From the IMG/VR virus record IMGVR_UViG_3300022939_001737, positions 1-64,000 of that record: a stretch of DNA of 64,000 bases; one strand, 5' to 3'. The notes under the pieces were generated by a model that did no database searches, was not told the DNA's origin, and saw only the letters and a list, made by a program, of their open reading frames with translations. This document shows positions 1 to 64,000 of this stretch, one piece after another. Both the position numbers and the translations under genes were made by a program. Origin of the DNA: a virus. Numbering within the stretch: position 1 is the stretch's first letter; the number at the start of each line of letters is the position of its first letter.

Positions 1-59
1 GCGGCTGTTGTAGCTCTAGCGCAGGCGGCTTCGCCGTTTTTGGGCTTAAACGCTTCGCG

Positions 60-383
60 CTATTGAGGTACTTCCGCGCCCATTACAACAACTGATATGT
101 CTGCTGTGGTTGATTCTACTACTAGGAATTCGCTTTGTGGCACAATGATGCCTGTGCGTTCTAGTGTATTGTGGGGAAGGATTTCTACAGCATACTCTAT
201 GATGTTTGCTACATCAATGGTGTTGTCTGTGGTACTTCCTGAAATAGTGATTTGAGCTGTGGCAGGACCTCTGTTGCAAACACTCACGCTCACTGTGGCA
301 TACTTTATGTCATTGGGTGCTTCATACACAGTTTCTGCTGTGTTTGCTGCTGCAACATCAACAGCACTCAGTCGTCCGTTCAT
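60..383 (-). CDS. small putative virion structural protein
   Basis: ORF track 60..404. Likely start is MNGRLS at 383, preceded by AAGGAGG. Beta-rich T/V/A composition resembles phage structural proteins. Confidence 0.5.
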   Translation of the reverse strand: MNGRLSAVDVAAANTAETVYEAPNDIKYATVSVSVCNRGPATAQITISGSTTDNTIDVANIIEYAVEILPHNTLERTGIIVPQSEFLVVESTTADISVVVMGAEVPQ

Positions 384-574
384 CGGTTTGCCTCCTTGAG
401 ACAACGAATTTTAGCACTCACAACTGCTGCACGAACATCTGGTTCTAGCGTTTCCAATAGGGGTTCTGCTGCGGATTCTTCATCTAGTGGAAAGGTTGCC
501 AACTGTGTGGGCACTTGTATACGGAACGTTGCTTTGTGTCGATCAGTAACAAATAGTGTTGTCATTTCAGTCAT
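380..574 (-). CDS. hypothetical protein
   Basis: 64-aa ORF tightly coupled to both neighbours, with GGAG upstream. Confidence 0.5.
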   Translation of the reverse strand: MTEMTTLFVTDRHKATFRIQVPTQLATFPLDEESAAEPLLETLEPDVRAAVVSAKIRCLKEANR

Positions 575-1020
575 ACTGGTTCTCCTTGTGTATTATTTAT
601 CGCAGGATATTCAAAATTTTGACACAGTTCATTTCGATCCACAAAGTGTGCTCCGTTGCGTATGTGAAAGCGTTCTGCCATTTCAGTTAGAGGTGATAGT
701 GTTACCCAACGGCTCACACTAGGTGTACGTTCACTAATAGCACGTTGAGCGCCAAATATGATGTCTCTACCTGCACCTCGATCATAACTCCAAACAGTGT
801 AGAACACACATACATCTTCACCTACACAATCTAGATCCTGTTCGTTCTGTGGTACTCTGTCACACAGTGCTGTACACACTACACTTCGAACAGTACCGTC
901 TGTGCCTTCTAATATCCACACAGTTCTTCCGTTGCGCACCCGTTGTTCAAAAGGTATATGTGGGCGCACAGGATCATCGTCTATCAAATATTGTTCGTTT
1001 GCTTTAATCGTTCTCAACAC
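571..1020 (-). CDS. hypothetical protein, possible degenerate GNAT fold
   Basis: FYTVWSYDRGAGR and TEMAERFHIRNGA resemble GNAT motifs A and B. Overlaps the end of the DnaE-like gene. Confidence 0.45.
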   Translation of the reverse strand: MLRTIKANEQYLIDDDPVRPHIPFEQRVRNGRTVWILEGTDGTVRSVVCTALCDRVPQNEQDLDCVGEDVCVFYTVWSYDRGAGRDIIFGAQRAISERTPSVSRWVTLSPLTEMAERFHIRNGAHFVDRNELCQNFEYPAINNTQGEPV

Positions 1021-2650
1021 GTTTGTACCATTCTCCCAGTGTATAAAGTTTTTGATCTGTACACTGTATGTAGTCTGAATTGTTTGAATGGCGTATCGAA
1101 CCTGAACCTACAACTACATCTCCGTCACGATATGCAAACGGACGTTGTATTGTTACGTCTATGTATTCACCGTAGTCGGTGCCCAATGTAAGGAATGTTA
1201 CCCAACGATTGCCACGACCACGGAATACTCTACCATTGGCAATAACACCTGCAAAGTCCACACGTTCAAGGAAGTTTGATCTTACTCCGCAGCCGGGAAT
1301 AAATCCCTGTTGCCACCATCCTGGTTTGGTGTCTATTCCTTTGCGATGCGCTTCGCATTGATATACCCACGGTTTGTAGGAGCCTTGACAGTGTCGGAGA
1401 TTTGCTCTCCAGAATTCTTCTGGTTTGTGTGCTTTGCAGTAGGCCAAGGCCCATATGAGCCGTCCAAGATTAACTGCGTGAGCTCTGCATAAACCAAAGC
1501 CGCTGAGTTCTTGCAGGGCTGCCATAGCTTCTGCTTTGCGTGGGTTGTTGCCCAGCCTTTCAACAAATTCAAGTATCTTTTCATCGTTCTTTTTAGCAAA
1601 TGCTCTCCTATACATATCAGCTTCATACATATCAACGCCGATAATGTTTGATATAATATCAATAGCATCGTCTTCGAATACTATCGAGTCTTGTACTGCT
1701 TCTTGTGACCAGTCTTGAAATACTGCGGCCTTTTGTCTGCCGCTCATAGCAACTGGTCTTATCATTGCTGTTGCAAACACACAGTCATATACTGACGTAG
1801 GTTGTATAGCTCTAAATAATCTACGCATAGCAGGGCTTTCTCCTTGTGTTACGCCTAGTACATCGCCTCTAGCTAGTAAGGCTGCTGTACGGTCGTCGTA
1901 TGCAGGATAATCCGCCAATGCAGTGTCAGGATCTATCTCTAGTAGTTGTGATAGTCCACGGTTTGCAAGTATGTCTACCTTGAGGTGTTCAAGGTCTTCT
2001 ACTTCGTGTTTGTCAAGTAGTATTTGGTTGTCTTGTGATATTAGTGATTTAGGTAATTGCCTAGTGAACATTACGATGCCTCCACAGTGTTTTGATATTG
2101 CTCGCTTCTTGCCTATGAGCTTGCGTTCTATACGCTTCGCTTCTGTAGGATCAACTCCTACTGATTCATATGTAAAGTTGCGTGGTAAATTACCTGTGGC
2201 TCCGAGTCGCTTTGCAGCTTCTCGGCGGGCTGACTTCTCCTTATAGGTCACGTAGTTGCTTAACCTTGCCGTTTTGCCTGGCCACTTTTTGAAAATGCGT
2301 TCCATTACTTCTGTTTGACGCCAATGTTCAAAGTCTATATCAACATCGGGCAGGTCGTCCCTTAAAGGATTCATAAACCGTGCCACAGGTATGTTCCACT
2401 CAATTGGGTCTACATCTGTAATACCCAACAAGTAGCACACAAGACTTGAACCCGCCGAACCTCTAGTCATATGAGTAAGGTCTTGGGTTAGGTCAATGAT
2501 GTCACAAATTTGAAGGAAGTAATCAGTGAAACGCTGGTTCAGGATGAGCTCAAATTCTTCTGCCAGACGATTTTGATATTCGGGTCCGGGTGGGACAGGC
2601 CTAATAAATCTATCTAATAGCCTTTGTATGTTTTCTAAATCTGTTGCCAT
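1004..2650 (-). CDS. dnaE: DNA polymerase III alpha-like (C-family) protein lacking the PHP domain
   Basis: Motifs RGSAGSSLVCYLLGIT, PDVDIDF, SKHCGG, LKVDIL, GVTQGES, MIRP, GFGLCRAHA, and a C-terminal OB-like FLTLGTDYG. Confidence 0.9.
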   Translation of the reverse strand: MATDLENIQRLLDRFIRPVPPGPEYQNRLAEEFELILNQRFTDYFLQICDIIDLTQDLTHMTRGSAGSSLVCYLLGITDVDPIEWNIPVARFMNPLRDDLPDVDIDFEHWRQTEVMERIFKKWPGKTARLSNYVTYKEKSARREAAKRLGATGNLPRNFTYESVGVDPTEAKRIERKLIGKKRAISKHCGGIVMFTRQLPKSLISQDNQILLDKHEVEDLEHLKVDILANRGLSQLLEIDPDTALADYPAYDDRTAALLARGDVLGVTQGESPAMRRLFRAIQPTSVYDCVFATAMIRPVAMSGRQKAAVFQDWSQEAVQDSIVFEDDAIDIISNIIGVDMYEADMYRRAFAKKNDEKILEFVERLGNNPRKAEAMAALQELSGFGLCRAHAVNLGRLIWALAYCKAHKPEEFWRANLRHCQGSYKPWVYQCEAHRKGIDTKPGWWQQGFIPGCGVRSNFLERVDFAGVIANGRVFRGRGNRWVTFLTLGTDYGEYIDVTIQRPFAYRDGDVVVGSGSIRHSNNSDYIQCTDQKLYTLGEWYKRVEND

Positions 2651-2681
2651 TTTAGCCTCTTGCTTGTCTTTGTATGCCTAG

Positions 2682-2709
2682 TGCGCAATACATTGCGCAA
2701 GAGTATTTA
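2682..2709 (-). promoter_or_regulatory. late-type TAAATA box followed by an inverted repeat in the dnaE-like leader
   Basis: TAAATA on - at 2704-2709. Inverted repeat TGCGCAAT-ac-ATTGCGCA at 2682-2699. Confidence 0.5.
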
Positions 2710-2719
2710 GCATCGAGAT

Positions 2720-4147
2720 TTATTCGTCTCCTAAATTATTGAGAAATTGTCTTAGTTTTGTTGAATCTGTTTGGGCACGTATTTTACCTACAGTATCACC
2801 CTCAGTTGGATCTTCTCGTTGTTGTCCTTCTTCTATAGGTGCGCCACTACTGCGTTTGATTTGATCAAACACGGTTGACTTACGTTTGTTAAACTCTTGA
2901 TACTCTTCATCCTCTCCTAAGTCTCTAATACGCAAACTGTCTACATCAAACTCTAAGTCGATCTTTTGTCCAACGCCACTTGAACTTCTAGTCTTCATTA
3001 GCTGTATTTGATAGCGTCCACGTTCACGCATTGCTCTACTTGTAAAGATACCGATTAAGTTATCTGCTGTATTGATCTTTGAAATACCACCTGAGATATG
3101 CGAATGATCAAACTCAATCTCTTCAACCGAACTCCTGTTCAACTGCGATGCTGTTACAAACAAACAGTTCAGTTCCATAGCCAAGTTACGTAGTTCTTCT
3201 GACACATACTTGTCTTTAACAAACAAGTTCTCTGCACTAATCTTAGCTGCTATCGGATGCATCAAGTCCAAATAGTCTACAAGCAATACGTCTACCTTCT
3301 TGCCTGTTTTGATCTCATATTCTTTCAAATAACTTCTAATGTCATTTGCGTTCTTGCCAGTGGGCATATACTTGACCTGGAATGCACCTGACTTTTTGCC
3401 AATCATCTTTACTTTCATTTCAACATCGTCAATGCTCTTAAAAACATCACGACTTGGAATATCTGTAGTCATTGAATCAAGCCGCATACTAACTAGATTC
3501 TCTGAAAGCTCAAATGTCAAGTAAATTACGTTCATACCTGCTAGTGCCCAGTTCACGCCCAAGTTAGCCAAGAACAAACTCTTACCCGAACCTGAACCAC
3601 CTGCAAAGATATTAAGCTCACCTCTGTTAAAGCCACCAAACAGTTTCTTATCTAGTGCCGGCCAACCTGTGCTTACTTGTCCGTTTTTGTCTTTGATTGC
3701 TTCTAGTCTACTTCTAGGATCTGCAAAGTAGTCTGTACCTAGATCTTTTTGCAAACCAATCTGTACTGCTTTCTTAACCAAATCCTCAACCGGACCATAC
3801 TCCCCTTTTTCCAACAGATCTGCGCTAGTAAGGATGGCCGCTTCCAAAGCCTTGTGTCTGGAGAATGTTTCAAACTCCTGAAGTAGCCAGTCATAATGAT
3901 TCTCCTGTAGTTGCCCTGGGTCTTTTAAGTTGCTGTCTGTAGCAGCATTAATCATTTCAAATGTAGGAAGTGCATTATGTTCTGTTACATAATCATTTAA
4001 AAATTTTGCAGGTGCTTGCAACTTTCGGTCAAACGTGTCTGGATTAAACACAGCCTGACAGCGAACAAACGACTCTGCATCTGTTAACATCATTTCAAGA
4101 TATACTTTTTGTATATCATAACCGTAATCTGTATTTTGTCTTGTCAT
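2720..4147 (-). CDS. replicative DnaB-family helicase (T4 gp41-like)
   Basis: Walker A GGSGSGKS, Walker B LLVDYLD, TASQLNR, MKTRSS. Probable start MTRQ at 4147 (ORF track starts 4183). Confidence 0.92.
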   Translation of the reverse strand: MTRQNTDYGYDIQKVYLEMMLTDAESFVRCQAVFNPDTFDRKLQAPAKFLNDYVTEHNALPTFEMINAATDSNLKDPGQLQENHYDWLLQEFETFSRHKALEAAILTSADLLEKGEYGPVEDLVKKAVQIGLQKDLGTDYFADPRSRLEAIKDKNGQVSTGWPALDKKLFGGFNRGELNIFAGGSGSGKSLFLANLGVNWALAGMNVIYLTFELSENLVSMRLDSMTTDIPSRDVFKSIDDVEMKVKMIGKKSGAFQVKYMPTGKNANDIRSYLKEYEIKTGKKVDVLLVDYLDLMHPIAAKISAENLFVKDKYVSEELRNLAMELNCLFVTASQLNRSSVEEIEFDHSHISGGISKINTADNLIGIFTSRAMRERGRYQIQLMKTRSSSGVGQKIDLEFDVDSLRIRDLGEDEEYQEFNKRKSTVFDQIKRSSGAPIEEGQQREDPTEGDTVGKIRAQTDSTKLRQFLNNLGDE

Positions 4148-4153
4148 ATTGTA

Positions 4154-4183
4154 ATTATACTTTCTGATACCATATATTGTCAA
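4154..4183 (-). promoter_or_regulatory. sigma70-type promoter for the helicase
   Basis: TTGACA (4183-4178), 18 nt, TATAAT (4159-4154), 6 nt, ATG. Confidence 0.65.
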
Positions 4184-5123
4184 GTGTTGTTTTTTGTTTT
4201 GTCTTTGCTAATACTGCACCGATACACGATCCCGGATCACCAGGATTAGTAGGAACCCATACATTATTCCAACGTGGTTTAATTTTTTCAACTGCCTGTC
4301 TATTAAGTGCGCCGCCACCTGCTAATGCTATGTTAGAGCTACCTGTTTCTTTGCGAGCCCATTCACTTAGGTTCATTAAACAGTACTCAAATATTGCTTG
4401 GGTGGTTGCTGCTATATCGTATATATCCTGCTGGCTACACAACCCAGGACGCCACCAATTGCATCCCCTGTGTAAATTTTCGTGTAGGGTAACTTTAGGG
4501 TCTACACCTAAGCCTTGCATTGATATAATCTCATCCCACATTACTTTGAACAGTCTTTCTTTGCTACCTTTTTCTGCATACTGTGCCACTAGATATTCGT
4601 CACGTTGTGCTTGTAACCCCATACGTTGTGTCATAGCACTGTAGAAAAGTCCTAGGCTATGTGGATACCCTTGTGAATGTATCTTCTTAAGTCGATTGTT
4701 CTTGCCGTGCCATATGGTCAGGGTCTCAAATTCTCCAATACTGTCTAAGCATATAACAGCACAATCGTCATAGGGCTGAGTGTAATAAGCATAAGCAGCG
4801 TGTGAAAGATGGTGTTGGGTATACAAAATGGGACAACATATATTATATTGCTTTAGATAACTACGTATATTATTTTCTTTAAGTAACCAACCCTGGCCTG
4901 CATACAGCTGACGTAGTGTTTTTAATAGGGGACGTTCGTACCATATAACTTGCTCAGGTACTCCGTATTTGTCTAGGGCATATGCAATCTGTTCTTTATT
5001 ATGATTAGGGTCATTAGCAATGCCTGAGAAATCTTTTGATAGACTTGCCCATAGCAGTTTGTCACCTTTAAAAATTCCTAGGCTAGCATCGTGACTGTTA
5101 CCAACCATTCCCCAAATAATCAT
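4155..5123 (-). CDS. carbamoyltransferase N-terminal (Kae1-like) domain only
   Basis: SHDAS, HHLSHA, DSIGE, SLGLFYS, LAGGGALN, PGDPGSCIGA. Ends before the C-terminal YrdC-like domain. Confidence 0.85.
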   Translation of the reverse strand: MIIWGMVGNSHDASLGIFKGDKLLWASLSKDFSGIANDPNHNKEQIAYALDKYGVPEQVIWYERPLLKTLRQLYAGQGWLLKENNIRSYLKQYNICCPILYTQHHLSHAAYAYYTQPYDDCAVICLDSIGEFETLTIWHGKNNRLKKIHSQGYPHSLGLFYSAMTQRMGLQAQRDEYLVAQYAEKGSKERLFKVMWDEIISMQGLGVDPKVTLHENLHRGCNWWRPGLCSQQDIYDIAATTQAIFEYCLMNLSEWARKETGSSNIALAGGGALNRQAVEKIKPRWNNVWVPTNPGDPGSCIGAVLAKTKQKTTLDNIWYQKV

Positions 5124-5326
5124 ACAATAATATCTACCTTTGGCATATGTGGATTATGTTTTACTTCTTGACCTTTTGAATTGTAGGAAGTAAAGACAAC
5201 TTCTTCAACTCTTGTTTGTCCTCTTTCTTTGATATGACGCACGTGAATTTCTGTATCTACTTTAGGCGTAGAGAACGTTTGAGTATAGTAACTTAATACT
5301 TGGTATGGTCCTAAGTTTTCTATCAT
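5120..5326 (-). CDS. hypothetical protein
   Basis: 68-aa ORF with ATGA overlaps to neighbours. Confidence 0.55.
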   Translation of the reverse strand: MIENLGPYQVLSYYTQTFSTPKVDTEIHVRHIKERGQTRVEEVVFTSYNSKGQEVKHNPHMPKVDIIV

Positions 5327-5460
5327 TTATATATAAATGGATCTCTTTTCTTGAGTTCCTTAATTTTACGTCTATAAGCAATTTCTTCTTTTATCTTATA
5401 GTACGGCCAAGCAATCCAACTCCATATCTTTTTTAGGATCTTTTTTATTTTGTGAACCAT
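5323..5460 (-). CDS. small basic protein (45 aa), absent from the ORF track
   Basis: Manual translation MVHKIKKILKKIWSWIAWPYYKIKEEIAYRRKIKELKKRDPFIYK. Fills the gap and overlaps both neighbours. Confidence 0.65.
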   Translation of the reverse strand: MVHKIKKILKKIWSWIAWPYYKIKEEIAYRRKIKELKKRDPFIYK

Positions 5461-6446
5461 TTTTTTGCTCTCAGTCTTATTTTCAAAGGCGACTCTTCTG
5501 ATTGTGTAGCAATACTATGTAACGTATACAATCTACCATAACGTTGTACTGCATCTCCTATATCGTTAATATCATCTGCCCATTCAGGCATTGAAACAGA
5601 ATATCCTAGTTCAATAGCTTGCTCTACTAATTTGCTGCCAGCTTTGTCTCTATCAGGTACAACAATTATTTCCTTCTGTAGCTTATTTAGCAGCAGTGAT
5701 TGTTGGTCAGATATTTCACTGCCTCCTAGCGCACATCCTTCTACGTGTAGTGCATCTATTTGTCCTTCGCAAACAATAGCAAATACTTTGTTATGTCGTT
5801 GTTCGTCTAGGTTAAACACATAGCCAGGTTGCACTTCTGTTAAGTATTTAGGCTTCTTATCTGGTGTGATAGCACGAGCAGTCCAGCCTACTATTCTACC
5901 TTCATAATAGAAAGGAATAATAAGCCTATCACGATAACCTAAACTAGGTGACCAATGATAGTCAATGTCGTCTATACGTAGATTGCGTTCTAGCATATAC
6001 TGAAACACATTTACCATACGCTCTGGTATAGTACCTGGCTCTGCCCATTGATAGTCTGCAAGTCTAACAGCATCTTCTGGCAACGGTACAGAGTCGAACG
6101 TGGGCAGTTGAGCAATACGTTCTAGTGCTTCAACGCCCTCGTTCTCTCGCATCACATCAAGTGCCACCTTGTTGATTATATCGTCAGGCGCTCCCATCCA
6201 TTGATAGAGCCTTCGCATCTTGTGTGAAAAGTTACGCCCAGGTTGCCACGAGGCTTTGAAACCACAGTTAAAACAATGATAACTTACACCTCCGTCAGGA
6301 TTGCTTATTAGTCCTCCTCGGCCTCTATTATCAGCTGAGTGGCCGTTGTGATGGCAACAGGGCGCATTGAATGATAGCCAGCCGCTAGGAGTTTGTTTCC
6401 TCTTAGCAGGCAGGTATGTCAGAACTGATTCGGCTACTACACTCAT
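5445..6446 (-). CDS. DNA primase (T4 gp61/DnaG-like)
   Basis: Zn-binding CC...HCFNC, IIPFY..GRIVGWTAR, PKYL, TOPRIM CEGQIDA and PDRD. Confidence 0.9.
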   Translation of the reverse strand: MSVVAESVLTYLPAKRKQTPSGWLSFNAPCCHHNGHSADNRGRGGLISNPDGGVSYHCFNCGFKASWQPGRNFSHKMRRLYQWMGAPDDIINKVALDVMRENEGVEALERIAQLPTFDSVPLPEDAVRLADYQWAEPGTIPERMVNVFQYMLERNLRIDDIDYHWSPSLGYRDRLIIPFYYEGRIVGWTARAITPDKKPKYLTEVQPGYVFNLDEQRHNKVFAIVCEGQIDALHVEGCALGGSEISDQQSLLLNKLQKEIIVVPDRDKAGSKLVEQAIELGYSVSMPEWADDINDIGDAVQRYGRLYTLHSIATQSEESPLKIRLRAKKWFTK

Positions 6447-6452
6447 AGTATT

Positions 6453-6481
6453 ATTATAGCGTAGTTGCTAATTTATGTCAA
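6453..6481 (-). promoter_or_regulatory. consensus sigma70 promoter for the primase
   Basis: TTGACA (6481-6476), 17 nt, TATAAT (6458-6453), 6 nt, ATG. Confidence 0.8.
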
Positions 6482-7267
6482 TCAATTTCTTACTAAAATT
6501 TTTGTAATTTTATCAGCAGGATTTGAATTTGCTTTGAATCGTAAATGACTAAACACACCGTTGAAATTTACTGGTAACGGTTCTGTTTCTGTACCGCTGA
6601 ATGTCATTGTTGCAATGTCTGCCCAGTTAGTGCTTTCGGTTACTTGATTATCTAGTGTTGCTTGTACTACTATATTACCTACATAAGAACTAGTATACGC
6701 CGCTGCGGTATGTAGTGCTTCATTACCGTTTATACCAGGTTGAGCATCAATTGTTTCTGATATCCACTGATCTGTACCTACTTCTGTTTGTTCAAATTGT
6801 GTAACTTGATACGTTGCAAGAGGTCCAGGAAATGTTTTTGCATTTACATAAATTGTTGCATCGTTGTCAAAATTACTATGATTGTATGTCAATACTTTAT
6901 TGCTATCTGCATCAACCAAATAAATGTTATAGGAAAGAAATTGTTGCTTTATATTAAGTAATTCATTTTCTGTTATAGTAACACTGAACTTGCCTTTGAT
7001 TTCGCTCGAACCGTCGTCTTGCACAACTCCGTCCTTTTCGATTACTAACACTTGATTTTCATCGTATGCAACAAACTTGGGAGTATAATTTGTCATTGGT
7101 ATTGGACGCTGATCTGCGTTATATAATCTAAAATCTAAGACATTATCTATGCCTTTAAAAACTTGTAATTGTCTACTGTACACTGGTCTATACTCCACTA
7201 TGAATCCGCTTTCATTTGAACGAAGCTTGGTTAAATTTGAGACTAAATATCTAGGTGTTAGTTGCAT
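6482..7267 (-). CDS. hypothetical protein, probably late/virion
   Basis: Beta-rich ORF. Probable start MQLTPR at 7267, 4 nt after TAAATA (7272-7277). Confidence 0.6.
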   Translation of the reverse strand: MQLTPRYLVSNLTKLRSNESGFIVEYRPVYSRQLQVFKGIDNVLDFRLYNADQRPIPMTNYTPKFVAYDENQVLVIEKDGVVQDDGSSEIKGKFSVTITENELLNIKQQFLSYNIYLVDADSNKVLTYNHSNFDNDATIYVNAKTFPGPLATYQVTQFEQTEVGTDQWISETIDAQPGINGNEALHTAAAYTSSYVGNIVVQATLDNQVTESTNWADIATMTFSGTETEPLPVNFNGVFSHLRFKANSNPADKITKILVRN

Positions 7268-7287
7268 AATGTATTTATCGGAATAAA

Positions 7288-7656
7288 ATGTTAACAAAAG
7301 ATATACAAGAAAATTTTCCGTTCTTAAGTGTGGTTACTTATGGGGGTAACGAATATATCGGTATCATCATTAATCAGGATCAAACAGTAACATCAATGTA
7401 TGTTTACACAGATTTAAAATCAAAAAAAGAACAAAGTCAATTTTTAGAATTAGGAGATATATGGTGGTGGGAGTCAAATAGACTCATTCCTATTAATATA
7501 TTTCTAAGAAAAGAAATGGACCAATTTAAATATTCTATAGTTACAATGAACTCTAAAGATGTTAAGATAACAATTGGACCTGTTGTTAATCTCAATAATT
7601 TAGCTGTAAAGCGTGTAAAGCGCAGAAGTGTACAGCTAGTAAGAAAACCTAAGTAG
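7288..7656 (+). CDS. hypothetical protein
   Basis: 122-aa ORF occupying an otherwise empty gap. Contains WWWESNR.IPIN. Confidence 0.7.
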   Translation: MLTKDIQENFPFLSVVTYGGNEYIGIIINQDQTVTSMYVYTDLKSKKEQSQFLELGDIWWWESNRLIPINIFLRKEMDQFKYSIVTMNSKDVKITIGPVVNLNNLAVKRVKRRSVQLVRKPK

Positions 7657-8209
7657 TAAATTCTTCACACAATAAATTCATATGTATTACTACAGCCATT
7701 GCGTAACTTATTGCGTGTGCTTTCTTAAAGTAATAGCTACCGTCTTCGGGTTTTTTCCAAACTTCTGTTAGTATCGTTTGCCAAGTTTCGTTGACAAGAT
7801 GCCTCTTCGCAGGACGTATCATCGCTAGGACTGCTGCTAGTTGTTCTACTGATTTGGGTTTCGTTTGCTGTAGAATTGTACTGTGTTCGCCTACGTGAAA
7901 TAAGTTGTTGCTGAATTCTGGCTCTGTTAATAAATCCCATAATGGTTCCTTATCCATAAGTTGTTGTAGATGTTCGTTACTCTTAACGTTTTTATAAATG
8001 CTTACATTTAAAAAATCTAATTTAAAATAGCCTCTATCTTCTGCTGTTTTATGTTCGATTGTTGATAAGTTGTCAATAGGATTATGTGGAATTTCTGTTA
8101 CATAAATTCCTGTATTGTGTTTCTTATCTGTATCTAATTTTGCCACACGGTGTTGTATCTTGTCTAGTATAACACTGCGATCTGCAAAGTCGATATCAAT
8201 ATCAGGCAA
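7649..8209 (-). CDS. miniature DnaE-like protein (palm/fingers core, 186 aa)
   Basis: Begins MPDIDIDF. Contains HNTGIYV, GYFKLDFL, LAAVLAMIRP and YYFKKAHAISYA, which are DnaE motifs in collinear order. Confidence 0.85.
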   Translation of the reverse strand: MPDIDIDFADRSVILDKIQHRVAKLDTDKKHNTGIYVTEIPHNPIDNLSTIEHKTAEDRGYFKLDFLNVSIYKNVKSNEHLQQLMDKEPLWDLLTEPEFSNNLFHVGEHSTILQQTKPKSVEQLAAVLAMIRPAKRHLVNETWQTILTEVWKKPEDGSYYFKKAHAISYAMAVVIHMNLLCEEFTT

Positions 8210-8699
8210 GATGCTTCTCCAATTTACGTGCTTTTTTTGTAGCCATATCCCATTTTATTTTTGATACACGATCTTTAAACGTTATGCCGTGTAAATGATC
8301 CCATTCGTGTAAGTAACATTTTGCACTATACCCTTCAATTTTTACAACCTGTTCTTCTAAATTCTCATTGTACCATTTTGCAAGTATTTCTTTTGGACGT
8401 TTTACTTTGACAAAAATATTAGGAAAGCTTAGACATCCTTCAACATCTAAAATAGTTTCTGATGTATACTGTAGAACAGTTGGATTAATACAAATAGTAC
8501 TATTCTCTAAGCTGTCGCCCATAACAAATACTTGTGCATCTAAACCAACTTGATTTGCGCTCAGGCCAATACCATTACTAGATAACATTAAGTCTACCAT
8601 TTCTTTTTTTAGTTCAGCAGGGTCAAATGTAGGGTTTTCTAAATCAACTTCTGCAACTTGCTTGTCTAAAAACGGATCTGGATAGTAAACTAAATTCAT
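8202..8699 (-). CDS. def: peptide deformylase
   Basis: All three PDF motifs: GIGLSANQVG, EGCLS, HEWDHL. Confidence 0.95.
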   Translation of the reverse strand: MNLVYYPDPFLDKQVAEVDLENPTFDPAELKKEMVDLMLSSNGIGLSANQVGLDAQVFVMGDSLENSTICINPTVLQYTSETILDVEGCLSFPNIFVKVKRPKEILAKWYNENLEEQVVKIEGYSAKCYLHEWDHLHGITFKDRVSKIKWDMATKKARKLEKHLA

Positions 8700-9109
8700 A
8701 ACTTGCCTTCTTCTCTCAACTGTGCTCTTATCTGTGTTGCACTAATATTGTGTATCTCTTCACCCAAGTCGTGTTGTGTAAATGTATAACCTACGCCGCG
8801 ACCATAACTAATGTCAACTATGTTTGGTACAAACATTATAACATATTCTTCGCCTTCTGTAAAGCCTTGATTTGCTAATCCTTGTACAATATTCTGTGTT
8901 ACTGTTTCCACATCAAACGGGTTATCATCTTGCTTTACTGTGCGGCCGCCGCCAGCATCTTGACCTACAATACCTCCGACATCTCGAATCATAATACATA
9001 CTTGACCTGTTTCTAATAGTGCTTTTTTAAATAGTGCTGTGTGACCATCGTGCCACGGTTGCCATCTGCCCAGCATTTGCGCAGTAGGCTTTTTCCAATC
9101 AAAACTCAT
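8696..9109 (-). CDS. HIGH-superfamily nucleotidyltransferase (cytidylyltransferase-like)
   Basis: GRWQPWHDGH (HxGH), NPF, ISATQIR. Confidence 0.8.
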   Translation of the reverse strand: MSFDWKKPTAQMLGRWQPWHDGHTALFKKALLETGQVCIMIRDVGGIVGQDAGGGRTVKQDDNPFDVETVTQNIVQGLANQGFTEGEEYVIMFVPNIVDISYGRGVGYTFTQHDLGEEIHNISATQIRAQLREEGKL

Positions 9110-9320
9110 CTTTTACTCCGTAACGAATGTGTTTATACCATATACGCTCGTGTACGTAATACATTATAAACTTTATTATTAAATCTATAACAAATACAGC
9201 GCCTACTGCTTTAGGTGGTAATCCAAATAAAAAAGCTATTGCTGCTGTTGTCAAACTTGCTATCAAACGCCAGGTTATTGCTTTTGCTAAATGACGTTTC
9301 TTGCTTACACGATCTTCCAT
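9099..9320 (-). CDS. DUF2061-like small membrane protein
   Basis: RHLAKAITWR...YYVHERIW signature and two hydrophobic helices. Confidence 0.75.
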   Translation of the reverse strand: MEDRVSKKRHLAKAITWRLIASLTTAAIAFLFGLPPKAVGAVFVIDLIIKFIMYYVHERIWYKHIRYGVKDEF

Positions 9321-9769
9321 TATACTGCTATTATTTCAGTCTCTAAAATATTGATCTGTTGTATTGCATTTGCTAATCTTTCCACGTCTCCGGTTTCTTC
9401 CTTTAGATGTGTTATAATTCTAAAATCAAAAGTTTTCGGTTCTTCAAACATTTTGTTTGTATCTTCAAATCTTCCTTCAGAAATTGTATCTACCCATACA
9501 ACAACGTCTGCTTCAAAAATATGTCTAGTAAGATCAGTAGGACATACAAAATCACAAATAACAGTACGCCCGCATCCTTTTTCGTAATCTGCTAGGTTAC
9601 GCATTCTACGAGCTTGACGTATTCTAGCTTCTTCACTAAATTCCCAGTCATTTGCCATTTTACGCACTTCATCTGCATTATACCACGCACAGTCATTTAA
9701 GTGTTTTTGCAACCTTTCGGCAAGCCAAGTTTTGCCTGCTCCGGGCAGACCCATAATTAATATTTTCAT
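9320..9769 (-). CDS. adenylylsulfate kinase-like P-loop kinase
   Basis: GLPGAGKT, NADEVR, FSEEARIRQARR, DFVCP, FEEP (CysC-like, shortened). Confidence 0.75.
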   Translation of the reverse strand: MKILIMGLPGAGKTWLAERLQKHLNDCAWYNADEVRKMANDWEFSEEARIRQARRMRNLADYEKGCGRTVICDFVCPTDLTRHIFEADVVVWVDTISEGRFEDTNKMFEEPKTFDFRIITHLKEETGDVERLANAIQQINILETEIIAV

Positions 9770-10449
9770 AAATTAGATTCCTTTACAACATCTTTTACAA
9801 GTTGAACATCGTTGGGCAGTCTCTTAAAGCGCATTGCCCAATGTTCAGGGTTGATCACGTGATATACAAGTTCTAGTTGTTCATCATTAAACTTACTTAG
9901 CATTTCTTTTCCACTTGCACAATTAAGTATGAGCCACGGTGATATCTTACCGTCCTTTATATCCCACACTGCCTTGTTAAGACTTATGTACAAAAAGTAA
10001 TGATTCCAAGGAGCACTTTTGTCTTCTGCCCACTCCATCATTGTTTTTACACTACGTTCAAGTGCTGTAGTTACATCTTCTTTTAATATAAAGTCTAATG
10101 CATATTTTTCATACAATGCATCTCTGCACCAATGATCAAGTTTTACTCCACTAGTGACAACATAATCAATGTAACGCTCAGGATATAAAGGGCGCACATT
10201 ACTAATAAACGAACCGAACTTGACGAATGCGTTGTAGTATTGACTGTTGCAAAATTCTTCATATGTTTTTTCTTTCTTTGCGCCTGCACTTAATTTATAA
10301 AATCTTTGAAAGGCATAAAATCCGTGTCGCACACGTTTTTCATCTTTTTGTAAAGCCCTGCGTTTCTTTTCGCACATATGGGCTGCAAGCGTTTTTTCTC
10401 TTACATATCCGCTACCGCAGTATTCACAAGTAAATGGCTTTTCGGACAT
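9766..10449 (-). CDS. hypothetical protein with N-terminal zinc finger
   Basis: FTCEYCGSGYVREKTLAAHMC has C2H2-like spacing. Confidence 0.7.
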   Translation of the reverse strand: MSEKPFTCEYCGSGYVREKTLAAHMCEKKRRALQKDEKRVRHGFYAFQRFYKLSAGAKKEKTYEEFCNSQYYNAFVKFGSFISNVRPLYPERYIDYVVTSGVKLDHWCRDALYEKYALDFILKEDVTTALERSVKTMMEWAEDKSAPWNHYFLYISLNKAVWDIKDGKISPWLILNCASGKEMLSKFNDEQLELVYHVINPEHWAMRFKRLPNDVQLVKDVVKESNL

Positions 10450-11240
10450 TAGTACCCTCGTTGATAAAATTGATTTGTATTGTAGCCTGCATTTTCTATT
10501 GCTTGCCCTATACTATAAAAGTCTGTCGTATCTTCAACGACAGTTTGCATAACGTCTGCAAACTGTTTATCTAAATTTAATTCAAGCAAAGGTGCAATAG
10601 ACTTTTCTAACCAATAGTAATGCATTATAGGTGTAGGGTGTTGATCTTGTATAATTTTACTTTTGTTTGTCCAATCACCTGCACCAGCAAACGTTGTTAA
10701 TTTATCTTTATGATTATCTATGCACCAAGTATATAAATTAGTATCTATCCAGTTACCGTCTTCGACTACATTTTGATATATTGATAAATCTCCAGTTAAG
10801 TCTTGGTGTAAATCTATGCTAGATGTCATAAAAACTTTGCATTTCAAATTTTTTGCAATTGCTGTAGCAGCGTGAATATAATTCCAAGTGTGTAGTATAT
10901 AACTTTGTTCGTCCCATAATTTACGTGCAATAAAAATCTTTGTCGGATCTATATCAGTATCTAATAATAAATTACCACCTTGGTACCAGCTTTCGTGCAT
11001 ACTTGCATCGTCGTATTTCCTATCAAATCTGTGATAGTCGGTCCATTGTATTATAATGACATCATTGGAATTTAATTGATTTTTTAATACTGCTTCAGAA
11101 AATCTTTCAAATATTTGTTTATTGCCTGCGCCTCTATTTGCCCAGTTTTGGAAGTTATCAAAATGAAACCCTAATATATCAGCCCAAGTTGGCCAATGAT
11201 ATCTTGTTAAACTGCATCCAAAGGTTAGTAGCTTGGTCAT
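10449..11240 (-). CDS. SGNH-hydrolase-like protein
   Basis: FGCS, GAGN, QWT and DQHP motifs. Paralogue of 57867..58715. Confidence 0.55.
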   Translation of the reverse strand: MTKLLTFGCSLTRYHWPTWADILGFHFDNFQNWANRGAGNKQIFERFSEAVLKNQLNSNDVIIIQWTDYHRFDRKYDDASMHESWYQGGNLLLDTDIDPTKIFIARKLWDEQSYILHTWNYIHAATAIAKNLKCKVFMTSSIDLHQDLTGDLSIYQNVVEDGNWIDTNLYTWCIDNHKDKLTTFAGAGDWTNKSKIIQDQHPTPIMHYYWLEKSIAPLLELNLDKQFADVMQTVVEDTTDFYSIGQAIENAGYNTNQFYQRGY

Positions 11241-11704
11241 ATTTTGAAGCCTTCAATTCCGTGCTCCTCTGCTAATTGTTTAAGTTCTTTTTTTGTAGAT
11301 AAATTTGCAAGTAGCTCTATCTCATCTTGTTTCATATTTGGATAAATTTTTTCTAGTAGTTTTACACCTTTGCTATTGTCAGCACCTTTTTTCTTAAAAC
11401 CTATCCAAGGATGAAATTCACTTTTGCCTGTGTTACCGCATTGACATAACAAGTACCACTGTAGTTTTGCTTCTTTGTTGCCTAGTACTGCCCAATTCTT
11501 GTTGTAGTATTCGTTTGTTTTAAACACAGCAAGTTCTTGTTTTTCACGTGAGCCTTTAACACTACTCATATACCTATTGAGGTTCCATAAGTCGCCTTTG
11601 ATTTCTTTTTGTCCATCTTCACCTGCTGCGTCATACAGTTCACGCATTCCGCCATCCAGCGCAGGAATCATTTCTTTAAACAAGTCAATGTGTTTGTTGG
11701 GCAT
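11237..11704 (-). CDS. putative clamp loader small subunit (T4 gp62-like)
   Basis: NLNRYMS..NEYYN..LQW..FHPWI..KK pattern and size resemble gp62. Weak recognition. Confidence 0.5.
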   Translation of the reverse strand: MPNKHIDLFKEMIPALDGGMRELYDAAGEDGQKEIKGDLWNLNRYMSSVKGSREKQELAVFKTNEYYNKNWAVLGNKEAKLQWYLLCQCGNTGKSEFHPWIGFKKKGADNSKGVKLLEKIYPNMKQDEIELLANLSTKKELKQLAEEHGIEGFKI

Positions 11705-12392
11705 TCCACGTCTCTACATCTTCAGGAGTATTAATCTCAGTACCATTAAATTGTACACTCAAACAACCAATTTGCCAACCGTTTTTTAACCAACGCAGTT
11801 GTTCTAATTTTTCAACACGTTCTTCTTTTTCAATACGCATATGGTTGTAGCATTGCAGTGCATTCTTAGTGTAACCATATACACCCAAGTGCCATAAACC
11901 GTAACCCGTCATACCTCTACCAAACCATAGTGCAGAGTCTCCGCCACGTACCATTTTTACTGAGCTAGGATCGTTTTGTTTTTCTTCTGGCATATCTGTG
12001 TACACTGTGCTAACTTGATAGTGATTGCCTAGACTGAATTCACACTTTTCAACCATCTCTTGTGTTACGTCTGGCATATCACCTTGTACATTAATAAAAT
12101 AATCATAATCGTCAAACTTGCGACTGTATACTGCACCTGCACATCTTTCTGTGCCGTTTTCGTAATCAGAAGTATCTATATAAACGCCTACGCCTGATGC
12201 TTGTGCTGCCTGTGCAATTAGCTTATGGTCTGTGAGTACATATGTATCATAGCCAAAATCTTTACATTTTTCTGCTACAGTTTGTATCATTGTTTTGCCG
12301 TTTAGCATTGTAAGCGGCTTTCCTGGGAAGCGAGTGCTTCCGTATCTAGCCGGTATAAGAATAGCTGATAATTTCACGCACTGTCCTTTCAA
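11685..12392 (-). CDS. kdsB: CMP-Kdo synthetase (3-deoxy-manno-octulosonate cytidylyltransferase)
   Basis: IPARYGSTRFPGKPL, GTER, INVQGD, HLGVYGY, EKLEQLR. The true start is probably slightly internal. Confidence 0.93.
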   Translation of the reverse strand: MKGQCVKLSAILIPARYGSTRFPGKPLTMLNGKTMIQTVAEKCKDFGYDTYVLTDHKLIAQAAQASGVGVYIDTSDYENGTERCAGAVYSRKFDDYDYFINVQGDMPDVTQEMVEKCEFSLGNHYQVSTVYTDMPEEKQNDPSSVKMVRGGDSALWFGRGMTGYGLWHLGVYGYTKNALQCYNHMRIEKEERVEKLEQLRWLKNGWQIGCLSVQFNGTEINTPEDVETWNAQQTH

Positions 12393-13131
12393 AGTCTTCT
12401 AGTCGTAACATATTAGGTCCGTCACTTGGTGCATTGTCTGGGTCAGCGTGAACCTCTAAAAAGAAATTCCTAACACCCAAAGCACTACCTGCACGACATA
12501 AGCCAGGAACATAATTCCTATTCCCGCCGCTACTACTTCCGTTGCCACCTGGCTTTTGTACACTGTGCGTGGCATCCAAAACCACATCACAATCAAAGTT
12601 ATCAAGCATATAGTTAATGCCGGTGAAATCAACAACCAAAGTATTATATCCAAAACTAGTTCCTCTCTCTGTAATCCAAATTTCAGGCTTATCTTTGCTT
12701 GCACCGTAGCACTTACTCAATATACCTTCAACATCCCAAGGTGCTAAAAATTGTCCTTTTTTGATATTTACAATTTTTCCGCTGCTACAAGCTGTTTGTA
12801 TCAAGTCGGTTTGGCGACATAAAAAAGCAGGAATTTGGTACACATCTACTGCATCTCCCCAGGCATTCAGAGTTACAATCTGTCCTGTGTCGTGGACGTC
12901 TGTCAAAGTTTTTAAACCTTTGATTTGTTCTTTCATACTTCGAAAGTCTTGCATTGTCTTAGCAAGACCTACTCCACGTACACCTGTAATACTTGTTCGG
13001 TTTGCTTTGTCAAAACTTGCTTTGAAATAATATTCAATACCTAGCTTATCACATACACGTTTACATTCCTGTGCAATCTCTAAACTTTGTTCTAGTGTCT
13101 CGTGTTGACAAGGGCCTGCAATAATTTTCAT
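12346..13131 (-). CDS. kdsA: KDO-8-phosphate synthase
   Basis: IAGPC, KASFDKANRTS, QIPAFLCRQTDL, KKGQF, ERG, DATHSVQ, APSDG. Confidence 0.96.
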   Translation of the reverse strand: MKIIAGPCQHETLEQSLEIAQECKRVCDKLGIEYYFKASFDKANRTSITGVRGVGLAKTMQDFRSMKEQIKGLKTLTDVHDTGQIVTLNAWGDAVDVYQIPAFLCRQTDLIQTACSSGKIVNIKKGQFLAPWDVEGILSKCYGASKDKPEIWITERGTSFGYNTLVVDFTGINYMLDNFDCDVVLDATHSVQKPGGNGSSSGGNRNYVPGLCRAGSALGVRNFFLEVHADPDNAPSDGPNMLRLEDFERTVREIISYSYTG

Positions 13132-13457
13132 TCTTTAGTATCCTTTATTAACCAATATGTTGTAACCAGCTTATCCATTTGTTTTTTTAATGTTTCATTT
13201 TCTTCACATAGGTCACATAAATTTTGCCATTCGCCGTAGTGTATTAGATTGCCTTGGGCTCTAGAAACCGCTCCTGGATCTCCGCCTACAATCCATCTTG
13301 GTATTAAATTATGCGGAGCATCTCTATAACGAGCATATACAACACCATCTACACGTTCGTATATTAGTGCTTCATTTGGTTTTAGATTTCCCAACTTGCG
13401 TTCCACTTGTTCTTCGTACAATGTCGTCGTGATTAAATTCAGCCCAGTATAGTTCAA
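13128..13457 (-). CDS. hypothetical protein
   Basis: Core LIYERVDGVVYARY. The start is probably downstream of 13457 (TTG-GNLKP). Confidence 0.6.
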   Translation of the reverse strand: MNYTGLNLITTTLYEEQVERKLGNLKPNEALIYERVDGVVYARYRDAPHNLIPRWIVGGDPGAVSRAQGNLIHYGEWQNLCDLCEENETLKKQMDKLVTTYWLIKDTKE

Positions 13458-13734
13458 ATGCTACACCGTCTTCTAAGCCTTCAAACTGATGAATTTTGCC
13501 AGGCTTTACTTGTGTAAAGTCACCTGCTTCAAGAATAGTTTCATCTACTAGTCCTTGATCGTCTTGCCAAACACGTACAATCATCTTGCCTGATTCAACA
13601 AAAAATCCGTTCCATTTAAATCTGTGTTCGTGTTCTGAACACTTATAACCTGCTTTGTATTCAATACGGTGAAACTCTAAAACACCGTTAGCGTGGATAA
13701 GTTCAGTCTGTCCCCAAATCTTTCCTGCTTTCAT
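13372..13734 (-). CDS. cupin-domain protein (sugar isomerase-like)
   Basis: KIWG, HEH...FFVESG, PGKIHQF. AGGAG Shine-Dalgarno upstream. Confidence 0.8.
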   Translation of the reverse strand: MKAGKIWGQTELIHANGVLEFHRIEYKAGYKCSEHEHRFKWNGFFVESGKMIVRVWQDDQGLVDETILEAGDFTQVKPGKIHQFEGLEDGVAFELYWAEFNHDDIVRRTSGTQVGKSKTK

Positions 13735-13744
13735 TTTGTTCTCC

Positions 13745-13993
13745 TTATAATTTAAATGCTATTACTAACAAAATTGCTACCAATAATATGTTAGTAAACA
13801 TAATTTCAATGGCAAGTATTGTATGATACCATATCCATCTAGTTTTATATGCATTCTCGATTGTTACCTCTGCAGGGTCAACATCATCTTTCATTACATC
13901 TACAACTTTTGGTTTTTCATCTACTGGCGGTAAATCAGCATCTAATCCTAAGTCTTTGTCTTTGACATTTAAAAGTTTGTTAAGCCATTCCAT
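13745..13993 (-). CDS. hypothetical membrane protein
   Basis: C-terminal hydrophobic helix. Confidence 0.65.
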   Translation of the reverse strand: MEWLNKLLNVKDKDLGLDADLPPVDEKPKVVDVMKDDVDPAEVTIENAYKTRWIWYHTILAIEIMFTNILLVAILLVIAFKL

Positions 13994-14011
13994 ACATTAG
14001 TCTCTTTTTGT

Positions 14012-14518
14012 TTACATTAGCAAAGAATATTCAATTACTTCACATTGGCGACTTATATCTTTTACAAAAAATGCACACATAGGATCCTTTTTATCGGTAA
14101 CAGGTACACTAAGCAATTGTCCGTTTTTCATTTTTGGAAAGTACCATTTCACATCAGTGTAAAAATTTTCTATAGTAATCAGTTGAAAATCTGTTTTAAA
14201 ACTTGTTAGAGGATTAAACAAAAATGCTTCAAAGCCTCTATCGTTAATACTCGTTAAAGGTAATATTTCTATGTCGTTACCACTTTCGGAACAGCCAACA
14301 GCTATTGACCAGTCAACAGGCATAGTAATTTCATTATCGCCTATCTTCAACACCATTGCAGGTGCACTAAATGATTCAAGAAAGATTAAAGGAACAAAAA
14401 AGAAATCTGGATTTTTTGGATCCGAATTATCAAGTACACTAAAGCGCACATCGTCTTCTATTTGTTCAGGTAAATCATCTAAGTTGAAACACTCATTGTC
14501 TAAAGTTAATATTCTCAT
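14012..14518 (-). CDS. hypothetical protein
   Basis: 168-aa ORF translationally coupled to uvsW. Confidence 0.7.
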   Translation of the reverse strand: MRILTLDNECFNLDDLPEQIEDDVRFSVLDNSDPKNPDFFFVPLIFLESFSAPAMVLKIGDNEITMPVDWSIAVGCSESGNDIEILPLTSINDRGFEAFLFNPLTSFKTDFQLITIENFYTDVKWYFPKMKNGQLLSVPVTDKKDPMCAFFVKDISRQCEVIEYSLLM

Positions 14519-15982
14519 TTAATTCCAATCCACTTTTTCTATTGTGAATGGGTACTGCGCCTCCTTATAAAATTTCTTTCTTTGGGTAAGGTGCCGCTTC
14601 GCAAACTTACAAGTGCTTGTAAGATCCCATATTTGCACGAAGTCTTTGTCCTTTGCCTTTCTAACGCCTCTACCTATTGATTGGATTACTCTTACAAATG
14701 ACTTGCCTGGTTCTATAAGAACAAGATTAAAAATACGAGGGATATTAATGCCGACGGCAGCAACGCCATACGTAGCAATGACCACGTGATTTGTTCCTTC
14801 GTTAATTTCGTCATATGCTTCCTTTCTGTCCTTTAATTTTACATCGCCTTTTACAAATACACTTCCTGGTATAAGTTCTTGTAGTGCTTCTCCTGCTGAA
14901 ATACGATCTACAAGTATTAGAGTGTTGCCTGATTCTTTTACTGTATTAAGTAGTTTGCCTATATATTCTATTCTATCTTTATTTGTAACTAGATATTTTA
15001 ATTCTTCTTGATAATTGCTGTGTGCTACAGTGTCCATTAGTTGTACAATGTTTACGTGACACTGCGATAGCACACCTTTGTCTTGTAATTCTTTAGCACT
15101 GATTTGTCCAATAACCGGACCAAGACTTGCGTGTATGCTTTCAAACTCAAAACGTTCTTTAGGTACTGTACCAGTTAGTCCCCAACGTATTGGTGCATTG
15201 CGTAGGTTACGTGTAAGCAAGTTTTTAAGAACTTCTGCTTTCGCTTGGTGTACTTCGTCAACAATAATAGTGCTTACACCTTCTAAGAACTCTGCAAGGC
15301 TTAGTACTGCACTGCCGTCTTTGAACTTCTTATCCAGAATATTCAAGCTCTGCCAAGTGCATATAGTGTGAGTCTTACCTAACTCTTTTCTGTCTCCGAA
15401 GTACACCCCTACGTCTAACCCACAATTAATGTAGTCTTCTTCTGTTTGTGTAACAAGTGATTTGTTAGGCACAATTACAAGACTACGTCCGTACGGCTCA
15501 CTTATATGTGACAGTGTTGCAGTTGTAATAGTTTTACCTGCACCTGTTGCAATCTCTTGCAAGCTCTGTGGGTTTTTTAGAAAGTTGTTGATTGCTTCGA
15601 CTTGGTAGTCACGCAGAATAATTTCTTCACCTTCTGCCGGATGACCTTTGGGCCAATGAACACCTTGGTCTGCCCAATAGCGTTCCGTAATTGGTTGCAA
15701 GTCTAGTTGTATAGGATGACGTCTATCTTCGATGTCAACTATTTGGACGTTGTTTTTAGCAAGTACTTGTGTAATAGTATCAAGATGATTAACGTAGCCA
15801 GTACCGCCAATACCAAAGAAAGCAACCTTGCCGTCCCAACGTCCTAGTTTATACTGTGGCATATAACGTGCGTAAGGCACTTCAAACTTGAGGGCATTAG
15901 AAAGCTTTCGACGGACGTCAACTTCTAATCCTTCTAGCTTGATGTTTACTTCGTCTTCAATTATTAATTTGCAACTAGCCAT
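14519..15982 (-). CDS. uvsW: SF2 DNA helicase (UvsW-like)
   Basis: WDGK, LRDYQ, ATGAGKT, DEVH, GLTGT, QSIGRG. Confidence 0.9.
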   Translation of the reverse strand: MASCKLIIEDEVNIKLEGLEVDVRRKLSNALKFEVPYARYMPQYKLGRWDGKVAFFGIGGTGYVNHLDTITQVLAKNNVQIVDIEDRRHPIQLDLQPITERYWADQGVHWPKGHPAEGEEIILRDYQVEAINNFLKNPQSLQEIATGAGKTITTATLSHISEPYGRSLVIVPNKSLVTQTEEDYINCGLDVGVYFGDRKELGKTHTICTWQSLNILDKKFKDGSAVLSLAEFLEGVSTIIVDEVHQAKAEVLKNLLTRNLRNAPIRWGLTGTVPKERFEFESIHASLGPVIGQISAKELQDKGVLSQCHVNIVQLMDTVAHSNYQEELKYLVTNKDRIEYIGKLLNTVKESGNTLILVDRISAGEALQELIPGSVFVKGDVKLKDRKEAYDEINEGTNHVVIATYGVAAVGINIPRIFNLVLIEPGKSFVRVIQSIGRGVRKAKDKDFVQIWDLTSTCKFAKRHLTQRKKFYKEAQYPFTIEKVDWN

Positions 15983-17126
15983 AGTATCTTGAATACTTTC
16001 TTATTGGACTTATATCCTCTTCTCTATATACAACTAAGTCACAGTTATGTGTAACATAACTGTCAACAAAACGATCTATTCTACTATTATAGCAGAATGC
16101 AGTTGTAGGTATCCATTCGTTGTTGACTAACAACTTCGGAAGTTTATTAGTACTAATATACACTATTTTTGTTGTCTTGTCAACCCAATTGTTCAACTTT
16201 CTATCGTGTATTAATTGATTAAAACTTGAGTCTTGGCCTTCTTGTCTAAACAGTACACTTTGTTGTTCAGGCTCTAAAATATCTCTAAAGTAGCTAATAC
16301 ACTCATAAAGCTGTACTTCTGCAGATTTTTCTTCAAGTAATACAATTATAGGAAATCTATCTAAATTCCACAAAGCTTGAAAAATTTGACTATTAGTTTC
16401 AACAGAAGGCTTACTTACATACGTAGGCCTTGCTCTAGTAGCAATTTTTTCTTCTAGTGTGGTGGGTTGTATTTCTCCTACAAAAGAAAATCCGTATTTG
16501 AATTTTTTATCTATCAAATTTATTTTGTTTTTGTTTGTAATATAAGGTTCTAGGTTTTTGTGTACATTCAATAGCTTGCCGTCAAAAAGTCCACTTAAAT
16601 GATTTTCTGGGTGTTCCCTAATAGCACATAATTCATCATACAAATTTAAAAGTTCTTTATCAACTTCAAAACTTTTATTAGAAAAGCTGTCTAATATAGC
16701 AAGCACGTTTCTTTCTGTATATCCGAACCAATGCTCGTGCGTACCTTTGCTGTGCCTATAATCATCACACTGATAGCTGATACTATTAATCTCCATTATT
16801 TCTGATTTTCTAAATGGAAATCTAATTTTTATTTCGTCACCGACTATCTTTATGTATTTGCTTCGATCTATTTCTCTTAAAGGTTGTCTAAGCTCTTTTA
16901 CAGCATAATCAAAGTCGCAATCTAAATTTACAAATTGTGTTTTGTATTTTTCAAGTTTTTCTTGCATTAACATAAACTGTCTATCTGTTAATGCTGTACC
17001 TTTGAATACCTGCCTAGCAATACTGTGCATTATTGTTATATCAGAGTTATCAAGAGAAATTTCTGGTCCTTGTATAAGTCCTGCTGATAGTTCTAGTAAA
17101 TCTTCTATTGTAGCTATATTATTCAT
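15975..17126 (-). CDS. hypothetical protein
   Basis: 383-aa ORF with its own sigma70 promoter, upstream of uvsW. Confidence 0.75.
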   Translation of the reverse strand: MNNIATIEDLLELSAGLIQGPEISLDNSDITIMHSIARQVFKGTALTDRQFMLMQEKLEKYKTQFVNLDCDFDYAVKELRQPLREIDRSKYIKIVGDEIKIRFPFRKSEIMEINSISYQCDDYRHSKGTHEHWFGYTERNVLAILDSFSNKSFEVDKELLNLYDELCAIREHPENHLSGLFDGKLLNVHKNLEPYITNKNKINLIDKKFKYGFSFVGEIQPTTLEEKIATRARPTYVSKPSVETNSQIFQALWNLDRFPIIVLLEEKSAEVQLYECISYFRDILEPEQQSVLFRQEGQDSSFNQLIHDRKLNNWVDKTTKIVYISTNKLPKLLVNNEWIPTTAFCYNSRIDRFVDSYVTHNCDLVVYREEDISPIRKYSRYYG

Positions 17127-17132
17127 ATATTA

Positions 17133-17161
17133 AGTATAGCTTAAAATATCCTAGATGTCAA
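17133..17161 (-). promoter_or_regulatory. sigma70-type promoter
   Basis: TTGACA (17161-17156), 17 nt, TATACT (17138-17133), 6 nt, ATG. Confidence 0.75.
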
Positions 17162-17995
17162 TCTATTAAGTGGTAAACCGTGTTTAATTTCTTCTATTGT
17201 AAATTCAGTCCAGGCATAATCGTTACGCCATTGTATCCTATCTGGCATTACAGGATTTTCTATATCGTGTATGAATTCTATGTTATTGCCTACATCATAG
17301 GCAAGAGAAGAAGGACTTACAAATGCAGGAACACCAGCAAGAATAGACTGGCATCCTGGATTACTACTATGACTTATAGTAGCCCAAACGTTATCAAATT
17401 CCATATCAAAGTTATCGTATGTACCTGTAATGTGCTTTGGCTCTTGCCTTATCACATTTCGTAATCCACGTTCTATGTGTTCTAGTCTACATCTAGGATG
17501 CGGACGGAATATTATAGGCCTATCAGTATATTTACGTATTTGGTCATATGTATCCAAGAACCAATTACTCATACTAGGCATATTTTGCCATTGTAAACTC
17601 TTGTTATGTTGTCCGCAAATAAGTATGTATTCTCCATCTTTGCGCCAAGGTTTCAAACTCATTCCAAACGCACTGGCACGATGGTTAGTATTGTTCAATT
17701 CGCCAAAGTATGCATCTTTGTTTATACCATTAAGTCCTACTTTCCAAGTAGTGCCTCGTTGTATGCCGCCTACTTCAAGTACGATTACTGGTTTATTTTT
17801 TTCAATACTCTCATCCCAGATTGACTTGTTCTTAGACATTCTCCCATTCCAAAGAACACTCCAGATAACATTAATATCACAATCCCGAGTGTTATAAGAA
17901 ACACTATGGCCAGCACCCATAATACTATAAGCAAATGCATCAAAAACTGGTCTACTATTAAGCGCACCATAATCAGTCCATAAACTAAATTTCAT
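17141..17995 (-). CDS. GT-B glycosyltransferase, KpsS/KpsC (capsule synthesis)-like
   Basis: ILICGQ, IIFRPHPR, ISHSSNPG..SILAGVP. Confidence 0.6.
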   Translation of the reverse strand: MKFSLWTDYGALNSRPVFDAFAYSIMGAGHSVSYNTRDCDINVIWSVLWNGRMSKNKSIWDESIEKNKPVIVLEVGGIQRGTTWKVGLNGINKDAYFGELNNTNHRASAFGMSLKPWRKDGEYILICGQHNKSLQWQNMPSMSNWFLDTYDQIRKYTDRPIIFRPHPRCRLEHIERGLRNVIRQEPKHITGTYDNFDMEFDNVWATISHSSNPGCQSILAGVPAFVSPSSLAYDVGNNIEFIHDIENPVMPDRIQWRNDYAWTEFTIEEIKHGLPLNRLTSRIF

Positions 17996-18899
17996 TCCAA
18001 TAAGCTTCTGTTCTTTCTGCCATTAGGTCTTTCTTTTTGCTATGCCCTTCGAACTTTCGATCACCTTTCATATGATCCATCCATTTACCTAGTGCGCTAT
18101 TAATTAATGGATGTCCTCCGCCGCCGGTCTTGGCAGTTTTATTGTATATGTTAGCACTGTAATCTAATGCAGTATCCTTGAAGTCTGCAAAATCATTGTT
18201 CAATAATTCTCCAAACACATAGCTGTCGTGCCATTCTTCTAGGGTAAAGATACCATTGTCTGCATCTTCATACATACGTTCAAATTCTTCTACAAAACTG
18301 CAACCAACAGGATGATTCATATTAATACCGTAGAATCCACACTCAGGCCAAGTTTGTGATCCTTTACCTCTGCCAACATATGTTAACCAATTGTTATACG
18401 GTAGTAGTTCTTCAAACTGTTTAAAGCTCCAAGGACTATGTATATATGTGTCTGCATCCATCCAAACAATCCATCTACCTGTTCCGTAGTTTTTTGCACA
18501 AGCATCAAATACAGCATATGTTTTATTTGCAAAACGTATAGCGTGCCATTTAAAATCTTTATGCCAGTCTCGCGGACGTTTTGCTTTTATATGATCGGGC
18601 GGAATACCATTTGCTTTAGGATCATCTTTCCAACGCTCTTTAAAAGCATTTAGTTTTGGTAATTCTTGTTTTGCATCGAGTATAGTAATTTGATTTGGAT
18701 CAGGATTTACTGGAATACAATCCTCTGCATAAACTACTAATTTGATACCTTTTGCAACATTTTGAGCAAAACTATCTATAAAACGTTGTCCGTATACTTT
18801 CATTCCTTCTGGATGAAAGGTTGTTATTACTATTATTTCTTGGCCCATTTTCTTAAATGTCTCCACGCTGTTCCGTCCTTTAATTCGTCTAGTGTCCAA
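17985..18899 (-). CDS. GT-A-type glycosyltransferase
   Basis: WMDAD DxD motif, ECGF, WHDS. The true start is probably MGQE near 18848. Confidence 0.65.
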   Translation of the reverse strand: MDTRRIKGRNSVETFKKMGQEIIVITTFHPEGMKVYGQRFIDSFAQNVAKGIKLVVYAEDCIPVNPDPNQITILDAKQELPKLNAFKERWKDDPKANGIPPDHIKAKRPRDWHKDFKWHAIRFANKTYAVFDACAKNYGTGRWIVWMDADTYIHSPWSFKQFEELLPYNNWLTYVGRGKGSQTWPECGFYGINMNHPVGCSFVEEFERMYEDADNGIFTLEEWHDSYVFGELLNNDFADFKDTALDYSANIYNKTAKTGGGGHPLINSALGKWMDHMKGDRKFEGHSKKKDLMAERTEAYWNEI

Positions 18900-19765
18900 T
18901 GCATTTGTGCCATTTTATGTATCCACGTTTCTCTATCGAATTCTCTTAAATTTTCTATTTCAGCAAGTTTATGATGTGACACTTCTGCTGCCTGACTTCT
19001 TGCAGGATCTAATACAATAGTAGGTATTCCTTCTATTGCTGCTGCAACTGCCGGACTGCTATTATAATTTATTACACAGTGCGCATTTGCAAAATCGGAT
19101 AATATGTTTGCGTGATTACTTATAATAACATTAGGTAATCTATATCTAACCAACATACGTTTATGATTTAGTGCTCCTTTATCACCAGGATGAAATCTTA
19201 CAACAATTCTTCTATCACTCACTTTTCTTATCTGTGTAATTGTCTTGACTAGCCAAGGCATTAAAGCACTGCCTCTCATACTCCAGCCACCGTCTCTTTG
19301 ACAGCAAATTACAATGTCGCCGCCGTGGAATTTGTAGGGTTTCATTTTTATACCAAGACGGTCTTTTATAAGTTGCCAGCGTTTAGGATCAGGTTCTTCA
19401 TTGCAGTATTCACCTGTATCAGGAAAAATGCCATCATAACTATAACGTAAAAATTTATTTGAATTTCCAGGATCAGCATATAAGAATAAATTACTGTCTA
19501 CAATAATACTACGTTTTCCAAGTTTTTCTTGTCTCTCAAATACATTTTTCCTTAATTGTAAATGTGGACTACGTTTACTGTTTTCGTGAACAAAACCTTG
19601 CACTACTGCTACATCGCAATCTACTGGATCGTAGTCACAAACTATTTCACCTTCATCTCCGCACCGCCATACACCTTCTATAAAATTAACAATAATTTTA
19701 GGCTTTTCTGGATTTGTATTACCTGGAGGTATACCCATTAAATAAGATGCTACTTTTAAGCTCAT
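18833..19765 (-). CDS. GT-B glycosyltransferase, KpsS/KpsC-like
   Basis: IVICCQ, VVRFHPGD, INYNSSPAVAAAIEGIP, QMHWTLDE. Confidence 0.6.
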   Translation of the reverse strand: MSLKVASYLMGIPPGNTNPEKPKIIVNFIEGVWRCGDEGEIVCDYDPVDCDVAVVQGFVHENSKRSPHLQLRKNVFERQEKLGKRSIIVDSNLFLYADPGNSNKFLRYSYDGIFPDTGEYCNEEPDPKRWQLIKDRLGIKMKPYKFHGGDIVICCQRDGGWSMRGSALMPWLVKTITQIRKVSDRRIVVRFHPGDKGALNHKRMLVRYRLPNVIISNHANILSDFANAHCVINYNSSPAVAAAIEGIPTIVLDPARSQAAEVSHHKLAEIENLREFDRETWIHKMAQMHWTLDELKDGTAWRHLRKWAKK

Positions 19766-19774
19766 TTTATTTCC

Positions 19775-20596
19775 TTACATTGCATTGATTACTCTCCAAG
19801 CAAATCCACTACGCATTTCTCTTTCAGTAAACTGGCAATAACTTAGATGGCACATATATGCCATCATTTCATCTTTATCAGGAACTTTTGGATTCTCTAT
19901 ATTTTCTAATTTTGTTTCGCACACTAATTGTGCCGAATTAGGGCCTAATGTAATTGCTGCTCTTCCCTCCATTAATGCTTCAGTAGCAGCAATACTATTG
20001 TATGTTACTAAACAATGTACGTCATCTGCTAAAGCATCTTGTATTGTGTTTGTAGTTACACGTTCTGCTCTAATAGGTTTCATACGTATTTCAATTGGAC
20101 GATCAGTAAGTTTTTTTATTTCTTTTACAATATTAGTTGTCCATTCTTCTGCTGTGCCTTGCCCAAATAAATTCATAACTTTGTCACTTGGGGGACATAT
20201 CATTATCTTTCTGCCAGGCATAATAGGTTTATATTCATAATTACATAATTTGATTCTGTCAGCTGGCCTAGGAATAATAGGTCCCATATTTTGAACTGCG
20301 TTTTTTGTTATTCTATGCCAAATTTTATGCTTAATATGATTACCAAAATATCCTGTATCTATAGCATAAAATTCTCTACCAGATGCCCAACAGCTTTTTA
20401 TAGCCTTTTGACTTCCACCACCTAAACCTCTAATTACAAGAGTGTGATCAGTTTCTTCTTCGTTTTCCCAATTTGATTCTAACTTTTCCTCTGGTACTCC
20501 TTCTAGAAAAGCTGTTAGGTAAGGATCATAATCCCAACCTTTTTTGAAATAATTATTACCGCCAGTACTGTCTATAGCTGCAACTTTATTACCCAT
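19775..20596 (-). CDS. GT-B glycosyltransferase, KpsS/KpsC-like paralogue
   Basis: IDTGYF, IEIRMKP, VTYNSIAATEALMEG, YCQFT..EM.SG.AW. Confidence 0.55.
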   Translation of the reverse strand: MGNKVAAIDSTGGNNYFKKGWDYDPYLTAFLEGVPEEKLESNWENEEETDHTLVIRGLGGGSQKAIKSCWASGREFYAIDTGYFGNHIKHKIWHRITKNAVQNMGPIIPRPADRIKLCNYEYKPIMPGRKIMICPPSDKVMNLFGQGTAEEWTTNIVKEIKKLTDRPIEIRMKPIRAERVTTNTIQDALADDVHCLVTYNSIAATEALMEGRAAITLGPNSAQLVCETKLENIENPKVPDKDEMMAYMCHLSYCQFTEREMRSGFAWRVINAM

Positions 20597-21263
20597 TCAT
20601 CATATCCGCTAGTTCTTGTTTCCATAGATTGCTAAATTCGCAATTCCTATAGTTTTCGAACCACGGTCCTCCTTCAGTATAATGTATTAATTTTGGCATT
20701 TCTACATCGTCATAAACACCAACAAGATAATTCCAAGTGTGATCCAATTCTCCAATTTCTTCATCTTTTAACCAACTAAATCTGTGCAAGTAGGCTCCAT
20801 TGATTTCTGGATCGTTTACTAGATCCATTGTAAGTTTTGCATTGCTAGGATGCGCACAGTTAAACAACATTACACTTGACCAGTTTTTACGTGGGTAGAT
20901 AGTTTGTTTTTGTCCATCCATCTTTGTGCCTTCTTTAGGTGTGTAATCGTGCTGTACACACATTACTGCATACTTGTCGTCTGCTTGATCAAACAGTTCT
21001 TTTATATCTGTAGTTAAGATCATATCGCAGTCCATAAACAATGCCCAACCTTTAAAGTTAGTTAGTTCAGGAATAAGAAAACGTGTGAATGTAAATTCTG
21101 TACTAGCAAGTTTATCCAGACTGCGTGTATACCATCCTGCATCTCTTAGTTCTTGCTGTTTTAATGGACGCACATCTGCATCCGGTTGCTTGTTTAGAAT
21201 ACTATGCTTACAAACTTGATACGCTATATCTTCTCTTGTGTCATATCCTACAAATACTTTCAT
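20589..21263 (-). CDS. GT-A glycosyltransferase (GT8-like)
   Basis: VGYD.RE, STEFTFTRF, FMDCD, KNWSS, WNYLVG, HYTEGGP. Confidence 0.8.
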   Translation of the reverse strand: MKVFVGYDTREDIAYQVCKHSILNKQPDADVRPLKQQELRDAGWYTRSLDKLASTEFTFTRFLIPELTNFKGWALFMDCDMILTTDIKELFDQADDKYAVMCVQHDYTPKEGTKMDGQKQTIYPRKNWSSVMLFNCAHPSNAKLTMDLVNDPEINGAYLHRFSWLKDEEIGELDHTWNYLVGVYDDVEMPKLIHYTEGGPWFENYRNCEFSNLWKQELADMMNG

Positions 21264-22024
21264 TAATCACGCCTTTCTATATCTTCTTCTATACACTCGT
21301 CACCCCATTGCACTTCGAGTACGTGTGCATTTGTGTCTCCAGGATTTGATGCTTTATGCCAAACTTCTTTTCCAATTGTGTACGTCATTGTACTTGGTTT
21401 CAGATGCAAACTATCTTGTAACCCGTTATATTCTGTATCCATTTTGACAACACCTTCTAGTATTTTCCATTCTTCTAAACGCTTGAAATGTTTTTGGTCA
21501 CTAAGTCCTTTACCAGGATAAATTACAAGTTCTTTTACTTTATAACCTTTTTCAGGTTTATAATCGAGTACACGCCAGTATCCCCAATCACGTTCAGTCT
21601 TTTGTGTTTTCCATTCGTCTAGTATCCAGCTGCTTGAGTTTGCTTTGTTTTCACCGCCTACACCGAAAACAAATTCAACATCTGTATATTTCATCTCCGG
21701 TATGTTAATTCTAGTTCTATCTCCCCCGTTTGCAAATATTACTTTTGTTTGGCTGCCTTTAGTAGACAATACTCTAAAGATTGCGTTATTTGCTGTATCA
21801 TCTTCGTCATTAAATCCTATAACTTCATCTACACATTTTATTTCTCTTATAATAGCGCAACGTTCTTCAAACGGCATAAATGGTCTTCCTTTTTTCCTTG
21901 TTAACCAAGCATCGCTATTAACTCCGACTACTAAATGATCACCTAATTCTCGTGCTGCTTTGAAATAATCAATATGACCCGAGTGTAGAGGATCGAATCC
22001 TCCAGTAACTAAAACAACTTTCAT
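21263..22024 (-). CDS. cytidylyltransferase-like domain fused to a mannose-6-P-isomerase-type cupin
   Basis: N-terminal GGFDPLHSGH, ANGGDR, SSS. C-terminal RDWG..KVKEL...SDQKH. Confidence 0.85.
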   Translation of the reverse strand: MKVVLVTGGFDPLHSGHIDYFKAARELGDHLVVGVNSDAWLTRKKGRPFMPFEERCAIIREIKCVDEVIGFNDEDDTANNAIFRVLSTKGSQTKVIFANGGDRTRINIPEMKYTDVEFVFGVGGENKANSSSWILDEWKTQKTERDWGYWRVLDYKPEKGYKVKELVIYPGKGLSDQKHFKRLEEWKILEGVVKMDTEYNGLQDSLHLKPSTMTYTIGKEVWHKASNPGDTNAHVLEVQWGDECIEEDIERRD

Positions 22025-22029
22025 ACTGG

Positions 22030-22058
22030 TATTTATATGCGTATATTACTGCTAAATA
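22030..22058. promoter_or_regulatory. divergent late-type TAAATA boxes
   Basis: TATAAATA on - (22030-22037) 5 nt from ATG 22024. TAAATA on + (22053-22058) 5 nt from ATG 22064. Confidence 0.6.
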
Positions 22059-22063
22059 AATTT

Positions 22064-22702
22064 ATGAGTTATATATTACCTACCCAGCAGATAGTTTTTA
22101 TTCATATACCTAAAACCGCAGGCGCAAGTGTAATAAACAGTTTTGCAGGTGAAAAAGTATTAATTCCGAACAGTAGAACAAAAAATCAAAATTATCATAG
22201 TACTCTTCAAGATGCATTAAACTTCAAAGATGTTGATCATTATTTTAAGTTTACTGTTGTAAGAAATCCTTGGCATAGAATAGTAAGTTGGTATACATTT
22301 AGGCGGAGAATTTTAGAGCTTAGTTTGAAAAGGTTTGCAAAAAATGTTCCTGTCAAAAAAGTTGTAAATGATCAAAAAATTATTGCAGACGAATACAGTT
22401 CAATGCAAAACTTCCATAAATGGCTTCCTGATTACATAGAAAAACCTTGGGACTTTACTTGGTTTTCGTTAAAGGATAATCAAATAGACTGGATAGACAA
22501 TATTGACAGTGTTGATAAAATATTTAGATTTGAAACACTAGGAAGAGATTTTACTAACCATTTTAATCTTACGTTGCCTAAGAAAAATGTATCCACACAC
22601 AAAAGCTTTGATTGGCGTAGTCTATATAATACAGATACTATAAAACTTGTAGAGAAAGTTTACGAAAAAGATATTGATGTATTCAAGTATACATTTAAAT
22701 AG
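22064..22702 (+). CDS. sulfotransferase family 2 protein
   Basis: 5'-PSB FIHIPKTAGAS, 3'-PB VRNPW.RIVS, RFETL, YEKD. Probable start MSY at 22064. Confidence 0.85.
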   Translation: MSYILPTQQIVFIHIPKTAGASVINSFAGEKVLIPNSRTKNQNYHSTLQDALNFKDVDHYFKFTVVRNPWHRIVSWYTFRRRILELSLKRFAKNVPVKKVVNDQKIIADEYSSMQNFHKWLPDYIEKPWDFTWFSLKDNQIDWIDNIDSVDKIFRFETLGRDFTNHFNLTLPKKNVSTHKSFDWRSLYNTDTIKLVEKVYEKDIDVFKYTFK

Positions 22703-23318
22703 GCTTATAAACTCTTTCTTCTTCAAAAGTTGTAAACAATTTATAGCCTAATGAGTGCATAAAGTTTTCTAAGTCTTCTAAGGTATAATTAAATCTAGTT
22801 GCACACTTATCAAAAAATTCTAAAACAACAATAGGTTTGCATTTTTTTATTGTATTAACTGCACCTTTTAGTGCAAAATATTCATAACCTTCTATATCTA
22901 AATGTATTAGATTACATTCTTCTAGGCCTAAATCATCTATGAGCATAGTTGGTATTTTGCCAATGCCGCGCACATAGTTTTTTCCTCTATTGCCTTCTTT
23001 AATATGTAAGTCAACTAGTCCTCTTTTGTCTCCGATACAAGCTTGATACTTGAATACATTTTGTGTATCTGCATTTTGTGTCAAACAATAAAAATTAAGA
23101 GGTTCTGGCTCAAATGTGTATACCCATTTAAAGTGTTTTGCATATTCTTTTACATAATATCCTGCATTGCCGCCTGCCTGTACAATAACGTTTTTTTGAT
23201 CTACCAATGCACAAATTTTTTGCGGTAAGTCGGCGTGTGTCAACATATAATTCCAACACTTTGTATCAGTCTTTGGCCATATGTAGTCTTGTCTATTTTC
23301 TAACAAGTTTCGCATCAT
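22695..23318 (-). CDS. FkbM-family SAM methyltransferase
   Basis: QAGGNAG, FEP, LDIEGYE..ALKGA. Confidence 0.85.
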   Translation of the reverse strand: MMRNLLENRQDYIWPKTDTKCWNYMLTHADLPQKICALVDQKNVIVQAGGNAGYYVKEYAKHFKWVYTFEPEPLNFYCLTQNADTQNVFKYQACIGDKRGLVDLHIKEGNRGKNYVRGIGKIPTMLIDDLGLEECNLIHLDIEGYEYFALKGAVNTIKKCKPIVVLEFFDKCATRFNYTLEDLENFMHSLGYKLFTTFEEERVYKPI

Positions 23319-24006
23319 CTATTGTTCCTTCTAGTCCTTGTGTCAAACTATGTGTTTTTATATTGTCGCCTATACTATAAAAAGGGTGCAATCTTGCTAG
23401 ACTTGGTACTGTAGTATTTGTGTTTAACACCCAATCACCTATTTGTTGGTCAGCTGTTACGTGCCCGTGTTGTCTAATATGTTTTATAAGTTTATGGGCA
23501 CCTTCTGGTTTTAAGATGTAAGCATATGCTCCTTTGAAGTAATTTCCTGTACCAATCTTATAGGGATTTTTTGGACTTTGGTTTACATATTTTTCTATCT
23601 GTAGTTCTGTATCTTTTTCTTCGTCAAGTAGTTGATTGTATTTTTTGCTATAAGGATCTAATCTGTCTAATTTTAAAACGTCTTCAAATTGATCGCAAAT
23701 AGTATTACCGAAAGGACGTAAAATATATCCATCGTGTTCTAGTATACACATAGGTTCACCTTGCTTCAAACATTCTAGCCACAGATAATAGTGACTAAAA
23801 AAGCATCCGCGGACACCTAGTTTTCCTTTTTTAAATTTTCTTTTAGGTTGTATGCCAGTTGCATAATAATGCTTTTTCCAATCTTTACCGTTTATTGCTT
23901 TAAAATATTTTGGTTTTAGTCCGTGTATTTTTGCTTGTTCAAAACACTCCTGGGCCATTCTACAAGAGTGTTCATTTTCTTCTAATCTAATTATGTATGT
24001 TATCAT
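23293..24006 (-). CDS. glycosyltransferase family 25-like
   Basis: YIIRL, AING, GCFFSHY.LW, ILEHD, GAYAY. Confidence 0.8.
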   Translation of the reverse strand: MITYIIRLEENEHSCRMAQECFEQAKIHGLKPKYFKAINGKDWKKHYYATGIQPKRKFKKGKLGVRGCFFSHYYLWLECLKQGEPMCILEHDGYILRPFGNTICDQFEDVLKLDRLDPYSKKYNQLLDEEKDTELQIEKYVNQSPKNPYKIGTGNYFKGAYAYILKPEGAHKLIKHIRQHGHVTADQQIGDWVLNTNTTVPSLARLHPFYSIGDNIKTHSLTQGLEGTIDDAKLVRK

Positions 24007-24668
24007 AGATTATCAATTGCTGTTTGTAAACTTACAACTTTTCTTTGAATGTTACCTTTACGAATAGCAAAACTCCTGTGTGTATTATCAAATGTTTTGT
24101 AGTTAGATCTTTTTCCAAAAACGTGCATTTCCGGAAGTTGGGCTACATTATAATTATCGTATATATGAGTTCTTACTTGTACATCTGAATCCCACTGTAA
24201 TTTATTTTTTAGTACCGATAATGCTACTTTGTTAATATCGGCAATAATATCACTCCGTAAAATTAACATTGCCATTCCGCCTTCAGTACCGTCTTTTTTA
24301 GTTCGTGTAATATTAATTGCGTGGTTAGTTTTAAACAACTCGTTTATTTTTTCTTGGTTTATTTTTTTAATTGCAATTATGTCTACATCAGAAACTACAA
24401 CATTTTGTTCTGCTTCTGGAATACTAAACCATCTTGCAAGTGCATAAAAACCTCTTGCATTAGAATTATCTGATTTATAAGTATTTTTTATATCTTCAAA
24501 GGTTATATGTGTATTTGTAATAAAATTAATATTATTATTTTGTGGAAGATTTAGTCCTACATAATGCAAAGACAATTCGCATTTAGGATAAAATTTTTTT
24601 ATAGTATGACTATAAAAATGATAAAATGTATTATAATAGATAGGATCAGTGGCTGTATGAAAAATCAA
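24003..24668 (-). CDS. putative GT-A glycosyltransferase
   Basis: ARW...VVSDVD DxD, WDSD. AT-rich; lies in the glycan cluster. Confidence 0.5.
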   Translation of the reverse strand: MIFHTATDPIYYNTFYHFYSHTIKKFYPKCELSLHYVGLNLPQNNNINFITNTHITFEDIKNTYKSDNSNARGFYALARWFSIPEAEQNVVVSDVDIIAIKKINQEKINELFKTNHAINITRTKKDGTEGGMAMLILRSDIIADINKVALSVLKNKLQWDSDVQVRTHIYDNYNVAQLPEMHVFGKRSNYKTFDNTHRSFAIRKGNIQRKVVSLQTAIDNL

Positions 24669-25120
24669 AGAGTGGCATCCTCCATACCTGCTACTCTTAG
24701 TTTTACAACGTTAGTAATTTGCCATTGCTTTTGATCAAGTGCTTTGAGTACACCTAACCATTTGTTACGCATTAGTGCAAATTCGTTAATAATTTTTTCA
24801 TAGTCAACAACATCTGCTTCGCCGTCAACATATTTTTCAACATCGCGGCTAGACAGAGCTCGTTGATAGTTTTCAAGATACTTTTTAAAATATGAGCTAC
24901 GCAACCTGCGTAGCTCAATATTCAAATAGTTTAGTATAGCTTCTATTTCTTGTAATTGATTAAAACGATGTTCAACAATACCGGGCATAGCAGCAGCTGA
25001 TTTTTCTACATTACCAACTAGCTTACATTCTTGACGAGCATCTGTCATCTCTTTTTCAAAATGTAATATTGCATCAGGAATTTTTGAAATATCTCTAGAT
25101 ATCTCTGAGTACCATCCCAT
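24665..25120 (-). CDS. uvsY: recombination mediator (UvsY-like)
   Basis: Helical; YVDGEAD, ..KQWQITNVVKLR.AG. Lies downstream of uvsX. Probable start MGWY at 25120. Confidence 0.7.
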   Translation of the reverse strand: MGWYSEISRDISKIPDAILHFEKEMTDARQECKLVGNVEKSAAAMPGIVEHRFNQLQEIEAILNYLNIELRRLRSSYFKKYLENYQRALSSRDVEKYVDGEADVVDYEKIINEFALMRNKWLGVLKALDQKQWQITNVVKLRVAGMEDATL

Positions 25121-25359
25121 TAGTAATCCCAATCCTCGTCATTTTCGTCAGCATCATAATCAATAGATTCAATTTCTAAGTAGTAATAGATAGCTTCGTC
25201 TAATACACTATCATTACCAAGGACTTCTTTAAATGATTGATCACTTATTCCATAATCTGCGCATAAGTCGACAAACTTTTCGGCTGCTGCTTCCATATGT
25301 TTTTTATCTAGGTATTCTTTAAAGCACATCCAAACTTCAGCTATTTGTTCTTCATTCAT
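25120..25359 (-). CDS. hypothetical acidic protein
   Basis: 79-aa ORF coupled between uvsX and uvsY. Confidence 0.65.
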   Translation of the reverse strand: MNEEQIAEVWMCFKEYLDKKHMEAAAEKFVDLCADYGISDQSFKEVLGNDSVLDEAIYYYLEIESIDYDADENDEDWDY

Positions 25360-26446
25360 TGGCTACAATTTCCTCGTCAAGGTTATCCTGCACTGCTTCT
25401 TCGTCAGTGTTGTCGATATTTACCACAGAAGCTTCTTTTTCGAGGTAATCTGACATAACCTTATCGAGTAAATCGCCTTTCCAATTTTTGCGATATTCTA
25501 ATAGTTCTTCGCCGTCAAGTGTTGTATACTTAAGACGATTGCCTTGTTTTTCAATAACACCTTTTGCTTCAAACAGTTCAAGTAGTCCGCTATAAGGATT
25601 CATACCTGTTTCGTATGGAATCTTTACCTGCACACCCTCAAACGGTTTAGCATAACGTGTTTTCATAACTTTACAGCCTGCACGAATACCTCGCACTTCG
25701 CTGATCTTGTTGCCATCTTCATCTTCTTTTAGTTTTAGTTTTTTCATTGCTACAACAATTGAAGATGCATAGATAAATCCTTGACCACCTGATATTTTAT
25801 CATCTGGATCAAACATATCTTGCGATGCATATGTGTGGTTAGTACATACAAGTCCTACATTGTGAGAACCAATCATATTAACTGTATTACGAACAAGTGA
25901 AGTTAATGCCTTAGGCTTACGACCCATATCACCTTTCATATCACCCTTGTTAAACTGATCAACATCTGTAGGTGTTAGCAACATACCCAAACTATCAATA
26001 ACAAACAGTACCTTAGGACGGTCTTCTTCTGGCATTGCCTTATAGTCTGCCATAAACACACTAATAGTTTTAGCAACGTCATCAATCATTGACATATTAA
26101 GTTTAAGTAGTTTTTCTTCTGAAGTGTCTACATCAAGTGCGTGTAACCAGCTCTCATCAAGTGCATTCTCTGAGTCAATAAGAACTACAAAGATACCTTG
26201 TTCTTGTGCATACTTAACAATATTACCTGCACAAATATAAGATTTGCCTGCGCCACTTTCGCCTGCAAATACTGTTACCTTACCCATAGGAACACCTTTG
26301 TTCCAGTCACCTGAAATAAGATAATTGAGTGCATAGTTACCAGTACTAATCCAATCAGTAGGATCGTTAAATCCCGCACTCATACCTGAAATAGATTTAG
26401 TTAATGATGTTCGAAACTTTGTAGGATCGAATGCCTTATTAGCCAT
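25352..26446 (-). CDS. uvsX: RecA/UvsX recombinase
   Basis: STGNYALN, GESGAGKS, DSENA, VIDSLG, NHTY, SGG.G. Confidence 0.93.
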   Translation of the reverse strand: MANKAFDPTKFRTSLTKSISGMSAGFNDPTDWISTGNYALNYLISGDWNKGVPMGKVTVFAGESGAGKSYICAGNIVKYAQEQGIFVVLIDSENALDESWLHALDVDTSEEKLLKLNMSMIDDVAKTISVFMADYKAMPEEDRPKVLFVIDSLGMLLTPTDVDQFNKGDMKGDMGRKPKALTSLVRNTVNMIGSHNVGLVCTNHTYASQDMFDPDDKISGGQGFIYASSIVVAMKKLKLKEDEDGNKISEVRGIRAGCKVMKTRYAKPFEGVQVKIPYETGMNPYSGLLELFEAKGVIEKQGNRLKYTTLDGEELLEYRKNWKGDLLDKVMSDYLEKEASVVNIDNTDEEAVQDNLDEEIVANE

Positions 26447-26463
26447 AAATAAACTCCTAATAT

Positions 26464-26495
26464 AAAAAGTGTACGGGGTTTTACCCCCGTACTAT
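26464..26495 (-). terminator. intrinsic terminator after gp32
   Basis: TACGGGG/CCCCGTA stem followed by a T run on the - strand. Confidence 0.7.
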
Positions 26496-26499
26496 ACTA

Positions 26500-27489
26500 T
26501 TATTGTTGTTGACGTGATCTAATCATTGCAAGGATATCTTGCGCATCACCTGCTGGCGCTGCTTCAGCAGCTGGTGCTGTAGTAGGCTCTGGTGCCGCTT
26601 CTGCTACCGGAGCAGGTGCTGCTTCAGGTGCTGGTGTTGGTGCAGTTTGACTTGTTGCTGTTCCATTCGATGACGGAACATTTGGATCACCGGTACGTGC
26701 AGCCATTCCGCTTGGACGGAAATAGTTGCTCCAGCGATCTGCGTCATATGCTTCACCATCAACAGATGCTTCGAACATTTCTTGCATAACTTTTACAGCA
26801 GTTTCATCTGGCTTTTTAGGCAGGAAGTCATTAAGATCAAACAATCCATAAGTATCAATTGCAGCCATTTCTGCATCACTTAATGGACGTTCTCTACGTG
26901 CCCAGTTTGATGTGCCGTAGTCTGCATAACCGCCTTTTGAAGTTTTATTAAGACGGAAGTCTACACCAGCAGTATAATCTGTTGGCAATTCTTCCATATC
27001 AGGATCCATAAGAGCCTGCTTAATAATTTGGAAAATTTGTGGACCAATAATAAAGCGTCTGATCGGATTATCAGGTGCTTCGTCATCCGCTAGTGGATTA
27101 TCCGTTACAAAACCTTGGAAGATATATGAACGCTTCTTCCAATACTTACGACCCATATCTTCTAGACTTGGATCTTTAAACCAACCACGTACTTCATTAA
27201 GAATATTACAAGTTTCTCCGTACATTTCCATACAAGGAACTTGGACTTGTACTGGACGGCTAGAAGTATCGCCTTTTACTCCACTAAATGGAAGTTTGAT
27301 CATCAAACGTTCTTTCCAAAAGAAAGTATTGTTTTGATCGCCATCAGGTAAGAAACGCATAGTTGCGCTTTCGCCTTCTTTAATATTCCAAAATGGGTAA
27401 ATTGGGTTTGGACCGCTTGGTCCTGAATTGCCACTTGTGCGTGATTCTTGTTCTTTGAGCTTTGCTCGGATTTCTGCTAATGATGCCAT
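26500..27489 (-). CDS. single-stranded DNA-binding protein (T4 gp32-like)
   Basis: MRFLP, YWKKRSY, GVDFRLNK, YADY..S.W, and an Ala/Pro/Glu-rich tail. Confidence 0.85.
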   Translation of the reverse strand: MASLAEIRAKLKEQESRTSGNSGPSGPNPIYPFWNIKEGESATMRFLPDGDQNNTFFWKERLMIKLPFSGVKGDTSSRPVQVQVPCMEMYGETCNILNEVRGWFKDPSLEDMGRKYWKKRSYIFQGFVTDNPLADDEAPDNPIRRFIIGPQIFQIIKQALMDPDMEELPTDYTAGVDFRLNKTSKGGYADYGTSNWARRERPLSDAEMAAIDTYGLFDLNDFLPKKPDETAVKVMQEMFEASVDGEAYDADRWSNYFRPSGMAARTGDPNVPSSNGTATSQTAPTPAPEAAPAPVAEAAPEPTTAPAAEAAPAGDAQDILAMIRSRQQQ

Positions 27490-27552
27490 AGTTTGTGCCT
27501 CCTATAATGTTATGCCTATGTGCTTGTGCCTATTTCGTATAGCACATAATAT

Positions 27553-27581
27553 ACTATACGCTAGTATTTATAAAAAGTCAA
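27553..27581 (-). promoter_or_regulatory. nested sigma70 and late promoters for gp32
   Basis: TTGACT (27581-27576), 17 nt, TATAGT (27558-27553), with TATAAATA inside the spacer. Confidence 0.7.
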
Positions 27582-27616
27582 GTACTTTTTACAAATTTTT
27601 TAAAAAAACTAGCGGA

Positions 27617-29926
27617 TTATCTTAAACCCGCTAATTCTTTCATTCTATCAAACCCTTCTGTATCCAACTGCTGTGGTTGTGTTTGCATCTGATACTCATC
27701 GAAGAGTGCTTGTACCTGTTCAATGAAAGCCTTTGCGGGTTCTATGAACTCTTCGCCGTAGTCTTTCTCGACCATAGTTAATACTGCGGTCTCGCCTTTT
27801 GGAAACAGGCCTGTTTCTCTATCATAGTATGATAGTATAAATTCGCCTAATGGTGTCTTTTGGTCCTTTTCAAGTGTAATCTCATCACCGTCTGGGCCTT
27901 GGATCTTATCACCTTTTTTCTTGCCGTCTTTTTTAGCTTGTGCTACAGCACCTGAGTATGCATTGCCTTCTCCCATTTGCTTTACTTGAGCATATGCTGG
28001 TTGAATCATTGTTACATCTGCTTTTTTATCAGTTGACATTGCTTTAAATAATTCATTTACTGCACTATATTTTTCTGGTTCAATGCCTGCATTATCCATA
28101 TCTTGTATTAAACCGCCTAATATTTCTATTTGCTCGTCTTTAACTTCGCCTTTATATTTTTTAGAAGTTTTTGCTATATCCACAAGTGCCTCTAATGCAT
28201 TTTTCTTAACTGTGTCTTGATCAATACCTTCCATCTCAATATCATCTTTGATCTTAACGCAATTATCTACACGCTTGCCACCTTTCATTTTGGTGCCCAT
28301 ACGCTTGTAGCCTTTCCAGCATACTTTGCCGTCTACGCCCTTTTGTTTTTCTTCATCAAGTGTGCGCCAGCTTGGGTTGCCACATTCTTCACATACACTG
28401 TCAGCAAATTGACCCATAGTGTCTTCAAAAGCCTGTTCTAGTTCAAACTCTTCTTTTGTTTTAGGTTCGTCGCCTTTGCCCATTAACCAATTTATTACTT
28501 TCTTGCCACCATAAAGAAGAGCAACAACTGCTAGTGCAGGTAGTGCGTATTTAGATGCAAAATTAGCAACTTTTAGGAAACCGCTGCTGCCTATCGCTGC
28601 TGTAACCTGATCCTGTATAGCTTCTATTCCTGCACCTGCTTGTGCTATTAATGCGTCAGCATCGCCTTTGAGATCAGCAGCCATATCACCAACAGCGTCA
28701 ATTGCATCGCCTGCTTTTTTACCAGCGTATGCTGCGCCGCCTGCTACTGACGTTGCAATAGGATGTTTTACAGCCATTGTGCCTACACCTTTTGCTGCTG
28801 CACCTGCGCCTTTTGCTGCTGCACTGCCTCCTCTTGCAATAATGTTTGCACCTATACGTGTAAGTTGAGGGACCGCTGCTCTAGCCGCTGTCATTATACC
28901 TGCTGCTATAAGCGGGGCTATTTCGTCTAACTGCTCATCTGATTCACCTAGTAAATCGTCTGGGCCTAATTCTTTAGCCTTCGTGCCTTCTTTTACTAGA
29001 TTGTAAATGTATGGGAAAACATCTGCTAGTTCTTCATTAAACTGTTTGATAGTTAGTTCGTCAATCCAATTTTCAGCAACGTCACTTGGTACATCTTCTA
29101 GAACTGGGGATTCAAAAGATTCAAATGCTTCTTTGTATGCTGCTGGTTTTTGTAAACTCTCAATTGTTTTCTTGACTGTAGAGATACGCTCTTTGACAAC
29201 ATCCATATATCCTGCTAGGCTTTCTGCCATTACAGCACTACGACCCATATATGTTTTAAACTTACGTAATTTTGCTAGTTCTTCTGAAAGTCCAACAATA
29301 TGCTTGCCAAAGTCATCATAAGCATTTCCACCTTCAGCAACGTGACGAGCCATTGCTCTTGCACCGCTTAGGTGTTTGTATGGATATTTAAATCTTTCGC
29401 CTTCAGGTGATTCGATGTAGATTTTACCAATCTTTTGTATCCTTCCTGTTGCACTTTCTTGATTAATATTTTCTGTATGCTTAATCATTATACGTGCTTC
29501 GCCTACCTTTTGGTAGCTAACACGACTTGTACCATAAAGTTTTGATTCTGTCATTGTATCGTCCCCAGATCGATTTGCTAAAAATTTGTAGTCTCTTTTT
29601 GTTAGGTTTGTTTTATTAATATCTCTTACACTAAAATCTAACATACGTTTTTTACTGAACACTCTAAGTTCTTTTAAAAAGTCGTACCAATCCTTTTTTG
29701 TTAGTTCGTCTTCGTTACTAATAAAATCTTTGGAATATATTACAGAGAATCCATCTTCATCTAAACTAATACTTACTTTGCCTAAACCTTTGTAATCAAA
29801 ATCAAAAAACTTTGCTGCTTTTGGCATATTAGTCACATTACCGTCAGCATCTCCGATTACTACATCAGGAAATCTGCTGCGTATTTTTTTGAATAGATCT
29901 TCGCTTATTTTCTCTTGTTCCATCAT
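27617..29926 (-). CDS. large hypothetical late protein (candidate internal head protein)
   Basis: 769 aa, TAAATA 4 nt upstream. Has an Ala/Gly hydrophobic segment and a CWKGYKR..NCV motif. Confidence 0.6.
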   Translation of the reverse strand: MMEQEKISEDLFKKIRSRFPDVVIGDADGNVTNMPKAAKFFDFDYKGLGKVSISLDEDGFSVIYSKDFISNEDELTKKDWYDFLKELRVFSKKRMLDFSVRDINKTNLTKRDYKFLANRSGDDTMTESKLYGTSRVSYQKVGEARIMIKHTENINQESATGRIQKIGKIYIESPEGERFKYPYKHLSGARAMARHVAEGGNAYDDFGKHIVGLSEELAKLRKFKTYMGRSAVMAESLAGYMDVVKERISTVKKTIESLQKPAAYKEAFESFESPVLEDVPSDVAENWIDELTIKQFNEELADVFPYIYNLVKEGTKAKELGPDDLLGESDEQLDEIAPLIAAGIMTAARAAVPQLTRIGANIIARGGSAAAKGAGAAAKGVGTMAVKHPIATSVAGGAAYAGKKAGDAIDAVGDMAADLKGDADALIAQAGAGIEAIQDQVTAAIGSSGFLKVANFASKYALPALAVVALLYGGKKVINWLMGKGDEPKTKEEFELEQAFEDTMGQFADSVCEECGNPSWRTLDEEKQKGVDGKVCWKGYKRMGTKMKGGKRVDNCVKIKDDIEMEGIDQDTVKKNALEALVDIAKTSKKYKGEVKDEQIEILGGLIQDMDNAGIEPEKYSAVNELFKAMSTDKKADVTMIQPAYAQVKQMGEGNAYSGAVAQAKKDGKKKGDKIQGPDGDEITLEKDQKTPLGEFILSYYDRETGLFPKGETAVLTMVEKDYGEEFIEPAKAFIEQVQALFDEYQMQTQPQQLDTEGFDRMKELAGLR

Positions 29927-29937
29927 ACTGTATTTAT

Positions 29938-31518
29938 CTAATAGTTGCTACTTACGAAGATTGGCATAGGTGGATCGTAATCATCAATATCTTCTGCTTG
30001 ACTGAAAGTATTGTACACTCTTGGATCCCAATCTTTTAAAACACCCATCATCCTTATTGCAAGTAATGCCGAACTAATCAAATCATCAGTCATTCCTGAT
30101 TTTGCTTGGTAACTAGAACCTGTTGCAACATAACCTTTTAATTCAGATATAAACGGTTTTGAATGTATAATCATTTTATCATTTTCTATCATTGTTTTGA
30201 GTCTGGAACAAGCTGTAACTTTGGTGCTGTGTGTTGTGTTGAATCCTTTGCGGAACTTTCTAACGTGTCCTTTTCTAATGGGTTCACTAACAAACAAACC
30301 AGGGATGTTTTCCTCCCCAAAGTCATTGATAACGATAAGTGCGGCTTCTCCCAACCCATTGTTTTCTACGCTCCAATATATTCCTTGTGGATTCTGTGTT
30401 TCTTGTTCTATGTATTTACATACATCAGCAAGCACTCTGATTTGTCCGGGTATAGCAGTTTGATTATGTTGCCATTCTGCTACTTGTTCGTATGTAGGCA
30501 ATTCGAATACCTGTATTGCCGCATAATCTCCTCCTGTGCCCATCGACGGATCTAATGCAATACAGTATGTATATTGGCTAGTTGGTTTTTTGTACCAACG
30601 TGTCTGCCCCATATTAAGTACAGGACTACCGCCTTCCATCGCGGCTAGTTTTATACTGTTGATAAGTGTTTCATCAAATACTAAAAACTCGCAACCATAC
30701 TCACGTCGAAATTTTTCTTCTCCTATGCGCCCAATTTCAGCAGATTTCCATTCCTCGTCACGGTCAGGATGTTCGTACCAAAATGATCTAAATGCGTGAA
30801 ACCCATTTATTCCTACTTCTGCTTCGTTACCGTGGTCATCAAATTTTTGCTCTGCCTGTTTCCAAATAGTAGCAAATGTATCTTCATCACTATTAGGTGT
30901 GCTTGTAATAATAGCACGACCACCGGTTGCTAGTGTAGGTGATATTGAAGTCCAAAACTCTTCCGCAATGTTAGGTTGCACAAACGCAAACTCGTCACAA
31001 TATAGTAGTGAGATAGACAAACCACGTCCTGTGTTGCCTGTTGTTGTTTGTGAAATAATTCTTGAACCATTTTCAAATTCAATTGAACCTTTGTTATAAC
31101 TTGTAACACCTGCTCTAATATGATCTGGACAAGTTTCGTATACATAACGAATACGTGCCATAATTTCTTGCGCACCTGTGTATTTGTGTGCAGCAATTAG
31201 AATAGTTTGGTCAGGATGGAACATTGCATACCAACACAAATATATACTAGCACAGGTAGTTTTACCTGTTTGTCTAGGCATCATATTAATATTAAATCTA
31301 TAACTATGATAACTGTGCAACAAACGAAGTTGATATTCATAAGGATCAAACATAAGTTTGCCTTGCACAGGGTGTTGTATGTAAGCAAAATGCCTTGCAA
31401 AATGCAAGTACCCTTCATCAGGATCCATACACAACATAAGATCCTGTATCTGTTGTTCAGTAAATGTTTCTTGTTTATTGGCTTTTTTAGTTAATACGCC
31501 GTCTAATGATTTACTCAT
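29938..31518 (-). CDS. terminase large subunit (T4 gp17-like)
   Basis: PRQTGKT, LLYCDEFAF, ITSTPN, FRREYGCEF, DPSMG.GGD, ENN, DDL. Confidence 0.95.
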   Translation of the reverse strand: MSKSLDGVLTKKANKQETFTEQQIQDLMLCMDPDEGYLHFARHFAYIQHPVQGKLMFDPYEYQLRLLHSYHSYRFNINMMPRQTGKTTCASIYLCWYAMFHPDQTILIAAHKYTGAQEIMARIRYVYETCPDHIRAGVTSYNKGSIEFENGSRIISQTTTGNTGRGLSISLLYCDEFAFVQPNIAEEFWTSISPTLATGGRAIITSTPNSDEDTFATIWKQAEQKFDDHGNEAEVGINGFHAFRSFWYEHPDRDEEWKSAEIGRIGEEKFRREYGCEFLVFDETLINSIKLAAMEGGSPVLNMGQTRWYKKPTSQYTYCIALDPSMGTGGDYAAIQVFELPTYEQVAEWQHNQTAIPGQIRVLADVCKYIEQETQNPQGIYWSVENNGLGEAALIVINDFGEENIPGLFVSEPIRKGHVRKFRKGFNTTHSTKVTACSRLKTMIENDKMIIHSKPFISELKGYVATGSSYQAKSGMTDDLISSALLAIRMMGVLKDWDPRVYNTFSQAEDIDDYDPPMPIFVSSNY

Positions 31519-31532
31519 ATGTATATTTAACC

Positions 31533-31559
31533 AAAAAAATAGCGTCCGAAGACGCTATT
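31533..31559 (-). terminator. intrinsic terminator with cUUCGg tetraloop
   Basis: On -: AATAGCGTC-TTCG-GACGCTATT-TTTTT. Confidence 0.85.
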
Positions 31560-31579
31560 GATTTTGCTGGGGGAATGTT

Positions 31580-32635
31580 TTATTTTTTCTTAGCTTCTTT
31601 GTCTTTTATAGCTTTTTTCATTGGTTCTTTTTTATCGCCATCTTTGTCCATATCTAAAAAGTCAGGCTTTGCTTTCTTTTCAGCAAGTGCTTGCATTAAA
31701 GCTGCTTTAATTGACTCTACAGCCATTGCATTGTCGCCATCTTGTGCTTTAGCATATGCTTTCTTCTCACGGTTAATACCGCCGCTTAGATCTTTTGTCA
31801 TATGCTTGTGATCTTGATATTCTGGGTTTGGTTCATTTTCATAACCTTCGCCCATATTGTCCATATAATCTTCAATGTATTCTTGAGCTCGTGCCATTAC
31901 CATATCAAACTTATCACTGCCGCCATCTTGATCAGCCATAGCATCTGCCATTTCTCCAGCAGCATCTTCTGTATTACCTTGCTTTATTAACATACTTACT
32001 TTAGCAACATCAGGTTCGCCGTAGTACATCATATCTGTATCCATTTCATCTACAAACTTGGCAATCATCGACGCAACTTTAGGATCAGCATCTTCTTCAA
32101 TGTTGTCGGTCATTTTATCGCCAATAGCTGCGCCTGCTGCACCCGGTAATGCGCTACCTACAGCCGAACCTACTTTAGAACCTATTGCACTGCCTGCCAT
32201 TTTACCTGCCAAACCTTTGCCCATTGCGCCAGCAATTCCTGAACCTGCTTTAGCACCTAGTGCAGCACCTTTTGCTGCTAGTGCGCCTGTAGCACCTGTT
32301 GCTGCTCCTGCTGCGGAACCTAATGCGCCGCCTGCTAATGCACCCAGTACTCCTGCTTGTAGATCTTGATCGCCGTCTACGTCATCTTTTCCTGGAATTT
32401 TTGGATCGTCGTCCATTGCTGCACGGAACTTTTCAATGTCAGTACGCATTGGCATTGGCATATCTGCTGGTACTGGCTTTGGACCCATACCTGCGTGTCC
32501 TTGCATAGCGGCTATCATATCTGCAATCTCTGCGCCTGTTTCTGCACTAATTGAAATTGTTGCAGCTTCATTTAACTGCTCTTTTTTTGAATTTTCTATA
32601 TCAGTCATTTGCTGAATTAAGTTTTTCATATCCAT
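31580..32635 (-). CDS. hypothetical late protein with glycine-zipper segment (candidate internal head protein)
   Basis: Long GA-rich stretch and C-terminal KPDFLDMDKDGDKKEPMK. Probable start MDMK near 32635 after GGAGG (ORF track starts 32677). Confidence 0.6.
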   Translation of the reverse strand: MDMKNLIQQMTDIENSKKEQLNEAATISISAETGAEIADMIAAMQGHAGMGPKPVPADMPMPMRTDIEKFRAAMDDDPKIPGKDDVDGDQDLQAGVLGALAGGALGSAAGAATGATGALAAKGAALGAKAGSGIAGAMGKGLAGKMAGSAIGSKVGSAVGSALPGAAGAAIGDKMTDNIEEDADPKVASMIAKFVDEMDTDMMYYGEPDVAKVSMLIKQGNTEDAAGEMADAMADQDGGSDKFDMVMARAQEYIEDYMDNMGEGYENEPNPEYQDHKHMTKDLSGGINREKKAYAKAQDGDNAMAVESIKAALMQALAEKKAKPDFLDMDKDGDKKEPMKKAIKDKEAKKK

Positions 32636-32639
32636 TGTG

Positions 32640-33197
32640 TTAACCTCCAACGACCGCTTTGCTGTTTTCTGTATCACCTATATCGCTTGATTCTCCTACA
32701 GGTGCACCTTCTGCTGCATCGTGGTCGCGTTCTTTGCGAGCAGTTTCTAATTCTTTTAATAAATCCATAACACGATTGCCGCCTACCGATTCTTGAGCAC
32801 TTTCTCCGCCCATATCTTCTTTATCTAACAAAGTTTCGTACGGAGCATCGTCTTTGGTTTCTTGGTATTCTTCTCTAGGATCGTTCATATTGCGCACAAT
32901 AATATAACTTTGATCTACTCCACAGCATTTTCCTAAATACTCTTGTAAAACTATCGGTGTAGTTGGATATTCTACAGTTGCTTCAAAATATGTCACTTCC
33001 ATATTTTGTAATTGCGGAAAATCTAATGGACGTTCTTGTATAGGCGTTTTTTTACCTGACGACATATTAGACAAGTTGTATTTTTTCAAAGCAGTTTCTA
33101 GCTTGTCAACACATTCAGGTGGACAGTCGCCAGCAATGCCTATTTTGAATTCGTAAGTCTTTTTAGACTCTGTAAGTATTTCTGTAAATGATCTCAT
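32640..33197 (-). CDS. hypothetical late protein
   Basis: 185-aa ORF with TAAATA at 33224-33229. Confidence 0.7.
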   Translation of the reverse strand: MRSFTEILTESKKTYEFKIGIAGDCPPECVDKLETALKKYNLSNMSSGKKTPIQERPLDFPQLQNMEVTYFEATVEYPTTPIVLQEYLGKCCGVDQSYIIVRNMNDPREEYQETKDDAPYETLLDKEDMGGESAQESVGGNRVMDLLKELETARKERDHDAAEGAPVGESSDIGDTENSKAVVGG

Positions 33198-33215
33198 TGC
33201 GCAATGATCCTTTGT

Positions 33216-34058
33216 TTATATATTATTTATCATTATTTGACTAGATTGTTCTTCTCTTCGAAGCCATTCCATTATTCTATTCATTAGGTCAAAATAGTCG
33301 TTATTTTCTTGTGCATTTTTAAATTTAAACACTTCATAAATGTTTTCTAAAAGAAATATGTTATACCATCCAGATGTCATTCTTGTTAAAAAATCTTGTG
33401 CTGCATATACAAAAGCAGTTCTAGAATCATTTTCTCGATAGTGCCTTTCGCAAGCTAGAACAGATATTTCTTCTATAAAAGTATTAATTTGTTCTTGTTT
33501 AGATAAGAGATCGAATTTATCTTTACTTACTTTAACAGTGACATCGTTATCTAATATTTTCGAAAAGGCTGGCTTGTCACTTAGTTTTAACAAATCGTGT
33601 AGTTCGTCGTGGTTTACAAATCTTTGCACATTACTGTTGAAGAAAATTTCCGGAGGTTGATTCATATCCATTTTTTCTCTAAAACCTGCATATCGTATTT
33701 TCCAGTATTTGCGCAGATGTTCAATCTTTACAACATCGTGTTTTGCACCTTTTTGTTGCAAAAAAATGATATCATTAATTGCCTTATCTAGATTATAATT
33801 ATACATTGCGTGTGACATACGTACACTCAACATTCCATCTGGTGATAATATATAATCCTGTATGTCATCTTCAAACGCTTTATAAAAATGCGCTTCTTCT
33901 TCCCATACTATTTCTTCAATCAAATTATTTTTGTTTATTTTGTTTATAATATTTTTATTGTATAAATTATTATCATACACAACAATATCAATATCAACTG
34001 GTTCCCGAAAATAATCTGGAAACCAATGCTTCATAGCAAAGGATCCGTATATAAACAT
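33216..34058 (-). CDS. putative nucleotidyltransferase-fold protein
   Basis: N-terminal YGS.A...EPVDID (hG[GS]..DxD), plus HDELH. AT-rich. Confidence 0.6.
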   Translation of the reverse strand: MFIYGSFAMKHWFPDYFREPVDIDIVVYDNNLYNKNIINKINKNNLIEEIVWEEEAHFYKAFEDDIQDYILSPDGMLSVRMSHAMYNYNLDKAINDIIFLQQKGAKHDVVKIEHLRKYWKIRYAGFREKMDMNQPPEIFFNSNVQRFVNHDELHDLLKLSDKPAFSKILDNDVTVKVSKDKFDLLSKQEQINTFIEEISVLACERHYRENDSRTAFVYAAQDFLTRMTSGWYNIFLLENIYEVFKFKNAQENNDYFDLMNRIMEWLRREEQSSQIMINNI

Positions 34059-34570
34059 TATTTTCCTTTATCTAAACCTTTTAATTTTTCTAAAAGACTG
34101 TTTCTATCTGTTACAACGTAACCTTCGCCATTTACAATATCGCCAGCGACTGCATTACCATCTTTGTCCTGCTTTTCTTTTTTAAGTTGTAATTCAACCA
34201 TCTTAAGTTTTTTATCTAGTTTTGCAACTTTGGCGTCTAGTGATGTTTTTAACATTCCGCCTGCAACTTCAAATACTCTGCCGCTGTAACGACTTTCAAC
34301 ATTCATACCTAAGTCCATTAGATCTTCGTATGCACTCATTGCTTTATCAGCAACTTCGTTAAGTTCTTTGTCAGCCATTTCGCCTAGGCCTTTGACTTGT
34401 GGTAACGCTGCTGTTATTTTATCAAACTCGGCTATTTCACGAAAAGTTTCTTCTCTTTCTATTTCGTGTTTTGTTTGCTCTGCTTCTTGAGCTTCTGCTT
34501 GTTCTATTATTTCTTTAGAATCGGGCAAGTTTAATAAATCTTCTAACTTTTTTGTCATTGTAGCTTCCAT
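34058..34570 (-). CDS. putative terminase small subunit (gp16-like)
   Basis: Helical protein. GRVFEVAGGMLK resembles the gp16 R.xEV motif; sits near terL. Confidence 0.55.
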   Translation of the reverse strand: MEATMTKKLEDLLNLPDSKEIIEQAEAQEAEQTKHEIEREETFREIAEFDKITAALPQVKGLGEMADKELNEVADKAMSAYEDLMDLGMNVESRYSGRVFEVAGGMLKTSLDAKVAKLDKKLKMVELQLKKEKQDKDGNAVAGDIVNGEGYVVTDRNSLLEKLKGLDKGK

Positions 34571-34586
34571 TATATGCTAGTATTAT

Positions 34587-35024
34587 TTATCGTCTTTTAC
34601 CATTATGGAATATGTCTTGTTCGGTCACTATACGAAAATATATACCTTTTTGTTTGCACCAGGCTCTAGCAGCTTCCCATTTTGCTTGATTGACGACATA
34701 ATGTGCTTGATTAGCTCTTGAACGACCTAGCTTTTCCTTTAGTGCTTGATTGCTAGGCTTTACTTCAATTAATTCTACACGTTTTTTGCCGCCTTTGTCT
34801 GCATAAACAATAAAAAAGTCAGGAACATATATCGTGTGTTTGCCACTCAAAGGATTTCTATAAGGAATACGAACTGCTTCACTAGCCCATTGTGATACAT
34901 TAGGATGTTCATCACAAAATTTCATAAAAGTAAATTCCCAACCTGACCTATATGTTGGCGTTTTATTTCCTACATATTTTTCAGGGTTTTTGAGATTGAA
35001 TTTACCTTGTGCAAAATGTGCCAT
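34587..35024 (-). CDS. head completion nuclease (T4 gp4/TnsA-like)
   Basis: NPEKY.G, YRSGWE, WASE..IPY, YVPDF, IEVKP, NQAKWEAA. Confidence 0.9.
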   Translation of the reverse strand: MAHFAQGKFNLKNPEKYVGNKTPTYRSGWEFTFMKFCDEHPNVSQWASEAVRIPYRNPLSGKHTIYVPDFFIVYADKGGKKRVELIEVKPSNQALKEKLGRSRANQAHYVVNQAKWEAARAWCKQKGIYFRIVTEQDIFHNGKRR

Positions 35025-35398
35025 TATACAATAATTTGACGTTGTTCAAATAACTGTGTTTTTTCAGGAACTCTATAACCTAGTGTGCTTACCTTACTGC
35101 GGTTGATGTTGAGTATTTGTGCAACAATATTGCTAAGTTGAACGTCATTAACTCCCTTTAATGTGTCTATTAATTTAAAAACAGTTATTTGGTCAATATC
35201 TGCTTGCTGTAAAAGAACACTAGCTGTATTTACAGCAGCAATTTTATCGAATCCTCGCTTGAGAAAATAACCAATTACGGCGTCAACTTCTGATGCATTG
35301 TAATTTATTTCTCTATTGTAGTAATTATCAAAAAACTTTTTTGTTAATTCTTGTGTAACCTTTTTTGGATTATCTGAGAAACTATTTGAATCTGCCAT
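35024..35398 (-). CDS. hypothetical protein
   Basis: 124-aa ORF coupled within the late cluster. Confidence 0.7.
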   Translation of the reverse strand: MADSNSFSDNPKKVTQELTKKFFDNYYNREINYNASEVDAVIGYFLKRGFDKIAAVNTASVLLQQADIDQITVFKLIDTLKGVNDVQLSNIVAQILNINRSKVSTLGYRVPEKTQLFEQRQIIV

Positions 35399-36618
35399 TA
35401 TACATTAAATCCTTTTGTTGCGTTCACTGCATTTTTTGCAAAGTTTGCTAATTTAACATCATTTGGTATACGATTAATTAAACCATCAGTAATATCTTGT
35501 TGACCAGATGTAGACAAATTTGAATATTGGATAATATCAATTCCTGGCACAGCCCCTGTGTTGATTGCCTGTGCTACAAAGCCTGATCTTGCTACTGGAT
35601 CTGTAGTCAAATTTTCTATTACCGACTGTGTATTGATTACAGTTGATCCTGTGCTTAATTGGCTGGTATCTACCGTTTGAGATTGTAGTGGTACAATTAT
35701 TTGCTCTAGTACACCTGTTTGTGGCGCTTCATTTATATTACTTTGTGGTATTGTTGATGCAGTATTAGCTGCTCTAGCTATCAAACCGTAAGGTGTATTA
35801 GTATTTGTATTCAAAAGGTTAGGAGATAAATTATATCTTTCAAATATACTTTCATCTCTATATCCTATAGGGCTAGGTACATTATCATAACGTGTTTCGT
35901 CTGAAGTAAAGTGTGTAGGTTCACCACTATCGCCTATTCTCCCTTTGTCGTAAAGAACCGATTCATATGCAACTGTCATAGTATTCTCTACTACTCCAGA
36001 TCCGTCTCCATACTCTAAATCACCGTGTTGCCAAGCAGACAATAACGGATTAACTAGAGTATAACTAAACCATTCTTGTCTACTAAGTTGATATATCTTT
36101 ATAAAATCAAAAAATGGAATTTCTTTTGACGGATCGGATTTTTTTACGTTCAAACCATATGAAGGAACCTTTTCTGCATACTTGTCTCTTGGATTAAATG
36201 CGCCGCCTGCATTTATATTTTGGCTCCCGTCTACAAAATACCATTTGTAGTATTCTTCTAACATTGCTCGTGTGGCGCCTAAATTATCATCGTGTAAAGT
36301 AATTCTTACATCTTGATAATCTATCCTAGTTTGTACATTCTTTTTTCTATTATATTGTTGTTTATTTTCTATGCTTGCTCTAAAGCTAGGAAGGTCTACT
36401 TGTTTTGCAAGTACTCCGATCTCCTTTATAAACTTCATAGTATTGAATTGTGTAAAATCAAACAAAGCACTGCTAGGTTGAAAAACCACGTGATAAAGAA
36501 ACTTTTGTTTAGGAGCAAAAGCGTGGCCGTATTCTGTAAACAATTGGTGAGCGTGTCTTGCATCACGTAAATGCACATCAAGGTTTACATTTATTAGATA
36601 TGGATCTATTGTACTCAT
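35398..36618 (-). CDS. tail-tube-like baseplate/tube initiator (gp48/gp54-like)
   Basis: Tube-fold motifs (KQVDLPSF, YQDVRITLHDD, MTVAYE) next to the tube gene. Confidence 0.6.
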   Translation of the reverse strand: MSTIDPYLINVNLDVHLRDARHAHQLFTEYGHAFAPKQKFLYHVVFQPSSALFDFTQFNTMKFIKEIGVLAKQVDLPSFRASIENKQQYNRKKNVQTRIDYQDVRITLHDDNLGATRAMLEEYYKWYFVDGSQNINAGGAFNPRDKYAEKVPSYGLNVKKSDPSKEIPFFDFIKIYQLSRQEWFSYTLVNPLLSAWQHGDLEYGDGSGVVENTMTVAYESVLYDKGRIGDSGEPTHFTSDETRYDNVPSPIGYRDESIFERYNLSPNLLNTNTNTPYGLIARAANTASTIPQSNINEAPQTGVLEQIIVPLQSQTVDTSQLSTGSTVINTQSVIENLTTDPVARSGFVAQAINTGAVPGIDIIQYSNLSTSGQQDITDGLINRIPNDVKLANFAKNAVNATKGFNV

Positions 36619-36653
36619 ACTAATATTTATCCTATGAAAATATGTGCGTATAT

Positions 36654-36688
36654 AAAAAAAGCGAGGACTGAATAAACAATCCCCGCCT
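36654..36688 (-). terminator. probable terminator after the tail tube gene
   Basis: GCGGGGA/TCCTCGC stem followed by T7 on -. Confidence 0.6.
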
Positions 36689-36714
36689 TATTAAACGCCA
36701 ATCTATAGTATGTA

Positions 36715-37359
36715 TTAGCCAGTAACTGTTGTACCACCAGTGCCGCCAGCTAAAATTCTAGCTGTAGGCTCGCCGATGCCATTAAAGTCTTCATCTGCGC
36801 CGAACTGGATAGCATTGTCATAACGAATACTTAATGTAGTAGTAACTGGATCGTTAGTTGCATATGCTAGTGTGTTATAGTTTGCAGATTCAATGTAGCA
36901 ACCTACAAGATGGAATCTGTCAATAACATTTGCACCAGTTGCACCATTACCGCCGTCTAGTATTTCTATTCTTGTTTGGAATTTGTATGTACCTGAACTT
37001 ACTGCACTTGACTGTTCAAAGAAATCAAACTGTCTCTGAAGCTGCTGACCAACAATTTTTTGTACATTGTTGTTGGCATCTTCGCGCATTGTAAGTGTTA
37101 CAGGATCCCAAGTGTGCTTACCGGCAAGATATGTTCTTGAATTGTAAGCATCAATTGTAATTTGATCAAATGTTAAGTTTGGACGAGTTACGTCAACTAC
37201 TTGTCTTGAAATTTCTCTAGTACCATCAGCGCCGCCGGTTGTTCCAAAATTATCAAGGAAAACACGGAAACGATATTGTAGCTTAGGCATTAGTAGTGAA
37301 CTATTAGAACCTGCGCCTTCTGTTGGTATCGAAATATTTGTTAAAGTTGTGATTGGCAT
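36715..37359 (-). CDS. tail tube protein (gp19-like)
   Basis: PKLQYRFRV, AGKHTWDPVTLT.RED, LSIRYDNA. Directly follows the sheath gene. Confidence 0.85.
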   Translation of the reverse strand: MPITTLTNISIPTEGAGSNSSLLMPKLQYRFRVFLDNFGTTGGADGTREISRQVVDVTRPNLTFDQITIDAYNSRTYLAGKHTWDPVTLTMREDANNNVQKIVGQQLQRQFDFFEQSSAVSSGTYKFQTRIEILDGGNGATGANVIDRFHLVGCYIESANYNTLAYATNDPVTTTLSIRYDNAIQFGADEDFNGIGEPTARILAGGTGGTTVTG

Positions 37360-37393
37360 TCTTTATCTCCTATACATAGTATTTATACACATT

Positions 37394-37417
37394 TGAGTAG
37401 GGGCAATCCCCTACTCA
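37394..37417. other. stable hairpin between sheath and tube genes
   Basis: TGAGTAGGGG-caat-CCCCTACTCA, a perfect 10-bp stem, upstream of a TATAAATA box. Confidence 0.65.
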
Positions 37418-37430
37418 TTATATGCGTATA

Positions 37431-40400
37431 TTATCCTAGTGCCGCTATTTCACCTGTGTTTTTAATTCTTAATGGAATGTAAATAAATTCAATAGCCTTA
37501 ACTGGTTCAATAGCTATGTCTAACCAAAGCTCATTTCTATCAATTCTTGCTGGCGTATTGTTTGATTCATCACAAACTACTAAGAAGTCATATAGTGCTC
37601 TTAAACCTACAAGTTCTAGTAACAGAGCATCTGCTGCTGCTTTAACTTGATCACGTGTGATCTTATCGTTTGGTTCAAACAAGTAAGGTCTTGCTAGTAG
37701 CTCTAGTTGTCCACGTAAGTAAACAATCAAACGTGCTACGTTTACACGATCTAGCGCACTTGCATTTCTTGCACGAGTTTTCTGACCAAACACAACTAAA
37801 CCAGCACCACTTATAAACGTAATTGGGTTTATATTGTTGCTGTATAGTGTATCACGTTGTCCAGTGTTTAATGCAACACTTACAAATTCACCTTCGCTGT
37901 TAATGTAGCCTGAGCTTGTAGCGTTTGTAACACCGCCACGTCTTGTACCTGCTGGAGCAAACCAGGGGAACGCAACTTGGTCATTTAGTATGATTGTTCT
38001 TAGTGCCATATGGCTTGGAGGAACAACAACATTGTTACCTGCATTATCACTTGTAAAGCCCCAAGGATAATACATTGCCATATATTCATCACGGCTTACT
38101 GCACCATCATCGTTATCTTCAACTGCTAGGTTAACGTTAGTTGCCCATTCGTTTAGTGATGTAGCATCAGGCGTCAATCTTGCTGGTGTATCACCTACAA
38201 CAAACGCTGTTAATCTGCGATCGTAGTTTAGAGTGATCATTTCACCTATTAGTTCTGGATAACCAGGTGTAGCAATTAAGTTAAACTGACGTGATTCTTC
38301 GTCACGTATTTCTTGGTTGCTATTGACTGTTGCCTGTAGGCCTTGAACAACTGACTTACGTTGTGCAAAACGTCCAAATGTGCCTGAACCGTCATCATTG
38401 TTTCCGGAATCAGTTACCCATCTGTGTGGGTAGTATGCTTCCATAGACTGATCTTCAAGGTCACCACTATTTCCAACAACCTGGAATCTTCCATTGTCTG
38501 CACTTGTATCAATGTAATTACGCTCAAAACGCTTTACATTGAATCCGCTTCTACGTGTGTTCCATAGCAGCATACCTTCTGGGTAAAGTGCTGGATCTGG
38601 AGCATCTGGATCTAAGTAATCACTGACTAGTAGTTCATCAATATCAGCTGCTGCTGAGTTGGAACCTGCATCTGACCAACGTGCATCTGAAAATAGTATT
38701 CCATTTTCTGTTGTTTGATCAGTTTTATCAATTAGAACCCATTGTAGTAAAGTCGCATTCCAACGGTATACATTGCCGTATTCTTCAATATCTGCTGTGC
38801 TTATCCAAAGATCGCCTTCAACAAGCGAGCTCACATCGTCTGTTTGGGTAGTAGGCGCAGTAGCACTTACAATTGGACCAGTAGCATTTGTGTCTGGATA
38901 CACATTAAGGTATCCTCTCCAGCCGCCGCTGCCGTCGTGTACTAGCATATCAACTTCGTCAACTACAGAGCTATACCATAGTTCGCCATCTGCTGTTAGG
39001 CTTGCAGGCGCATCGTCGCTTGCTGTTGCTTCTAGCGGCTTCCAGTTTGAAAATACTAAATCATTTGCTGAATCGCCTGTAGGAGCAGTGTAAACATTTG
39101 CTTTTTTATTGTTGCCTGTTGCAACAAATCCTGCTAGACCTAGCAATCCGTCTGTATCAGCTGCTCTAATATCGCCACCTAATTTATGTTGGATGCTTAC
39201 TTTGTTTGAAGCGTCAACCAAAGCGACAATGTTAGTAAATCCTGCTGCATTAATTGCTGCTGCTAGTTTATCTGCATCTGTACTTGCACCTAGTGTAATA
39301 AGTGTTATTGTTTTAGATGATCTTGTTAGACTTCCTGCTGTGGTTTCTTCTAAAGTAAATGAGTAAGTACCTGCTGTTAGATTAGTTGTGATTTTGTCAC
39401 CTGTAACAACTGTTGCGCCGTTTGCTACTCTTTCATTTACTTGGAAATCTACTACTATAGGATTAGTTTCATTAATATTTGCATTTACATACAAATCTCC
39501 AGCTAGTAGATTTGACCCACCGCCGGCTTTATCTAAACCAAACAGTGCTGCTTCTGGTGATGCATACATCGGAGCATCAACGCTTGCCCATAATTGTGTA
39601 TCACTGTTATACTTTTTAACACTGAAATCTGCACCGCCGTTTGGTTGTGTAGTTTTAATCCACAATGAACCTGTAGGTGCTTCAGCTGTTCCGCCATCTT
39701 TGTAAGCAGGAACACTTGTATGAGGAGCAATTGTAATTTTAGGTGCAGCATATGTACCTGTAATAATACCTAGTGCGCCGCCATCTTCTGAAGCAGTGTT
39801 TTCATCACCAACTAGTGCTCCGTCACCTGTTTCGATTACAACATCTACTCCGGTAGAATATATTTCTAATGCGCTATCAACTGCTGCTGCTGTTACACCT
39901 GCGATTCCTCTTGCATTAATGTCTGTAGCAAGCTGTGTAATTGTTGTACCAGTTGCAGTTACTTCTAAACCATTAATTATAATAGTATCGCTGAGTGCAA
40001 TTGAAACTGGAGTTTTTGTACCTCTTACAACTGGCCAACTTGCTGACCATTGTGTAGATCCTACTCTTACCCAGTCACCTGCAGATCCTGCATTTGCAGT
40101 TCTTCCTGGTGTTTTATAAAACACTCTAAATTCAGTAGCAACGTCACCTGCATCAATTGTACCGTCTATAGCATAATCGCCTATTTGACCAATTGATGTT
40201 TTTGGTGCTGATGTATTTGAATCAATATCAGATGATTCAACTAAAACTGTTCTTGGTACTACAGAAAATGACTGTCCGCCTGTTGAAGTAACAGGTGCAC
40301 CGTTCCATTCTAAGATACCAAAGCTAGTTGTTTGAGTGTCTATCCAAGCTGCACCATTTGCTGGCTCGCCGCCAGGTGCATCTGATTTTGCTGTTAGTTT

Positions 40401-40751
40401 TGCTAAGTCTAAATCAGCTCTTACAACGTATGCTCTATTAGATACGCCCAAAACTGAATAAGCTGCTTGTAGTCCGTACTCATTTAATTCACCTCCGTGA
40501 ATCATATTGCCGTTTGCATCTGAGTAAAATAACGGATCTCCAAATGTTTCACCAAGCTCTCTTTGGCTGGTGATTAAATATGGTTTACCAGCGTTTGCTT
40601 TGGTTGTACCTGCTGCAATTCCTGCGCCACTGCTTGAAGTTTTATTCGTAGCAGTTGCAACAAAAATCATAGGTACCGTACCAGCTGCGGCCGGAGTGTA
40701 GAATGATTCGTCAATTACATTGACTTCTACGCCTGGTGATACTAATGCCAT
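37431..40751 (-). CDS. tail sheath protein (gp18-like) with large insertions
   Basis: MALVSPGVEV, FGDP, PPSH, WFAPAG..RG, INPI, FGQKT, DRVNVARL, FEPND, P.KAIEFI. Probable start MALV at 40751. Confidence 0.95.
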   Translation of the reverse strand: MALVSPGVEVNVIDESFYTPAAAGTVPMIFVATATNKTSSSGAGIAAGTTKANAGKPYLITSQRELGETFGDPLFYSDANGNMIHGGELNEYGLQAAYSVLGVSNRAYVVRADLDLAKLTAKSDAPGGEPANGAAWIDTQTTSFGILEWNGAPVTSTGGQSFSVVPRTVLVESSDIDSNTSAPKTSIGQIGDYAIDGTIDAGDVATEFRVFYKTPGRTANAGSAGDWVRVGSTQWSASWPVVRGTKTPVSIALSDTIIINGLEVTATGTTITQLATDINARGIAGVTAAAVDSALEIYSTGVDVVIETGDGALVGDENTASEDGGALGIITGTYAAPKITIAPHTSVPAYKDGGTAEAPTGSLWIKTTQPNGGADFSVKKYNSDTQLWASVDAPMYASPEAALFGLDKAGGGSNLLAGDLYVNANINETNPIVVDFQVNERVANGATVVTGDKITTNLTAGTYSFTLEETTAGSLTRSSKTITLITLGASTDADKLAAAINAAGFTNIVALVDASNKVSIQHKLGGDIRAADTDGLLGLAGFVATGNNKKANVYTAPTGDSANDLVFSNWKPLEATASDDAPASLTADGELWYSSVVDEVDMLVHDGSGGWRGYLNVYPDTNATGPIVSATAPTTQTDDVSSLVEGDLWISTADIEEYGNVYRWNATLLQWVLIDKTDQTTENGILFSDARWSDAGSNSAAADIDELLVSDYLDPDAPDPALYPEGMLLWNTRRSGFNVKRFERNYIDTSADNGRFQVVGNSGDLEDQSMEAYYPHRWVTDSGNNDDGSGTFGRFAQRKSVVQGLQATVNSNQEIRDEESRQFNLIATPGYPELIGEMITLNYDRRLTAFVVGDTPARLTPDATSLNEWATNVNLAVEDNDDGAVSRDEYMAMYYPWGFTSDNAGNNVVVPPSHMALRTIILNDQVAFPWFAPAGTRRGGVTNATSSGYINSEGEFVSVALNTGQRDTLYSNNINPITFISGAGLVVFGQKTRARNASALDRVNVARLIVYLRGQLELLARPYLFEPNDKITRDQVKAAADALLLELVGLRALYDFLVVCDESNNTPARIDRNELWLDIAIEPVKAIEFIYIPLRIKNTGEIAALG

Positions 40752-40866
40752 TTTCTTTTCTCCTATCAAAATGATATTGTTCTATATGTTGTATTTAGTA
40801 ATTTGCAAACATTTCACCAGGTAATTGCACCAAAAAAAGGGACCGAAAAGGTGAGGTAAATACAAT

Positions 40867-41202
40867 ATGAGGCCATTATGCAAATGCGGACAACGTCCTG
40901 CTGCAATAAATTACAAAAAAGATAATAAAACATATTATCGCAGTCTTTGCGAAACTTGCTTACGTAAGGGAATAGGTCACGGCATACCAAAATGGCAGCA
41001 ACGAGGTTATGAAAAAAAAGATACTTGTGAAAAATGCGGACACACAAGTAAACACCAAGAACAGTTTAATGTATATCATATAGACGGAGATTTAAATAAT
41101 TGCCGTCCTAATAATTTAAAAACAATATGTGCTAATTGTCAAAGGGTAATGCAAAAAGAAGGTTCACGTTGGAAGCAGGGAGACCTTACGCCCGACTTTT
41201 AG
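40867..41202 (+). CDS. HNH endonuclease-like zinc-binding protein
   Basis: CxC and CxxC pairs, HIDGDLNN..PNNL..ICANC. TAAATA 4 nt upstream. Confidence 0.75.
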   Translation: MRPLCKCGQRPAAINYKKDNKTYYRSLCETCLRKGIGHGIPKWQQRGYEKKDTCEKCGHTSKHQEQFNVYHIDGDLNNCRPNNLKTICANCQRVMQKEGSRWKQGDLTPDF

Positions 41203-41685
41203 ATTTTCAATCAGTTGGTATGTATTAAACATAAGTTCGTTTATTGTGCCATTATTATCAATTGTAAAATCAGACATCCATTGTTCTAAACTCATACTAT
41301 CTTTAGGTTCTGGAGGCAAATGATCACTTCTATCTACCCAAATACAATAATCAAATACATTTGTATTTTTCATTGCAAAGAATTCACGCTTATTTCTCAG
41401 TCCGCAATAAATGTCGTGTTCTTTAAATATTTCTCGACCTAGACGAGCTCCGTCGCCTTTATTAAAATCACAGATAGCATCATACCATTCTGCTCTGTGA
41501 TTATGCCTGTCAGCATAGCACTCTTCTTCATTAGTATAACCATACTTGTCCTTTAACATATCATAGATAAAAAGTTTTGAGCAGAATCGACTACTGGATT
41601 CAAAACTTAGATTATAATTTTGTTGTAATATTTCACAAACGGTATCTTTGCCGTGGCGGCCGTGCCCAATTACTAGCAATTTCAT
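41164..41685 (-). CDS. deoxynucleoside monophosphate kinase-like
   Basis: IGHGRHGKDT, GLR..RE, DFTIDNNGT. Confidence 0.7.
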   Translation of the reverse strand: MKLLVIGHGRHGKDTVCEILQQNYNLSFESSSRFCSKLFIYDMLKDKYGYTNEEECYADRHNHRAEWYDAICDFNKGDGARLGREIFKEHDIYCGLRNKREFFAMKNTNVFDYCIWVDRSDHLPPEPKDSMSLEQWMSDFTIDNNGTINELMFNTYQLIENLKVGRKVSLLPT

Positions 41686-41710
41686 TCTATACCTCTACTT
41701 AATAAAATTA

Positions 41711-41739
41711 AGTATAACGTAAAATAGTAACTTTGTCAA
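41711..41739 (-). promoter_or_regulatory. sigma70-type promoter
   Basis: TTGACA (41739-41734), 17 nt, TATACT (41716-41711). Confidence 0.7.
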
Positions 41740-42494
41740 CCAATTAAGAAACCGTAACCTGTCCCGCCGGGCACAGCAAGAGATACATCAGACTCTAATT
41801 TTTCTAATTCTGCTTGTGCTTCTGCTTTTAGGGCATCACCATTAAGTGTTGAACCGCCTTGTGGCCCTGCAATAGTAGCAAACTTTGAACGTGCTTCGCC
41901 TAGCATATATTTACAACTTGCTAGTGTGTAATCTTTGATCCATTGAACAGCTAGGTAATCACTTAATAGTTCGCTGTCAGGACGATAGTTATAGCAATAA
42001 AGTAACAGTTCTTCTTCTGCTCTGGGGCGTTGTAACAAAGTTAGTTTTTTACTAGTATTGTTCCATTTAAATTCAATAAACGAACCAAACATTCTACCTA
42101 CTAGCTCTTGGTGCTGAGAAAACAGGTCATATGTAGCAAGTCCGCCCATTTTAGAGCTAGACAACAAATAAGTATTTGTATATGCCAAGTTAAATGGTTC
42201 AAACAAACTACCGCCATCGCCTCCGCCTGTTCTAGAACCTATACTTCTACGAAATAGTTTGCGTACTTCAATTACTTCATTCGGCAAAACATAATCATTT
42301 TGATCAATAACTGTAGTTAAAAACATATATGATTCTTCAACTGAATTGTCTGAACGCTGTCTAAATTTTGTCAATGCTTTTGTAAGTGCAGTTTCATAAT
42401 GTATAGGATCTAATTCAACATCAATCATCCCTCCGCCTAGGAAGGTATTAACATAATCATATACTTCTTGTTTTTGTGTTGCTAAATTTGCCAT
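41736..42494 (-). CDS. neck protein (gp13-like)
   Basis: LGGGMIDVEL, WIKDY..A..K..LG..RSKF..I.GP.GG.TLNG. Probable start MANL at 42494. Confidence 0.85.
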   Translation of the reverse strand: MANLATQKQEVYDYVNTFLGGGMIDVELDPIHYETALTKALTKFRQRSDNSVEESYMFLTTVIDQNDYVLPNEVIEVRKLFRRSIGSRTGGGDGGSLFEPFNLAYTNTYLLSSSKMGGLATYDLFSQHQELVGRMFGSFIEFKWNNTSKKLTLLQRPRAEEELLLYCYNYRPDSELLSDYLAVQWIKDYTLASCKYMLGEARSKFATIAGPQGGSTLNGDALKAEAQAELEKLESDVSLAVPGGTGYGFLIG

Positions 42495-42511
42495 AGAAGT
42501 TCTCCGTATAG

Positions 42512-42532
42512 TATTTATGTTATCGATAAATA
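42512..42532. promoter_or_regulatory. back-to-back late-type TAAATA boxes
   Basis: TAAATA on - at 42512-42517 and on + at 42527-42532, between divergent neck genes. Confidence 0.65.
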
Positions 42533-42537
42533 TGTAT

Positions 42538-43707
42538 ATGCCAAGACTATCATTATATAAACCAGAACGCGGCAATGATTATCATTTTATAGACAAGCAA
42601 GTCTATGAAATGTTTACTGTTGGCGGCACAGACATTAATATACACAAATATTTAGGTCCTGCTAACCCAGCAGACGGCGAAGCTACTGCTGATCAGCCAC
42701 AATATGATGCTGTAAAAGAAACAAATATTCAAGATTTACTTTTCTTAGAAAACAGGGACAGGAAATATGATCCTGATGTTTACTCTATGAGAGGCATATA
42801 CAATGTTCAAGACATTGACTTCGATCTTTCACAGTTTGGATTATTTCTAAGTAATGATACACTGTTTATGACAATTCATATAAACAGTTCAGTAAAAACA
42901 CTTGGTAGAAAAATTATGCCTGGTGATGTAGTTGAACTTCCGCATCTCAAAGACGAATATGCACTTAATGATTATACTATTGCATTGAAAAGATTTTATG
43001 TAGTTGAAGATGTTAATAGAGCAGCTGAAGGATTCAGCCAAACTTGGTATCCGCATTTATACAGACTAAAGTTAAAACAAATCGTAGATAGTACAGAATT
43101 CAAGGAAATTTTAGATTTACCTGCAGAAGAAGGTTCAGATAATACACTACGTGACATTCTTTCTTCATATGAAAAAGAAATGCAAATTAATAATGCTGTA
43201 GTAGCACAGGCAGAAGCAGATGCGCCCAAGAGTGGATATGATATAAATCATTACTATACAGTAGCAACAAATGATGATGGAAGTATTGACCTTAGAACAG
43301 CCGATTCAGAAGAATTAGATGCAAGCGGGTTTACAGTAAGTGCTGACGAAGTAACTAATAGACCAGAACGTGAAGGTTATTCAGGATACCTAGTAGGTAC
43401 AGGCGATGTTGCTCCAAACGGTGCACCATTTGGATTTGGTATACAATTCCCAAGGGACAACAATGAAGGAGATTACTTTTTACGTACAGACTTTTTACCA
43501 AATAGAATGTTTAGATATGATGGGTCAAGGTGGGTGAAAGTAACAGACGATATAAGAATGACACTAAGCAATACACTAGAAAGACAAACTTATAAAACAA
43601 CATTTATTAATAACACAAATGTCAACACAATAAGCGGTGAAGAAGTTGAAGAAAGACAAAGTTTGTCTAAAGCACTTAGGCCAAAGAAACCAACGGCGGA
43701 TAACTGA
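42538..43707 (+). CDS. neck/head-closure protein (gp14-like) with C-terminal extension
   Basis: LSQFGLF, GDVVELPH, position between gp13-like and gp15-like genes. Probable start MPRL at 42538. Confidence 0.65.
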   Translation: MPRLSLYKPERGNDYHFIDKQVYEMFTVGGTDINIHKYLGPANPADGEATADQPQYDAVKETNIQDLLFLENRDRKYDPDVYSMRGIYNVQDIDFDLSQFGLFLSNDTLFMTIHINSSVKTLGRKIMPGDVVELPHLKDEYALNDYTIALKRFYVVEDVNRAAEGFSQTWYPHLYRLKLKQIVDSTEFKEILDLPAEEGSDNTLRDILSSYEKEMQINNAVVAQAEADAPKSGYDINHYYTVATNDDGSIDLRTADSEELDASGFTVSADEVTNRPEREGYSGYLVGTGDVAPNGAPFGFGIQFPRDNNEGDYFLRTDFLPNRMFRYDGSRWVKVTDDIRMTLSNTLERQTYKTTFINNTNVNTISGEEVEERQSLSKALRPKKPTADN

Positions 43708-45119
43708 TGCAACACTTTTATGACGGACAAGTAAGAAGATATCTTACACAAATGATGCGCATACTTAGTAATTTTCCTATCAAAGAAGGCGATGGAAGAA
43801 CCAAAGAAGTGCCCGTTACGTATGGAGATCTAACAAGACAAGTTGCAAATATAATTCGAGAAAATTCTGAAAATAAATTGCCTAGTGCACCTCGTATCGC
43901 TGTGTATCTAACAGGCTTAGAATTAGATAAAGACAGGCTTACGGATGCAACATATACACGTAAGACAAATATTAGAGAACGAGCATACGACGAAACAAAC
44001 GAAGAATATCTAAATTATCAAGGTAAAAACTATACAGTCGAAAGGCTAATACCAACACCTTATATGATGCGTGTTAATGCAGATATATGGACAACTAATA
44101 CAGATCAAAAATTACAAATATTAGAACAAATACTCGTACTTTTTAATCCTAGTTTAGAAATGCAAACTACAGATAACTTCATAGACTGGACAAGTATTAC
44201 TGTTGTAAATCTTGAAAATGTACAATGGTCTAATCGCAGTGTTCCTGTAGGTGTTGATTCGGAAATAGATATTGCTACACTTACTTTTAGTGTGCCAATT
44301 TACATTAGTCCTCCTACCAAAGTTCGCAAAATGGGTGTTATTACTAACATTATAACTAGTATGTTTGATGAAGAAAGAGGAACAATAGAAGACGGCATTA
44401 CTGTGCCTGAATTAAATCAATACGACGATTTTGCAAATTCTGGTATTACAACAAACGAATTTGGAAGCAAATCAGAAACTGACCTTGCACAAAACACAGC
44501 AAATGTAAATTACAACAAGTACGGCGTTTATTTAGATACAGACACTGCCCAGCTTTATTCAAATGGCATAGTAGGTAACAGAGGATGGCGCGAAGTATTT
44601 GAAGCATTGCCAGGCACTTATGCAGCAGATATAAGTAGAATATATCTAACTAATCTTGATAGTGATGCAACTGTTACAGGCACTTTTACCCTTAGTCCAT
44701 TTGATGAGGGTAAAATATTAATTAACTGGGACACTGACAGTTTTCCTAGTGACACAATCATACAAGGTAGAACAAGTATAGATTATATCATAAATCCTGT
44801 GAGTTTTAATCCGAGTGCTATCAAAGTTACAGGCTTAAGGCTATTATTACTTGAAGACTTGGGAGATCCTAATGCAGTAAACGTTCCTGCAGCCTGGCAA
44901 AATACAGATGGCACAGGACTGGTTGCTAAGGCTAACGATATTATAGAATGGGACGGTTCTAAATGGAACATTGTATTTGATGCAAGTGAAACTACAGCAA
45001 TTACTTACACAACAAATTTGAATACAAGTGTACAATATAGATTCAAAAACGGAGAATGGTTTAAATCTATAGACGGTGATTATCCAGTTGGATCCTGGAG
45101 GATTGAGCTTGCAGGATAA
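43707..45119 (+). CDS. tail terminator/sheath stabiliser (gp15-like) with C-terminal extension
   Basis: FYDGQVRRY, VPV.YG, PTPY, QILEQILVLFNP. Confidence 0.8.
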   Translation: MQHFYDGQVRRYLTQMMRILSNFPIKEGDGRTKEVPVTYGDLTRQVANIIRENSENKLPSAPRIAVYLTGLELDKDRLTDATYTRKTNIRERAYDETNEEYLNYQGKNYTVERLIPTPYMMRVNADIWTTNTDQKLQILEQILVLFNPSLEMQTTDNFIDWTSITVVNLENVQWSNRSVPVGVDSEIDIATLTFSVPIYISPPTKVRKMGVITNIITSMFDEERGTIEDGITVPELNQYDDFANSGITTNEFGSKSETDLAQNTANVNYNKYGVYLDTDTAQLYSNGIVGNRGWREVFEALPGTYAADISRIYLTNLDSDATVTGTFTLSPFDEGKILINWDTDSFPSDTIIQGRTSIDYIINPVSFNPSAIKVTGLRLLLLEDLGDPNAVNVPAAWQNTDGTGLVAKANDIIEWDGSKWNIVFDASETTAITYTTNLNTSVQYRFKNGEWFKSIDGDYPVGSWRIELAG

Positions 45120-45127
45120 TTAATTAT

Positions 45128-45568
45128 ATGACTGACCATATAATTTGCAGCGGCGCACTTTTTTATACATTAAAAACCAATAGATTTTTATTCTTACATA
45201 GAGCAAACGGCAAGCGTAGTAATATGTGGGGGCTAGTTGGTGGACAAAACGAACTGTCTGAAACTCCGTTCGAAGGCTTGAAAAGAGAAATAGAAGAAGA
45301 AATTGGATTTTTGCCCGATATAAAGAAGACATTACCGTTAGAAAGTTTTATTTCATCTGATAATAAATTTTACTTTCACACTTATTTGTGTGTAATAAAG
45401 GAAGAATTTATCCCCCAACTTAATAATGAACACAACGGTTACGCCTGGTGCAGTTTTACAAAATGGCCTAAGCCTTTACATCACGGTCTACGTAATACTC
45501 TTCAAAGTAAAGTCAATCTACGTAAATTAGACACAGTATTCCAAACTATTAATTTACTTGACACATAA
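45128..45568 (+). CDS. Nudix hydrolase
   Basis: Nudix box GGQNELSETPFEGLKREIEEEIG. Confidence 0.88.
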   Translation: MTDHIICSGALFYTLKTNRFLFLHRANGKRSNMWGLVGGQNELSETPFEGLKREIEEEIGFLPDIKKTLPLESFISSDNKFYFHTYLCVIKEEFIPQLNNEHNGYAWCSFTKWPKPLHHGLRNTLQSKVNLRKLDTVFQTINLLDT

Positions 45569-45586
45569 CAAAAAATAAAGTATAAT
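45558..45586 (+). promoter_or_regulatory. consensus sigma70 promoter for the heptose operon
   Basis: TTGACA (45558-45563), 17 nt, TATAAT (45581-45586), 5 nt, ATG. Confidence 0.85.
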
Positions 45587-45591
45587 AAAGT

Positions 45592-46731
45592 ATGAAAGTC
45601 CTAGTTATTGGCGATATAATCATTGACAAATATATCTACGGAAGCAGCACACGTTTGAGTCCGGAGGCTCCTGTTCCTGTGGTTACACAAGAACATATTG
45701 TAGAAACTATAGGTGGCGCAGGATTAGTTTATAAAAATTTAGAAAGTCTAGGTGTTGATGTTACACTTTACGATTATGATCAGCCTAAAAGTGTTAAGAC
45801 TCGTGTAATGTGTGATGGACATTATGTTACACGTATAGATAACGATTATGATGTAAATGGTGCTGAAATACTAAACGATATTCTTAATAAGGATTTTCAA
45901 TGGTATGATTATGTAATATTAAGTGATTATGACAAGGGAGTGTTAGACGAATCTAAACGTATTATTGAACACATTAATAAATTTGGTTGTAAGATAATTG
46001 TAGATCCAAAAACACACGCGACTCATTATGAAGGTGCTTGGTTGGTAAAACCTAATAGTTCTGAATTTGAAAGGTTAGGCTTTACAAAGTGGCTTGGTAA
46101 TATTATAACAACAAATGCATCAAATCCTGTAATAGCAGAAATTGACAAAGAATATTATACTATACCGGTAGACCCCGTAGAAGTAAGTGATGTCACAGGT
46201 GCAGGGGATTGTTTCCTAGCAGCATTTGTTTATGCGTTAACCAGAGGGTATAATCATAGAACTTGTTTAGAACTTGCTGTTAAAGGATCTACAGAAAGTG
46301 TGAAACATAGTGGTACATATATTCTAAAACAAAATGATTTGGAAGAACGTATAATTTTCACAAATGGTGTATTTGATATACTCCACAAAGGACATTTTGA
46401 ATTACTAAACGAAGCACGTAATTTAGGAAATCGTCTAATTGTAGGCATTAATTCAGATGCTAGTGTAAAACGACTAAAGGGCGAGACTAGACCCATTAAT
46501 AATGTGACTAAACGCATAGCACAATTAGAAATGTTACCGTGGGTAGATGAAGTTGTTGTATTTGACGATGATACTCCATATGAATTAATTAAACAAATAA
46601 AACCGCATCTAATCGTAAAGGGCGGTGATTATAAAATAGAAGAAGTTGTAGGTAATGATTTAGCAGATGTACACATAGTTTCAACTGTTGATGGTTATTC
46701 TACAACTAGCATAATAGAGGCAGCACTATGA
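45592..46731 (+). CDS. hldE: bifunctional heptose-7-P kinase / heptose-1-P adenylyltransferase
   Basis: RLSPEAPVPV, SDYDKG, DVTGAGD (PfkB), then FTNGVFDILHKGH, KGGDY, STT. Confidence 0.93.
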   Translation: MKVLVIGDIIIDKYIYGSSTRLSPEAPVPVVTQEHIVETIGGAGLVYKNLESLGVDVTLYDYDQPKSVKTRVMCDGHYVTRIDNDYDVNGAEILNDILNKDFQWYDYVILSDYDKGVLDESKRIIEHINKFGCKIIVDPKTHATHYEGAWLVKPNSSEFERLGFTKWLGNIITTNASNPVIAEIDKEYYTIPVDPVEVSDVTGAGDCFLAAFVYALTRGYNHRTCLELAVKGSTESVKHSGTYILKQNDLEERIIFTNGVFDILHKGHFELLNEARNLGNRLIVGINSDASVKRLKGETRPINNVTKRIAQLEMLPWVDEVVVFDDDTPYELIKQIKPHLIVKGGDYKIEEVVGNDLADVHIVSTVDGYSTTSIIEAAL

Positions 46732-47558
46732 AAATATTAGTAACAGGAGATAAAGGGTTTATAGGTGCAAACGTTGCACAATATTTACACGCACAAGGAC
46801 ACGAAGTAGAAGGATGGGATTATGTACCTAATGCTATTCCGGATCCACAAGGCTATGACTGGGTAATACACTTAGGTGCAAATAGTTCTACAACAGAAAC
46901 AGATGTTGAGCTTATATTAGAACAAAATTTAGAAATGAGCACTAGACTTGTACAAGCCTGTGGTCATTTTGGTGTAAATTTACAATATGCATCTAGCGCA
47001 AGTGTTTATGGAGATTGGCGTCCTACACATTTTAAGGAAGACGGTCCGTTACTACCTAAATCGCCATATGCTTGGAGCAAGTATCTGTTTGATAGATTTG
47101 TAAATCAATACAAAGATGAATTTGATATTACAATACAAGGCTTTAGATATTTTAATGTTTATGGGCAATTCAATGAAGAACAAAAAGGAAATATGGCAAG
47201 TCCGTTTACTAAGTTTACAAAACAAGCAAAAGAAAAAGGTTATATTGAATTGTTTAAAGGTTCAGAAAACTATTTAAGAGATTTTGTCTGTGTTGAAGAT
47301 GTTTGTCGTGTACACGAAAAAATGTTTAGTATCAATGAGTCTGGTATTTGGAATGTAGGCACAGGTCGTGCAGTAAGTTTTGATACTGTTGCAAATTGTA
47401 TTTCAAAAAAATACGGAGCAAAAATTAATTATATCGAAATGCCGGAAAATTTAAAAGGTCAATACCAAGAATTTACTTGTGCAGATTTAACAAAGCTAAA
47501 CAATACTATAGATATGGAATGGACAAACATAGAGGATTACATAAATGCAGCGACTTGA
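46728..47558 (+). CDS. hldD: ADP-L-glycero-D-manno-heptose 6-epimerase
   Basis: TGDKGFIG, HLGANSSTTE, YASSASVYG, YAWSK, RYFNVYG, YQEFTCAD. Confidence 0.9.
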   Translation: MKILVTGDKGFIGANVAQYLHAQGHEVEGWDYVPNAIPDPQGYDWVIHLGANSSTTETDVELILEQNLEMSTRLVQACGHFGVNLQYASSASVYGDWRPTHFKEDGPLLPKSPYAWSKYLFDRFVNQYKDEFDITIQGFRYFNVYGQFNEEQKGNMASPFTKFTKQAKEKGYIELFKGSENYLRDFVCVEDVCRVHEKMFSINESGIWNVGTGRAVSFDTVANCISKKYGAKINYIEMPENLKGQYQEFTCADLTKLNNTIDMEWTNIEDYINAAT

Positions 47559-47946
47559 AGGATTTGTAAAAAAGGGTTGGGGTTACGAATTAATTTGGGC
47601 TACTAACGACAAATACTGTGGCAAAATTATGGTTTTTGAAAGAGCAGGTAATATGTTTAGTATGCATTTTCATAGAGAAAAAGACGAAAGTTGGTTTGTT
47701 AATTCTGGCAAATTTAAAGTTCGATGGATTGATACTACTAATGCAAGACTTCACGAAAAAGATTTAGCTGAAGGAGATACCTGGCACAATCCACCACTAC
47801 AACCGCATCAATTAATTGCACTTGTTGACGGTAGCAGTATTACTGAAGTAAGTACAGCCGATAGTGTAGAAGACAACTATAGAGTTGGACCTGGTGATAG
47901 TCAAAGAGCACAAGAAGCTCTAGAAAAAGAAGATACTAATGGTTGA
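47545..47946 (+). CDS. cupin-domain protein (sugar isomerase-like)
   Basis: KGWGYE, SMHFH..KDE, PH, EVST. Confidence 0.8.
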   Translation: MQRLEGFVKKGWGYELIWATNDKYCGKIMVFERAGNMFSMHFHREKDESWFVNSGKFKVRWIDTTNARLHEKDLAEGDTWHNPPLQPHQLIALVDGSSITEVSTADSVEDNYRVGPGDSQRAQEALEKEDTNG

Positions 47947-48553
47947 TATTTATTGGGGAGACGAATCACAACAACCAGGATATATTGCACCTAAGTGTGT
48001 AGTTGGTTTAGATAGAGACGGTGTAATTAATGTTGATATAGGAGACTATGTCTATAAAGTAGAAGATTGGCAGTTCGAAGAAGGAAGCTTAGAAGCTATA
48101 GTAAAATTACGTAAACTAGGACATAAAATAGCAATTATTACAAATCAGGGCGGCATAGCAAAAGGATTGTATACACAACAGGATGTAGATACTCTACACA
48201 ATCATATGTTTGAAGAATTAGGCAAAGCCGGTTGTCATAGCATAGACGGATTGTATTACAGTGAAAGCAGCCACAAAACAGATATGTATGCTAAGCCTAA
48301 CATAGGAATGTTTAGGCGGTGCGAAAAAGAAGTGCCGCACGTTAAATTTTCTAAAGGGTTTTATGTAGGAGATAGGATTAGAGATCTTAAAGCTGCTATG
48401 AAAATAGGTGCAAGACCTATACTAGTTAGAACAGGTCACGGAAAAGAAACTGAAGAACTAATCAACAAAAGATTTACATATCAAAAGATAAAAAAGGCAA
48501 CCAGAGTATTTGATAATTTAGCTGCCTTTGTTGATTATTTAGAAACTGTTTAA
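47939..48553 (+). CDS. gmhB: D,D-heptose 1,7-bisphosphate phosphatase
   Basis: LDRDGVIN, ITNQGGI, KPNIGM, VGD, LVRTGHG. Confidence 0.9.
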   Translation: MVDIYWGDESQQPGYIAPKCVVGLDRDGVINVDIGDYVYKVEDWQFEEGSLEAIVKLRKLGHKIAIITNQGGIAKGLYTQQDVDTLHNHMFEELGKAGCHSIDGLYYSESSHKTDMYAKPNIGMFRRCEKEVPHVKFSKGFYVGDRIRDLKAAMKIGARPILVRTGHGKETEELINKRFTYQKIKKATRVFDNLAAFVDYLETV

Positions 48554-51500
48554 GCCTGAGCTTCGCCCCATTTAAGAATTAAGTTACCAGTTGTATCTGC
48601 ACCACTAACTTTATAGACGTTTAGAGCTAGTACGTCAGGACCGTTAGGATAAGTACCTCTACCACCTAGTGGAGTATTTGTTAGTTCTTTAAGTTCACTA
48701 AAATCAACAGTTGCACGTTCGCCTGGCTGTGCAATGAAAGAGAAAATTGTTTCTCCTGGCTGTGCATAAGGAGGTTCTAACTGTGTAAACTGGATTGTGC
48801 CGCTACCTGCATTTAATGTTCCTGTGAAAGAGTTATTAAATGTAATTCGATAAAATTCTGTGCCGCCGTGGTTCAACAATGATATATTAGATATAAAGGT
48901 GTTTGCAGGGAAAGTAACAGATCCACCTGTCACTGATGTACCTTGTGTTGCTCCAGAGGCATCAAAACTTGCTTTAGTTATATAAGCAAAGTTTCTGTTA
49001 GTTAAATTACCTCCAAATGTGAAAGTAACTGTGTCTCCGGAGTAGAAATAGTTCACATCATTATTAGTATCAATTTCCCAATTTCCGTTATTTCTTTGTC
49101 GGACTCTTTCTACAGTTGCAGCAGGAATAGTTCCTCCGTCACCGTTTGTACCACCTGTAACAGATCCTATTAGTATAGGACCATTAGTAGAATAACTAGC
49201 GCCTTGAAGTCTAAAATTATCGTCGGTATTGGTCTGGCTAGCTAGTATCCCAGTTGTAATTGCACTTTGAGCCGTGACTGTTGTTACTACAGCTGAAGCA
49301 CCCGTTGACCAATTAACAGACGCACCTGCAGCAATCTGTGCAAAACTTGGTTGACCACCTTGTGCTTCTGTACTCAATGTCTGCCACAAGATATCCGCAG
49401 GGTTTGTAGGATAGTTTTTAGGATTAAGTACCCCTTCAACAACAATACCACCTTCAATAGGTGTTCCGCTCGATTGTCCTTCTGACGTAACTTCTAGTTC
49501 TTGCAACAATAACTGCGCACGATTTAAAAGTTCTCGTTCTCCTAAATCTCCAACAAGTGCGTTTGAAACACTCGGTGACAATCTAATTAAAAATGCTGTT
49601 TGTTTTGATGTTGACATTTCTAACGCTGTTTCTGTATAAGAGAAAATGTAACCGCGGTCTTCATCAAAACCACCATCTGTTAAGAACGCAGAACCCCAGT
49701 GTGATATAAGTGGAGTAATAGTTTGTGATATTAATACAACACCAGTTCTTGCATCGTGATTTGCAGCAAGTCCTGCTGTGTATTGTCTATTTGCGCCAGC
49801 CTGAAAGTTTTCAAATGTTGCACCTCTAATTAATCCTGTTAATTGGTTAAGTGTGTCATTTTTTCCAGTAAAGTCAATAATCTCATTATCTATATAGACT
49901 GTTCCATATTCGGGGAAAAAGCTTGTATCTTCTAATGTCATTACTGTATCAGTGTCATTCAAAGCAGCAGCAAGTTTGCCTGAAGGCCCTTCATTGGTAA
50001 CCTCATATCGTACAGGCAAGTTACCTGAACGCATAAATGCTTCTGTGTTTACGTTTGAGTTACGCATTCTATGACAGAATACAAAGTTACCATCTGAACC
50101 ACGTAGCATAAAGTCAATGAAACCGGCACCATACCAGCTGTACTGAATACCAATCATCTGCATCTTAGCAATATCAATATCGTATCCGCTTGGACCGGTA
50201 CCGTCTAGTCTATCTAAATTAAACTCGCTCTGTTTAACTTTTTTATCAACTACTAAGTTAATCTTTGCACCTGTAATATCAACTACTCCTCTAAAGTCAG
50301 GAGTAACTGTACATTCTGTTTGATCGTTAACGTGTGTAACAACGTGTGTCATACCTTTAATAATAATTCTATCTCCGGCCTTGAGTTGATCTACAAATCT
50401 TGTGTTTGTGCCTGTAATTAGATTGCTGTCAACACCTATTGCCACTGTTCCTGCTAACTGTCTGGTACCTGTGCGTTGTACAACAGATATTTGTGTACCA
50501 TCAAATTCCCAGAAAATGCCATTTTGGTCATCAAATATACCAGAGCGTACTGTAGCGCCGTGCCAGCTAACAACACTCATTTGCGATCCAAAACCTAGCA
50601 CTGCTTCAGTTGCACCTAATCTGCGTTGAGCTCTGATTGTAAAAGTTCTTTCGTCTAATACATCAACAACTTCATAGTCAAATGTTGGCGGTACTGCTGT
50701 TTCAGGACCACTGTTGTATCCTGGTGTTTCAACACCTAGCAGGCGCACTATTCCTCCTGATTGTACACCGTGATCATTATCATCTGTTACGACAGTGATT
50801 AATGAACCAACTTCAACTCCGTCGGCTGTTAAACTGCGTAAATCGTAACTTGGAGCAAATAGCGCACCAGTTGTATACATAATACCTTTACCTGACTGGT
50901 AACGAATATACTTTTTACTTTGACGTATTGCTTGCGCACCGTGTTGCGGGCCGCCCGTACCTAACTGTACACCGCCATCATACGGTCTGTGAATAAAGAA
51001 ACTGTCAGGGCGCGGATATACTATTCCAAGTATTGGATCGGCATTATTTGTGCCTGTATCAATAAATCCTTCAGCCCTTGCTTGATATCGTAGACTATTC
51101 ACAGTTGGCACATCAGTAACAAAGAATGATCCAGCAGCAAGATCGTGATTATTATTGCCGTCGTCGGAACCGACAGACACAATAAAGGTGCCGCCTGGAA
51201 CAAGTCCGTGAGCACTAGTAAATTCTATTTCTAATGTTGCTAATGATCCAAAGTCAATATCTGTTAGCCTAGGCATATCAGCTGTAGTCGCTTCTGACAT
51301 TTGTACTGTAGAAATCAAATCAAAATTTGTTCCTCTAGAAGCTTCAATAAAGTCAGGAGTAAACCCAGTCACTCCTCCTGTACCGTCAACCCCGGATACT
51401 CTTATAGTTAAATCATTTAGTGGTGATATGCCTCCTAATGTATTACCCGAAATAATAATTCTATCTCCGATTTTGTAATCTTGGCCGGTGTTCGTTGTAA

Positions 51501-54500
51501 GTATAGTTCCATACAATCCGTTATCTCTAACTAAACTAAATTCTGCATTAGTACCAACATTAGGATCATTTGCCCCAAAAACATCAATGTATATACCAAT
51601 AGGTTCGTAGCCTGTTCCGCTTGATGATACAGTAACAATTTCACCTTCGAGTAAGCTATTAACCCCTGTCACTGTAATTGTAACATCATTAGCAGGACTT
51701 TCTGCCCCGAATAATGTACCAGGTATAGTTAATTCTTGCCCTATATAGTAATTTTCGCCTCCGTTTACAAGATCAACTACATATACAGCATCATTCTGAC
51801 TTACATTAAATTCAGCGTCGGTTGGCGTTACATTACTTCCCGGTTGTCCTTGAGACGTTGCACCATTACTCGTAACACCACTCACTGTTGTTGCAGTGAT
51901 TTCTCCATTAGCACCTACATTATCAATTACAATAGTTACATCATTAGTCGGCGTTGCTCCGCCTACATCTGTACCTAGTACTGTAAAACTTTCTGTAGCA
52001 AGATAGTTTACACCTGTGTTATTGAATGTCACTTCATAGTTTGTGCCATTTACTCTTACATTAAAATCGGCGTTAGTACCCGAAACACTTGTTGTGCTGT
52101 ATGATACGCCATTATATGTCGTGTCTACATTAGGTGCAGTTCCAGCAAAACTTACGCTTGTAATTGCTCCGTTAGGGTCAACTGCATCAACACCTATTTT
52201 TAAAAACTGCAATGGATTAGCAGTTGCGGAAAATATGAATCCTTCAATCCTAATAACATCGCCTACTGCATATCCTGTACCTGCTTGACCAGATGATACT
52301 GTAACATTTGTAAAAACATTATTTAAAAACGTTACATCAAATGCAGCATCAGTTCCTGTGCCGCCTGTAAAAGTAGCTGATTGTGCAGGCAAGTATATGT
52401 CGTTGTTAAAGTGGGTTCCGCTTATTTCAACGCCGGTTGGCGCGATACTGTCAGCACTATCTAAAACTTCTATTACAGTAATTGTAGCATCGTTTTCTGG
52501 ACTTGTACCGCCTAAACTAGTTCCAGGAATAATAATTCTATCACCTACTTTATATCCTTCTCCGCCGTCGTTAGCTACAGCATCTACAACATATGTAAAG
52601 GAAGAATCTACAGCAAAACTAATATCAAATTTTGCATTCTCACCGTCTGAAGTATCATTTACACCTGTAACTCCTGTATAAGTAGTTCTGTTACCTATTA
52701 CTGGTTCAGTAAAGTTGCCACTAAATGTGATATCGTTGTTTGATATACTATCCACATAAATTGCGTAACCGTCACCTCTGTCTACCGCTAAATTCTCAAC
52801 TACTCCGGCTATATTACTTACTGTAACAGTATTATTTCCTGCCTGTACATCTCCTACAAGCGTTGGTGTTAAATATACTCCGCCGCCTTGTGATTGGTCA
52901 ATAATACCAGTAACCTGTGAACCTAAAGGAATTTGTCCGCCCACTGTTTCTAAGGGAGAACCAATTTCAGGTGCATCGTCGTCATAAGGAATAATTGTGC
53001 TCCCTGATAAAACAGCAAGTTCTGTAGTCATTGTACCTGAACTACCTTGACTTGCTACTGTCCAAGATGAGCCACCTATGTCAGCACCTGTATAAAATCC
53101 TGCTTCTCTTAGCTGAGTATATGTAGTAGACAGAATAGTACCTTGAACTGTACCAACCTTAGATTTTGCATAATATGTAAATTCATTATTGGATGGTACT
53201 GTAACAATAACAAACGAACCTTCTGCTCTTGCAGCACCATTTACACTATCTTCAAGTGCTTTTATAGTAATTGGTGTACCTGGTATAAACCCGTGCGGTG
53301 CAACAGTTTTGACTGTTATTAATGATTGACCTACACCTTGTGTTCCCGCTGATGCATCAGTAGTAACTTCTAAAACAGCAGTATCTGTTCCTGGTACTTC
53401 ATACACTGAAGGATAACCTCTTAGTGTACCAATTGCTGCCCATTTAGTAGGCTGTAAGCCGTACTCAAAGTCAGCGTCAAGCATAGATAGAGGTTGTGCA
53501 ATTCTATTACGTTCGATAGCATCAGTGCCAAAATCATAAGGTCGGGTTGTAACAACACTTCGTCCGTTTTCAATTTTTTCAACAAATACCTGTATTTCGT
53601 CGTCTACACTGTGTGAACTTGTATCATAGTTCAATTCAATAAGTGTAACTGCATCTGTGGTTTGTAGATAAAAAGGAAAGTCATCATCAGCTGAATTATT
53701 ATCCGTAATTCTAACTTTAGCACCTGTTTGTACATTAGTAAAGTTATACATAACTTCACTTCTTGTAGAGTTAGTAATTAAAAGTAGTTCATCTGCATTA
53801 TAACGACCTTGAATCTTTACATATCCTAATCCAATTGGTGCTAATACAGGTAAAGCACTTAATCCGTTTTCTATAACATCAACAGTATTAAATGCAAGTG
53901 TATTAATTTTAGCCGGAGCACCTGCTGTTATTGCACCAGCAGTAGCACTTACAAATGTGTGCAAGCTTGTATCTGAACTTACTCCAACATTTACTGTAAT
54001 AGTATTTGATGTTGTAGAGGTAATCTTAACTGGAGAATAGTAATATTTGTCTTTACCGTAGTCGTTAGGAACACCTGATGCTCTAGGATATGGATGAGTT
54101 GTTGCATTACCGTCTAATGCACAAGTAAATGTTATTCCAGCAGGTGCAATGTGTATTTCGTCGCCAACACTTAATGAGTGGCTTCCAATTGTTACTTCCA
54201 TAAATCCTGTTGAAGGATTATAGTTAGCACCTAAAGGTGTATAACTTAAATCTTGAACAGTTTTGGTTGTATCTATGGTTTGTGATACTTCTGTATTTAA
54301 TTTTGTATATACTGTATTTGTAAAAATATAATCGGTAATTAGAGTCCCAATAAATTCGTGTACATCTGTTTCGGGAGTCCTATCGCCATCAATTTGAGCA
54401 ACACCTTGATCCCAATAATATTTGATTGTATTTTTTAAAGTTTCATTGCCGCCATATCTTAAATCTTCTAAGTATGCATCAATTACATAACCAACATCTC

Positions 54501-54699
54501 TTTCGCATTTTTCTGCATTGTAAGTATATCCTACATAACCAACTTGTCCTTGATTAACTTTGTTTTGAATAAATGCATTTGCTTCTTTTTGTATAAAAGT
54601 TTTGTTAGAACTTAATAGTGAGTATGCATCAGGAAATAAATTATCTAATCTTCCTAATCCTGGTTTGAATACATAATTTTTTATTTGTGTCTTCGCCAT
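48550..54699 (-). CDS. very large virion structural protein (2049 aa) with internal repeats
   Basis: T/G/V/S-rich beta protein with KCERDVG, DADFEYG and RYQSGKG motifs. Confidence 0.75.
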   Translation of the reverse strand: MAKTQIKNYVFKPGLGRLDNLFPDAYSLLSSNKTFIQKEANAFIQNKVNQGQVGYVGYTYNAEKCERDVGYVIDAYLEDLRYGGNETLKNTIKYYWDQGVAQIDGDRTPETDVHEFIGTLITDYIFTNTVYTKLNTEVSQTIDTTKTVQDLSYTPLGANYNPSTGFMEVTIGSHSLSVGDEIHIAPAGITFTCALDGNATTHPYPRASGVPNDYGKDKYYYSPVKITSTTSNTITVNVGVSSDTSLHTFVSATAGAITAGAPAKINTLAFNTVDVIENGLSALPVLAPIGLGYVKIQGRYNADELLLITNSTRSEVMYNFTNVQTGAKVRITDNNSADDDFPFYLQTTDAVTLIELNYDTSSHSVDDEIQVFVEKIENGRSVVTTRPYDFGTDAIERNRIAQPLSMLDADFEYGLQPTKWAAIGTLRGYPSVYEVPGTDTAVLEVTTDASAGTQGVGQSLITVKTVAPHGFIPGTPITIKALEDSVNGAARAEGSFVIVTVPSNNEFTYYAKSKVGTVQGTILSTTYTQLREAGFYTGADIGGSSWTVASQGSSGTMTTELAVLSGSTIIPYDDDAPEIGSPLETVGGQIPLGSQVTGIIDQSQGGGVYLTPTLVGDVQAGNNTVTVSNIAGVVENLAVDRGDGYAIYVDSISNNDITFSGNFTEPVIGNRTTYTGVTGVNDTSDGENAKFDISFAVDSSFTYVVDAVANDGGEGYKVGDRIIIPGTSLGGTSPENDATITVIEVLDSADSIAPTGVEISGTHFNNDIYLPAQSATFTGGTGTDAAFDVTFLNNVFTNVTVSSGQAGTGYAVGDVIRIEGFIFSATANPLQFLKIGVDAVDPNGAITSVSFAGTAPNVDTTYNGVSYSTTSVSGTNADFNVRVNGTNYEVTFNNTGVNYLATESFTVLGTDVGGATPTNDVTIVIDNVGANGEITATTVSGVTSNGATSQGQPGSNVTPTDAEFNVSQNDAVYVVDLVNGGENYYIGQELTIPGTLFGAESPANDVTITVTGVNSLLEGEIVTVSSSGTGYEPIGIYIDVFGANDPNVGTNAEFSLVRDNGLYGTILTTNTGQDYKIGDRIIISGNTLGGISPLNDLTIRVSGVDGTGGVTGFTPDFIEASRGTNFDLISTVQMSEATTADMPRLTDIDFGSLATLEIEFTSAHGLVPGGTFIVSVGSDDGNNNHDLAAGSFFVTDVPTVNSLRYQARAEGFIDTGTNNADPILGIVYPRPDSFFIHRPYDGGVQLGTGGPQHGAQAIRQSKKYIRYQSGKGIMYTTGALFAPSYDLRSLTADGVEVGSLITVVTDDNDHGVQSGGIVRLLGVETPGYNSGPETAVPPTFDYEVVDVLDERTFTIRAQRRLGATEAVLGFGSQMSVVSWHGATVRSGIFDDQNGIFWEFDGTQISVVQRTGTRQLAGTVAIGVDSNLITGTNTRFVDQLKAGDRIIIKGMTHVVTHVNDQTECTVTPDFRGVVDITGAKINLVVDKKVKQSEFNLDRLDGTGPSGYDIDIAKMQMIGIQYSWYGAGFIDFMLRGSDGNFVFCHRMRNSNVNTEAFMRSGNLPVRYEVTNEGPSGKLAAALNDTDTVMTLEDTSFFPEYGTVYIDNEIIDFTGKNDTLNQLTGLIRGATFENFQAGANRQYTAGLAANHDARTGVVLISQTITPLISHWGSAFLTDGGFDEDRGYIFSYTETALEMSTSKQTAFLIRLSPSVSNALVGDLGERELLNRAQLLLQELEVTSEGQSSGTPIEGGIVVEGVLNPKNYPTNPADILWQTLSTEAQGGQPSFAQIAAGASVNWSTGASAVVTTVTAQSAITTGILASQTNTDDNFRLQGASYSTNGPILIGSVTGGTNGDGGTIPAATVERVRQRNNGNWEIDTNNDVNYFYSGDTVTFTFGGNLTNRNFAYITKASFDASGATQGTSVTGGSVTFPANTFISNISLLNHGGTEFYRITFNNSFTGTLNAGSGTIQFTQLEPPYAQPGETIFSFIAQPGERATVDFSELKELTNTPLGGRGTYPNGPDVLALNVYKVSGADTTGNLILKWGEAQA
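51380..52640 (-). repeat. about five degenerate protein-level repeats in the 2049-aa protein
   Basis: Recurrent G..Y..GD.I.I.G..LGG..P.ND.TI.V unit. Boundaries approximate. Confidence 0.65.
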
Positions 54700-54702
54700 T
54701 AC

Positions 54703-55596
54703 TTATAATCCAAATGCTATAGATAGTGCTAGTGCTGTACTATCAGTGTATTGTTTGTTTGTTATATCTTCGTCCGCTGTCGGTGTCGCAGTAACCTTTG
54801 CTGTGCTAAATGATGCAGCAGCCGGTGTAATTGCTCCAATTGTACTGTTATTTATTGTACTATCAATTATTGTTCCTGACAAGCCGGTTGAACCTATTTT
54901 TGATATTTCTTGTCCTTCTATTCGCAAAGATATTTCGTTTACTGCCTCTAACTCTAAGTTATTAGAGGATGCTAAACTTGTAATTCCTGTGCCGCCTACA
55001 TTCAGTGATCCGCCGATATATAAATCTTTTTCAATTCCTAATCCGCCAGCTAACGTTACTGAGCCAGTAGTAGGAGAGGTCGAATTTAAAACATCAGTTA
55101 CACTTATTGTTCCAAATCTTCCTATTGGATCAACAACATTTATGACACCAAAATTAGTACGATTTGTATCTGTATAATACAGCGTATCTGGAGCATTCAA
55201 CGGTATACTAAATCTTAAAGTACCGTCGTTCTTTCCCTGAGCGTCAGATCCTGTTGATCCGTCACTGTGAGAGATGCCTGTGTTGTATAAACCAGAATCT
55301 ATTTGGTTTCCTGAAACTATAAAAAAGTTTAGTACAGGAACATCAAGAGCAAAAGTATATACTGATTGCCTAGCAACACTTATAGAAGGATTTGTGCCCG
55401 TAGCTTCTGCTATAGAAAATGAGTTAGTTTGTGTATCTACTGTTACGGTGAAATCAACAATAGTTACATCGTCATCGTCGCCTGGAGTAGTTGCTGTGAT
55501 AATACTATTTGCAATAATATTACCTTCTTCATCTACAGTGAATCCTGGCCCTTTGAAACCATATTTTGATTCAAACGGTGAATTAATTACAGCCAT
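54703..55596 (-). CDS. virion structural protein
   Basis: APDTLYY, GGLGIEKDLYIGG, TNKQY.D..ALALSIAFG, typical of tail/fibre proteins. Confidence 0.65.
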   Translation of the reverse strand: MAVINSPFESKYGFKGPGFTVDEEGNIIANSIITATTPGDDDDVTIVDFTVTVDTQTNSFSIAEATGTNPSISVARQSVYTFALDVPVLNFFIVSGNQIDSGLYNTGISHSDGSTGSDAQGKNDGTLRFSIPLNAPDTLYYTDTNRTNFGVINVVDPIGRFGTISVTDVLNSTSPTTGSVTLAGGLGIEKDLYIGGSLNVGGTGITSLASSNNLELEAVNEISLRIEGQEISKIGSTGLSGTIIDSTINNSTIGAITPAAASFSTAKVTATPTADEDITNKQYTDSTALALSIAFGL

Positions 55597-55620
55597 TATT
55601 ACTCTCCTATATGTTATTTA

Positions 55621-56040
55621 TCAGACAATAGGAGGAGTAAGTGTGTGAAAATATTGTCCTGTGAATATAGCTTTGGCGCCAGTAAAGTTTGTTCCAAGCT
55701 CTGTATCTATAACCGGAGTAAGATTTACATCAACATAACTGTCATTAACTGTTACTTCGACTTCTACAATGTCATTAAGAGTATTATTTCTTGCAAATAC
55801 TACAACACTTGCTCTATCAATACTAGCAGTAACTAATGCTTTAAGTATTTCTTTGTTGTCTCTATCAAAGTCTACACTTATAGTATATTCAACTGTTGCA
55901 AAATCGCCAACGTGCCATCGATCTATGCGTGTAGAACCATAGATTTGTTTCCAGGGACCTTTATGACTTAATCCTGCGTTATTTCTAAATAATACTGTGT
56001 TTTTCATTCCTTTTGCTAGGAATTTTTTTAGATCTTGCAT
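55621..56040 (-). CDS. hypothetical late protein
   Basis: 139-aa ORF with TAAATA upstream near 56065-56070. Confidence 0.65.
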   Translation of the reverse strand: MQDLKKFLAKGMKNTVLFRNNAGLSHKGPWKQIYGSTRIDRWHVGDFATVEYTISVDFDRDNKEILKALVTASIDRASVVVFARNNTLNDIVEVEVTVNDSYVDVNLTPVIDTELGTNFTGAKAIFTGQYFHTLTPPIV

Positions 56041-56070
56041 TATGATACCTTGCTATTGACACAGTATTTA

Positions 56071-57864
56071 TCAGTTTTTTACAGTTATTAATTTTCCGTA
56101 TTCGGGCAAGTAAAGATATTCTATTCTACTATTAACTAAAGTACGTACAGCATCATCTAGAGTTTCCACTAAAGGTTCGCCGCCTAAATTGAAACTAGTA
56201 TTGAAAATAATTGGACAACCTGTGCGTTCTTTAAATGCTTTAATTATATTGTAATAGTTTTCATTCTGTTCTTTATTCACTGTTTGTATGCGACAAGTTC
56301 CGTCTACGTGAATAATAGCAGGTATTTTTTCTTCAACACCGGGTTGACAATTTACAGCATACATCATTGTAGGCGACGACTTCATACCGCGTAGATCAAA
56401 CCATTCGTGTGCATCTTCTTCTAGAATTGATCCTGCAAACGGACGAAAGTACTCTCGACGTTTGACTTCGTTTACAAAATCCTTACCATTAGGATCTGTT
56501 GGATCATACATAATACTTCTGTTACCTAAAGCTCTTGGACCATTTTCACTTTTACCTTGAAACAGTGTAACGATATTTCTATCAACCATTAAGTTAATTA
56601 TATCGTCTTGTGAGGCATCAACTATACCGGCATTATACTTTTTCACAACACTTTCGATTTCAGAATCGGTATAGCAGTATGCCGGACCGTAGTAAACTGT
56701 TTCTGCTTGTGGTTTAACTGTAGTATCACCGGTAGTATTGTGATGCCAAAGTAAAGCTGCACCCATTGCTGTGCCTGCATCATTAGAAACAGGCTCTACA
56801 TAAATTTCAATTCCTTCGTCTTTTAATTCGTTAAGGTAATAATAATTTGCTACACAATTTAATCCATAGCCGCCACTTATAACAACTTTTTTACAATCAC
56901 TTAGTTCAACAGCGTGTCTAATTAAATCTGCTACTGCTTTTTGTGATTCTGTTTGTACAGCATACGCCATATCTCTTCTATTATCTAAAGTGGTTATGTC
57001 ATCTGCTTCATAGTTTTGTAAGTACTTGTACATATTTGCATTTACAACAGCACCGTTAGGATATCTTGGTAGTATTAAATTTCTATTTGTTGTAGGAACT
57101 ATACAATCATTATCTTCTATAATTTCAGGAAATTCGTCATTAGGTTTTCCGTAAGGAAATAGTCCCATAGTTTTACCTGCTTCAATACTGCTCCAACCAC
57201 AATATTCTGTTACTGCTTCATATGCTTTTACAATACCTGCTTTGTCTGATAAGGACAAATTAAATTTTGCGTCTGGTTCCCAATCTCCGCCACTAAAATC
57301 CGGAAGATAAACATTAACCAACATATTTCTTGCACCCATTGTTTTGTGCAGTGTTTCGATATTAGCAGGATATGTGCATTTGTAGATACTTTCAGTTTCA
57401 TATACAGTCATACTTTCGTCTCCTATTGTAAGAGGAAAGAAAGTTCCTGCTCCATCAACAATTACTGCAACTGCTTCTTCAAAACCACTATTATAAAAAG
57501 CAAGTCCAGCGTGTAACTTATGATGGAACATTGCCATATCAATCACTTGCGGGTGACCGTCATCCGAATGAGGTAAATCTTCGATTAAACCTATTTTTCT
57601 AGCAAGCCCGGTGTAAATATCTTCACCGGTATAATCAAGTTGTCCCGCACCATTAAGTGGTGTAGTATGTGCAACAACCAAATAATCAATTTTATCTGTA
57701 TACTCTTTAATTGCAAGAATAGATGCTAGAGGTCCACCGTCGTACTTTTTTCTTGTAAGTCTTTCTTCTTCTATACTAAAAACTATCTCGCCATCTTTTA
57801 GAAGACAAACTCCTGCGTTATGTCCTCTTGCAATGCCTGCTATCCAAACTGGACTATTTTCCAT
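56071..57864 (-). CDS. carbamoyltransferase (NodU/CmcH/TobZ family, full length)
   Basis: GHNAG, EEERL.R.K, HHKLHA, VDGAG, GKTMGL, GGYGLNC, DAGTA.GAA, GPRALGNRS, RPFA, HVDGTCRIQ, NTSFN. Confidence 0.93.
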   Translation of the reverse strand: MENSPVWIAGIARGHNAGVCLLKDGEIVFSIEEERLTRKKYDGGPLASILAIKEYTDKIDYLVVAHTTPLNGAGQLDYTGEDIYTGLARKIGLIEDLPHSDDGHPQVIDMAMFHHKLHAGLAFYNSGFEEAVAVIVDGAGTFFPLTIGDESMTVYETESIYKCTYPANIETLHKTMGARNMLVNVYLPDFSGGDWEPDAKFNLSLSDKAGIVKAYEAVTEYCGWSSIEAGKTMGLFPYGKPNDEFPEIIEDNDCIVPTTNRNLILPRYPNGAVVNANMYKYLQNYEADDITTLDNRRDMAYAVQTESQKAVADLIRHAVELSDCKKVVISGGYGLNCVANYYYLNELKDEGIEIYVEPVSNDAGTAMGAALLWHHNTTGDTTVKPQAETVYYGPAYCYTDSEIESVVKKYNAGIVDASQDDIINLMVDRNIVTLFQGKSENGPRALGNRSIMYDPTDPNGKDFVNEVKRREYFRPFAGSILEEDAHEWFDLRGMKSSPTMMYAVNCQPGVEEKIPAIIHVDGTCRIQTVNKEQNENYYNIIKAFKERTGCPIIFNTSFNLGGEPLVETLDDAVRTLVNSRIEYLYLPEYGKLITVKN

Positions 57865-57866
57865 AT

Positions 57867-58715
57867 TTAATAACCTCTATATGTTTTATCAAAATTGCTT
57901 AATTCTCTATACAACACATCACCATACATTTGTAAATCGTCTATGTTTTGTTTTAATGCATCGCACGTATTAACACAATCTTTTTGTTCTAACGTTAATT
58001 TAGAATTATCTATATTCAAACTTGGTTTTAATACATTATATAACCAATCTATACCTAGAGCAGGTGACGGATGTGGATCTATAAAATCTTTCCATTCATA
58101 TAACAGATCTTGACTTTTCCAACAATATAACCCTATTGGGTCTACCCAATTTTTATTGTCTAATATTTTTTTGTATGGTAAAAAATCTAAATCTTGCCAT
58201 AAATTTATATTACTATTTTGTGCCTCACCATAACTGGAGGGAATATTATAGTCTGAACCTAGTTTTGCAAAGTCCCCTATCGTTGTCATTTTCCAATTAC
58301 AATCTGTAGTTTCTAATAGTTTTATTGTACTATAGATTGCATTCAATGTCAACATTACATAAGATTTTTCATCAAAAAAATTATCAATCCATTTTTTATC
58401 ATAAAGATCTTTATTCGTATATGAAAATAGGCCGCCTTTCGTTTTCCAATTATATTCAGTATCTCTGCCTTTTGGGGGTTGTCTAAACATATGATAATCA
58501 TTACGTAAATGGCTAGTCCATTGAACTACAACAATATCATCTTTTGTAAAATTATTTTTTAAATTACATTCTGCAACTCTATTGGATATTGCAACATTTC
58601 CTATACCGGGTACACCCCAATTTTCAAATTGATCAAATTCTAATCCAAATAAATCTGCATAAGAAGGCCAGGCATAGTTAGTAAAACTACAGCCAAATGT
58701 GAAAAGTCTTTCCAT
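57867..58715 (-). CDS. SGNH-hydrolase-like protein
   Basis: FGCSFT, GIGN, QWTS, DPHP. Paralogue of 10449..11240. Confidence 0.55.
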   Translation of the reverse strand: MERLFTFGCSFTNYAWPSYADLFGLEFDQFENWGVPGIGNVAISNRVAECNLKNNFTKDDIVVVQWTSHLRNDYHMFRQPPKGRDTEYNWKTKGGLFSYTNKDLYDKKWIDNFFDEKSYVMLTLNAIYSTIKLLETTDCNWKMTTIGDFAKLGSDYNIPSSYGEAQNSNINLWQDLDFLPYKKILDNKNWVDPIGLYCWKSQDLLYEWKDFIDPHPSPALGIDWLYNVLKPSLNIDNSKLTLEQKDCVNTCDALKQNIDDLQMYGDVLYRELSNFDKTYRGY

Positions 58716-59647
58716 TATTTTAAAGCAGTCTTTACCTCTTTCACAATTACATCTTCTATCTTTTCATTCATTGCCATTACGCCTTCGTTCTGTCTATCAA
58801 CATATTCATCTACTGTAATTCTTATAGGAGAGTATATTCTTACACCTTCTCCCATATCTAGTATTTTAAATTTTTCCTCATTCGGATAAGAAACATTTTG
58901 TTCAAATGTACTTCCTAATATTACAGTAGCATTTTTTTCAAATGAGTATGCAATATGCTGACCTACACTATCACAACCTAAAAAATGATCTGCTTGAGCA
59001 ATAATTGCACTCCATTCTCTTAGTCCAATACCTTGGGGTATAGCAATAGGTTCTGTAATTCCGTGTTTTTGAAATTCAAATGCAATTTCGCCCATATATA
59101 CAACAGCAAAATCTTTTGTAAGTTTTTTTACTAGACTTAATACATTTTCTGGTTCGAAACTTCTGCCACTAAAATCAGTGATCATACCATTTTCGTTAAA
59201 CACTCCGCGGCCAAAAGGTTGAAATACAATTACTTTATCTTTTTTTGTTTTTTCTTTAACGTCTTTTATAACTTGAGCTCCAGCAATTTTTTCTTGTTTG
59301 CTTAAAACTATTTTTGGTCTAGGTAAGTCTCTTATACCTTTATCATTGATAGCAATATCATATGCTTCTGCTAAACTTGCTTTTTGATTATAGTATTCCC
59401 AAACACGGTATGGCTCAGGACTAACTAGATCCATATCTTTCAATTTGTCTTCAAACAAATTTTTATGCCAAACATCATATGCCTTTGCGTGTAACAAAGG
59501 ATGTCCTTTATAAAAGTCAGTGCCGCCCTCGCATACAATAATAAAATTGTTATCTGGGTTTTCTTCAGCAAATTTTTCTAAAGCAGGTATTGAACAAACT
59601 ACTCTCCCTGCACCACCGTTTATAAAAAAGGCTTTATCTCTTGACAT
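58715..59647 (-). CDS. GT9-like (heptosyltransferase-like) glycosyltransferase
   Basis: GGAGR N-terminal loop, VFQPFG, LREWSAII..AD.F.GCDS..QHIA...V.LGST. Confidence 0.7.
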   Translation of the reverse strand: MSRDKAFFINGGAGRVVCSIPALEKFAEENPDNNFIIVCEGGTDFYKGHPLLHAKAYDVWHKNLFEDKLKDMDLVSPEPYRVWEYYNQKASLAEAYDIAINDKGIRDLPRPKIVLSKQEKIAGAQVIKDVKEKTKKDKVIVFQPFGRGVFNENGMITDFSGRSFEPENVLSLVKKLTKDFAVVYMGEIAFEFQKHGITEPIAIPQGIGLREWSAIIAQADHFLGCDSVGQHIAYSFEKNATVILGSTFEQNVSYPNEEKFKILDMGEGVRIYSPIRITVDEYVDRQNEGVMAMNEKIEDVIVKEVKTALK

Positions 59648-59716
59648 ATTTTAAAATCCTATCTAAGTAATGTACGCACTTATTTATAGGTGATTTTTAT
59701 TTGGTGTAGTCAAAGT

Positions 59717-59739
59717 GAAAGGCGCTCAAGGCGCCTTTC
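59717..59739 (-). terminator. probable terminator after the fibre cassette
   Basis: GAAAGGCGC-tcaag-GCGCCTTTC inverted repeat. Confidence 0.6.
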
Positions 59740-59760
59740 TATTTAAGTATAAATTAGTAA

Positions 59761-60723
59761 TTATATATCTAAATTGTCTATAGCGTTATTTCTAAAATCA
59801 GGTTCCCCTGCGCCTTCTGCTGGATTTCTCAGTACATTAATCTTCCAGGGTTGAACAAGCTTTAATTTAGACATATTCAATTGTGCACCTGTTCCTGTGG
59901 AACTAGTTGTATAAAACACATTGTTGTACGTGCCTGCATCTGTATGATATGTGTGAGCATAAGACGGTGTTGATTTTTTCATCGCGGTAATTGTCCCACT
60001 TTCGTCTACTTCTGTCACAGTCATAAGTATGTCTGGTGCAGACGTACCATTTTTGAATACAGGATCACTAATAAGCAATCTATCATCTACACTGTAGCCT
60101 GAGCCACCATTGCCAATACTAATTGTCCATCCACATCCGTATAGTTCTGGAAACTGTCTTAGATATCTTTTGTACTTTGCTTGTTTTTCATATACTGCTG
60201 TTGGCATATCTTCAGACGTGTTTTTATCTGAAATTTCTAACAAATGATTTCTACGTTCTAACAATGCGTCCCACGTATCTATAGGTGCCTTCCAAGCAAA
60301 TGGTTTAACCCATTCTTGTGCGCCAGGATTGTATGTTATTTCATTTTTTTCGTATACGTGGTCAGGTAACATAGGATTGTTACGACGATAAGGTAAAGGA
60401 CTGTTTGGAATAATTTCTTCTATTTCTTCTACTGATTCAACATCTATTCCGCCCATATCATTAATAATAGCACAAAGTAGTGTATCTTCGTTACAGTCAA
60501 CTTCAACAGCATACTCATCACTAGTTCCGTCATTAAACTGTCCGTTATTCCAAACTTCTTCTGTAATGCAAGACCCAGTAACTTTATTTGTTTCTTTGTA
60601 TACCATTACATATTTTTTTGCAGGACCATTGTATGTCAATGTTCCTGTATTGTTTTGTTCGTTAGTTTGAGAATACTGATCGTCTGTAACCGGATAAGTA
60701 AATTCTTTTGAAATATTTTCCAT
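59761..60723 (-). CDS. tail fibre assembly chaperone-like protein with inserted domain
   Basis: W..L..RRN.LL..SD...Y...LR.FP motif. Paralogue of 62280..62930. Confidence 0.65.
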   Translation of the reverse strand: MENISKEFTYPVTDDQYSQTNEQNNTGTLTYNGPAKKYVMVYKETNKVTGSCITEEVWNNGQFNDGTSDEYAVEVDCNEDTLLCAIINDMGGIDVESVEEIEEIIPNSPLPYRRNNPMLPDHVYEKNEITYNPGAQEWVKPFAWKAPIDTWDALLERRNHLLEISDKNTSEDMPTAVYEKQAKYKRYLRQFPELYGCGWTISIGNGGSGYSVDDRLLISDPVFKNGTSAPDILMTVTEVDESGTITAMKKSTPSYAHTYHTDAGTYNNVFYTTSSTGTGAQLNMSKLKLVQPWKINVLRNPAEGAGEPDFRNNAIDNLDI

Positions 60724-60736
60724 ATTAAAATCCTAT

Positions 60737-61516
60737 TTAATAATAAACCACATATACTAGTCCGCCGCCACCCGGCTCACCTCCACAACACTTCGAGTCA
60801 TATTGTTGCGCAGAGTTTCCACCTGATCCTGGAAACGGAGCGTTACCGTACGCACAGGTACAACCGGCGTGCCAGCTTCTACATCCGCCTGGCCCTATTC
60901 TAAATCCACCAGCAGTAAATGGCGCTGTAGCTGTTGCGCTGTGAGCTTGGTCATAGCAATACTGTGTAGGATGGGCTCTTCCGTGTGTGCCCGGAGCACA
61001 AAAATCAAATGTTCCATTTGTACGTCCGCCACAACACCAACACATTGAACAGCATCCGTAACAGTTTTGGAAGTAAAAACACCTTCTGTAAGGACCGAAC
61101 TGTGCTTGACCTCCACACACTCTTGCTAGCCAGGTGCTGCTACCGCCACCACCTTGGTTACAAACGTGTGAACAACATCCGCAACATCCATATTCTGAAC
61201 TTGGGTCCGTACATTTGCCGCTACCAGCAGCACAGATTTGTATATTATCTCCAGGGCATACATTAATGCCTTTTACAGCATATCCTCCAGACGCTGAGCC
61301 GCCACCTTGTTGACAACAACAAACACCAGGCCCGGATCCGCCACCACTCCAAATTTCAAACACTGCATAGCTTACACCTGCTGGTACTGTCCATAAACAA
61401 CAACGACCACCATTTTCCCAGTTACGAGTGCTTGTATTATAAACCATAAACTCATTAGGCTCAATGGTTTCTCCTGCTTGGTATCCAAATAAATAATCTC
61501 TTAAACTTATAGCCAT
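60737..61516 (-). CDS. Cys/Gly-rich tail-associated protein
   Basis: CCLWTVPAG..FEIWSGGG, C-terminal GGGGLVYVVY. About 28 Cys in 259 aa by hand count. Confidence 0.7.
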   Translation of the reverse strand: MAISLRDYLFGYQAGETIEPNEFMVYNTSTRNWENGGRCCLWTVPAGVSYAVFEIWSGGGSGPGVCCCQQGGGSASGGYAVKGINVCPGDNIQICAAGSGKCTDPSSEYGCCGCCSHVCNQGGGGSSTWLARVCGGQAQFGPYRRCFYFQNCYGCCSMCWCCGGRTNGTFDFCAPGTHGRAHPTQYCYDQAHSATATAPFTAGGFRIGPGGCRSWHAGCTCAYGNAPFPGSGGNSAQQYDSKCCGGEPGGGGLVYVVYY

Positions 61517-61526
61517 ATCGTATTCC

Positions 61527-62279
61527 TTAACTCGCTACCGGATAATATATTGTTACCAATCCGCCTGCGCCATATTGTCCGCAGTATAATGTATTATCGT
61601 GACTTACAGCACTTGCTCCGCCGCCGCCGGGCCAATGTGGATCTCCACCTAGTTGTGTGCCGCAACCCTGACGACAGTAGCTCATTGTTCCTCTGTTACC
61701 TCCTGGTGTAAATGGTGCGCTTGGCATAAATCCGAATGCGTTTTGTGAACAAAAGCTATTTCCTTTTGCACTACCTGACATTCCGCAAAGTCCCATACCG
61801 CCTGTCCAGCTGCCGCAAGCAAATCCTGAGCATCCTTGACAATTACAACCAATCATAAAGTAACAGCGTGTGCCGCCTTGGCCGCCACCGCTTGCACAAG
61901 CAATTACCGAACCACCGTTAACTGCCATAAAACTAGGATTGCCCATACAACCGCAACAGTAACTTTGTGAACATCCTGTAGTTCCCGCTGCACATATTGT
62001 GTATTGTGCGCCTTCTGATACACCTTTTTCAAATTTTCTAGCATAAGAGCCTGAACCACCAGGCCAGCCAGCTCTACAGCAGCACGTTCCTGCGCCGCCG
62101 CCACCGCCGCCCCACATTTCAACAGCAAACCAATTTACACCTGCAGGCACTGTCCATAAGCAGCAAAACCCGCCATTGCTTTGTGTAGTTTTATTTGAGT
62201 TAAAAACGTGAAATTCAGTAAAAGCAACCGAACCTGCTCCACCTTCTCCAACCTGTAGTAGATCTCTTAAACCGGCCAT
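61527..62279 (-). CDS. Cys/Gly-rich tail-associated protein
   Basis: CCLWTVPAG..VEMWGGGGGG, GAGGLVTIYY. About 21 Cys. Confidence 0.7.
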   Translation of the reverse strand: MAGLRDLLQVGEGGAGSVAFTEFHVFNSNKTTQSNGGFCCLWTVPAGVNWFAVEMWGGGGGGAGTCCCRAGWPGGSGSYARKFEKGVSEGAQYTICAAGTTGCSQSYCCGCMGNPSFMAVNGGSVIACASGGGQGGTRCYFMIGCNCQGCSGFACGSWTGGMGLCGMSGSAKGNSFCSQNAFGFMPSAPFTPGGNRGTMSYCRQGCGTQLGGDPHWPGGGGASAVSHDNTLYCGQYGAGGLVTIYYPVAS

Positions 62280-62930
62280 TTATTCGCTCCCTGGTTCTCT
62301 TGGCATTTCTACCTTCCACGCTGCAATTTCATCTGCTGTACCATAACCGAATGTAGCAGGTAAATCTCTTAATTTTTGTCTATAATCAATCCACGGTTGC
62401 TTGATTTCATCTGGCATATCTGGAGATATTTTTCCGTCACTGCCTTCTAATGCACCGTTTCTTCCGTTAAGCACATCTTCCCAAGTAAAAGGTTCACCTT
62501 TCATTGGTCCTAGTGTCCAGCTTGAGCCGTCGTGTACTAATTCGTCTTTATTATATGTTTGACTCAGTCTAGCTACTGCTTCAAACTCTATAACTGTACC
62601 GTCTGGTAAAGTTTCTTGTGTAACTGACTCGTCTGCGTATGTAACTTTATCTTCGCAAATGATTCCCATAATCACAGGATCGTCAGCAGCTACTACTTCT
62701 ACTCGTCTATGGTTTACTGGTACAGGTACTTCTGCACCATCTTCCATTGTAGTCAATACAGGTTGTATTTGACTGAATGCTCCAGTATCTTCGTGTACAA
62801 ATATCCAAACTCTGTCTGGTCCTGTATAAGTTGCTGATGCTGTTAGTCCTGCATCTGTGGTAGATGCATACAACTCGTCAGCAATATTGTACGTAAAGTT
62901 TACTGTTGTTTCTGTAATTGGTGTTGGCAT
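62280..62930 (-). CDS. tail fibre assembly chaperone-like protein
   Basis: WEDVLNGRN..L..SD...W.DYRQKLRDLP motif. Confidence 0.75.
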   Translation of the reverse strand: MPTPITETTVNFTYNIADELYASTTDAGLTASATYTGPDRVWIFVHEDTGAFSQIQPVLTTMEDGAEVPVPVNHRRVEVVAADDPVIMGIICEDKVTYADESVTQETLPDGTVIEFEAVARLSQTYNKDELVHDGSSWTLGPMKGEPFTWEDVLNGRNGALEGSDGKISPDMPDEIKQPWIDYRQKLRDLPATFGYGTADEIAAWKVEMPREPGSE

Positions 62931-62943
62931 CTTTTTCTTTCCT

Positions 62944-63696
62944 TTAAGTATATGAAACTTTTATCATTCCACTAGCACCGTGTTGTCCGTAACAACGTCC
63001 GTCACTACAGGCTCTACCTGTTGATCCAGCACCTGCTGGATTACTAGGAGGTGAACACATATAGTAAACGCCCGATCCTGATGGTTCTTTAGCGCAGTAT
63101 TGTGCAGTTTGTCTATCTGCTTGGAATCCTCCGGAGGTCCAGGTTGATATGTCACTTCTGCAATAACAATTTATATAACTGATGTTTCCTGTTCCGTCCA
63201 TTACAACATCGCCTAAGCCAGTTCCTGATAGTAATCCCCAGCAGCATATATATCCGTAACAAAATCCGCCTCTTGTCATATCAGAGCAGCCGCCGTTTCC
63301 GCCAAGGGCACATCCTATTGTTCCACTTGTTTGTATATCATAAACATAACTTGGTTGCGCTCTAGGTGAGATTCCACAGCAACCATTACAGTCACTTGAT
63401 CCGCCTGCGCAAAGCCTGTATTGACATCCTTCGGCTGTGGCGATAGAAATTTTTGCATATGAACCGCCTGTTGGCATTGTGCCAGCACGTTCACAACATC
63501 TAGCTCCCTGACCTATACCGCCTGATCCCCACATTTCAAATGTAACTCTGGATGTGCCTGCAGGCACTGTCCAAAGGCAGCAACAACCTCCGCTGTTTGC
63601 TCCATTATCATTTAATCTGTGAACATAGAAAACTCTATTAGGATTTCCTATTGACGGCGGTGATTGATCTGAAAGTAGTGTACGTAAACTTGGCAT
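62944..63696 (-). CDS. Cys/Gly-rich tail-associated protein
   Basis: CCCLWTVPAG..FEMWGSGG, GASGMIKVSY. About 21 Cys. Confidence 0.7.
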   Translation of the reverse strand: MPSLRTLLSDQSPPSIGNPNRVFYVHRLNDNGANSGGCCCLWTVPAGTSRVTFEMWGSGGIGQGARCCERAGTMPTGGSYAKISIATAEGCQYRLCAGGSSDCNGCCGISPRAQPSYVYDIQTSGTIGCALGGNGGCSDMTRGGFCYGYICCWGLLSGTGLGDVVMDGTGNISYINCYCRSDISTWTSGGFQADRQTAQYCAKEPSGSGVYYMCSPPSNPAGAGSTGRACSDGRCYGQHGASGMIKVSYT

Positions 63697-63697
63697 C

Positions 63698-64000
63698 TTA
63701 TGTTCCTGAAATTACCCATCCATATGTAGCGCCAGTGTAAATTAAAATTGGTGCTGAGTTGTTAATGTCTATACTCAAATCATCTGCTGCGCCTTGGATA
63801 TTTGCTCCGTTCCTACCAACAGTAATTGCTGATGAACCTGCATTTCCTCCTACGTCAACAATTTGAACAGTATCTCCGTCTTGTAGTGCTCCGCCATCTG
63901 CTGTAGTATTTGGTAGAGTAACAGTAATGCCTCCGGCAGTACAAAGTACTCTATCATTAACACTTGCGCTATAGCTTACACCGGTAGAAACTGTACTAGT
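63698..64000 (-). CDS. tail fibre-related protein, C-terminal part (runs off the window)
   Basis: Manual translation ...ITVTLP..GDTVQIVDVGG...ITVGRNGANIQG...LIYTGATYGW, resembling the T4 gp34-type fibre module. Confidence 0.65.
   Translation of the reverse strand, partial: TSTVSTGVSYSASVNDRVLCTAGGITVTLPNTTADGGALQDGDTVQIVDVGGNAGSSAITVGRNGANIQGAADDLSIDINNSAPILIYTGATYGWVISGT

Follow-up and report, generated by a model that had tools for sequence, protein, structure and literature searches.

The viral DNA analysed here (positions 1 to 64,000 of IMG/VR record IMGVR_UViG_3300022939_001737, hereafter the window) encodes on its minus strand, at 7649..8209, a protein of 186 residues with the motifs of DnaE, the bacterial Pol III alpha, which itself exceeds 1100 residues. 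This raises the question of what such a short form of a C-family polymerase can be, and whether it acts alone or together with a partner. The initial annotation had offered two options: that the protein is a minimal nucleotidyltransferase of this family, or that it is a subunit of a split polymerase without inteins. We conclude that the open reading frame (ORF), called mini-DnaE below, very probably encodes one subunit of a minimal Pol III alpha that group 2.2 jumbo phages make in two pieces, namely the C-terminal one, which binds Mg2+ and the template. The split-enzyme reading of mini-DnaE has already been published (Iyer et al. 2021, Viruses 13:63, PMC7824862): the portions of that article available to us describe a minimal Pol III alpha whose halves are encoded by two distant genes in these phages, report that the phages also have a family B polymerase, state that those with the split version hold no other Pol III domains and propose the split enzyme as a model of the ancestral one. 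As the family and its split are already in print, the finding itself opens no new question; what the window adds is the abundance of the family, the strong purifying selection acting on it and its coexistence with an unsplit DnaE core.

Motifs, fold and gene neighbourhood of mini-DnaE

The mini-DnaE product begins with M/L-PDIDIDF, read here from a TTG start codon, and its remaining motifs follow collinearly with DnaE at residues 31–34 (HNTG), 60–67 (GYFKLDFL), 130–133 (MIRP) and 159–170 (YYFKKAHAISYA). The ORF boundaries, its start at PDIDID and all motif positions in the initial annotation were confirmed, and the order of the motifs is far beyond chance. A PDB search with the single mini-DnaE sequence returned no DnaE, its sole match being 2qcv (E 0.46), so that a profile of 79 sequences was needed; this profile matched E. 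coli DnaE (2hnh) with an E-value of 2e-5 over the collinear stretches 399–418, 539–641 and 740–771. Residue 1 of mini-DnaE aligns with E. coli residue 399, D3 and D5 with D401 and D403, K63 and D65 with K553 and D555, and R132 and P133 with R639 and P640. Taking E. coli D401, D403 and D555 to be the catalytic residues of Pol III alpha, the earlier description of a miniature DnaE that retains all three catalytic aspartates (D3, D5 and D65) holds. Across 79 homologues, reaching down to about 30% identity, D3, D5, D7, K63, D65, R132 and P133 are invariant.

Compared with bacterial DnaE (2hnh, Thermus 3e0d and 5lew), the palm and fingers are homologous, and the aspartates, the lysine, R-P and F-x-K-S-H...Y-A are collinear. 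Mini-DnaE spans E. coli positions 399–781 with about 200 residues removed, and ends there. By the domain boundaries that we assume for the E. coli enzyme, mini-DnaE has lost from this span the entire thumb and a large part of the fingers (about half, the distal part); the PHP domain, the clamp-binding region and the OB domain are missing as well. What is kept comprises two strands, the metal-binding one with DxD and the one with K-x-D, together with R-P and F-K-K-x-H...Y-A in the fingers; the protein begins past the GS-motif region of the palm. In a Pfam search, PF07733 was absent and the PF17657 finger domain stayed below threshold (13.5 bits, cut-off 22). No Hint domain was detected by Pfam, and the ORF opens directly at the equivalent of E. 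coli 399, in agreement with the initial report that intein motifs are lacking.

Structure prediction, recommended in the initial annotation for the protein alone and with candidate partners, yielded for mini-DnaE alone a confident C-family polymerase fold (AF2; pLDDT 96.5, pTM 0.88). The top 16 Foldseek matches to this model were all Pol III alpha (5lew, E 3.7e-4), and VIA-align superposed the model on Pol III alpha with a Z-score of 9.9 and an rmsd of 3.5 over 184 aligned residues, the top 13 chains of the ranking being C-family polymerases and the next, unrelated, chain scoring Z 3.2. At the family level, residues 3–183 matched positions 8–194 of the 197 positions of the phrog_11778 profile (E 5.9e-63). 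All 96 phage records with a match to mini-DnaE are jumbo phages, each covering at least 80% of the mini-DnaE query, and the best identity to a member from a cultured phage is 54%.

Mini-DnaE is preceded on the same strand by def (8202..8699, minus), a genuine peptide deformylase (PF01327, E 1.5e-40), and the clean overlap with the def stop that had been noted before measures 8 nt, the mini-DnaE TTG occupying 8209–8207 and the def TGA 8204–8202. One related locus (L047) has an identical 8-nt overlap at this junction, and another (L024) has a gap of 165 nt. The 3' end of mini-DnaE overlaps, again by 8 nt, a convergent conserved ORF of 122 aa on the plus strand (7288..7656; phrog_11637, E 3.8e-34), for which a protein atlas look-up gave no usable match; an opposite-strand ORF of 117–132 aa occupies the equivalent position in the phages PAC2, 121Q and Phosso and in L024 and L047. 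Contigs identical to parts of the mini-DnaE gene (for example 7351–8020, in X1) occur in three salt-marsh metatranscriptome runs, a presence that is not in itself proof of transcription. A DnaG-like primase (5445..6446, minus; Toprim_2, E 5.5e-6; phrog_47, E 1.7e-42) is found two genes downstream of mini-DnaE in the window, 121Q and PAC2, and Phosso has an extra 549-aa ORF between the two; a DnaB-like replicative helicase is encoded at 2720..4183, minus (DnaB_C, E 2e-20; phrog_19, E 3.9e-70). In every clade examined, mini-DnaE lies within a few genes of primase and helicase.

A separate N-terminal half in relatives

In relatives, the GRGS motif is carried by a separate protein of 169–185 aa, whose last residue is the equivalent of E. 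coli DnaE 392, so that the GS-motif part of the palm, unlike in bacterial DnaE, resides on another polypeptide. The ORF for this N-terminal half was present in all three cultured phages searched (PAC2, 121Q and Phosso) and in two of five large related contigs (G001 and G003), and was absent from the assembled part of the other three. It matches phrog_11127 (E 6.1e-37), and positions 72–184 of its profile align with E. coli DnaE 271–392 (E 6.6e-4). The two halves occur in near-identical sets of phages, with 93 records for the N half and 96 for the C half, and with almost equal genus counts.

The halves are 31–122 kb or more apart in relatives. In G001 the N half lies 122 kb downstream of the mini-DnaE gene, which means that here it would fall past the end of the record. 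A phrog_11127 search of the window's own 86-kb record, about 25% complete, matched solely the 548-aa protein discussed below (E 0.003), in keeping with the original expectation that an RGS-bearing partner would be encoded outside the window, and PF00136 (family B polymerase) had no match in that record. Two of the four related contigs searched, G001 and G003, do match PF00136, in frames of 892–899 aa. The proposed search of the rest of the genome for a GRGS-bearing ORF and a family B polymerase was thus negative for this record and positive for relatives, on which the presence of both in this phage rests.

The N half ends at E. coli 392 and the C half starts at 399, with no intein on either side; these breakpoints leave no room for intein segments, and without intein residues at the break the halves must stay non-covalent. 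In cyanobacteria, DnaE-n and DnaE-c are likewise encoded by distant genes, and trans-splicing of a split intein joins them covalently into a full-sized enzyme. Mini-DnaE resembles this arrangement in that a C-family polymerase comes from two distant genes, but differs in that its break is free of intein residues on both sides.

Modelled alone, the N half was poorly predicted (pLDDT 59.4, from 40 rows that are all at least 71% alike) and gave a weak fold match to E. coli DnaE 275–401 (Z 4.7); in complex with mini-DnaE its prediction was good, with pLDDT rising from 59 to 88. The complex was modelled with a non-cognate N half from G001, a contig in which the mini protein shares 73% identity with that of the window. 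The heterodimer reached an ipSAE of 0.91 in three runs, compared with 0.13 for the best of three controls and judged by a mark that 58 of 80 solved complexes and 2 of 110 mismatched pairs reach, although this pass may reflect likeness to DnaE and not real binding, as the modelled interface is intramolecular in solved DnaE. The runs share at least 96% of their contacts, with a partner pLDDT of at least 91, and N-half residues 146–159 contact mini-DnaE residues 2–9. According to this model, the halves would associate without a covalent link, with the N-half strand IVWGVG pairing with the DIDIDF strand to form one rebuilt Pol-beta-like palm. The GRGS triphosphate-binding motif would be supplied by the N half, which in this phage, as in its relatives, is probably a protein of about 185 aa encoded far away. 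Between the two options of the initial annotation, the separate N half, its co-occurrence with mini-DnaE and the modelled heterodimer support the split subunit, and the minimal nucleotidyltransferase is disfavoured.

A single chain in which both halves are joined via a 10-residue linker (P0353, 375 aa) was observed once, on a 2,415-bp contig, and has no relatives in IMG/VR. Its two relatives from a metagenome scan were rejected as minimal fusions, being ordinary full-length DnaE proteins of 933 and 1093 aa. The sole protein returned by a search for longer forms (P0391, 335 aa) carries Helicase_C and is probably a run-on with its neighbour. A MAFFT alignment of P0353 with the N halves and the C halves was left out because it placed the former on the region of the latter.

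Proposed function beside a family B polymerase

Assembled in this way, the heterodimer would be an accessory template-dependent DNA polymerase working beside the family B replicase. Without a thumb, clamp-binding region, OB domain and PHP/exonuclease part, it should be distributive. As its role we tentatively prefer short primer extension, followed by hand-off to the main polymerase. In Bacillus subtilis, DnaE extends primers and then hands off to PolC. Gap filling during recombination or repair is a possible alternative of somewhat lower probability, and what is left of the probability falls to other or unknown nucleotidyl transfer. It is conceivable, if improbable, that this sublineage runs three enzymes: a family B replicase, the 548-aa DnaE core and a minimal heterodimer that folds on binding and extends primase products before hand-off. 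With the halves encoded more than 100 kb apart, assembly of the heterodimer could be gated in time. If true, such a three-polymerase phage would be a counterpart of the DnaE–PolC division of labour in Firmicutes.

A different outcome, which we consider unlikely, is that the halves do assemble but that their product is another Pol-beta-fold nucleotidyltransferase, active in terminal transfer, nucleotide or base modification or signal-nucleotide synthesis, or else a non-catalytic part of the replisome. With no thumb, with about half of the fingers left and with no clamp-binding, OB or PHP part, templated polymerisation could have been lost; a family B polymerase is already present in these phages, as described in the available portions of PMC7824862, and no report of polymerase activity for any family member was found in the literature searched. 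On the other hand, little or no variation is seen in the metal-binding aspartates, the lysine and the R-P and K...H...Y-A motifs of the fingers, and all clades examined have the gene within their primase-helicase module. In DnaE structures, these two finger motifs face the template and the incoming nucleotide. A non-catalytic part, moreover, would not be expected to hold D3, D5 and D65 invariant. No smaller core of a C-family polymerase is known than this split Pol III alpha, whose catalysis is predicted; an active enzyme would show which parts are the minimum for C-family catalysis.

Other literature was of limited bearing, each source being available in part: PMC7412058 deals with other Pol III subunits, of the phage PaBG, and PMC11895373 lists annotations only. 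The terms 'polymerase III', 'family B' and 'DNA polymerase' were not found in the available text of PMC13282480, and the mini-DnaE gene goes unmentioned in that of PMC7318152.

The 548-residue DnaE core and selection on mini-DnaE

The window also encodes an unsplit, PHP-less DnaE-like core of 548 aa (1004..2650, minus; PF07733, E 3.9e-43; PF17657, E 8.2e-15), which matches M. tuberculosis DnaE1 (5lew) with an E-value of 9.8e-34. Its motifs RGSAGSS, PDVDIDF and KVDIL, all conserved, make up a complete set of RGS, DxD and KxD, and its 306 IMG/VR relatives have a median dN/dS of 0.083. Mini-DnaE and the 548-aa protein are 24% identical over 130 residues (E 2e-4).

That this paralogue supplies the RGS part to mini-DnaE, as the initial annotation had suggested, is very improbable. 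The two genes belong to a single replication module, with about 5 kb between them, and within the stretches fetched they occur together at 19 of 80 related loci; the separate N half is unseen in contigs with the 548-aa gene, though none of these reaches far enough towards the side on which G001 has it. Yet the 548-aa protein has its own full set of motifs, which leaves no gap for the mini protein to fill. Furthermore, all five large related contigs and all three cultured phages have the mini-DnaE gene without any 548-aa homologue, and the cultured phages have the dedicated N half instead. In six contigs bearing the 548-aa gene, mini-DnaE shows dN/dS values of 0.08–0.23 (10 finite values from 15 pairs), a range as seen elsewhere. 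In five such contigs (19–44% complete), phrog_11127 matched only the 548-aa protein and no family B polymerase was found; because contigs with the 548-aa gene are too short in the N-half direction, a missing N half there says nothing. The 80 IMG/VR loci fetched around the N half reach 119 kb at most, and none has a length that could include this half together with the 548-aa gene. The 548-aa protein is a lineage-specific extra and not the partner of mini-DnaE.

The 548-aa protein and the PHP-less DnaE-like polymerases of medium-sized phages (phrog_405) share with mini-DnaE the character of a phage-borne, reduced C-family core; unlike mini-DnaE, they are single chains with the thumb and full fingers present. 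With the split enzyme in the available portions of Iyer et al. (PMC7824862), mini-DnaE has in common a C-terminal Mg2+- and template-binding half, the lack of an intein and a place in the replication module of a T4-like jumbo phage and, as seen in relatives, an NTP-binding half in a distant gene and a family B polymerase. It differs from the members described there in belonging to an uncultured marine or salt-marsh lineage whose genome also carries the unsplit 548-aa core. The modestly new observation is that this sublineage carries such a core as well, which the same portions of that article do not report.

That mini-DnaE is a minimal enzyme able to work by itself is just as improbable as help from the 548-aa protein, even with a confident lone fold (pLDDT 96.5) and all three acidic residues kept. 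To our knowledge, every Pol-beta-like nucleotidyltransferase binds the triphosphate via a G-S strand and helix, and it is these elements that are missing from mini-DnaE and found in the co-occurring N half. DIDIDF would, moreover, be an exposed edge strand in mini-DnaE alone, and is paired with the N half in the model.

Mini-DnaE is under strong purifying selection. In a set of 71 distinct homologous coding sequences, drawn from IMG/VR and the window, all 71 have their start codon (69 ATG, 2 TTG) at the fixed MPDIDIDF position, and 64 of the 186 columns are invariant among the 71 distinct sequences. The median dN/dS was 0.12 against the window (60 finite values from 70 pairs) and 0.137 among closer pairs (83 pairs, maximum 0.30). 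The comparison of dN/dS across homologues proposed in the initial annotation thus revealed no relaxed selection, in line with aspartates that do not vary. The family is also very common in metagenomes of marine and salt-marsh origin, with at least 545 relatives in IMG/VR; each half has at least 7999 protein clusters, those of the C half being of matching length. The view of mini-DnaE as what is left of a full-length dnaE in decay, which a length of about one-sixth of bacterial DnaE and the TTG start might suggest, is hardly credible in the face of dN/dS values of 0.12–0.14, the invariant columns, the fixed start and this number of relatives.

The mini-DnaE gene and its protein family

The 186-aa ORF that the initial annotation had read as a miniature DnaE lies at 7649..8209 on the minus strand, starts with TTG and has a product beginning M/L-PDIDIDF. 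Its motifs HNTG (residues 31-34), GYFKLDFL (60-67), MIRP (130-133) and YYFKKAHAISYA (159-170) were confirmed as originally described, as was the 8-nt overlap between its TTG (8209-8207) and the TGA stop (8204-8202) of the upstream gene, which encodes a peptide deformylase (PF01327, E 1.5e-40). As a single sequence, the protein matched no polymerase in a PDB search, and its sole Pfam match was a sub-threshold DNA_pol3_finger (13.5 bits, against a cut-off of 22); over its full length it belongs to phrog_11778, labelled 'DNA polymerase' (PHROGs, E 5.9e-63). In a tblastn search of 50,697 phage records, we found 96 matching records, all from jumbo phages and all with at least 80% query coverage, at identities of 53.8% in PA5oct-like Pseudomonas phages, 50.3% in Sinorhizobium phage Phosso and Agrobacterium phage Atu_ph07, and about 39% in the 121Q, PBECO4 and RaK2-like group. 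In metagenomes the family extends to at least 545 IMG/VR loci. A separate search of protein clusters gave at least 7999 with E <1e-3 among 8000 scored candidates, the best 120 listed being 185-207 aa long.

An alignment of 79 homologues, reaching down to about 30% identity, revealed invariant D3, D5, D7, K63, D65, R132 and P133, along with nearly invariant H31, G34, Y36, K162, H165 and A170. The profile built from it is homologous to E. coli DnaE (2hnh, E 2e-5) in three collinear stretches, pairing profile positions 3-20 with residues 399-418 (E. coli sequence MPDFDVDF), 54-139 with 539-641 (KFDFL ... FRPG) and 151-181 with 740-771 (FNKSHSAAYAL). This match aligns K63 with K553, R132-P133 with R639-P640, and the three aspartates singled out as catalytic in the initial annotation, D3, D5 and D65, with D401, D403 and D555, which we take to be the catalytic triad of E. 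coli DnaE. The top 16 Foldseek matches of an AlphaFold model (pLDDT 96.5, pTM 0.88) were all Pol III alpha, and VIA-align superposed 184 of the 186 residues on this fold (Z 9.9, rmsd 3.5; first unrelated chain Z 3.2), spanning Thermus 461-838, E. coli 399-781 and M. tuberculosis 419-808. Fold and profile alignments thus identify the protein as the latter half of the palm together with reduced fingers; compared with E. coli DnaE, about 200 residues are removed, presumably the thumb and part of the fingers, judging by the E. coli domain boundaries.

The gene is under purifying selection. Across a set of 71 distinct coding sequences, 64 of the 186 columns do not vary and every start codon (69 ATG, 2 TTG) stands at the same MPDIDIDF position, while median dN/dS, the check proposed at the outset, was 0.12 for pairs with the window's gene (60 finite of 70) and 0.137, with a maximum of 0.30, for 83 closer pairs, ruling out a decaying fragment. 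Values of 0.08-0.23 (10 finite of 15 pairs) were obtained in six contigs that also carry a 548-aa DnaE-like gene.

A separate N-terminal half in relatives

Searching three complete cultured genomes (phages PAC2, 121Q and Phosso) with the full-length phage DnaE profile phrog_405, we found no full-size DnaE; besides the mini gene, each genome contained a single additional small ORF (169, 180, 177 aa) matching phrog_405 positions 360-436. These N-half ORFs end ...GVGRGSSVASY...EFLK/N and belong to phrog_11127 (E 7.8e-46 and 6.1e-37), and a 185-aa N half is present in two of five large related IMG/VR contigs. Positions 72-184 of the N-half profile align with E. coli DnaE 271-392 (E 6.6e-4), so the N half stops about six residues short of the mini protein's start (E. 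coli 399), and there is no room for intein residues on either side of the break.

The two halves co-occur, with 93 phage records matching the N half and 96 the C half at nearly identical genus counts, and the genes lie about 31 kb apart in 121Q, about 43 kb in PAC2, 122 kb in the related contig G001 and >220 kb in the circular Phosso record. When 1.84 billion representatives were searched exhaustively with HMMER, 421 relatives scored at E ≤1e-3. One of the 150 matches listed is a natural single chain (P0353, 375 aa), in which a 10-residue linker connects an N half (31% identical, E 9e-23) to a C half. This chain is a singleton from one 2415-bp ENA contig, and neither IMG/VR nor the metagenome scan yielded a close relative of it.

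In all five genomes examined, the N-half gene is directly followed by a 113-153-aa gene with the shared motif N-A-R-G-D...G-x-G-G (loci L100:1822-2205, L099:1744-2127, L010:1741-2082, L011:1801-2145 and L009:1761-2222). The two tested (L100, L010) belong to phrog_14844, of unknown function, and may represent a further conserved neighbour or component.

We modelled the window's mini protein together with the non-cognate N half of G001. The heterodimer scored an ipSAE of 0.91 in three runs, compared to 0.13 for the best of 3 controls, with at least 96% of contacts in agreement and a partner pLDDT of at least 91; 58 of 80 solved complexes reach the pass mark, as do 2 of 110 mismatched pairs. In the model, N-half residues 146-159 (the VWGVGRGSS strand and loop) contact mini protein residues 2-9. 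Solved DnaE structures contain this interface within a single chain, so the pass could stem from likeness to these. Modelled alone, from a shallow alignment and with a different program from the complex, the N half was poor (pLDDT 59.4), which is only a hint that it might fold on binding. A separate N half in relatives, the matched occurrence of the halves and the heterodimer model together support the earlier reading of the ORF as one subunit of a split polymerase, in which N half and mini protein would assemble non-covalently into one Pol-beta-like palm.

The partner question in this genome and the 548-aa DnaE-like core

The initial annotation had sought the partner outside the window or in the 548-aa paralogue. 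The window belongs to a linear IMG/VR record of 86 kb, a fragment with about 25% completeness, and in it we found neither a separate N half nor a family B polymerase. The N half of G001 is encoded downstream of its mini gene, with a family B polymerase about 27 kb further; the mini gene here occupies 7.6-8.2 kb on the minus strand, and the equivalent direction leaves the record after 7.6 kb. A location outside the window therefore agrees with the relatives, from which the partner's presence in this phage is extrapolated. This record and three related contigs (G004, G006, G008) stop within some 3-14 kb past the helicase or 548-aa gene on its downstream side. Possible causes are a genome terminus or a hypervariable region at which assemblies break.

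The 548-aa protein (1004..2650, minus strand, just downstream of the helicase) is an unsplit, PHP-less DnaE-like core (PF07733 E 3.9e-43, PF17657 E 8.2e-15; phrog_405 positions 362-845 of 1190; M. tuberculosis DnaE1, E 9.8e-34) with its own conserved RGSAGSS, PDVDIDF and KVDIL motifs and a last 100 or so residues beyond the finger match. Its identity to the mini protein is only 24% (E 2e-4), and its N-terminal region weakly resembles the N half (E 0.003). Its 306 IMG/VR relatives share 75-91% identity, with a median dN/dS of 0.083 (47 finite of 65 pairs); a helicase match lies upstream in 78 of 80 loci; within the stretches fetched, 19 of the 80 showed the mini gene. No homologue was detected in any of the five large relatives with the mini gene, nor in PAC2, 121Q or Phosso. 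With its own complete motif set and this distribution, the 548-aa gene is an extra of one sublineage and not the partner of the mini protein, contrary to the second of the two initial suggestions.

Gene neighbourhood and proposed role of the split enzyme

Synteny with primase and helicase is kept across cultured clades, in the order mini gene, small opposite-strand ORF, virion protein, primase and DnaB-like helicase, to which Phosso adds a 549-aa ORF before the primase. PAC2 has a C2H2 protein directly upstream of the mini gene, and RecA/UvsX-like, UvsY and UvsW genes lie at most a few kb away in PAC2 and 121Q. In the window, the opposite-strand ORF (7288-7656, plus strand; 122 aa, phrog_11637 E 3.8e-34, unknown function) converges on the mini gene with an 8-nt overlap; an atlas look-up gave no result for it. 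PAC2, 121Q, Phosso and marine relatives likewise have an opposite-strand ORF at this place, and this kept adjacency could reflect a functional link.

The family is the split Pol III alpha already published by Iyer et al. (2021, PMC7824862), a minimal enzyme whose two halves come from distant genes in group 2.2 jumbo phages that also encode a family B polymerase; the window's protein is an uncultured member of it. According to these authors, phages carrying the split version have no further Pol III domains, and the split enzyme is suggested to cooperate with the family B enzyme in one-strand synthesis or repair. The present sublineage is an exception, as an unsplit DnaE core is co-resident, a small twist that is new here. 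Full-text searches of the literature turned up no biochemical study of the family, and in a 2026 review (PMC13282480) a term search met neither polymerase III nor family B nor DNA polymerase. The assembled pair would be a DNA polymerase with a distributive accessory role. We tentatively favour primer extension by the pair, which would then hand over to the family B enzyme; Bacillus DnaE and PolC offer an analogy for this. A role in filling gaps during recombination or repair seems somewhat less likely.

Between primase and helicase, the window encodes a 322-aa protein (4155-5123, minus strand) that matches only the carbamoyltransferase N-terminal domain (PF02543, E 1.8e-30; phrog_1601 positions 1-328 of 528). 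ORFs of similar size (321 and 339 aa) occupy this place in the marine relatives L024 and L047, and no equivalent was found there in PAC2, 121Q or Phosso. Two minus-strand ORFs match the two halves of phrog_10255 ('kinase', 230 positions), the 149-aa APS-kinase-like product of 9320-9769 covering positions 2-108 and the 137-aa cytidylyltransferase-like product of 8696-9109 positions 123-228. A 73-aa ORF (9099-9320) separates the two, which may represent a further split gene unless the PHROG was built on a fused form.

Contigs from three salt-marsh metatranscriptome runs are identical to parts of the mini gene, which does not in itself prove transcription. Across window positions 6400-9200, identical or nearly identical contigs occur in salt-marsh metatranscriptome libraries from three studies and in two 2025 runs of unrecorded type, placing the phage in salt-marsh water or sediment.
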